Source: a virus
Lineage: Duplodnaviria; Caudoviricetes
IMG/VR virus record: IMGVR_UViG_3300011266_000048
Location: 1 to 32,135 of that record
Length of the DNA: 32,135 nucleotides
Reading direction: 5' to 3' (one strand)
In this document: piece after piece, positions 1 to 32,135 of the stretch
Position numbering within the stretch: the first letter of the stretch is position 1
Layout of the letters: each line of letters begins with the position of its first letter
The notes under the pieces: model-generated
What the model was told of the DNA's origin: nothing
Seen by the model: the letters and a program-made list of their open reading frames with translations, nothing else
Database searches by the model: none
Position numbers and translations under genes: made by a program

Positions 1-89
1 ATAAGTGGTTTGAAGCCATGACTCCAACTGAGAAAGTGATGATTTCTTCATTGCCTCTAATTTTAAAGAATAATTTCATATTTATACTT

Positions 90-668
90 ATGGAGTATTC
101 ATTTATACCGTTTAAAGAACTTGCCAAAGGTGATGGGTTTGGGTATCCTGTAGATGTTTATTATGGAACTGTTTACCTTGGTACTTTGGTTGCTGAACCA
201 TCTGGATTTACCATAAAAATGGTAGCAACTGTAACTGGCAGACAAATGATAAAACAATCTGTAAATAATAATTTCAAATCCCAAAACTTAGCAGCAGAAG
301 TTTTACATAGAGTTTGGAAAAACATGAGACATGGCGAAAATGGAGAAACAATTAATGAATTTGATTTTCCTAAACAAAAACCGCAACCATCATTAAAACC
401 AATCAGTGGACCTAACTTGTTAATCCCTGATTATGAAGATGATAACGAAAAATATCCGGGAGATATTCAACCGGGATATTATGATCCAAAACAATTAATA
501 ATTTTACTTTTATATCATTTAGATAATCCAGATGCGTTACAATTCATTGCTGATATGATGGAAACAGGAATTCCAGAAAAAGATGAATTTGTTACATGGT
601 TAAGAAGAAATAAGTCCAATCAAAAAACTTTAAGTAAAGCAGCACTGGATTGGAAAAAATATATTTAA
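90..668 (+). CDS. hypothetical protein
   Basis: ORF track 18..668; start moved to ATG 90 because the recurrent ATATTTAT-N4-ATG motif sits at 78-85. Confidence 0.7.
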   Translation: MEYSFIPFKELAKGDGFGYPVDVYYGTVYLGTLVAEPSGFTIKMVATVTGRQMIKQSVNNNFKSQNLAAEVLHRVWKNMRHGENGETINEFDFPKQKPQPSLKPISGPNLLIPDYEDDNEKYPGDIQPGYYDPKQLIILLLYHLDNPDALQFIADMMETGIPEKDEFVTWLRRNKSNQKTLSKAALDWKKYI

Positions 669-673
669 ATTTT

Positions 674-763
674 GGTACTGTGGCTGAATGGAGAAGGCAC
701 TTGACTGTAGATCAGGCACCCATGCGGTAAACATTACAGGTTCAAATCCTGTCGGTACCACCA
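674..763 (+). tRNA. tRNA-Tyr(GTA)
   Basis: GGTACTG/CGGTACC acceptor, CTTGA-CTGTAGA-TCAGG anticodon arm, long variable arm, TTCAAAT T-loop, ACCA end. Confidence 0.95.
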
Positions 764-771
764 AAATTTAT

Positions 772-823
772 GCCACTAAACCTTGCAAGTTTTTTCTCTT
801 CATGGGAGAAAAAGGTGGCACCA
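772..823 (+). ncRNA. armless tRNA-like hairpin ending ACCA
   Basis: GCCACT/GGTGGC + ACCA; inner stem TTTTTCTC/GAGAAAAA with loop TTCATGG; no D or T arm. Confidence 0.45.
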
Positions 824-946
824 ATTTCAACAGGGCAGACCCGGCTACCAATAGCTAACAAATGATGGCGATATTGGAAATCTCGTCACGGATGCTGCAT
901 GAGAATACCACGAGTTGGGAGTCATGACCCAATTCGTGACTTTTAT

Positions 947-1022
947 TGGGGTGTATCATAATTGGTAATGAAGTTGATTGTTAATCAGCGATATACAGGT
1001 TCGACTCCTGTTGCCCCAGCCA
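947..1022 (+). tRNA. tRNA-Asn(GTT)
   Basis: GTTGA-TTGTTAA-TCAGC anticodon arm, TTCGACT T-loop, GCCA end. Confidence 0.93.
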
Positions 1023-1066
1023 ATTTATAATAAGTAGGTTAAGAGTATTACTTGATATGTATAACC

Positions 1067-1561
1067 ATGATATGTCAGAAATGTAATACGTCATTTCCAA
1101 TAAAGATATGGATTGATGGGAAACAAAAAAATTTGCAAAAGAGAAAATTTTGTTTGGAGTGTTCTCCTTTTGGAACACATAACACCCGTAATTTATGCAA
1201 TCCTAAGTCTTTAGATACAAAAACATGTCCAATTTGTTCCAAATTATATTCCCACAAAGGAACAAAATGTAATTCTTGTCGAGTATCCGAATGGAGAAGA
1301 AATAAGAAAAAACAACTTGTAGAATACAAGGGAGGAAAATGCCAAATTTGCGGCTATGACAGATGTATAGACAATTTAGTTTTTCATCATTTAGATCCTT
1401 CAAAAAAAGAATTTCAAATAAGTGGAGTTACAAAATCATTCAATAATTTGAAAACAGAAGTTGATAAATGTATTTTGCTTTGTCACATATGTCATGGAGA
1501 AGTTCATGCAGGCTTGATTTCAATTCCAGAGTGGGATAACAGTAGTCCATCTCCCTGTTAA
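1067..1561 (+). CDS. HNH endonuclease with N-terminal Zn-ribbons
   Basis: CxxC pairs; GGKCQICGY...LVFHH...KCILLCHICHGEVH; start placed by ATATGTAT-N4-ATG. Confidence 0.85.
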   Translation: MICQKCNTSFPIKIWIDGKQKNLQKRKFCLECSPFGTHNTRNLCNPKSLDTKTCPICSKLYSHKGTKCNSCRVSEWRRNKKKQLVEYKGGKCQICGYDRCIDNLVFHHLDPSKKEFQISGVTKSFNNLKTEVDKCILLCHICHGEVHAGLISIPEWDNSSPSPC

Positions 1562-1599
1562 GGAGAACGGTGCTGGGGCGGAACCAGCCTCTGGAGCCA
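1525..1599 (+). tRNA. tRNA-Asn(GTT), non-canonical T-loop
   Basis: TCCAGAG/CTCTGGA, TCTCC-CTGTTAA-GGAGA, T-loop GGCGGAA, GCCA. Confidence 0.9.
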
Positions 1600-1735
1600 A
1601 TTTAAATAATATAAATCGTTGATTTTCAAACGTTTATAACAAGAAGAAAAAATAAGAAAAAATAGAAGTTTTTTAAACAAAAGTCGATAAGTATTGGCAT
1701 GAAGTCACGGTAATGATGCCGTGCAAATATTAAAA

Positions 1736-1954
1736 ATGAAAACCGAAGTTATTAGTGAATATACTAAAAAAATATTGAGAGGACCATCCGGAATTACCAT
1801 AATTAATGATGTTGATAAAGCGATGTTTATATATGAAAAAAACGAAGAATTGCCACCAATTGACAAAGAATATGGAACTCTGTTTGTAAACGGAAGATTG
1901 TGGGATGAACTTGAACGAGATGGGAACATAATTATAGCTAAAACCCGTAGATAA
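1736..1954 (+). CDS. hypothetical protein
   Basis: ORF track, first ATG. Confidence 0.55.
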   Translation: MKTEVISEYTKKILRGPSGITIINDVDKAMFIYEKNEELPPIDKEYGTLFVNGRLWDELERDGNIIIAKTRR

Positions 1955-2112
1955 TTTTCACATGGTTAATTTTAAGTATTTCAACACCGAGAAAAAACGA
2001 TGATCATCGGGTTCATTTGGTTATGTCATCACTTGCTTGCAAGTATAGAGTATGTAACCAAATGACGCATGTTGACAGTGGACGACGTTAGCACTGAGCT
2101 AAAAACGTCAAT

Positions 2113-2188
2113 GCTCCTATGGTGAAATTGTATATCATCATACGCTTCGAACGTATGGTTGCGGGTTAGAGTCCTGCTGGGAGCACCA
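2113..2188 (+). tRNA. tRNA-Arg(TCG)
   Basis: ATACG-CTTCGAA-CGTAT anticodon arm, GCTCCTA/TGGGAGC, ACCA. Confidence 0.93.
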
Positions 2189-2197
2189 AATTTTTTA

Positions 2198-2225
2198 TTG
2201 ACAAGGTTTCATGTATCGGTATGGT
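2198..2225 (+). promoter_or_regulatory. sigma70-like promoter
   Basis: TTGACA-N16-TATGGT, 8 nt before ATG 2234. Confidence 0.5.
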
Positions 2226-2233
2226 TGATACAT

Positions 2234-2854
2234 ATGGAACTTAAAATAACAGCAAATCACCCGAAAAATCAGGTAAAGGACATTGTGAACCTTGCCTACG
2301 ACTTTGTATTCGCTGGTACAATGATAAGTCCACCTGATTGGTTTAAAGTATGGGTTAAAAACTCAGAATATCCTCATGCAGGACGATTTTATGGCAATAA
2401 GATTTCAATGCGAATTGGGCAACCAAACAAATTTCCGTGCAAGTATTCTTATCCTCGGCTTAAAACAGCTCCTGAATATACATTGAATGATTGGCAAGAA
2501 GGACTATTTGTTTTGGCAGTACACGAATTCTGGCATTATTATCAGATGAAAACTTGTTCTCCGTATTCAGAAATTGAGACAGAGCGAAGAGCGGTTATGG
2601 CATTGGAAAAGTTTAGAACCATCCGACATGAATTAGAAGCAAAATGGAAAACAGTTGAAGATAAGCTTCAAATTAAAATTCAAATTCGGAAACAAAAAGA
2701 AGCTGCCCGACAAACTCCAGAATTTGAACTGCAACAACTTGGTCTTAAGATTGCAAAAGTTCAACGAAGACTGAAGTTGTATCAAACAAAGATGAAGAAG
2801 TTAATGCGGCGACAGAAACATCTGCAAAAGAAAATTTCAACCCAACTAAGCTAA
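2234..2854 (+). CDS. HExxH putative zinc metalloprotease-like protein with C-terminal coiled coil
   Basis: LAVHEFWH motif with downstream E; K/Q/L-rich helical tail; the ORF-track start lies inside a tRNA. Confidence 0.6.
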   Translation: MELKITANHPKNQVKDIVNLAYDFVFAGTMISPPDWFKVWVKNSEYPHAGRFYGNKISMRIGQPNKFPCKYSYPRLKTAPEYTLNDWQEGLFVLAVHEFWHYYQMKTCSPYSEIETERRAVMALEKFRTIRHELEAKWKTVEDKLQIKIQIRKQKEAARQTPEFELQQLGLKIAKVQRRLKLYQTKMKKLMRRQKHLQKKISTQLS

Positions 2855-2916
2855 TCTAGTGAAAGCGCACCGCTGAAGCCGGTGATAGCTCGGGGCGGAA
2901 CCGAGAGTTGGGACCA
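2841..2916 (+). tRNA. tRNA-Phe(GAA), non-canonical T-loop
   Basis: CCCAACT/AGTTGGG, CACCG-CTGAAGC-CGGTG, T-loop GGCGGAA, ACCA. Confidence 0.9.
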
Positions 2917-2971
2917 TTTTATGCAGTATACCGCATATTTCGTGTTTATGCGGTATACTACATATTTTCCT

Positions 2972-3202
2972 ATGACGTACGTGTGTGATACCAAAAGACA
3001 TCTTGTGTGCATCCCATATTCTCTTGACAATTTGCACAAGATGGCGTATTCTCTGGGTATAAATCGTTGTTGGTTTCATAAAGATCATTACGATATTCCG
3101 AAACGAAGAATTGATGAGATTATGTCTCACTGTGAAGTTGTTTGCAGTAAAGATATAGTAAAAATCATCAAAGGATCGTTATGGAAACTAAAAAATGGAT
3201 AG
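2972..3202 (+). CDS. DUF4031-like protein
   Basis: HLV...LDNLHKMAYSLGINRCWF..DHYDI pattern recognised from memory of the family. Confidence 0.6.
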   Translation: MTYVCDTKRHLVCIPYSLDNLHKMAYSLGINRCWFHKDHYDIPKRRIDEIMSHCEVVCSKDIVKIIKGSLWKLKNG

Positions 3203-3357
3203 TGAGATATGTCGCTTATAGTGGTGATATAAAATGGACAACTGTAGAAGCGGATGCAAACGCTGAGGAATGGGAAGTGATTTCCAAAGCATATGATGAA
3301 GAAGGTCTCTACAGTTCTGATAACATCATGAAAGTAATTGATGTTAGTTTGGATTAA
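3181..3357 (+). CDS. small hypothetical protein (58 aa)
   Basis: manual translation METKKWIVRY...DVSLD; fills the gap before the tRNA. Confidence 0.55.
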   Translation: METKKWIVRYVAYSGDIKWTTVEADANAEEWEVISKAYDEEGLYSSDNIMKVIDVSLD

Positions 3358-3362
3358 ACAAT

Positions 3363-3437
3363 CCGGAAATAGCTGAAATAGATTAGCGCCTCGCTGAAGA
3401 CGAGGAGATATTGGAGCGTTACCAATTTTCCGGACCA
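3363..3437 (+). tRNA. tRNA-Phe(GAA), non-canonical T-loop
   Basis: CCGGAAA/TTTCCGG, CCTCG-CTGAAGA-CGAGG, T-loop AGCGTTA, ACCA. Confidence 0.9.
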
Positions 3438-3440
3438 CTT

Positions 3441-3586
3441 TTGAGATAGACGTGTGTATGGTGGTGTAAACGGAGACGCACATTGCCTTTCGGCAAAGGT
3501 GTAGGTTCAATTCCTAACAATTACATAAGCACGGAACAAACAGTATTCATGTCAAGTTAACAACATGTTTCTGGTGAAATCCTCAA
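3441..3586 (+). ncRNA. scaffold family B RNA carrying an anticodon-less tRNA-like module
   Basis: TTGAGATAGAC...GGTGAAATCCTCAA ends; inside are a D-like arm, TTGCC-TTTC-GGCAA and TAGG-TTCAATT-CCTA. Confidence 0.65.
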
Positions 3587-3593
3587 TCATTTT

Positions 3594-3785
3594 ATGGATA
3601 ATCTTGGTAAGATAGTAGATGAACATGGATTAACACTTGAAGAAGAACTCTACTATGCTAACCATGCGCTCATTGACATATGTGATTGTTGTGGAAATTA
3701 CTTTTCTATTCAAAATCACCATGATGGAAGCAATTATTTGACATGGCATGGCAGCAAGCTTTATTGTCAAAAATGTATAATTTAA
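3594..3785 (+). CDS. small Cys-rich hypothetical protein
   Basis: ORF track; CDCC and CQKC motifs. Confidence 0.6.
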   Translation: MDNLGKIVDEHGLTLEEELYYANHALIDICDCCGNYFSIQNHHDGSNYLTWHGSKLYCQKCII

Positions 3786-3910
3786 GGTGCGTACAGCAAG
3801 AAAACAGCTATGAAGAACTCTGGGTCGGTGTGTGCAAATCCACCCCTCTCCACCAATTTGACGGAGAGGTAGCTCAGTAGCAGAGCAAGAGTATGCAAAA
3901 ACCGCACCTT
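3784..3910 (+). ncRNA. circularly permuted tRNA-Phe(GAA)-like module in scaffold family A
   Basis: 3' half (GAAGA-ACTCT, T-arm, CCTCTCC-A-CCA) precedes 5' half (GGAGAGG, D-arm, AGAGT); closed by AAGGTGCG/CGCACCTT. Confidence 0.85.
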
Positions 3911-4010
3911 GTTTTTGGATAATATATTCGTGGGTTAAGGGTTGAGTTTTTATCGATAAACGATAAGTTCCCAGTGAGGACGCTAATCAAACACCCACAC
4001 GATTTAATCA

Positions 4011-4086
4011 GTCCCTGTAGTGTAGTTGGCAGCACGGAAGACTTTCAATCTTCAGGACGTGGGTTCGAACCCCCGTGGGGACACCA
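4011..4086 (+). tRNA. tRNA-Glu(TTC)
   Basis: GAAGA-CTTTCAA-TCTTC, TTCGAAC T-loop, ACCA. Confidence 0.93.
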
Positions 4087-4091
4087 AATTT

Positions 4092-4304
4092 ATGGAATTG
4101 TACTTATCAGCTAAACGTGTAAATAGCATGTTGTCTAAATTGGCATTTGTAGCTGCAACTCAGTTGGATGGATTAAGTGGAAAAAATGTCGCAGCATATG
4201 TTCTTCAAATTATAAATGAAGATCGAGCAACTGCAAATTTAGGAAATGCAATTTATAAATATGAACAATTACAAAACGAAGTTTGTATTGATTTTCAGAT
4301 TTAA
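4092..4304 (+). CDS. hypothetical protein
   Basis: ORF track, first ATG after the tRNA. Confidence 0.55.
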   Translation: MELYLSAKRVNSMLSKLAFVAATQLDGLSGKNVAAYVLQIINEDRATANLGNAIYKYEQLQNEVCIDFQI

Positions 4305-4305
4305 T

Positions 4306-4374
4306 GCCGAAATAGTTTAATTGGAAAACGAGTGGTGACACTCAATGTTGGTTCATATCCAGCTTTCGGCTCCA
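4306..4374 (+). ncRNA. tRNA-like RNA with GNRA-capped anticodon stem
   Basis: GCCGAAA/TTTCGGC-T-CCA, D-arm, GAGTG-GTGA-CACTC, GTTGG-TTCATAT-CCAGC. Confidence 0.8.
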
Positions 4375-4380
4375 ACAATT

Positions 4381-4516
4381 TAGATACGGACAGCAAGAAA
4401 ACCTCTTATGTCAAACCGCAGATGAAGGTGCAACTCCTTCCCTCGCCGCCAATGTATGGCGAGGTAGTTTAATAGCCAGAACGTCGGTCCCGAAAGGGAA
4501 GAAAAAACCGTATCTA
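4381..4516 (+). ncRNA. circularly permuted tRNA-Asp(GTC)-like module in scaffold family A
   Basis: GTCAA-ACCGC, T-arm, CCTCGCC-G-CCA, linker, GGCGAGG, D-arm, TCGGT; closed by TAGATACGG/CCGTATCTA. Confidence 0.85.
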
Positions 4517-4521
4517 GTTTT

Positions 4522-4597
4522 GCATTCGTAACTCAATTGGTAGAGTATCTGGCTTTTAACCAGAGAGTTATGGGTTCGAGTCCCCTCGGATGCACCA
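4522..4597 (+). tRNA. tRNA-Lys(TTT)
   Basis: TCTGG-CTTTTAA-CCAGA, TTCGAGT, ACCA. Confidence 0.95.
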
Positions 4598-4603
4598 ATT
4601 TAT

Positions 4604-4704
4604 GAGAGAAATGGTGTAATGGTTTGCACATCAAGTCCGAGCCACGATTAACTCGTGAAGTAGGCAACCAAATGGAAGGTTAAGGTTCAATTCCTTGTTC
4701 TCTC
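4604..4704 (+). ncRNA. tRNA-like RNA with replaced anticodon arm (no CCA)
   Basis: GAGAGAA/TTCTCTC, GTGT/GCAC D-arm, TAAGG-TTCAATT-CCTTG, about 50-nt insert. Confidence 0.6.
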
Positions 4705-4707
4705 TAT

Positions 4708-4841
4708 GGGGTCTGTGACGGAATGGCAGACGTGGAGGTCAGTAGGTGGCACTCTATGCTATACCGAAAACCACCGGACAACGAACGTAATAGAGACGTT
4801 GAGATTGTTCTTGTAGGTTCAAGTCCTATCAAGCCCCACCA
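4708..4841 (+). ncRNA. expanded tRNA-like RNA
   Basis: GGGG.../...CCCC-A-CCA, class II-type D-arm, GTAGG-TTCAAGT-CCTAT, two large internal stems. Confidence 0.65.
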
Positions 4842-4849
4842 ATTTAGAT

Positions 4850-4975
4850 GCCACTTATGGTGTAGGGTTCAATTCCCTCATGCTCCATCATTACGGGGCA
4901 CTCTGGTTGAGATGAAAACCTACGGATGACACAGTTTGACTTCTGTATCGGGTTCGACTCCCGAAAGTGGCTCCA
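4850..4975 (+). ncRNA. double tRNA-like RNA (permuted module nested in an outer acceptor/T-arm)
   Basis: outer GCCACTT/AAGTGGC-T-CCA and TCGGG-TTCGACT-CCCGA; inner AGGG-TTCAATT-CCCT, TGCTCC/GGGGCA, GGTT/AACC. Confidence 0.65.
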
Positions 4976-4978
4976 ATT

Positions 4979-5083
4979 TAGATGCCCGTTTCTACAGCAA
5001 TTCCTAAAAGGATAAAGAGAAGCACTCGTAATGCATCCCCAGATGGTTCAAATCCATCACCCTCGAAAGAGGTTGGGCATCTA
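4979..5083 (+). ncRNA. scaffold family A RNA carrying anticodon-arm and T-arm fragments
   Basis: TAGATGCCC/GGGCATCTA stem, TACAGCAA, GCA-CTCGTAA-TGC, GATGG-TTCAAAT-CCATC. Confidence 0.7.
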
Positions 5084-5089
5084 GCTTTT

Positions 5090-5173
5090 GCTACTGTGGC
5101 GTAATGGAAGCCGCAACAGTTTGAGAGACTGTCGCCGTAAGGCGTGCTGGTTCGAGTCCAGTCAGTAGCACCA
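5090..5173 (+). tRNA. tRNA-Leu(GAG)
   Basis: ACAGT-TTGAGAG-ACTGT, variable arm CGCC-GTAA-GGCG, ACCA. Confidence 0.95.
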
Positions 5174-5177
5174 ATTT

Positions 5178-5337
5178 CGGGCGTTAGCCTAGTCTAAGGC
5201 GGCATGGTTTCAAAAAACGCTAGTTATGAAACTCCTACCCCGTAAGGGATGGTAATGAGTGTGCGACGAGACGTTCTGAAAACTATAGTAAAGTAAGAAC
5301 GATGTCAACAATAGGGAGAACCTATTACGCCCGACCA
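5178..5337 (+). ncRNA. expanded tRNA-like RNA with Pro-type acceptor
   Basis: CGGGCGT/ACGCCCG-A-CCA, GCCT/AGGC D-arm, about 105-nt structured centre. Confidence 0.7.
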
Positions 5338-5341
5338 TTTT

Positions 5342-5509
5342 ATGAAACATGCAACGGTCAAAATTGACAATATGGAAATTCCATTGATTGGAATTCCAAA
5401 AGAAAGTGTCAATGAAATCTGTGACCATTGTCATAAATCATTTCACATTCAGGATATAGTCTTGACAGATACCCACTTCTTATGTAAGAATTGTCAAGAT
5501 GAAAAGTGA
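5342..5509 (+). CDS. small Zn-finger-like protein (55 aa)
   Basis: manual translation; CDHC and CKNC. Confidence 0.55.
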   Translation: MKHATVKIDNMEIPLIGIPKESVNEICDHCHKSFHIQDIVLTDTHFLCKNCQDEK

Positions 5510-5810
5510 CATCGGAGAATGTGTTTACGTTTTGGTGCATAAAGCATGGGGAAAAACGTTAGTAGGTAATAAACTTCAGTCTCGTGTATGGTGGAAAAAT
5601 AGATTGACAGAATTGATCAATTCTCCAACTGTTGTAATTTCTGCGGAACAAAATCTCAATCCGGGAATTTATGATAAGAATGGAAATTTAATGTCAAATC
5701 CTATTCCATTTGAACAAGAAATTGGATGGTCTGATAATACCAACGAATATTGGCTTACATGGATGCAAAAAACATTTAAAAAACGTTATGAGCACCAAGC
5801 AACTTCATAA
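5499..5810 (+). CDS. hypothetical protein
   Basis: ORF track, overlaps neighbours in operon-like packing. Confidence 0.6.
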   Translation: MKSDIGECVYVLVHKAWGKTLVGNKLQSRVWWKNRLTELINSPTVVISAEQNLNPGIYDKNGNLMSNPIPFEQEIGWSDNTNEYWLTWMQKTFKKRYEHQATS

Positions 5811-6132
5811 ACAATGGCGAAAAGAATTTAACGCTGCGGTATTCAAACGTGACAAAAACAAATGTCGTGTTTGTGGTCAGCCTGCGGCGGATGCCCATCA
5901 CATTACAGATCGTCATGAATTACCAAATGGTGGCTATGTTTTGAGTAATGGTATATCACTTTGTAATGCTTGTCATATTTTAGCTGGTCCAACAATTGTT
6001 CCAGTAGGACGAGCAAGTATTTCAACTGGAAAAATCATTCCTCCAAAGTACACTGCGGAATTCTTTTATAAAATGATTGGGTCATCGTATGAAAAAGCAT
6101 ATGAGGATAGTAAGAATTTGATGCCGGATTAG
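5788..6132 (+). CDS. HNH endonuclease
   Basis: VFKRDKNKCRVCG...DAHHI...NGISLCNACH. Confidence 0.85.
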   Translation: MSTKQLHKQWRKEFNAAVFKRDKNKCRVCGQPAADAHHITDRHELPNGGYVLSNGISLCNACHILAGPTIVPVGRASISTGKIIPPKYTAEFFYKMIGSSYEKAYEDSKNLMPD

Positions 6133-6274
6133 TTTAACCATTGAAATATGGGAAGGAAAAACACAGCCTTTAAGAAGCCAAGAGTCTCCCTGAACGGAGA
6201 AATTAGCGGAGTGTTTGCTCTGCGATGAATAAGGTCGGTTGAGTTGAGGGTGCCAAATCCCTCATCTGGCTCCA
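6123..6274 (+). ncRNA. expanded tRNA-like RNA
   Basis: GCCGGAT/ATCTGGC-T-CCA, hairpin inserted in D-loop, branched anticodon domain, GAGGG/CCCTC T-arm. Confidence 0.7.
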
Positions 6275-6282
6275 ATTAAATT

Positions 6283-6840
6283 ATGAATGTTCATGATAAT
6301 CTAAAATCATCATCTGTAGCAGAAATCAAAGATTTCTATAACAAGAATTCTATTGATGCTGCAATAGGAATGACACACATTCAAGGTGATTTTAACCTTG
6401 GAAATGTCATTCGCTCTGCCAATTTTTTTGGTTTTAAGGAAGTTTTTTACATTGGTGGAAAGAAAGGATATGATCGGCGATCTTGTGTTGGGACACATAA
6501 TTACATTCCCGTTAATTTCATCAAAACCGAAGAAGATTTCCTTAAAGAAATTGAAAATAGATATACTTTAATCTGCGTTGAGAACAATATTCCAAGATAT
6601 GAATGGAAGATGATTTCGATTTTCGTAGCAAATCCATTCATCAATGGCGCAATAAAGTTTATACATCCACCGTTGTTTCTATTTGGAGAAGAACAACTTG
6701 GAATTTCGGAACGTTTGTTGGAAGCGTCTACATATATTCTTACAATTCCGGCATTCGGTTCAGTACGTTCTATGAATGTAGGTTCATGTGCCGCAGTTGT
6801 TATGGCAATGTATCGGCAATCAATTCAGGATATAGCGTAA
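6283..6840 (+). CDS. SpoU/TrmH-family RNA 2'-O-methyltransferase
   Basis: NLGNVIRSA, FGEEQLGIS, IPAFGSVRSMNVGS motifs. Confidence 0.9.
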   Translation: MNVHDNLKSSSVAEIKDFYNKNSIDAAIGMTHIQGDFNLGNVIRSANFFGFKEVFYIGGKKGYDRRSCVGTHNYIPVNFIKTEEDFLKEIENRYTLICVENNIPRYEWKMISIFVANPFINGAIKFIHPPLFLFGEEQLGISERLLEASTYILTIPAFGSVRSMNVGSCAAVVMAMYRQSIQDIA

Positions 6841-6901
6841 CTTGGTAGCGCACAAGCATGGGGTGCTTGTAGTCCGGGTTCAAATCCCGGTATCCTGACC
6901 A
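6826..6901 (+). tRNA. tRNA-Pro(GGG)
   Basis: CAGGATA/TATCCTG, CAAGC-ATGGGGT-GCTTG, ACCA. Confidence 0.93.
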
Positions 6902-6920
6902 CTTTACAAAAGGAACTATT

Positions 6921-7139
6921 ATGTTGTGTAATAAATGCGGTGAAGAATGTATGGGGTTTCCTACGGGAGATCCTAATGAAGATATTTGTATGGATTGTGC
7001 TTATCCGGGTCTTAAAGAAGCCAGTAATGCTGCCGCAATTGCTGTAGAGGAAGAGCACTTTAATCGGACAGGTGAACAGAAGTCATGTGGAGAAATCTTC
7101 CGTGGCATTCTTGATAGAGCTTGCAATGGTTATAAATAA
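6921..7139 (+). CDS. small Cys-rich hypothetical protein
   Basis: ORF track; AAGGA upstream; two CxxC. Confidence 0.6.
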   Translation: MLCNKCGEECMGFPTGDPNEDICMDCAYPGLKEASNAAAIAVEEEHFNRTGEQKSCGEIFRGILDRACNGYK

Positions 7140-7144
7140 GATTT

Positions 7145-7222
7145 GGGGTGCTGGTGTAATTGGCTAACATACTTCCCTGTCACGGAAGAGACTTGCGGGT
7201 TCGAGTCCCGTGCATCCCGCCA
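7145..7222 (+). tRNA. tRNA-Asp(GTC)
   Basis: CTTCC-CTGTCAC-GGAAG, TTCGAGT, GCCA. Confidence 0.95.
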
Positions 7223-7233
7223 TTTTTGGCCAA

Positions 7234-7322
7234 TCAGAGATAGATATTCTTGTCTCCTCCAATTGAGGAGGTAAGACGAGAATGAACTAGTACCGACGGG
7301 TACGTTTCGTGAAATCCTCTGA
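7234..7322 (+). ncRNA. scaffold family B RNA with hairpin cargo
   Basis: TCAGAGATAGA...TTCGTGAAATCCTCTGA; inner ATTCTTGTCT/AGACGAGAAT and GTACC/GGTAC stems. Confidence 0.7.
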
Positions 7323-7323
7323 A

Positions 7324-7449
7324 GGAGATAGACATAGACTATTATTGATGTAGGTGTGGGTTCAAGTCCCATCTTCCCCGCTCATGGGGAGGTAGCTTAA
7401 TGGAAGAGCGACAGAGATTATACAATATGGAACATTCGTGAAATCCTCC
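7324..7449 (+). ncRNA. circularly permuted tRNA-like module in scaffold family B
   Basis: GTGGG-TTCAAGT-CCCAT, CTTCCCC-gctcat-GGGGAGG, GCTT-AATGGAA-GAGC; ends GGAGATAGAC / TTCGTGAAATCCTCC. Confidence 0.8.
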
Positions 7450-7465
7450 ATTTCTTTTTTTCAAA

Positions 7466-7493
7466 TTGACAAAATCATAGACTTTGCTATGAT
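7466..7493 (+). promoter_or_regulatory. sigma70-like promoter
   Basis: TTGACA-N16-TATGAT with TG extension. Confidence 0.7.
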
Positions 7494-7616
7494 AATGACA
7501 TGATTTACAAAGATGCCTAGAAAGCTGAACCAAGGGCTTTAACTCCTATCCCCATTGGAGTGGCCGCTTATAAAGTAATACTTGGCTCTTGGCATGTAGC
7601 AAAGCATTTCAATTTT

Positions 7617-7823
7617 ATGAATGTTTCAATTGGTGATAAAATCAAATTTCGACTTGATGATGGATATGTTAACGAAGGGTATGTGTATCAGGTAAAGAAT
7701 GATACATCTATCGCGGTTTCCCAAAATAGACATTGGACAACAATTGGGTTTGCTCAAAATTGGATTGTAAGAAAAGATCAAATAACAGAAAATTTTGGAA
7801 AATGCGATGGGTGTTCATTTTAA
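7617..7823 (+). CDS. hypothetical protein
   Basis: ORF track, ATG after structured leader. Confidence 0.55.
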   Translation: MNVSIGDKIKFRLDDGYVNEGYVYQVKNDTSIAVSQNRHWTTIGFAQNWIVRKDQITENFGKCDGCSF

Positions 7824-7954
7824 TACTTTTGTCAGGTTGTACAACAGTAGATACTCAACCATTGACTAAAGAAGAACGAGTAGAACGAATTCAAAGCTGG
7901 TCGCTTCCAACATCCAATCCATGGTTTTGGAATAATTATGAAACTACACCTTAA
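7802..7954 (+). CDS. small putative lipoprotein
   Basis: MRWVFILILLSG-C lipobox. Confidence 0.55.
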   Translation: MRWVFILILLSGCTTVDTQPLTKEERVERIQSWSLPTSNPWFWNNYETTP

Positions 7955-8156
7955 ATTTAATAAAGAAGATTTTGAAAACATGCGGGCGTTTGATAAAGCT
8001 GTAAAACGACAGCTTGGAAATAATGTCTATGCTGGCACAGACTCATTGTGCTTTTATTTTGAATATCCAAAAGAATTGAAAGCAATGCTTAGACCATTTC
8101 CATCAGTTGAACAATTAGAATTTGATTTAGTATCTTCTTTGCCAGATACTAAATAA
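7938..8156 (+). CDS. hypothetical protein
   Basis: ORF track. Confidence 0.6.
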   Translation: MKLHLKFNKEDFENMRAFDKAVKRQLGNNVYAGTDSLCFYFEYPKELKAMLRPFPSVEQLEFDLVSSLPDTK

Positions 8157-8157
8157 T

Positions 8158-8233
8158 GCCTCGATAGCTCAATTGGAAGAGCAGCAGACTCTTAATCTGT
8201 TTGTTCAGGGTTCAAGTCCCTGTCGGGGTACCA
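8158..8233 (+). tRNA. tRNA-Lys(CTT)
   Basis: GCAGA-CTCTTAA-TCTGT, TTCAAGT, ACCA. Confidence 0.95.
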
Positions 8234-8261
8234 TTTTTATTGATGATTGCTATTTATTGAT

Positions 8262-8393
8262 ATGAAATTATGGCATTGGGTGAAATCATTGTTCATGAAA
8301 TCAAAAGACGATGAAATCGTGGTAGTTCATTTTAGATTGCCCGATGGTCGAAAATTTGATATTCATTGTATTAAATGCTTGACAAAACATTGA
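8262..8393 (+). CDS. small hypothetical protein (43 aa)
   Basis: manual translation; CTATTTAT-N4-ATG upstream. Confidence 0.5.
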   Translation: MKLWHWVKSLFMKSKDDEIVVVHFRLPDGRKFDIHCIKCLTKH

Positions 8394-8413
8394 TATATTG
8401 ATACGTTCGTCAT

Positions 8414-8581
8414 GGGCTGATGAAAGTCGGAAAACGGTCCATGACAATATGTGCCATCGGCAGCATTTGACGATAATGGGCCAATCAAGATTTGAGGAAT
8501 TCTTGTCCTAGCCAATTATCATGAGATTGATTAGGTTGACACCAATCGGGTATTGTGGTTCAACTCCACACTCAGCCCACA
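8414..8581 (+). ncRNA. tRNA-like (acceptor + T-arm) RNA with large structured body
   Basis: GGGCTGA/TCAGCCC, TGTGG-TTCAACT-CCACA; TTGACA-N17-TACGTT promoter at 8379-8407. Confidence 0.65.
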
Positions 8582-8649
8582 GATTTTGAGATGTTTTAAA
8601 GAATGCGATTGAGTCATTTTTTATGACTTTAACTTCAATATGTATATGA

Positions 8650-9033
8650 GTGAAAGAAAAAATATTGGAGTTAAAAAAGCTTGGAAAAAATCATGGTGAA
8701 ATTGCAAACATTTTAGGATGTTCTAAAGCAACCGTTTCGTATCATACATCGGAACATGTCCGAAATGGGTTTAAAGCGAGGCGAAATAAAAATAGAAAAA
8801 AAGCTAACATAGAGTTAAAAACCCAATATGGTGGACGATGTGCAGTTTGTGGTTATAGCAAATCTATGTCGGCGTTAGATTTTCACCATAAAGACGAAAC
8901 AACTAAAAGTGGACAAGTGTCTTACTTCATAAGACAATTTGGAAAAGAAAGAGCGGCTGAAGAAGCAAAAAAATGTATATTGCTGTGTAGCAATTGTCAT
9001 CATGAAGTCCACGATGGACTATTAAAAATTTAA
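8650..9033 (+). CDS. HTH-HNH endonuclease
   Basis: N-terminal HTH (EIANILGCSKATVSYH); GGRCAVCGY...LDFHH...KCILLCSNCHHEVH. Confidence 0.88.
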   Translation: MKEKILELKKLGKNHGEIANILGCSKATVSYHTSEHVRNGFKARRNKNRKKANIELKTQYGGRCAVCGYSKSMSALDFHHKDETTKSGQVSYFIRQFGKERAAEEAKKCILLCSNCHHEVHDGLLKI

Positions 9034-9108
9034 CAGTGTGTAGCCTAAAAGTGAGGCACTTGTTTCGGGGACAAGATCAAATGGGAGCATTACCCATCAC
9101 ACTGACCA
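9034..9108 (+). tRNA. tRNA-Pro(CGG), non-canonical T-loop
   Basis: CAGTGTG/CACACTG, CTTGT-TTCGGGG-ACAAG, T-loop AGCATTA, ACCA. Confidence 0.9.
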
Positions 9109-9112
9109 TTTT

Positions 9113-9276
9113 TGACAGTATGGATAAGTCGGTAAACCCGTTCGTGCGGCTTATGGGCGGGATGTATGTAGCCATCAAGACAACTAGTTAACGCCGCCGA
9201 TCTTGAATGGAAGCAATAGACGAGATTAGTATGATGTTTTATTCGGGAAACCGAGTCAGAAAATCGCATACTGTTA
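9113..9276 (+). ncRNA. unclassified structured RNA
   Basis: closing stem TGACAGTATG/CATACTGTTA with three internal hairpins, one GAAA-capped. Confidence 0.6.
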
Positions 9277-9277
9277 T

Positions 9278-9354
9278 GGCACCTTAGACCAATGGAAGGA
9301 GTCATCTGTCTCAAAAACAGAGTAGTATGGGTTCGAGTCCCATAGGTGCTACCA
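9278..9354 (+). tRNA. tRNA-Leu(CAA), short variable loop
   Basis: TCTGT-CTCAAAA-ACAGA, variable GTAGT, ACCA. Confidence 0.9.
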
Positions 9355-9429
9355 ATTTATGATACTAACGGAACGGGTTTGGTTCCCGCTAGTCGTATGA
9401 GGAATGGAGTCATGTTTTAGTATCATTAT

Positions 9430-9506
9430 GGTGTCGTAGACCAATAGAAGGAGTCGCTCGGTTTAGACCCGAGAATGTGCAGGTGCAACCCCTGTCGGCA
9501 CTACCA
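9430..9506 (+). tRNA. tRNA-Leu(TAG), short variable loop
   Basis: CTCGG-TTTAGAC-CCGAG, variable AATGT, T-loop TGCAACC, ACCA. Confidence 0.9.
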
Positions 9507-9514
9507 ATTTTGTT

Positions 9515-9802
9515 ATGAAAGTTATACTTCCAGCACAGGCAATACCAGCGGGTTCTACTGTGACAAAAATCACAGGACAAAAAGCATATATTCTTCGGGA
9601 TGACATCAAAATTTATGGTTCTGTTAATCCTGAACAACAGGAAATGCTGCGTGAATTGCGAGCAGATAAAGGAACCCGCTTTATGGTATCCAGCGATGGG
9701 AATATTAGCATTGTGGCTGGAGAAAGCGAATTGATTTGGCACGTTGATGCTGACGAGTTATATCGCTACATGTATCATTTAACTCAAGTAGACAACAAAT
9801 AA
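9515..9802 (+). CDS. hypothetical protein
   Basis: ORF track. Confidence 0.65.
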   Translation: MKVILPAQAIPAGSTVTKITGQKAYILRDDIKIYGSVNPEQQEMLRELRADKGTRFMVSSDGNISIVAGESELIWHVDADELYRYMYHLTQVDNK

Positions 9803-10367
9803 GGCTACATAGACCAATGGAAGGAGTTAATAAAATAAAAATAAGCAATTCCTTCTTTTCTTCATATTTATTAATATGAAGAATACATATACAAAAGAAT
9901 TTTTAACTAAAGCCGTATCCGAAGCATCATCAATGATTGATTTAATGCGACGACTTGAAATAAAATACAATGGTGGAAATCATACTTATTTAAAAGCAAG
10001 AATTAAAAAATGGAATATAGATTGTACTCATTTTTCAAGACGGGGTGTTAATAAAGGGAAAATTCCATCTAATAAAAAACATTGGACTGAAGTTTTAATT
10101 GAGAATACTGAATATAAAATATGTACCGAACGTTTAAGAAAAGCATTAATTGAAAGTGGGGTTCCATATCATTGTATTGAGTGTGGACAATCTACCATTT
10201 GGAATAAAAAACCACTGGTAATTCAAATTGATCATATTGATGGAAATAGTCTTAATAATTGCCGAGACAATTTAAGATTTTTATGTCCAAATTGCCACAG
10301 TCAAACAGATACATTTGGATCTAAAAATAAATGTCCCATATGAGTTCGAGTCTCACTGTAGCCACCA
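9803..10367 (+). pseudogene. tRNA-Leu-like gene split by an HNH gene
   Basis: 5' half GGCTACA-TAGACCAATGGAAGGAGTT (9803-9828); 3' half T-arm + TGTAGCC-A-CCA (10340-10367). Confidence 0.8.
9876..10343 (+). CDS. HNH homing endonuclease
   Basis: CIECG...QIDHIDGNSLNNCRDNLRFLCPNCHSQT. Confidence 0.92.
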   Translation: MKNTYTKEFLTKAVSEASSMIDLMRRLEIKYNGGNHTYLKARIKKWNIDCTHFSRRGVNKGKIPSNKKHWTEVLIENTEYKICTERLRKALIESGVPYHCIECGQSTIWNKKPLVIQIDHIDGNSLNNCRDNLRFLCPNCHSQTDTFGSKNKCPI

Positions 10368-10371
10368 ATTT

Positions 10372-11194
10372 ATGGACGACGAATTAACAAACGAGGAAGA
10401 AGAAAGGATGCTTGCTTTTCGTCGTGCCGGTGGAGATTGTATTTGTAACATTTGTGGCAAACGGTATTATGACCACAAAGCCTACGAACCTTCACGTAAA
10501 ACCAGCACATACAATAGTCCATGGCTAAAAGAATTGTGCAATGGAGATTTAGTAAAATTATGAATAAAGAAATACCGGAAATTGAGGCATATAGATTTTG
10601 GCGTTGGACTACCAACGCCTCACAGGTCTCATTTGAGCAGTTTAAAGAGAACCTCTTGAGAAATGGATATGTTATTTATAGCGTGGAGAATGAGGGAGTT
10701 TTAAATGAACCCAAGCGAAAAAAGAATTAAACACGAAGAAGAATACATTGCATTTTTAGAGCGTCGATTGAAGAGTGCTAATTTCAAAAAGAATGTCAGT
10801 TTAGAAGAGTACGAAAAAACTGAACAAAAGCTTAAAAAAGCAAAACTTGTTTTAAGAATGTTAAAATAATTATATGAAAGGCGACTCAACAGCTAAGGTC
10901 ATTTATAGAAAAGACGACCCCTTTGATACAACAGTTAAGTTCTCCAATGGAACCGAAGTAAAGTGTAAAATGCAGATTAACAAGGGGTGTTTAACAATAA
11001 AGTATAAGGAAGAAACAGTGAACGGTGGCTTTAGTCTTCCAAAAGATATTGTAAAAAATGATGGTTGGTGTTCCACCACGTTAATCGAGAAGAATGTAGC
11101 ACGGTTTGTTAAGTTTCGCATTACTTCCGAACCAGAATTTTACCAAGAAGGTGGATGTATCATCATTGAATTTACAGTAGATGAATTTGAATGA
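10372..11194 (+). other. four small hypothetical CDS (10372-10563, 10560-10730, 10705-10869, 10874-11194)
   Basis: tightly packed or overlapping ORFs; third found by manual translation. Confidence 0.6.
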
Positions 11195-11199
11195 TTTAT

Positions 11200-11273
11200 G
11201 GCCCTATAGATTAGTAGCAGATCGCTGGACTTTCAATCCGGAAGGTGCGGAGCGTAACCGCATAGGGATACCA
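11200..11273 (+). tRNA. tRNA-Glu(TTC), non-canonical T-loop
   Basis: CTGGA-CTTTCAA-TCCGG, T-loop AGCGTAA, ACCA; one acceptor mismatch. Confidence 0.85.
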
Positions 11274-11286
11274 CTTTATCTTTGAT

Positions 11287-12597
11287 GGGAGCAGAAAACC
11301 CCTCTGCTTTAGCGGAGGGGATGAATGCGACCCACAAAAATAGTTCATCATTTTGAGAAAGTGTGTAATATGTATGTTGTAGAATGTATAATCGTGCCTA
11401 CAAATATAGAATATACCCCAACAAGGGACAGGAAGTTCTATTGTCCAAACATTTTGGACATTGTAGGTTCATCTATAATCACTTTCTTGCCATAAAGATT
11501 AAACATTACAAGGAAACCAAGAAAACATTGAACTGGCAGGATATGGCAACTGAACTTCCAAAATTGAAGGATGAATATGAATGGTTGAGTGAGATTGGAA
11601 GTCAATCTCTCCAACAATCCATTCTCAATTTGGACCGAGCATACACTGCCTTCTTTCGTTCTGGTTCTGGATTTCCCAAGTTCAAGTCAAAAAAGTATGC
11701 TCGTAAGTCATTCATTGTTCCAATGACGAACAACAACATTAAGTTGAACTACGACACGAAACGATTGGTCATTCCAAAGTTTCGTAGCGGGATAAAGTGT
11801 GTCTTTGACCGACAGGCAGAAGGAACGATTAAGCAAGCAATCGTATCACAAGACAGAGATGGAAAATACTATGTCTCCATTTTGGTAGAAGTGGACAAGG
11901 AATTGCCGAAGAAACCAACACCAAAGAGAGACAAGGCAATCGGAATAGATTTTGGAGTCAAAACATTCTTAACACTTAACGATGGAACAAAGATTGAGAA
12001 CCCGAAAGTATTGAAACAATCTGCCAATAAGTTAGCGAAACACCAGCAAGATTTAGAGACATTAACCAAAGGTTCCACTGCTCACATAAGCAAGCAAGAG
12101 CAGATAACGAAACTCCATAGTAAAATAGCAAGACAACGAAAAGATTTCTTGGATAAACTCTCATACAAACTAACTCACGATAACCAAGTGAATAATACGA
12201 TTTGTATTGAGGATTTGTCCATAAAAAACATGCAAACGGACAATTACAAAGCAACTAACAATCGGATTGCCGATTATGCTTGGGGAAAGTTCGTTAATAT
12301 GTTGCAATATAAGAGTGATTGGTATGGCAAGAACTTTCTTAAAATAGGAAGATTTGAACCATCCAGTAAAATGTGTTCCGAATGTGGATATGTAAATCAT
12401 TTTCTTACATTAGATGATAGAGAATGGAATTGCCCCATTTGTAACACAAATCACGATAGAGATATGAATGCGGCGAAGAATATCGTGGACTTTGCATTTC
12501 CGAAAACACAGTTTAATAAGGGTAGGAACTACCCTATAGAAACTCACAACTATTGTTTGGTGGGAAACCCACCTGCTTTAGCGGGTGGGTAGTTCAT
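11287..12597 (+). mobile_element. IS200/IS605-family tnpB-only element
   Basis: TTGAT at 11282-11286; near-identical subterminal hairpins 11299-11320 and 12568-12589; right end GTAGTTCAT. Confidence 0.85.
11384..12592 (+). CDS. tnpB: TnpB RNA-guided nuclease
   Basis: RAYKYRIYP N-terminus, RuvC GIDFG / IEDL / HDRDMNAA, CSECG..CPIC finger. Confidence 0.95.
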   Translation: MYNRAYKYRIYPNKGQEVLLSKHFGHCRFIYNHFLAIKIKHYKETKKTLNWQDMATELPKLKDEYEWLSEIGSQSLQQSILNLDRAYTAFFRSGSGFPKFKSKKYARKSFIVPMTNNNIKLNYDTKRLVIPKFRSGIKCVFDRQAEGTIKQAIVSQDRDGKYYVSILVEVDKELPKKPTPKRDKAIGIDFGVKTFLTLNDGTKIENPKVLKQSANKLAKHQQDLETLTKGSTAHISKQEQITKLHSKIARQRKDFLDKLSYKLTHDNQVNNTICIEDLSIKNMQTDNYKATNNRIADYAWGKFVNMLQYKSDWYGKNFLKIGRFEPSSKMCSECGYVNHFLTLDDREWNCPICNTNHDRDMNAAKNIVDFAFPKTQFNKGRNYPIETHNYCLVGNPPALAGG

Positions 12598-12952
12598 GAG
12601 ACGTTGGATATACCAACCCTATAATACAAATTTGTGTGGACAAATTGCAGTTGCAGTTGTTGCAGGTATTTCGTTGGAAAAATCTATTGAATTGTTTGGA
12701 AAACAGGGTTGCACTCGGACAAAAGAACTTGTAAAAGTTTTGCGACAAATTGGGTTTGAATGTCCTGACAAGCTTCAACGCAAAAGAACAAATTTGTGTA
12801 TTGCAAAGCTAACCTATCCAAATAAACGTTCGCACTGGATAGTAATGGATGGGGACAAAATTTTTGATGGTTGTAATGGCAATGAACATGGAAGTGTAAC
12901 GTGGAATTCTGATTGGAAAGTAACTTCCTATCTTCCCATTACTAAAATTTAA
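12596..12952 (+). CDS. C39-like cysteine peptidase domain protein
   Basis: Q-x6-CG...HWIV...IFD spacing. Confidence 0.6.
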   Translation: MRRWIYQPYNTNLCGQIAVAVVAGISLEKSIELFGKQGCTRTKELVKVLRQIGFECPDKLQRKRTNLCIAKLTYPNKRSHWIVMDGDKIFDGCNGNEHGSVTWNSDWKVTSYLPITKI

Positions 12953-12953
12953 T

Positions 12954-13035
12954 GGACACGTAATGGCGCTGCCTTCTAAGCAGAATGTGCATAATGGAAA
13001 TGAAAATGTGGGTTCGAGTCCCACCGTGTCTACCA
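12954..13035 (+). tRNA. D-armless tRNA-Arg(TCT)-like
   Basis: GGACACG/CGTGTCT-A-CCA, CTGC-CTTCTAA-GCAG, canonical T-arm, 8-nt connector instead of a D-arm. Confidence 0.7.
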
Positions 13036-13043
13036 TTTTAAGG

Positions 13044-13071
13044 TTGACAATTGTATAGACTAAGATAAGAT
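13044..13071 (+). promoter_or_regulatory. sigma70-like promoter
   Basis: TTGACA-N16-TAAGAT just upstream of a tRNA. Confidence 0.65.
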
Positions 13072-13080
13072 AACATTAAT

Positions 13081-13157
13081 GCTCTCATAGCTCAAATGGA
13101 ATAGAGCATCCCTCTCCTAAAGGGAAGATCTCGGTTTAATTCCGAGTGAGAGTACCA
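13081..13157 (+). tRNA. tRNA-Arg(CCT)
   Basis: TCCCT-CTCCTAA-AGGGA, GCTCTCA/TGAGAGT, ACCA. Confidence 0.93.
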
Positions 13158-13162
13158 AATTT

Positions 13163-13411
13163 ATGTTAGAAATAATTAGATGTAAAAATTGTGGAAATTC
13201 TTCAATACCATTGGGGGCTATTACAATCAATGTAACTTTAAAGAAACACACATGGTGTGAACATTGTAAAAATTCTGACACGGCTGAACAACATGCTTTT
13301 TTCTGTTCAAATAAATGTTTTCATGAATATATGAAAAAAGTAATAAATAAGGAAGCAGAATTGAAATGGAAAGAATTGAAAATTATTGATGGAAAAGTAT
13401 CTTATGAATAA
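13163..13411 (+). CDS. Cys-rich hypothetical protein
   Basis: ORF track; CKNC, CEHC, FCSNKC. Confidence 0.65.
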   Translation: MLEIIRCKNCGNSSIPLGAITINVTLKKHTWCEHCKNSDTAEQHAFFCSNKCFHEYMKKVINKEAELKWKELKIIDGKVSYE

Positions 13412-13415
13412 TTTT

Positions 13416-13786
13416 GTCAGTAAGCGGTAGGCATAGAAGCTGCCAGATACGAAAGTATCCGTCAACCTTATGGTTGATGCCGATAATGAGTGACGAACGG
13501 AAAAAAGTAGGAGTGTACAACCGAAATTAAGCGTGCTGAACAACCCGTGATAGTCAGCCGTAAAAACCGTGGGGAAAAAGCAACAGTTCCGGTAACGACA
13601 AGATGGTGAACGTACTAACGAAGAATTCTACTATCTTGCCCGAGAAAGGCTGTAAAGCCATGATAATTGGTATGTTACGCTAGTACGAGAGGAATTCGTA
13701 ACTAAGTATCCGAGAGTAACGGTAGGGTAGGATTACAATGCCAGTTATCGCCCTTAGAGTCTTTGGCGTAAAAGCACATTACTGAT
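13416..13786 (+). ncRNA. large unclassified structured RNA (about 370 nt)
   Basis: closing stem GTCAGTAA/TTACTGAT, many hairpins, no + strand ORF. Confidence 0.65.
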
Positions 13787-13807
13787 ACTATTTGATAGCA
13801 GATTAAT

Positions 13808-13882
13808 TGAGGTTTCGTATAACGGTTATTACCTCTGACTTTGGATCAGAAGATGAAGGTTCGACTCCTTCAACCTCAGCCA
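13808..13882 (+). tRNA. tRNA-Gln(TTG)
   Basis: TCTGA-CTTTGGA-TCAGA, TGAGGTT/AACCTCA, GCCA. Confidence 0.95.
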
Positions 13883-14049
13883 TTTAATAAATGAATAGTT
13901 TTATGAACGAAAATAAGACATTAAAAGCACTACATAGTGTAGTAGATGATTGGGAATTTATTGAAATTATATTATTTATTTTATTTATTCCTATTTCATT
14001 GGTATATCTTGGAATTAGAGTATTTCAAGAGATTGAATGAATATAGTTC

Positions 14050-14080
14050 TTGACATTTGGTCATGGTCTGCTATATTTAT
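14050..14080 (+). promoter_or_regulatory. sigma70-like promoter overlapping ATATTTAT motif
   Basis: TTGACA-N16-TATATT; ATATTTAT at 14073-14080. Confidence 0.65.
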
Positions 14081-14091
14081 TGGCAGATATT

Positions 14092-14188
14092 GGAAGGTTA
14101 ACTGGACAGGCGAGCCAGAGCGGTCTTGAAAACCGATTGTCCCTCTGTTATGGATGAGGATGGGTTTCGATTACTCAGCCTTCCGCCA
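14092..14188 (+). tRNA. tRNA-Ser(TGA)
   Basis: CGGT-CTTGAAA-ACCG, long variable arm, GCCA. Confidence 0.9.
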
Positions 14189-14192
14189 ATTT

Positions 14193-14266
14193 CCGGGATT
14201 GTTGTAATGGTAGCGATGTTGATTTACACTCAACCAGAAGAGGTTCAATTCCTCTATCCCGGACCA
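14193..14266 (+). tRNA. tRNA-Val(TAC)
   Basis: GTTGA-TTTACAC-TCAAC, CCGGGAT/ATCCCGG, ACCA. Confidence 0.9.
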
Positions 14267-14270
14267 ATTT

Positions 14271-14642
14271 ATGGAATTTAATAAAGAAAAAATTTTTACT
14301 GAAGTAGATAAATCAAACCATAGGTTTGACCATTATTCTTCTTCAGAACGTAATGAATTACATAAAGTTATTAAAGCTCCTCAATGGCTTAAAAATCAAA
14401 TGGAAGCTGTAAAAAATCGGCCAGCACCATCTCTCGAAAAAGTACATGCTCAATTTGAAGCCTGTGCTAGGATAAGGAAAGAAAACGCTCATTGTCCAAA
14501 ACATAAGGAGTATGATATGATAAATCCCCCACAATGTGATTGTAGTTATTGTTGGGATGCATATGTAGATCGTCATCAAACTCCAGAAGCTGTAAAACTT
14601 TTGTGGGAAGCTATGGACAAATATGATGGACTAAAACTTTAA
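14271..14642 (+). CDS. hypothetical protein
   Basis: ORF track. Confidence 0.65.
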   Translation: MEFNKEKIFTEVDKSNHRFDHYSSSERNELHKVIKAPQWLKNQMEAVKNRPAPSLEKVHAQFEACARIRKENAHCPKHKEYDMINPPQCDCSYCWDAYVDRHQTPEAVKLLWEAMDKYDGLKL

Positions 14643-14764
14643 ACGATCTAAGGTACTCGGTCAATACCGACCATGAGCTAAGTGGTTAAATCCATAGGCA
14701 AGAAACTGTGGCGAACTTGATCCGTGAGTTTTTTAGTGGGTTTGTATGAAAAACTCCACTGTTT

Positions 14765-14852
14765 GGAAGGTTAAGCGAGCAAGGCTCGTCATGGTTTGCT
14801 AAACCAATGGTGCCTGAAAGGGCATGAGAGGCGGGATCTCAGCCTTCCGCCA
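14765..14852 (+). tRNA. tRNA-Ser(GCT), non-canonical T-loop
   Basis: TGGT-TTGCTAA-ACCA, variable arm TGCC/GGCA, T-loop GGCGGGA, GCCA. Confidence 0.88.
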
Positions 14853-14857
14853 ATTTA

Positions 14858-15561
14858 ATGAAAAGTTACCTTACATATCTTGATTATTTTGCTACAGGGG
14901 AAGGACGCATAATTGAAGTTACCATAGTGTATGCAGATAACAACCAAGATGCTATCAAAAAACATGGTGAGATATTTAAATATACTCAAGATATAATGGA
15001 CTATTATGGTCTTGGTATTATAGTATTTCCTCTTTCCAGTGATGATGCAAAAGAAATTCTTTGTGAGTTTGTTAAAGATCCAGAACAAATTATTGATACT
15101 TGGAAACGAGGAGGCTTAGAATTTATTTACAAATTTAAATTTAATCGTTCATGAAACCATATCTTAAAGGATTATATTCTCAACGAGATGCTATTGAAAA
15201 AAAGATTAAGACATTTCAACATAAATGTAAACATGTAAACATTGAAAAGAAACATGAAGCCAATACAGGAAATTATGATCCTTCCTCTGATTGTTATTGG
15301 ACTCATATTAAATGTTTAGATTGTGATAAACGATGGACAGTAAATGGAAGTGTTTAATTACTGCAAGGGTTTATGAATGATGCTAAAAAGATTAAAGCAA
15401 TTCAATTATATCTAGTAGAAACTAGAAAAAAATTAAATGCTGCTCTTGATGAAGATAGTGAATACCTTACTTCTACTGGAAATGGAGTTAATTGTTGTGA
15501 AGCAAATGCAATGTTTCGAGAAGTTGAAACAGAAATTAATACAATTTTAAAAGGCGATTAG
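14858..15561 (+). other. three small hypothetical CDS (14858-15154, 15151-15357, 15373-15561)
   Basis: ORF track; ATGA overlap. Confidence 0.6.
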
Positions 15562-15625
15562 TATAATGGAAGAATAGTTCATTCACACTGAACAGACATT
15601 AGTTCAACTCCAATATCGCCTACCA
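15552..15625 (+). tRNA. tRNA-Val(CAC)
   Basis: GTTCA-TTCACAC-TGAAC, AGGCGAT/ATCGCCT, ACCA; T-stem mismatch. Confidence 0.85.
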
Positions 15626-16219
15626 TTTCAATATGAAGTCTAAATTTGAATGTAATGGAAAACATCGTTATGATAATAAAAAAGATGTTTTGATTGACAT
15701 TAAGATACGTATTGCAGAGTCATATGGTGGGGTTGTAACTTTACGTCCATATAAATGTAAATTTTGTAAAGGTTGGCATATGACTTCTAAGGACTGATGT
15801 ATGTTTATCACGTTGCTAGTTTATGGTACAATTGGAATATTGTGGGCATTATGGATGATTATTTCAATGTTGGATATTTTTGTATCTGAATTTGAAATAG
15901 CGACGTGTGCTATATTGAATTTTTTATTTTGGCCATTAAGTGTAATATTATATGTGGTTAAAGTAAGTATGTTAAAATAATACTAATCATTGGAGGATGC
16001 TATGTCACTGCCAAACGCAGATCAATAAAACGTGAAGATTTTGTTCGTAATTGGGAATTTTATTTAGAATTTCCTAAAATTTTCGAATGTCATGCTGGTC
16101 AATTACCACCACATGATCCAAATGGTGAAGACGGAAAATATAGTTTTCTTTGTTTAGAAAATGGATATAAAATTCCGACACGAGAATGGGAACTTGTAAA
16201 ACGAGCACAAGAAGGAAAA

Positions 16220-16420
16220 ATGTCGGTAAACCTACAAATAAAAATGTGGGCAGAAACCATGTGGGATAATAAATTAGGATGTCTATTGTTTCCTGATGAG
16301 CTTAGAACATATTGTAAAGAAATGCCAAATTGGGTTTTTAAAGCAACCATTGAACAAGCTCAAAAAAGACATTTTAAAGAACATGGATTTATTCCTACGT
16401 TTTTGAAAGATAATTCATAG
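16220..16420 (+). CDS. hypothetical protein (true start may lie upstream)
   Basis: ORF track. Confidence 0.5.
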   Translation: MSVNLQIKMWAETMWDNKLGCLLFPDELRTYCKEMPNWVFKATIEQAQKRHFKEHGFIPTFLKDNS

Positions 16421-16492
16421 GCGTGTAGTATAAAAATAGAACAGCACATTGACACTGTGCAGGCAATGGAGTGTTACCATTCACGCCTACCA
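16419..16492 (+). tRNA. tRNA-Val(GAC), non-canonical D and T loops
   Basis: GCACA-TTGACAC-TGTGC, AGGCGTG/CACGCCT, T-loop AGTGTTA, ACCA. Confidence 0.88.
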
Positions 16493-16504
16493 AATTTAAA
16501 AGTT

Positions 16505-16681
16505 ATGAATAAATCGAGACGACAAATTGCAGATAATGCATTGGAATATATAAGTAATTATCTTGAAAATGCTGGATGGAAATTGGATATAGTTACTCTT
16601 TTTCGAGTAGACCCAGTGACAAATGCAAAATATTCATCTGATACAGCATTTTGTATTCAACTTGCAAGAGATTTAGAATAA
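16505..16681 (+). CDS. hypothetical protein
   Basis: ORF track, first ATG after the tRNA. Confidence 0.55.
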   Translation: MNKSRRQIADNALEYISNYLENAGWKLDIVTLFRVDPVTNAKYSSDTAFCIQLARDLE

Positions 16682-16685
16682 AGTT

Positions 16686-17216
16686 ATGGGAAATTCACGA
16701 AGACTAAGAAGACAATTGAATAAGAAAAGCGTTGAAATCGCAAACAACCTTCAATTGAAGAAACATGAATTGGCTATGCAAATGGTTGCTGAACGAGTAA
16801 AACGGGATGCTGAATTTGCTGCGGATGTTTTGAAAATAGGTGGGGAACTTTTGAGAGCCGATATTAAAAGGGATGCCGAAGAAACTATTTTACGACAAAA
16901 TAAAGAAACACTTCCATCGGAAAATGATCCATCCATAACAGATGATGACCTTGAAACTGCTTTGAAGCAACATTGTATTGGAAAGGGAAATGCTATTCCA
17001 GACGTACGATCAGAAGTTATTGAAGGAATTATAAAAACTGAAATTTTAGATGCTATTAAAAAACATCGTGAGACAAGCACAGAACAACTTGAAAATGTTC
17101 CAGAAGCAATAAGAATTGCCAATGGTGATAGAACTCATGAATTGGTATCGGAAACCACCGATGGTGGGAAAGAAATTTTGGTAGAACCAATTCAAAAAGT
17201 TGGATCATCCTTGTGA
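16686..17216 (+). CDS. hypothetical protein
   Basis: 176-aa ORF. Confidence 0.75.
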   Translation: MGNSRRLRRQLNKKSVEIANNLQLKKHELAMQMVAERVKRDAEFAADVLKIGGELLRADIKRDAEETILRQNKETLPSENDPSITDDDLETALKQHCIGKGNAIPDVRSEVIEGIIKTEILDAIKKHRETSTEQLENVPEAIRIANGDRTHELVSETTDGGKEILVEPIQKVGSSL

Positions 17217-17232
17217 TGAGAAATAATTTAAT

Positions 17233-17308
17233 CGGGACGTAGGATAATGGCTATTCCGCCTGCTTTGGGAGCAGGATATTGTGAGTTCGAGTCTCACCGT
17301 CCCGACCA
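17233..17308 (+). tRNA. tRNA-Pro(TGG)
   Basis: CCTGC-TTTGGGA-GCAGG, CGGGACG/CGTCCCG, ACCA. Confidence 0.95.
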
Positions 17309-17313
17309 AATTT

Positions 17314-17643
17314 ATGAGTTATCATTATTTTGAAATCTATCCTAAAAGTGAATGTGGTCAATCAGACCGAGAACTTTATTTTATTGAATTTACTCAATTT
17401 TTCAAAAATGATCCAATTCATTGGAAACTTTACAAACGTCAGTTTATTCTTCCACCAGATGAATATGAACGATTAAAGAAAGAAACTCCTGAAAATACGG
17501 GTCTTTTAATTATGGGAAATGAAGGTCATCCATGGTGGTTATTAGATGGAGAATTACAACCAGATGGAACAGTTCCTGACAAAAGTTGGCTTTTGTGGAT
17601 GGTAGATGCTTTGAATGAAAAGTCTTCTAAAGAGACTATTTAA
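17314..17643 (+). CDS. hypothetical protein
   Basis: ORF track, first ATG after the tRNA. Confidence 0.7.
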   Translation: MSYHYFEIYPKSECGQSDRELYFIEFTQFFKNDPIHWKLYKRQFILPPDEYERLKKETPENTGLLIMGNEGHPWWLLDGELQPDGTVPDKSWLLWMVDALNEKSSKETI

Positions 17644-17737
17644 CTTTAATAGTTATTAACATATGAATATGACAACTCAATTAAAACTTCTTGGTATAGG
17701 TTAGTTCACGCATGAAGCGTGAATTTTCCTATTATCA

Positions 17738-18076
17738 ATGAGAATTCACAACAAATACCTTCGTAATCGTCACTTCCGAATAAAACATTGGAAGCGAATT
17801 TATAAAATATCTCATCCTTATGTAAACACACAAGGAGTATGGTATTGGACATCGGAAGAACAAATTAAATCCAATTTTGATAATATTGCTAAAAAAGCAA
17901 ATTTTATTGAAAATGGAAGCCATAAACATTGGAACCATGCACCAAAATCTTTTCGTAAGATTTTGAACAATTCACGTAAAGCTAAAGAACGTCAAGTTAT
18001 GGTAAAAATCCGCAATGGAGACTATGACTCTGAATTTCCAAAATTCAAACGAGACGCCGATTGGCTTTATTTTTAA
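17738..18076 (+). CDS. basic hypothetical protein
   Basis: ORF track; K/R-rich. Confidence 0.65.
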   Translation: MRIHNKYLRNRHFRIKHWKRIYKISHPYVNTQGVWYWTSEEQIKSNFDNIAKKANFIENGSHKHWNHAPKSFRKILNNSRKAKERQVMVKIRNGDYDSEFPKFKRDADWLYF

Positions 18077-18117
18077 CCTTGACTTTGACATTTGACAAGG
18101 TATCATAGAGATATTCT

Positions 18118-18996
18118 ATGATTACTTTGTCAGAGTCAGGGCAATTCTCTTCTATACAACCTCCCTCAACGACTCCATTTTTAAAATGGGCAGGCGGCAA
18201 AATTCGCCTTTTTAATTACATTCGTCAACAAATGCCATTGTCTATTAACCGATACGTGGAACCATTTGTTGGAGCAGGTTCGATTGCATTAAATATTAAC
18301 GCCCAAGAAACTAACATAAACGACATCAACGAGGATTTGATTTTGGTATGGACAATGGTTAGAGACCATCCTGAATATTTGATTGGTGAATGTAAACCGT
18401 TATTTTCTTATTCTGAATTTCAAACTCCCGAAGGATATTACAAATTACGAACTGCATTTAATGTTGCTCCACTTGGAGTTTATCGTGCAGCATTATTTTT
18501 GTATTTAAATCGGCATTGTTTCAATGGACTATGCCGGTACAATAGCAAGGGAGAATTCAACGTTCCTGTTGGAAAATACAAAACTATAAAATTTCCAGAA
18601 AAAGAAATCAGAGAAATAAGTAAACTTATTCAGAAATGGAATATTTCCTGTAAAGATTTCCAACAGATAATGGGTGAGTTAAAAGAAGGAGATGTTTGTT
18701 ATTGTGACCCTCCATATTATCCATTAAGTAAAACAGCATATTTTAAAGATTATGCTAAAGAAGGATTTACCATAGAACAACATGAAGCATTAGCAAAAGC
18801 TGCTTATAACGCTTCTTTAAAAGGAGCCATTGTATTGGTATCTAATCATAGTACAGAATTTACAAATGAGTTGTATAACAAATATGGTGCCAAAATTCAT
18901 GTAGTAGAAGCTTCCCGAGCCATAGCTGTACGTTCAAAAAATAAAAAAACGGCGACTGAATTGATTGCAATATTTAATCTCACCACGAAATTATGA
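18118..18996 (+). CDS. dam: Dam-family DNA adenine methyltransferase
   Basis: LKWAGGK, YVEPFVGAGS, FNGLCRYN, DPPY motifs. Confidence 0.95.
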   Translation: MITLSESGQFSSIQPPSTTPFLKWAGGKIRLFNYIRQQMPLSINRYVEPFVGAGSIALNINAQETNINDINEDLILVWTMVRDHPEYLIGECKPLFSYSEFQTPEGYYKLRTAFNVAPLGVYRAALFLYLNRHCFNGLCRYNSKGEFNVPVGKYKTIKFPEKEIREISKLIQKWNISCKDFQQIMGELKEGDVCYCDPPYYPLSKTAYFKDYAKEGFTIEQHEALAKAAYNASLKGAIVLVSNHSTEFTNELYNKYGAKIHVVEASRAIAVRSKNKKTATELIAIFNLTTKL

Positions 18997-19352
18997 CAGA
19001 ACAAGAAAAGCTTAAAGCTATTAGAGATAGAGTTCCATTGTTAGATGAAACTATTACAAAACATCATATTTCTTATATGTTGTTGGTGGGATATTTACAA
19101 GTTCTCAATAAAGAAGGAATGGTTACTGAAGGAGAATATAAAATTACTCCGATAGGACAAAACGTTATTGCTATATGTGAAGAATTTGATTGGAAACCTT
19201 CAGATAATGATATTAAAGATTTTGTTCGGGAAATGATGGCCCCCGAAGATTATTTGGTTTTTATACATTTTCTAACTAGATTTAGAGATGATCGAAATGA
19301 ACTACTAAAAGATATAAGAAAGTTTAAAGATACAACCGAAGGATATTTATAG
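18993..19352 (+). CDS. hypothetical protein
   Basis: ORF track; ATGA overlap with dam. Confidence 0.7.
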   Translation: MTEQEKLKAIRDRVPLLDETITKHHISYMLLVGYLQVLNKEGMVTEGEYKITPIGQNVIAICEEFDWKPSDNDIKDFVREMMAPEDYLVFIHFLTRFRDDRNELLKDIRKFKDTTEGYL

Positions 19353-19387
19353 CAAGCGGTTGTTATAAAATAACAATCATTTGTATT

Positions 19388-19831
19388 ATGATACGAAAAT
19401 TATCACTTATTATTACATTCGTGTTACTATTAACATGTGCATCTGCTCAAACTAATAAAGTTACATTGTCATGGTGTTCTTCCCCTGATCGGAAAGTGGT
19501 TGGTTATGTAGTTTGTTATGGGGAAGGAACGAATAATATCAATTGGTCTCCTAGAATTTATTCTACAAATACTCCATGTAATACGACTATTATTTCCGAT
19601 GGATCAAATTGGATTAGAACATACACAGTTGATATTGATGTAGGAAACTCATTACAATGTGAAATCACAAATTTAGTAGCCGGAAAAACATATTATTTTA
19701 CAGTTGTGTCTTATGATTTGTATGGACTTAGAAGTGATTATTCTGATGAAGTAAAATATACAGTATCTGCCACTAAAACTAATTCTGTTCCATCACAACC
19801 TCAGAATTTTCAATTTTGGGATGGTAAATGA
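19388..19831 (+). CDS. secreted fibronectin type III domain protein
   Basis: signal peptide; VTLSW...GYVVCY...ITNLVAGKTYYFTVVSYD. Confidence 0.85.
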   Translation: MIRKLSLIITFVLLLTCASAQTNKVTLSWCSSPDRKVVGYVVCYGEGTNNINWSPRIYSTNTPCNTTIISDGSNWIRTYTVDIDVGNSLQCEITNLVAGKTYYFTVVSYDLYGLRSDYSDEVKYTVSATKTNSVPSQPQNFQFWDGK

Positions 19832-19842
19832 TATTTATAGGT

Positions 19843-20181
19843 ATGAAAAAGGCATTATCTATTTTATTACTTACAATCATGCTTGTAACATCTGTATCTG
19901 CGGTTGATTTGTGGTTTAAATGGACTCCAAATCCTACTAATGAAATGGTAACAAGTTATGTCATTCAACAGGCGTCTGGTAATAGTACCAATTTTTTTGA
20001 TGTAGTTACTGCTCCGGGAACAACTAATGTTTGGCCTATTAGAGGACTTGGAAATGGTAGCTATAAGTTTCGCTTGATAGCTGTTAATGGAGTTGGACGT
20101 TCAATACCATCTTCCGTATTGAGTTATCCTACCAATACACCCTCTCAACCAACGAATTTTCAAATTGTTCCCGGTCCTTAA
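19843..20181 (+). CDS. secreted fibronectin type III domain protein
   Basis: signal peptide; W...SYVI...GLGNGSYKFRLIAVNGVGRS; start by ATATTTAT-N4-ATG. Confidence 0.85.
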   Translation: MKKALSILLLTIMLVTSVSAVDLWFKWTPNPTNEMVTSYVIQQASGNSTNFFDVVTAPGTTNVWPIRGLGNGSYKFRLIAVNGVGRSIPSSVLSYPTNTPSQPTNFQIVPGP

Positions 20182-20184
20182 AGC

Positions 20185-20451
20185 ATGAAAACTGACTGGA
20201 GTACAATAATTAAAGAACGAAGTGGTAAAGTTTCAGCTACTCGTGTTGGATTTCTATTGACATTATTGGTGGTTTTGTTAAATTGGTCATGGATAAATTA
20301 CAACAAAAAAGTTGAAGTTTCTCCATTGCCAGAAAATGTTGTAGGTTTGGTAGTTGGATTGGCGGGTGCAAGAGTTGTACAACGGTATGGGGAAGCAAGA
20401 GAAAAATCAAATGATAATTCTCAAAATTCAACATCTCCTCCAACACAATAA
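20185..20451 (+). CDS. small two-TM membrane protein (holin-like)
   Basis: two hydrophobic segments after SATRV, charged C-tail. Confidence 0.5.
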   Translation: MKTDWSTIIKERSGKVSATRVGFLLTLLVVLLNWSWINYNKKVEVSPLPENVVGLVVGLAGARVVQRYGEAREKSNDNSQNSTSPPTQ

Positions 20452-20462
20452 GTTCTTTGATT

Positions 20463-20816
20463 TTTGTCAAAAGCGACTCTACGCTGATGGGCTTTACCGC
20501 CGTCATCTTTACCGATGACAAACATTAGAGGAAGTTCGATACACTAAAGCAGCCGCTTGGGAGAGTAAATGTTGTCTGGAGCATAGGACTGGTGAAAGTC
20601 CAGTTTATGAGAGATGGTTCACAAGTAATCAGGAAAACGTCCAGCGACTCCATCTTTACTCGCTAAAACCACAAGGTAAGTGCAACCCTAAATCGCCAAG
20701 AGTAGTGCTTCTCGTTATAAGGCAAAGGTTGGGGCAGCAGATTATAAAGATCTGCCGGTTATAAAACCGAGATAAATGTAGAGATAAAACTAAATATCGG
20801 CTATGGCTATGACAAA
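20463..20816 (+). ncRNA. rnpB: RNase P RNA-like
   Basis: P1 TTTGTCA/TGACAAA; P4 GAGGAAGTTCGATA pairing with TATCGGCT (bulged U); AGATAAATG near 3' end; about 350 nt. Confidence 0.8.
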
Positions 20817-20909
20817 TTTTTAGATGGGTGCCCGATTGGAATATTCCTTAAGGGCTTGGGCGCAAGTGCCGCATCCCTGTGAAATAATATGCACTACTCA
20901 TCTTTTTAT

Positions 20910-20972
20910 GCCCGTGGTCGGATAGGGTTGCCATGATTTCCTCCGATGCATTTAAGTGACACATGGGCACCA
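20910..20972 (+). ncRNA. short tRNA-like hairpin ending ACCA
   Basis: GCCCGTG/CATGGGC-A-CCA, no canonical D, T or anticodon arms. Confidence 0.45.
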
Positions 20973-20974
20973 AT

Positions 20975-21048
20975 GGGGCTGTCGTTCAACGGTAGGACAG
21001 TTCATTCGCACTGAACAGATAAGGGTTCAATTCCCTTTAGCTCCACCA
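20975..21048 (+). tRNA. tRNA-Ala(CGC)
   Basis: G3-U70, GTTCA-TTCGCAC-TGAAC, ACCA. Confidence 0.93.
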
Positions 21049-21054
21049 ATTTTC

Positions 21055-21082
21055 TTGACATTTTTTACATTTCCGATATTGT
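21055..21082 (+). promoter_or_regulatory. sigma70-like promoter (leaderless)
   Basis: TTGACA-N16-TATTGT, 7 nt before ATG 21090. Confidence 0.6.
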
Positions 21083-21089
21083 AAAAGAC

Positions 21090-21701
21090 ATGAAACTTCA
21101 AATCATTGGAGATGGTTCGTTTGGCTCCTTTCTTAAGGAGATCCTTGCTCCGCATTTTGAAATTCTTCCCGAAGCTGACAGCGTAATCTTAGCAGTCCCA
21201 TTTTCAGCATATGAAAATGTGGCGTCAAGTAACGAGGGCAAACATTTGATTAACGTATGTAGTGTCCAAAAACCTTCTACCGATATTTGTTTAAAATATA
21301 GTGATAGAGTGACAAGTTTACATCCTTTGTTTGGACGAAGAACTCCTATAGAAAAACGAAATACAATTTGGACTTATTCATATACGGCTGACAATGATAC
21401 GTGGCTTTCACAAGTTGATACTGAAGTAGAATTCCACAACTTGTTTATGCAAGTATCCCGCATACATTTATCTTTCAATGGAAAGTTTTTTACTCCTGAG
21501 TCCCATGATGTTCTCATGGCAAAAACTCACATTGCAGCATTGTTAGGTGCCCAACAGTTAAAAATATTTGTTGATAGAGCAAAGGACATTCCTGACGAAC
21601 TTATTCCTAATTCTTTTAGGTTAATGCGAGAGTTCGTAAAAACTTTGGAGGATATGCCTTCGGGCACAATTGATAGCATTTTGGCAAACCCCTACGTATG
21701 A
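21090..21701 (+). CDS. prephenate/arogenate dehydrogenase-like (TyrA family)
   Basis: IIGDGSFG Rossmann, ADSVILAVP, VCSVQ, SLHPLFG, TPESHD motifs. Confidence 0.75.
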   Translation: MKLQIIGDGSFGSFLKEILAPHFEILPEADSVILAVPFSAYENVASSNEGKHLINVCSVQKPSTDICLKYSDRVTSLHPLFGRRTPIEKRNTIWTYSYTADNDTWLSQVDTEVEFHNLFMQVSRIHLSFNGKFFTPESHDVLMAKTHIAALLGAQQLKIFVDRAKDIPDELIPNSFRLMREFVKTLEDMPSGTIDSILANPYV

Positions 21702-22147
21702 TTTACTGGTTCATTGGACAACCCGGCTGTGGCAAGACTTCTCTTGCTCGTGAATTAAAAGCGCGATTTGACGCTACTGGAGTTCCTGCGGTTCATCTTG
21801 ACGGAGATGATTTACGAAACATTTTTGGTGGAACATACAAAACTGAGCATTTTACAAAAGAATATCGTGATAACAATACACGTAAACTTCAAGTTTTTGT
21901 AGAATACTTAGAACATCAAGGTATTAATGTAATTGTTTCTACCGTTAATTCTGATCGTCTAATTCGTGAAGAACTTAAATCCAGAAATCCTAATGTTCGT
22001 GAAATTTATGTTATTAATTCGGGGAAACATGTCCGTGAAGAACGAAAATATAATGACTTTGAGGAACCAATAACAAATTTTATTACTGTAGATACAAATG
22101 GGTTAACAGTTGAAGATGCACTTCGTAATATTTGGCCAACTTTGTGA
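21698..22147 (+). CDS. cysC: adenylyl-sulfate kinase-like
   Basis: IYWFIGQPGCGKT P-loop, LDGDDLR, FEEP. Confidence 0.75.
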   Translation: MIYWFIGQPGCGKTSLARELKARFDATGVPAVHLDGDDLRNIFGGTYKTEHFTKEYRDNNTRKLQVFVEYLEHQGINVIVSTVNSDRLIREELKSRNPNVREIYVINSGKHVREERKYNDFEEPITNFITVDTNGLTVEDALRNIWPTL

Positions 22148-23844
22148 AACCTATACCTAACTCTCTTAAAAGTAAATGGTCTTGTAAAGAACCATTACAT
22201 GTTAAAAAATCGGATAATCGTTACAAACGATTTAAACGTCAACTTCAGAAAAATGGTTTTTGTGACTCTGAAACATGGGGATTGGATAGTGTAATTTCAG
22301 AATTCATTTTACCAAGATTACAACGTTTTAAAATGTTGAACAATGGTTATCCCATGGGGTTTTCAACTGAACAATGGGATGCAACACTTGATAAGATGAT
22401 TTTTGCATTTGATTGGTCTCTTAATTGTGAGGAGGACAAATACAAAGACTTGAAAAAGGAAGAGCAAGACGCCAATTGGGAAAAGTATAAAGAAGGGATG
22501 CAGTTGTTCGCAACATACTTCCGAGACCTTTGGTGGTAATAATTTATGAACCGAAGACAATTTCTATCTTCTATTGGAATATTGGTGTCCGGAACAAGCA
22601 TAGGGTTATCTATCCCTACTAATGATAATACCTTAAGCCAAAATAAAGACCTATTTGAAATTTTCTCCCCTGCGGAAATCAAGAAGAGATTTGGAACAAA
22701 TGCCTATGTTTCCACACCAGTTTTTACAAAAAATGAGATAAGTTATTGCGTTAAAACATACCGATTAGAATTGAGAGCAACGCATGATTTTATACATAGT
22801 TATTTCCCAAAAAATAGAAATCGGATGTGTGAAGTTCAATTTATTGCTAAGTCGGATATTGTATATCGGTTGAAATTAAACTACATCCACTCCGTTCGGT
22901 TCGGAACCAGTCCAATCGATCCCGGTCCACATATGGAGGATGAGTGTCGTTGGGTGTATCCGGCATATGTAAGGGGAGTAAGAATATGAAATGTAAATGC
23001 GGTTGCGAGATGAAAGGCATTTTAACTTGGGATGATGATCAATGCACGGATATTGCAATCAATGCCAGTGTTTGTGAACGATGTGGGATGATTTTCAAAG
23101 AAACACCAACTGCTGTTATTGGATATAGAGAACTTTGGATACCACCGACATTAACGACATTAGAGAACGATGAAGAAATAACAGCGTGGATTAAAAAATA
23201 TGAAAGTCATTAGAGTAATAGAAAAAGAAATTGACCGATGTTTTCATCAATGTCCATATTTTAGTAATAATGGAAACGAAATGGTATGTGAACATCCAAA
23301 GGCGGAAGATAACGGATATATCATTTCCCATCCTCAATGTACAATCGGATTTCCAAATCAATGCCCGCTAACGAAAACAGATGATCGGTGGTGAAATGCT
23401 ATGAAAGATCAAAAATTACCGTTCGGTAATATAACCGACGATACACATCAAAACTGTTTACAAAATTCCCGGTCGGGAACAACTTGTGGTCATTGTGGAA
23501 AAGAATTACCAAAAGGATTGGACTATTTTAGAGTCACAAAAGTATATCCAATTTGTCGAGAATGTGGGGATGAAGACTTGGAAGATTTGGTTCAACCAGA
23601 AATGAGTACAGCAACAATTGATTGGACTCCTATTGAAAAATTGACGATTACCTCAGAGATGGAAAACTGGGAACTTCTCTTATATGTTGAACAGACAAAG
23701 ATGTGTGCTTTGAAAGTTCCACGAGTCGTAACCGCAAACATTACTGACGGGAAAATTAAAGTCTGTTACTCTCATAAATTGAACAATGATGATTGGCGAT
23801 TAAGTAAGATTACGCATTTTGTGTGGCTTAACGAACCCGAATAA
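22132..23844 (+). other. five hypothetical CDS (22132-22539, 22546-22989, 22986-23213, 23200-23394, 23401-23844)
   Basis: ORF track; 22546 begins MNRRQFL (twin-arginine signal). Confidence 0.65.
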
Positions 23845-23883
23845 AATAAGTCATTTTTTCATTTCATACTAATATGTATATGT

Positions 23884-24669
23884 ATGAAATGGAAACCATG
23901 CGAAACAGAAATACTTAGAAATATCTATAGCAATTCTCCAAGGAAAAAACTATTAGAAACATTTCCGGGTAGAAGCATTGATGCTATAAAGCTTAAAGCG
24001 GGGGCACTTGGGCTAAAAAAGAACATCAACGAGCTAATAGCAGCCGATCTATCTGTTCTGTTACGGGAAACATCAGATGCTTATTATTGGATGGGATTTT
24101 TATATGCAGATGGATATTTTAATCATGACATACGAAGACTAAAATTAACCGTCCAAGAGCGAGATATTCAACACTTAAAAAAATTTTCAAATTTTATAGG
24201 ATGTAATAACATTGGAATATATGAAAAAGAAAATGGACAGAAATATGCTGAGATACGAGTTATGGACCGCTTTACTTTCCCATCTATAGTGAATAAATTC
24301 GGATTGAAACCACGTAAAACGTATAATCCACCCGATAACTTAGAATTTCTTAATCACAATGCCGATCTATTTGTTGCTTTTTTAATTGGATTTATTGATG
24401 CAGATGGCTATATCCAACGAGATAAACGACTATCTCACTTAAACGAAATAAGGATTATCATTAAGCTTCATTCGTCGTGGAAACAAGTTTTAGAAACTCT
24501 TACATCCAAATTGTATTTGTTACTTGGATACAACCCTTCTAAAGTAATAATAAACAATCAGGGATATGCAAAGGTAGGAATTTATCGCAGAGATGTTATT
24601 GAATTTCTTAAACAAAAAATTATACAATTGAAATTACCAGCAATGAATAGAAAATGGTGCTATGAATGA
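23884..24669 (+). CDS. LAGLIDADG homing endonuclease
   Basis: two motifs YWMGFLYADG and FLIGFIDADG. Confidence 0.9.
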   Translation: MKWKPCETEILRNIYSNSPRKKLLETFPGRSIDAIKLKAGALGLKKNINELIAADLSVLLRETSDAYYWMGFLYADGYFNHDIRRLKLTVQERDIQHLKKFSNFIGCNNIGIYEKENGQKYAEIRVMDRFTFPSIVNKFGLKPRKTYNPPDNLEFLNHNADLFVAFLIGFIDADGYIQRDKRLSHLNEIRIIIKLHSSWKQVLETLTSKLYLLLGYNPSKVIINNQGYAKVGIYRRDVIEFLKQKIIQLKLPAMNRKWCYE

Positions 24670-25141
24670 AAAAATGAAAGTTGGAGTTTATTGCGGAAGT
24701 TTTAACCCGTTCCACCTTGGGCATTTATCAGTTGTAAAACAAGCAATTGAAATCTTTCCAAAGTTAATCATTGCCAAAGGCATTAATAGTTCAAAGCTTG
24801 TTTCTGGTAAAATCGTTTCAAAGTATCCTTTACCAACAACCTTTTTGACTACGTTTCGACACGACATTGATGTTGTAGTTGACTCTTACGACACATTGTT
24901 GGTTGATTATATCAAAAAATTGGAACTTGAATATGATGTCACCGTTGTCCGTGGTCTTCGTAATGGTGCTGATTTGGAATACGAACAGAATATCGTGGCA
25001 TTTTTAAGAGGAATGCATCCTCAAATTAAGATTGTTGCCTTCTATTGTGATCCAGCATACCGTCATATTAGTTCCAGTGCATTACGAGATATTGGACATT
25101 TTTCAGAGTCCGAGTATAAAAAATATGTTGTTAGTGATTAA
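24662..25141 (+). CDS. coaD: phosphopantetheine adenylyltransferase
   Basis: GSFNPFHLGH, VRGLRNGADLEYE, ISSS motifs. Confidence 0.88.
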   Translation: MNEKMKVGVYCGSFNPFHLGHLSVVKQAIEIFPKLIIAKGINSSKLVSGKIVSKYPLPTTFLTTFRHDIDVVVDSYDTLLVDYIKKLELEYDVTVVRGLRNGADLEYEQNIVAFLRGMHPQIKIVAFYCDPAYRHISSSALRDIGHFSESEYKKYVVSD

Positions 25142-25144
25142 CTC

Positions 25145-25175
25145 TTGACATTTTCGGTGGGTCTGATATATGTAT
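25145..25175 (+). promoter_or_regulatory. TTGACA box plus ATATGTAT motif upstream of second RNA cluster
   Basis: TTGACA 25145-25150; ATATGTAT 25168-25175. Confidence 0.55.
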
Positions 25176-25201
25176 AAGCAGAATTTTATTGTTCTTTGAA
25201 T

Positions 25202-25284
25202 TGCGGGTGAGTGAAACGGATACAAAAATCATTCCTGTCTCATAAGCAGGCGATACTGGGTTCGACTCCCAAGACACGCAACCA
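25202..25284 (+). tRNA. tRNA-Met(CAT), enlarged D-loop
   Basis: CCTGT-CTCATAA-GCAGG, TTCGACT, ACCA; Met versus fMet/Ile2 not resolved. Confidence 0.8.
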
Positions 25285-25412
25285 AATTTTGACTCTACAC
25301 TTGTGACCGGTAAAACGGTGTAAAAGGAAGTCGGAGTGCAGAAAATATGAATTAATCCCTTTAACAGCTTAACGACTTATGGCGGGGGCAATCATATTTC
25401 GGAGTCAAATTA

Positions 25413-25510
25413 TAGATGCATACTGCAACAATAAAGAATGCCCCCACGGGGCAACCTAGTGATGGAACCACATAAAAAGTTTCCAGAGTAAACTGTAAAA
25501 TCAGCATCTA
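25413..25510 (+). ncRNA. scaffold family A RNA with hairpin cargo
   Basis: TAGATGC/GCATCTA stem, TACTGCAA variant motif, TGCCCC/GGGGCA hairpin. Confidence 0.6.
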
Positions 25511-25584
25511 GCTATTAACAAATCTCGGACGCTTCGTTATAGCGCACCAGTCGAGATGCTCGTGGGAAGGTGACTTCCCACATT

Positions 25585-25659
25585 GGGGCCATCTGTATAA
25601 CGGTAATACGGTAGCTTTGCAAGCTACAAATCGGAGTTCAACTCTCCGTGGCTCCACCA
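25585..25659 (+). tRNA. tRNA-Ala(TGC)
   Basis: G3-U70, GTAGC-TTTGCAA-GCTAC, ACCA. Confidence 0.93.
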
Positions 25660-25741
25660 ATTTAACTTGCAGTCGTTTCTGCATCGTGAATGTATGAGTT
25701 CGGAACGATGTGTATTCGCCTCATACCTGCAAAGTTATTTT

Positions 25742-25939
25742 GTTCGGTTGTTTCAAAGGAAACGCAACACATATAAAGTCAATTGAGTTGTAGCCAGTCG
25801 CAAGACACAAGCCAACACAAGCCTGAAACGAACTGTTAAGGTTGACCAATTGACCGTGACAGTAGTTACGTGAGCGTTTGTATCCGAAGAAATTGAACGG
25901 ATTATGAAACTATGGGTTGAATTCCCAAACAGAACACCA
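25742..25939 (+). ncRNA. tRNA-like (acceptor + T-arm + CCA) RNA with large structured body
   Basis: GTTC..GTT/AAC..GAAC-A-CCA, TGGG-TTGAATT-CCCA, nested GTTTCA/TGAAAC, AAACGC/GCGTTT, GTCAATTG/CAATTGAC. Confidence 0.7.
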
Positions 25940-25942
25940 ATT

Positions 25943-26121
25943 TATACAACCGAACCGTGACGAACACGGGTCGAAGCAACTAAGAGCAGGTCGCCAAGTC
26001 TTCGCAAGGAACCAATTGCTGTTGATCACCCGGAAGATACTCGTGACCGTTCCCGACTGCTGGTTGTGACTGGAAATTAGCTATTTCCTTTATTAGCAGA
26101 GAAAGTCGGGCGGTTTGTATA
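25943..26121 (+). ncRNA. unclassified structured RNA
   Basis: closing stem TATACAACCG/CGGTTTGTATA; CCCGACT/AGTCGGG and other hairpins. Confidence 0.6.
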
Positions 26122-26124
26122 TGT

Positions 26125-26200
26125 GGGGCCGTAGCTCATTTGGTAGAGCGTCTCAATGGCATTGAGAAGGTAAGGGGTTTAACTCCCCTCGGCTCCACCA
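26125..26200 (+). tRNA. tRNA-Ala(GGC)
   Basis: G3-U70, TCTCA-ATGGCAT-TGAGA, ACCA. Confidence 0.95.
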
Positions 26201-26282
26201 GTTTTATTATAACCAACGATTATTTGGATTAATAAGTTGATATTTATATTATGTCAACCAAACCCCAAACAAAGGAGAATAT

Positions 26283-26411
26283 ATGATCGTTGGTTTGATT
26301 ATTGGTGCAGTAGCAGGCTTCGTTGGTGGTGTCCTTTTTGGTCGCCGAAACAAGAAAAAAGTAGAAGCTGTTATTGCAGGTGCTAAGAAACTTAGCGGTG
26401 GAAAACTGTAA
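26283..26411 (+). CDS. small single-TM protein (42 aa)
   Basis: AAGGAG upstream; MIVGLIIGAVAGFVGGVLFG followed by basic tail. Confidence 0.7.
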   Translation: MIVGLIIGAVAGFVGGVLFGRRNKKKVEAVIAGAKKLSGGKL

Positions 26412-26475
26412 CAATTAACCCCGCAAAGGAGAGTATTCTTTGCTTGATGCCCCGGTAAAACGGGGCATCTCTGAT

Positions 26476-26549
26476 TGGAGTTTGGTGTAGCGGAAGCACG
26501 TTTGGTTCTGACCCAAAAAGTAAGGGTTCGACTCCTTTAACTCCAGCCA
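26476..26549 (+). tRNA. tRNA-Gln(CTG)
   Basis: TTTGG-TTCTGAC-CCAAA, TGGAGTT/AACTCCA, GCCA. Confidence 0.95.
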
Positions 26550-26561
26550 ATTTTAGTTCTT

Positions 26562-26723
26562 TGACGTAATTGTGAATGATTAATTCCCCGTAGTATTGGA
26601 TACATGGGGCGAATACGAGAAATAAGTAGGCATTTAAGTTGTGCTGAAGATCGTAACAGGAGGCTACAACCTAAAGAGTAGCTTTGCGAGGACAGCAAGA
26701 TGTGTCCGGCAACAATTACGTCA
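26562..26723 (+). ncRNA. unclassified structured RNA
   Basis: perfect 12-bp closing stem TGACGTAATTGT/ACAATTACGTCA with internal hairpins. Confidence 0.65.
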
Positions 26724-26726
26724 TAT

Positions 26727-26812
26727 GGAAGGTTAAGTGAGTGAGACTCACCATCGCTTGGAAAGCGATTGGCACTGAAAAGTGTGAGAGGCGGGATCTC
26801 AACCTTCCGCCA
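26727..26812 (+). tRNA. tRNA-Ser(GGA), non-canonical T-loop
   Basis: TCGC-TTGGAAA-GCGA, variable arm CACT/AGTG, T-loop GGCGGGA, GCCA. Confidence 0.88.
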
Positions 26813-26896
26813 ATTTGCCTAGAAATAGGAAACTGAAAATGATCAACTCAGCAGCGGTGTGGTTCCCGAGTCGTTATACAAATATCGGTTACGGAT

Positions 26897-26986
26897 GGAA
26901 GGTAAACCAGTCAGGGTGCTGGAACTGCCTCGAAAACAGATTGTCCCTTAATTGTGGATGGGTTTCGATTACTCTGCCTTCCGCCA
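26897..26986 (+). tRNA. tRNA-Ser(CGA)
   Basis: loop CTCGAAA, long variable arm, GGAAGGT/GCCTTCC, GCCA; weak anticodon stem. Confidence 0.8.
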
Positions 26987-27204
26987 ATTTCTTACCTCAA
27001 AATCATATTATGTAAATATTCCCAGACTTCGTAGTATTCCCTTGCCATAAAAAGTTATATGATAAATCAGTCTTCCTCTATGTTTACATTGAAAAACGTA
27101 TTCCTTCAACATTCGGCACATGCATTTGATATGCAGCCAAGTGTGGTATACATTAAACTCACGTTGCATGGACTATAAATATTCTATTCAAAATCAAAAA
27201 GGTC

Positions 27205-27233
27205 TTGACAACAACTATGTTACTTGCTAAGGT
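27205..27233 (+). promoter_or_regulatory. sigma70-like promoter (leaderless)
   Basis: TTGACA-N17-TAAGGT with TG extension, 6 nt before ATG 27240. Confidence 0.6.
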
Positions 27234-27239
27234 GTTCGT

Positions 27240-28401
27240 ATGAATTTGAGTGGAATTTGGACATTTATCGGAGTAATAGTATTCATTGTAATTATTGCTC
27301 CATTACTAACAATTTGTGCATTGAACACATTGTTTAATTCCAATATTCCAATATCAATTGCTTCATGGTCTGCATCATTTTGGCTACTCATTCTTATTGC
27401 TGGAAAATTTTCAATCACTTCAAAAAAGTAATATGCCTACATACGAAATTGGAACTTGGTTTCTTCTATTGAGTATAATCTTACCTAGATTTACACTTTT
27501 ATTTTGGTGGTTGTGTGGAAATTTACCATATAATACGACTCCATTTATTGGAGATTTAGTTGCCTCTATTTTTGTTCCTCGTATTTTAATTCTTGTTTGG
27601 ATTTATAATTTACAGGGATTTTCTACATGGTTTTGGATACATTTAGTAGCTTTAATTTTAGTGTGGGGATTGAATATTTTGCGTGTAACTTCAAAAAATA
27701 GCGATTAATTATGCCAAGTAAATTTGAAAAATGGTGGGAAAATACTGGATATGATGAAGCTAAAAAATTGGATATTTTGAATGATCCAGTTGAAATTGCT
27801 AGATTAGCATATAAGGCAGGATTGTATACCTCTCCATTTCCATTAACACCTATTGGAAAATCAACAGATTTTTATTTTAAATCTCATATGGTAAAATGTA
27901 ATTGTGGTTGTCAAACACTAGAAGTTGAACGCTATGATTATAAAGATGGAGACGAAGGTTTTAATATTGTAATTTGGAACCGTGGCCACGATGGAAATAA
28001 AATTCGTGGCTGGAAAGAAAAATTTCGATGGTGCTGGGACATCCTAACGACAGGCAAGCCATGGGCGGACAGCATTATCGCAACTAACAATGACGCCAAA
28101 GAGCTTGCCAATTTTATACTTCAAACTCTTCCAAAAGAAGACTCTCATGAAGAAACAAAAAAATAATAAAGATGCCGCACCTATTGCTTCACAGGTGGAA
28201 ACGGATAACAAAGAAGCAAAGTCTATTAAATTTGTAGTTGTTCGTGATGGCTACAGAGTATCCGAACGGGAATATGTAACTGAAGAAGATCCAGTTGCTA
28301 TTGCAGAAAAAGATTTTTGGACTCATATTGCTAAAACCCACTCTTACGGAGAACCGGTTGATATTGTGCAGTATGACTCTAAAAAACATCGGGTGTGGTA
28401 A
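27240..28401 (+). other. four hypothetical CDS (27240-27431 and 27433-27708 membrane proteins; 27711-28166; 28147-28401)
   Basis: ORF track; hydrophobic stretches in the first two. Confidence 0.65.
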
Positions 28402-28483
28402 AGGAGACCCGAACCATGATGAACAGGGGATGAAAAAGTTATCATGGTAAACGTATTCACAGCAACAAGTGAGTACTTAAATG

Positions 28484-28512
28484 AAGGCGAGACCATTGGT
28501 CTCGCCTTTTTT
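28484..28512 (+). terminator. intrinsic terminator
   Basis: AAGGCGAGACC-ATT-GGTCTCGCCTT followed by T-run. Confidence 0.8.
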
Positions 28513-28570
28513 ATTTTGTAGAAAATCTTTTTCTATTTCATTATGCAAATCACTTCTGATATTTATTAGT

Positions 28571-28954
28571 ATGGTCAGAAAAAAGAAAAAGACCACATCA
28601 AAGGAAAACGAATTATACATCTTACCTTCATCAAGTGATGAAATGCGTTCCTTTATCTCCAAATTTCATATCGACATGATGGAGCACATTATTTCTTCGA
28701 TAAAATTTGCTGTTGAAAATAAACTACCAATCGTAGAAGTGTTTCAATTTAAGAATTCACCTTTTGTAGTCACTATATCCGAAAAAGAATTTGACATCAA
28801 TCTGGAAAATATAAACCAATTTTACATGACACATGAAATGTATGAATTGTGTCCAAAGATTGAGCAGTTACGAAAACTCCTTAAAAGGAAGAACGATGAA
28901 AAAGAAAAACCAAAAACGGATCGGAGCAGATCTGACAACTCCGACGAAAAATGA
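28571..28954 (+). CDS. hypothetical protein
   Basis: start placed by ATATTTAT-N4-ATG downstream of the terminator. Confidence 0.7.
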   Translation: MVRKKKKTTSKENELYILPSSSDEMRSFISKFHIDMMEHIISSIKFAVENKLPIVEVFQFKNSPFVVTISEKEFDINLENINQFYMTHEMYELCPKIEQLRKLLKRKNDEKEKPKTDRSRSDNSDEK

Positions 28955-29663
28955 CAATAATCATACAGATCATAGTCCCGTTATTCCTCAACGTTCAAAA
29001 CTCAAATCAAATTTAAACATATATCAACGACAATTAACTGATACACAGAAGAAATTTTTAGAATTAGCATCCGATAAATCGGTTAAAATAATTTTTGTTT
29101 CTGGCCCTGCGGGAACAAGTAAAACTTTTTTAGCTGTATATCATGCACTTCAAATGATGAATGAAAAACGAGTTAGTGATTTAGTTTATATACGTAGTGC
29201 GGTAGAAAGTTCCGATCAAAAACTTGGATTTCTTCCCGGTGAAGCTGATCAAAAACTTGCACCCTATATTCAACCTTTATTGGATAAATTAACTGAACTA
29301 CTTCCTAAAAGTGATATAGATATATTGCTTAAAGAAGAACGAGTAACTGGTATTCCAGTAGGTTTTCTTAGAGGTTTAAATTGGAATGCTAAAGTTATTA
29401 TAGCCGACGAAGCACAAAATATGACATTTAAAGAACTTTTTACGTTAATTACACGCACGGGTGAATTCTCAAAAGTATTTATATTGGGTGATCCCGAGCA
29501 AAATGATATTAATGGAAAAAGTGGATTTATAAAAATGATTGGTGATTTTGATGATGAAGAAAGTCGTCAAAATGGTATTCATGTTTTCCGATTTACTGCG
29601 GATGATATAGTTCGTAGTGGTCTTGTGCAATTTATCATCAAAAAAGTAAAAAAAGCTCTGTGA
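28896..29663 (+). CDS. phoH: PhoH-family ATPase
   Basis: GPAGTSKTFLA, LGFLPG, FLRG, DEAQN, GDPEQ, DIVRS motifs. Confidence 0.93.
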   Translation: MKKKNQKRIGADLTTPTKNDNNHTDHSPVIPQRSKLKSNLNIYQRQLTDTQKKFLELASDKSVKIIFVSGPAGTSKTFLAVYHALQMMNEKRVSDLVYIRSAVESSDQKLGFLPGEADQKLAPYIQPLLDKLTELLPKSDIDILLKEERVTGIPVGFLRGLNWNAKVIIADEAQNMTFKELFTLITRTGEFSKVFILGDPEQNDINGKSGFIKMIGDFDDEESRQNGIHVFRFTADDIVRSGLVQFIIKKVKKAL

Positions 29664-29682
29664 TCGCTATGTATAGAGTATT

Positions 29683-31959
29683 ATGGCGAACAAGCGTGTA
29701 TCAGAACTGACCCAAATTACTTCGGCAGAGCTTAATTCTGCTGATTTGTTTCTTTTATCGGATGTTTCGGCACAAGAGTCAAAAAAACTAACTCTTGCCG
29801 ATTTAAATAATTATATCTTAACAGATGGTAATCTTACAGGGTCATTCTATGGAACTGCAAGTTGGGCACAAAAAAATGCATTGACAGCCTCTTTTGCAAC
29901 TGTTCAAACAGCTTCATATGCATTGACAGCCTCCTTTGCCTTAAATGGTGGAACAGGTGGTAATGCAACTTCTGCATCTTGGGCATCTCAATCGTTAAGT
30001 GCATCCTATGCAAGAACAGCATCATTCGTATCAGTAGCTAATGCTGCTACAGCATCATTTGCTACTTCATCGCAATTTGCATCTTCTGCATCGTTTGTTA
30101 TTTATACAGGAGGTAACAACGGAACAATTGCAAATGCTATTACTGCAACAACCGCAACTACTGCAACAACTGCATCTTATGCATTAACTGCTAGAAGTTC
30201 TTCGTTTGCAACCACAGCATCTTATTCAAATAGTTCTTCGTTTGCAATATCTTCAAATTTATCAAATACATCGTCTATTTCATTATATGCCCAAACAGCT
30301 TCATTAGGAATTATTACAAATGTTCAAACAAGTGCATCATGGGCTTCTCAATCATTGAGTTCTTCTTTTTCTGATGTCGCAGCCGAAGCAATTACAGCTA
30401 TTACTGCATCATATGTACTTCCTAATCTTTCATTACAACAATATGGAGTATTTTTAGCAATTACTCAATCCAATTATAAAAGTCAATTAGATGCAGTAGA
30501 TATTGATCCATTTTTTGATACTCCTGCTACTACATCCATCGAAGTTGCAGGAACAATTGTTGCTCCTTATACATCATCTATTGCTTTGAATGAAAGCGTA
30601 TCACTTTATGTTTTAGATAGAACTACAGGAATAGTATATACAATTGACTCTACCCCAATTTATGTAAATATCCAAGGTCAATTTTCCAATGTTTCAGCAT
30701 CTATACAAGCATCATTAGCAGGACAATTAAGCGGATCAATCACGGGTTCTACACAAGGTTCAATTGCTGGTAATGTAAATGGAACAATGTTAGGAACCAC
30801 ATCAGGATCAATTTCAGGTTCCACATTGGCTAGTGGTAGTTTAACTGGTTCATATAATGCGATATTCTCTGGTTCATTGACGAGTGGTTCGTTAACTGGA
30901 AGTTATACAGGGTCATTAACTAGTTCTATTAATGCAAATTACAATGGTTCTATAACAGGATCAATTTCGGGTTCAGTATCAACATTTTTGTCTGGTGCAA
31001 TGAAAATTCCATTTTTATTAATGGGACAATTATATCTAAGCACTGGCTCATACATGTTTTATATTAGTGCGTCCACAAGTAAAATTTTTATTGAACCAAC
31101 ACGTATTTCTCGTTTTAGTGTATCAAGTAATATTGGTCAATTTGGCGTACATAGTGGAGAACCTGTCCAATTAACTACTGACAATAGTTCGGATTTAATT
31201 GCGTTTAGTTCATCGGCTGGTGGTCCATTCAGTGGAACAGCAGCACAACTTGTAGCAACTGGTTCTACTGAAATTCTTATGATGGATATTTCATCCGTAA
31301 CAGGAATTAGATATATTTGGACATTAACCAATTTAACAAAGTTAATTTCAAATGGTAATACGTTAGTTTCTGATGTCGGAGGAATGCCAAATTCAATTAT
31401 TACAATGTCGTTACAAGGAGGCGGTTTAACTCAACTTCATTCATTATCTCAGAGTGTAGTATCTTATTTGAATTTTGCAAATAATTCAGTAACTACATTT
31501 CCAGCATTGCCAAATACAATGTCTTATATCAATTGTAATAATAATCCAATTATGGCATTGCCTACAACAATTCCATATGGGGTAACACAATTATATTCAA
31601 ATGGAACTTCTATAACAGAACCCCCATCTTCATTGCCAACATCAATAGTTTCAATGTCATTTTCATCGAATTCAAATCTTAACATGTGGTTAACAACTTT
31701 ACCATCTTCATTGTCATCATTTGATGTGTCAAATTGTCCGTTGTTAACTGCATTACCAACTGTGCCATCTAATGTTAGATATTTAAATGTTTCGTTTGAT
31801 GGATTAACCGATGTAGCTCAAGATAACATTTGTTCAAATCTGGTATCAAATGGATTGTTATCAGGTTCATTAAATCTTCTTGGTAATGCAGCATTGTTGC
31901 CAATTACATTAACAAGAATTGCTACTCTTCAAGGAAGAGCTTGGACTGTTACCTACTAA
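29683..31959 (+). CDS. putative virion fibre/structural protein with ASxA repeats and C-terminal LRR-like region
   Basis: KRVSELT N-terminus, TASYA/SASWA repeats, SGS repeats, LPxxLxxLxxxxN repeats. Confidence 0.7.
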   Translation: MANKRVSELTQITSAELNSADLFLLSDVSAQESKKLTLADLNNYILTDGNLTGSFYGTASWAQKNALTASFATVQTASYALTASFALNGGTGGNATSASWASQSLSASYARTASFVSVANAATASFATSSQFASSASFVIYTGGNNGTIANAITATTATTATTASYALTARSSSFATTASYSNSSSFAISSNLSNTSSISLYAQTASLGIITNVQTSASWASQSLSSSFSDVAAEAITAITASYVLPNLSLQQYGVFLAITQSNYKSQLDAVDIDPFFDTPATTSIEVAGTIVAPYTSSIALNESVSLYVLDRTTGIVYTIDSTPIYVNIQGQFSNVSASIQASLAGQLSGSITGSTQGSIAGNVNGTMLGTTSGSISGSTLASGSLTGSYNAIFSGSLTSGSLTGSYTGSLTSSINANYNGSITGSISGSVSTFLSGAMKIPFLLMGQLYLSTGSYMFYISASTSKIFIEPTRISRFSVSSNIGQFGVHSGEPVQLTTDNSSDLIAFSSSAGGPFSGTAAQLVATGSTEILMMDISSVTGIRYIWTLTNLTKLISNGNTLVSDVGGMPNSIITMSLQGGGLTQLHSLSQSVVSYLNFANNSVTTFPALPNTMSYINCNNNPIMALPTTIPYGVTQLYSNGTSITEPPSSLPTSIVSMSFSSNSNLNMWLTTLPSSLSSFDVSNCPLLTALPTVPSNVRYLNVSFDGLTDVAQDNICSNLVSNGLLSGSLNLLGNAALLPITLTRIATLQGRAWTVTY

Positions 31960-32135
31960 TGATTTTAGCTTATGTTTACTGGAAGTATAAAAATTAGTGA
32001 ATTAGATGCTTTAAGCTCTATAGTCGCAGCCGACTTTTTCCCATTGGTGTCAAGTGGTTCCTTAACCACCTACAGAGTAAATGTAACAACATTGAACAAT
32101 TGGTTTAGAATTAGTGGTTCATGTTTATCAGCATC

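Follow-up and report, generated by a model that had tools for sequence, protein, structure and literature searches.

The stretch of DNA analysed here (the window) is a whole virus record of 32,135 bases, about 8% complete, from a large uncultured phage. It contains 25 tRNA genes, of which ARAGORN called 24 and Rfam the remaining one; every one of them lies on the + strand and has an encoded CCA. Genes for PhoH, a Dam-type methylase, HNH and LAGLIDADG proteins and SpoU are also present. An IS605-type TnpB/Cas12f-like gene (11384-12592) and the SpoU RNA methylase gene (6283-6840) are situated within the tRNA array, and three long non-coding stretches (3203-5498, 13412-13800 and 25142-27357) hold many CCA-ended or T-loop-bearing elements for which no tRNA was called.

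An RNase P-type RNA gene lies between a small ORF, which ends at 20451, and tRNA-Ala(CGC), which starts at 20975. The features of this region are listed in Table 1. A promoter scan returned five sites, against 4.3 expected, and no terminator. Of 105 members of the RNA family described below, 25 have the motif GTTCTTTGA ahead of P1, as compared with 27 of 8298 background windows (0.3%). The motif resembles the boxA antitermination signal, and it precedes RNA genes at window positions 20452, 25191 and 26556.

Table 1. Coordinates of the RNase P-type RNA, its elements and its neighbours in the window
Feature	Position	Strand	Basis or remark
GTTCTTTGA motif	20452..20460	+	immediately 5′ of P1
RNase P-type RNA gene, P1 to P1, 354 nt	20463..20816	+	family covariance model, 149.5 bits over 20459-20821; helices
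P1	20463-20469 with 20810-20816	+	7/7 pairs
P2 5′ strand	20477..20483	+	partner 20777-20783
P3, three-way junction with two CUUUACCG-loop hairpins	20484..20528	+	fold z -4.25
CR I and P4 5′ strand, bulged U	20528..20541 (P4, 20533-20541)	+	partner 20795-20802; free positions covary in family
P5 5′ strand and P6 5′ strand	20542..20551	+	P5 with 20679-20682; P6 pseudoknot with 20706-20710
Specificity-domain stub: P7/P10-like stem, GGGAG ... CGYUAA-ACC loop, private insert (20563-20661)	20552..20679	+	
CAA (A248 equivalent), P15, P16, P17, L15 GGUU (20727-20730)	20683..20734	+	GGUU, predicted CCA-pairing site
Extra hairpin 3′ of P15 (20737-20755), then P18 (20756-20769)	20737..20769	+	
CR IV (AGATAAATG), P2 3′ strand, J2/4, P4 3′ strand	20770..20802	+	
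Companion pseudoknot RNA, ~85 nt	20822..20903	+	closing stem, branched hairpin, hairpin loop pairing with GCAC beside the closing strand
Small stem-closed element, ACCA end, tRNA-like ends	20909..20972	+	sequence, fold; no ARAGORN or Rfam call
tRNA-Ala(CGC)	20975..21048	+	commonest next tRNA after family members (16/33)

Anatomy and family of the RNase P-type RNA

It is apparent that the catalytic domain is complete in the window RNA. P1 to P6, both pseudoknots, the bulged U, the CAA, the GGU loop and P15 to P18 were all located. The original prediction, made from the sequence, had placed P1 and P4 here with compensatory changes, and both helices were found where it had put them. Relative to P4 of E. 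coli rnpB (L201; AAGTCCGGG/CCCGGCTT), six of the eight pairs are changed, all eight still pair and the bulged U is kept. The same prediction had described the catalytic domain as divergent, which puts the novelty in the wrong place: the fold of that domain has been preserved, and it is the specificity domain that has been lost. Position numbers of the E. coli RNA other than U69, A232/233, A248 and 292-294 are used throughout as we take them to be.

A descriptor comprising seven of these elements was matched in full by the window RNA and by E. coli rnpB, and at most three elements were matched in any of 20,000 dinucleotide shuffles; this descriptor is post hoc, having been composed after both sequences had been seen. 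The folding energy of the whole window RNA is unremarkable (z -1.34). P3 is expanded, at 43 nt, in comparison with a family median of 19 nt. The CUUUACCG motif occurs in the window RNA only at 20492 and 20507. As a hairpin loop, it was observed at differing positions of the RNA across members, in P3 of one (L172) and in the stubs of two others (L178 and L134).

Relatives of the window RNA were sought with sequence patterns. A 3′ pattern in which three P4 positions were left free gave 60 viral matches, and the complementary P4 strand was found upstream of 55 of them, which counts as support because the query had not specified those positions. The complementary P4 strand likewise accompanied 80 of the 120 metagenome matches listed for the 3′ pattern, and 39 of the 120 matches listed for a 5′ pattern. 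Across 185,579 prokaryote genomes, the 3′ pattern matched 18 times, and none of the 18 was a member. Two earlier patterns were discarded: all ten matches of one were a coding look-alike, and most of the 119 matches of the other had arisen by chance.

From 132 unique cores, 16 chance pairings, one unparsed sequence, two rows of a single mis-anchored locus and six sequences lacking a P2 call were removed. The retained set consists of E. coli and 106 members, the window included; metagenome contigs in the set are presumed to be viral. The members fall into 95, 79 and 52 clusters at 90, 80 and 70% identity, respectively. Both pseudoknots, the bulged U, the CAA, the GGU, CR IV and J2/4 are kept across the 52 clusters. 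On the 5′ side of the bulged U, the adjoining nucleotide is G in E. coli but U in 105 of the 106 members, a uniformity partly fixed by the search patterns.

Pairing rates from the parser are inflated, as it chooses the best-pairing partners. A fairer test was provided by aligning 38 of the 48 short members with MAFFT, plainly and without fitting. In that alignment 84.5% of cells were paired, as against 62.1% when shuffled, and the covariation was 0.570, as against 0.176 when shuffled and 0.09-0.22 when slid. P2 (99.5%), P4 (99.3%) and P6 (92.6%) were the clearest, with P2, P4, P5 and P6 spanning 93-100%; P11, P15 and P17 paired at only 56-62%, owing in part to misregister of two subtypes.

A family covariance model was then built from the 38-member alignment, with the window left out. 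The window score given in Table 1 may be compared with at most 19.7 bits for the 18 prokaryote-genome loci, 115.4 bits for a copy in the cultured phage DLP6 and 170 bits for a 735-kb uncultured phage record. The DLP6 copy, at about 105774-106022 of KU682439.2, is unannotated and ends a few bases before a tRNA-Arg gene.

Relation to RNase P models

The Rfam RNase P models gave no match on the window RNA, nor on eight of eight loci, 18 of 20 loci and four of five genomes. RF00010 matched the DLP6 copy (54.7 bits, E 3.3e-17; one of the five genomes), and two of the 20 loci were matched, L250 by RF00010 (50.7 bits) and L439 by RF00373 (47.1 bits). These three relatives, at 47-55 bits and with E values from 1e-10 to 3e-17, are below the cut-off, which is 100 bits for RF00010 and is not reached by the window RNA either. 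Loss at the filter stage is real, since cmscan of the DLP6 stretch found nothing while the genome search gave 54.7 bits. RF00011 (bacterial type B, a class without P6) did not match the window, in which P6 is present; this helix covaries in the family. Scores in the opposite direction were -0.9 bits for the family covariance model against E. coli rnpB and 3.7 bits, within the range of shuffles, for the family HMM in nhmmer. Rfam matches to PsrR1 (20.3 bits) and ST7-OT4_3 (8.6 bits) on the window were attributed to chance, and a blastn search of GenBank phages with the window RNA as query returned only two short chance matches.

The original prediction had named the lack of a hit to the Infernal models, together with a lack of cleavage activity, as grounds for its rejection. 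No hit to the window was obtained, but rejection does not follow, as the models miss most members of the family. Three relatives do match them and the family model ties the window to those relatives, so the homology is transitive but strong. In addition, a single parser handles both E. coli rnpB and the phage RNAs in the same way. The alternative that this is an unrelated structured RNA merely resembling RNase P RNA would fit the lack of a direct profile match linking bacterial rnpB to either the window or the family model; it is largely refuted already by the three matches and by an order of elements and a double pseudoknot that are those of E. coli rnpB, and we give it almost no credence. 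Judged by its sequence, the window RNA is a real RNase P RNA homologue, phage-borne and reduced in its specificity (S) domain. The anatomy, the covariation and the Rfam matches on three relatives support the proposal of a phage-encoded RNase P RNA. The RNA is outside both RF00010 and archaeal type T by the features that define these classes.

The specificity-domain stub and the neighbouring RNAs

What chiefly sets the family apart is not its catalytic core but what its specificity domain has lost. P8, P9 and the CR II/CR III T-loops, which read the tRNA elbow, are absent from the family, and no CR II-like match was found in the window stub; loose CR II and CR III motifs occur together in four of the 106 members. 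The span from P5 to P5 is 40-237 nt in the members (median 61), 164 nt in E. coli and 133 nt in the window. This span comprises a P6 strand, a P7/P10-like stem and the conserved GGGAG ... CGYUAA-ACC loop, which encloses a single variable element; in the 85 of 106 members parsed, that element is 3-186 nt long. By eye, this loop aligns with P10 and the P11 bulged adenosines of the RF00010 consensus, and an A is present at the P11-like bulge in 71 of 87 members.

The near-normal length of the window stub is due to its insert, 97 nt, which has no relative among the loci compared (best E 0.91) and folds no better than shuffles (z -0.50). The nearest neighbour of the window in the tree has a span of only 58 nt (support 0.78). 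Together with the missing CR II match, these observations rule out a retained S-domain and point to secondary refilling. The stub tip would then be a tolerant site, refilled in the window phage by new sequence 97 nt long.

Other contents of the stub were observed. In one member (L229, 141-214), a tRNA-Asp(GTC) gene was called within it; in another (L170, about 3100-3260, minus strand), it holds an ORF of 48 codons, which carries two CxxC motifs and extends into the 3′ strand of P7. The GNRA loop of P18 is kept in 64 of 106 members, though P8, its usual receptor, is gone.

The private insert, a P18 without a GNRA loop and a private J2/4 variant (ACTAAA, one of 106 members) might indicate that the family is functional and the window copy is decaying. 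We consider this very unlikely, given that all of the core helices pair, that the window scores so highly against the family model and that other members carry inserts at the same site, over the range of lengths given above.

tRNA genes were found in the available flanks of 70 of the 106 members, and all 360 are on the same strand as the member. A tRNA starts within 300 nt of 33 of 89 members and within 40 nt of 17 of 89. The nucleotide at N-1 is U in 256 of the 334 unique tRNAs near members, as against a background of 36%; CCA and U at N-1 suit the phage CAA and GGU, and suit the host RNase P equally well. After the 65 tRNAs without an encoded CCA had been set aside, 269 remained, of which 235 have a canonical elbow, 20 have G55 and 261 keep C56. 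These counts cover tRNAs called by ARAGORN, whose preference for canonical tRNAs means that odd modules are under-counted. The window tRNAs with G55 (1525, 3363, 9034, 9430 and 11200) mostly have AG in the D-loop, and all five keep C56. In DLP6, 37 of 38 tRNAs keep GG in the D-loop and T55-C56. ARAGORN called those 38 in DLP6 92000-115000 (L462), for which 30 are annotated in the record.

The lost T-loop platform stacks on the G19:C56 pair (PMC12974513). As the AG/G55 tRNAs keep C56, odd elbows, as far as they occur among the called tRNAs, do not explain the family, and the suggestion that the RNA is adapted to non-canonical elbows was not upheld by the tRNA counts.

Directly downstream of the window RNA is the companion pseudoknot RNA. 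Copies were identified at 20822-20903 of the window and at L463, L464-L473, L481, L491, L496 and L507. By eye, its stems and the fourth pair of its pseudoknot covary in nine aligned copies. Of two companion patterns, one gave ten true matches out of ten and the other seven out of 47, several being redundant; these were judged by eye, and the remaining 40 were rejected as chance. An RNase P RNA lies upstream of 13 of the 17 matches and is adjacent in 12; for the remaining four, no more than about 320 nt of DNA was available upstream. Some copies have an ACCA end. Rfam gave no meaningful match to the companion RNA. It follows only about ten of the 106 members and is confined to one clade, so the synteny may reflect inheritance. 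The companion RNA is a candidate substrate and no more.

An active RNA specialised for poor host substrates, such as tRNAs with odd elbows, permuted modules and stem-plus-CCA RNAs like the companion, would be in keeping with the G55 tRNAs, with the several non-tRNA elements of the window that end in CCA and with the position of the companion. Such specialisation seems to us quite unlikely, as nearly all of the tRNAs keep C56, DLP6 carries the RNA despite its near-canonical elbows and so few members are followed by the companion.

Possible function and comparison with known RNase P RNAs

Four points are demonstrated, namely the anatomy, a family with covarying helices, a link by homology to the RNase P models, and the position and strand within tRNA arrays; from these we infer every step between fold and function. 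On this basis, the gene probably (at roughly 0.6) encodes a type-A-derived RNase P RNA which has kept its catalytic domain and lost its elbow module, and which, with host RnpA, would cut the 5′ leaders from phage pre-tRNAs. RnpA (PF00825) was not found in five IMG/VR carriers (four of them complete), in DLP6, in the 735-kb record or among the 40 window ORFs, which represent about 8% of that genome; it is only this absence of an RnpA gene from seven carriers that suggests use of the host protein.

To hold its substrates, the RNA would use the acceptor stem, pairing of CCA to the L15 GGU and A248 near N-1. The retained P7/P10/P11 bulge would perhaps hold the T stem, with no stacking on G19:C56. 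The role of the L15 GGU as CCA-pairing site is taken from PMC11143913, which also describes A232/A233 as part of the T-stem binding site. Cleavage of the next RNA in the transcript would, in addition, free the 3′ end of the ribozyme. According to PMC5839562, the E. coli catalytic (C) domain alone is active and needs P6 and P15-17, and removal of the S-domain costs the E. coli RNA about 500-fold on a model substrate. P6 and P15-17 are kept in the phage family.

The RNA might instead be an RNase P-derived decoy rather than a nuclease, binding host RnpA or CCA-ended RNAs and re-routing or shielding tRNA processing. The loss of the elbow module, the U beside the bulge, the lack of an RnpA gene in the carriers and canonical tRNAs that the host enzyme could process are all consistent with this idea. 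A decoy is unlikely, although it is the foremost of the alternatives: the conservation of both pseudoknots and of the catalytic motifs across the 52 clusters exceeds what protein binding would need by itself.

A broader proposal builds on a cleaving phage RNase P RNA, and is put forward tentatively, with our own doubts outweighing our confidence. Large phages would have an active RNase P ribozyme made up of the catalytic domain only, which captures host RnpA and cuts any RNA with an acceptor stem and CCA, blind to the elbow. If so, neither the tRNA arrays of the phage nor its other RNAs, for example the pseudoknot RNA next to the gene, would depend on the host enzyme during takeover, and the emptied S-domain would be an insertion site, occupied by 97 nt here and by a tRNA gene or small ORF elsewhere.

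Should the RNA prove active, the family (95 clusters at 90% identity) would be a large natural set of ribozymes without an elbow platform and would directly probe the importance of the S-domain in vivo. It resembles the stage of an accretion model that has P7/P10/P11 and no elbow module, as set out in PMC12974513. An RNA enzyme would also join the translation kit of large phages, its gene being missed by standard annotation. The DLP6 copy, being in a cultured phage, makes expression, knock-out and cleavage testable now.

No description of a virus- or phage-encoded RNase P RNA was found in the literature searched, which did not extend to subscription journals. The term 'RNase P' is absent from the main texts of a survey of huge phages (PMC7162821) and of a survey of viral structured RNAs (PMC10690425); part of the phage RNA could be represented within the 10,006 candidates that the latter leaves unnamed. 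The main text of the DLP6 paper (PMC5349666) has no passage on RNase P, and that of the P Finder paper (PMC7191817) does not contain the term 'phage'.

With bacterial type A (RF00010; E. coli rnpB), the phage RNA shares P1-P6, P15-P18, both pseudoknots and the bulged U of P4, as well as the CAA, L15 GGU, CR IV and CR V in the same order, and relatives score 50-55 bits against its model. It differs in being viral, in lacking P8, P9, P13, P14, CR II and CR III, in having one extra hairpin after P15 and in its six changed P4 pairs, and its scores are below the 100-bit cut-off. By the S-domain elements of type A (P8, P9, P12-P14, CR II and CR III), it falls outside that class.

Archaeal type T (RF02357) also lacks most of the S-domain. 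Type T RNAs have a P2 of 3 bp, a shortened P15 and a P5/P15 linker of 2 nt (PMC3579882), and are without P18 according to PMC5839562. In the phage RNA, by comparison, P2 is 6-7 bp, P15 is 4 bp, the linker is 3 nt and P18 is present. The RF02357 model matched neither the window nor any of five carriers, and the two reductions were probably independent.

Diverged RNase P RNAs of the CPR, as described in PMC8172020, likewise score below Rfam cut-offs and are missing S-domain helices, for example P12-P14. Those RNAs are cellular, and many have lost P16, P17, P18 or the GGU, which the phage family keeps. The engineered E. coli C-domain RNA described in PMC5839562 shares with the phage RNA a catalytic domain without an S-domain and a reliance on P6 and P15-17. 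That construct is artificial, whereas the phage RNA is natural and has retained a true P6 along with a P7/P10/P11-like stub.
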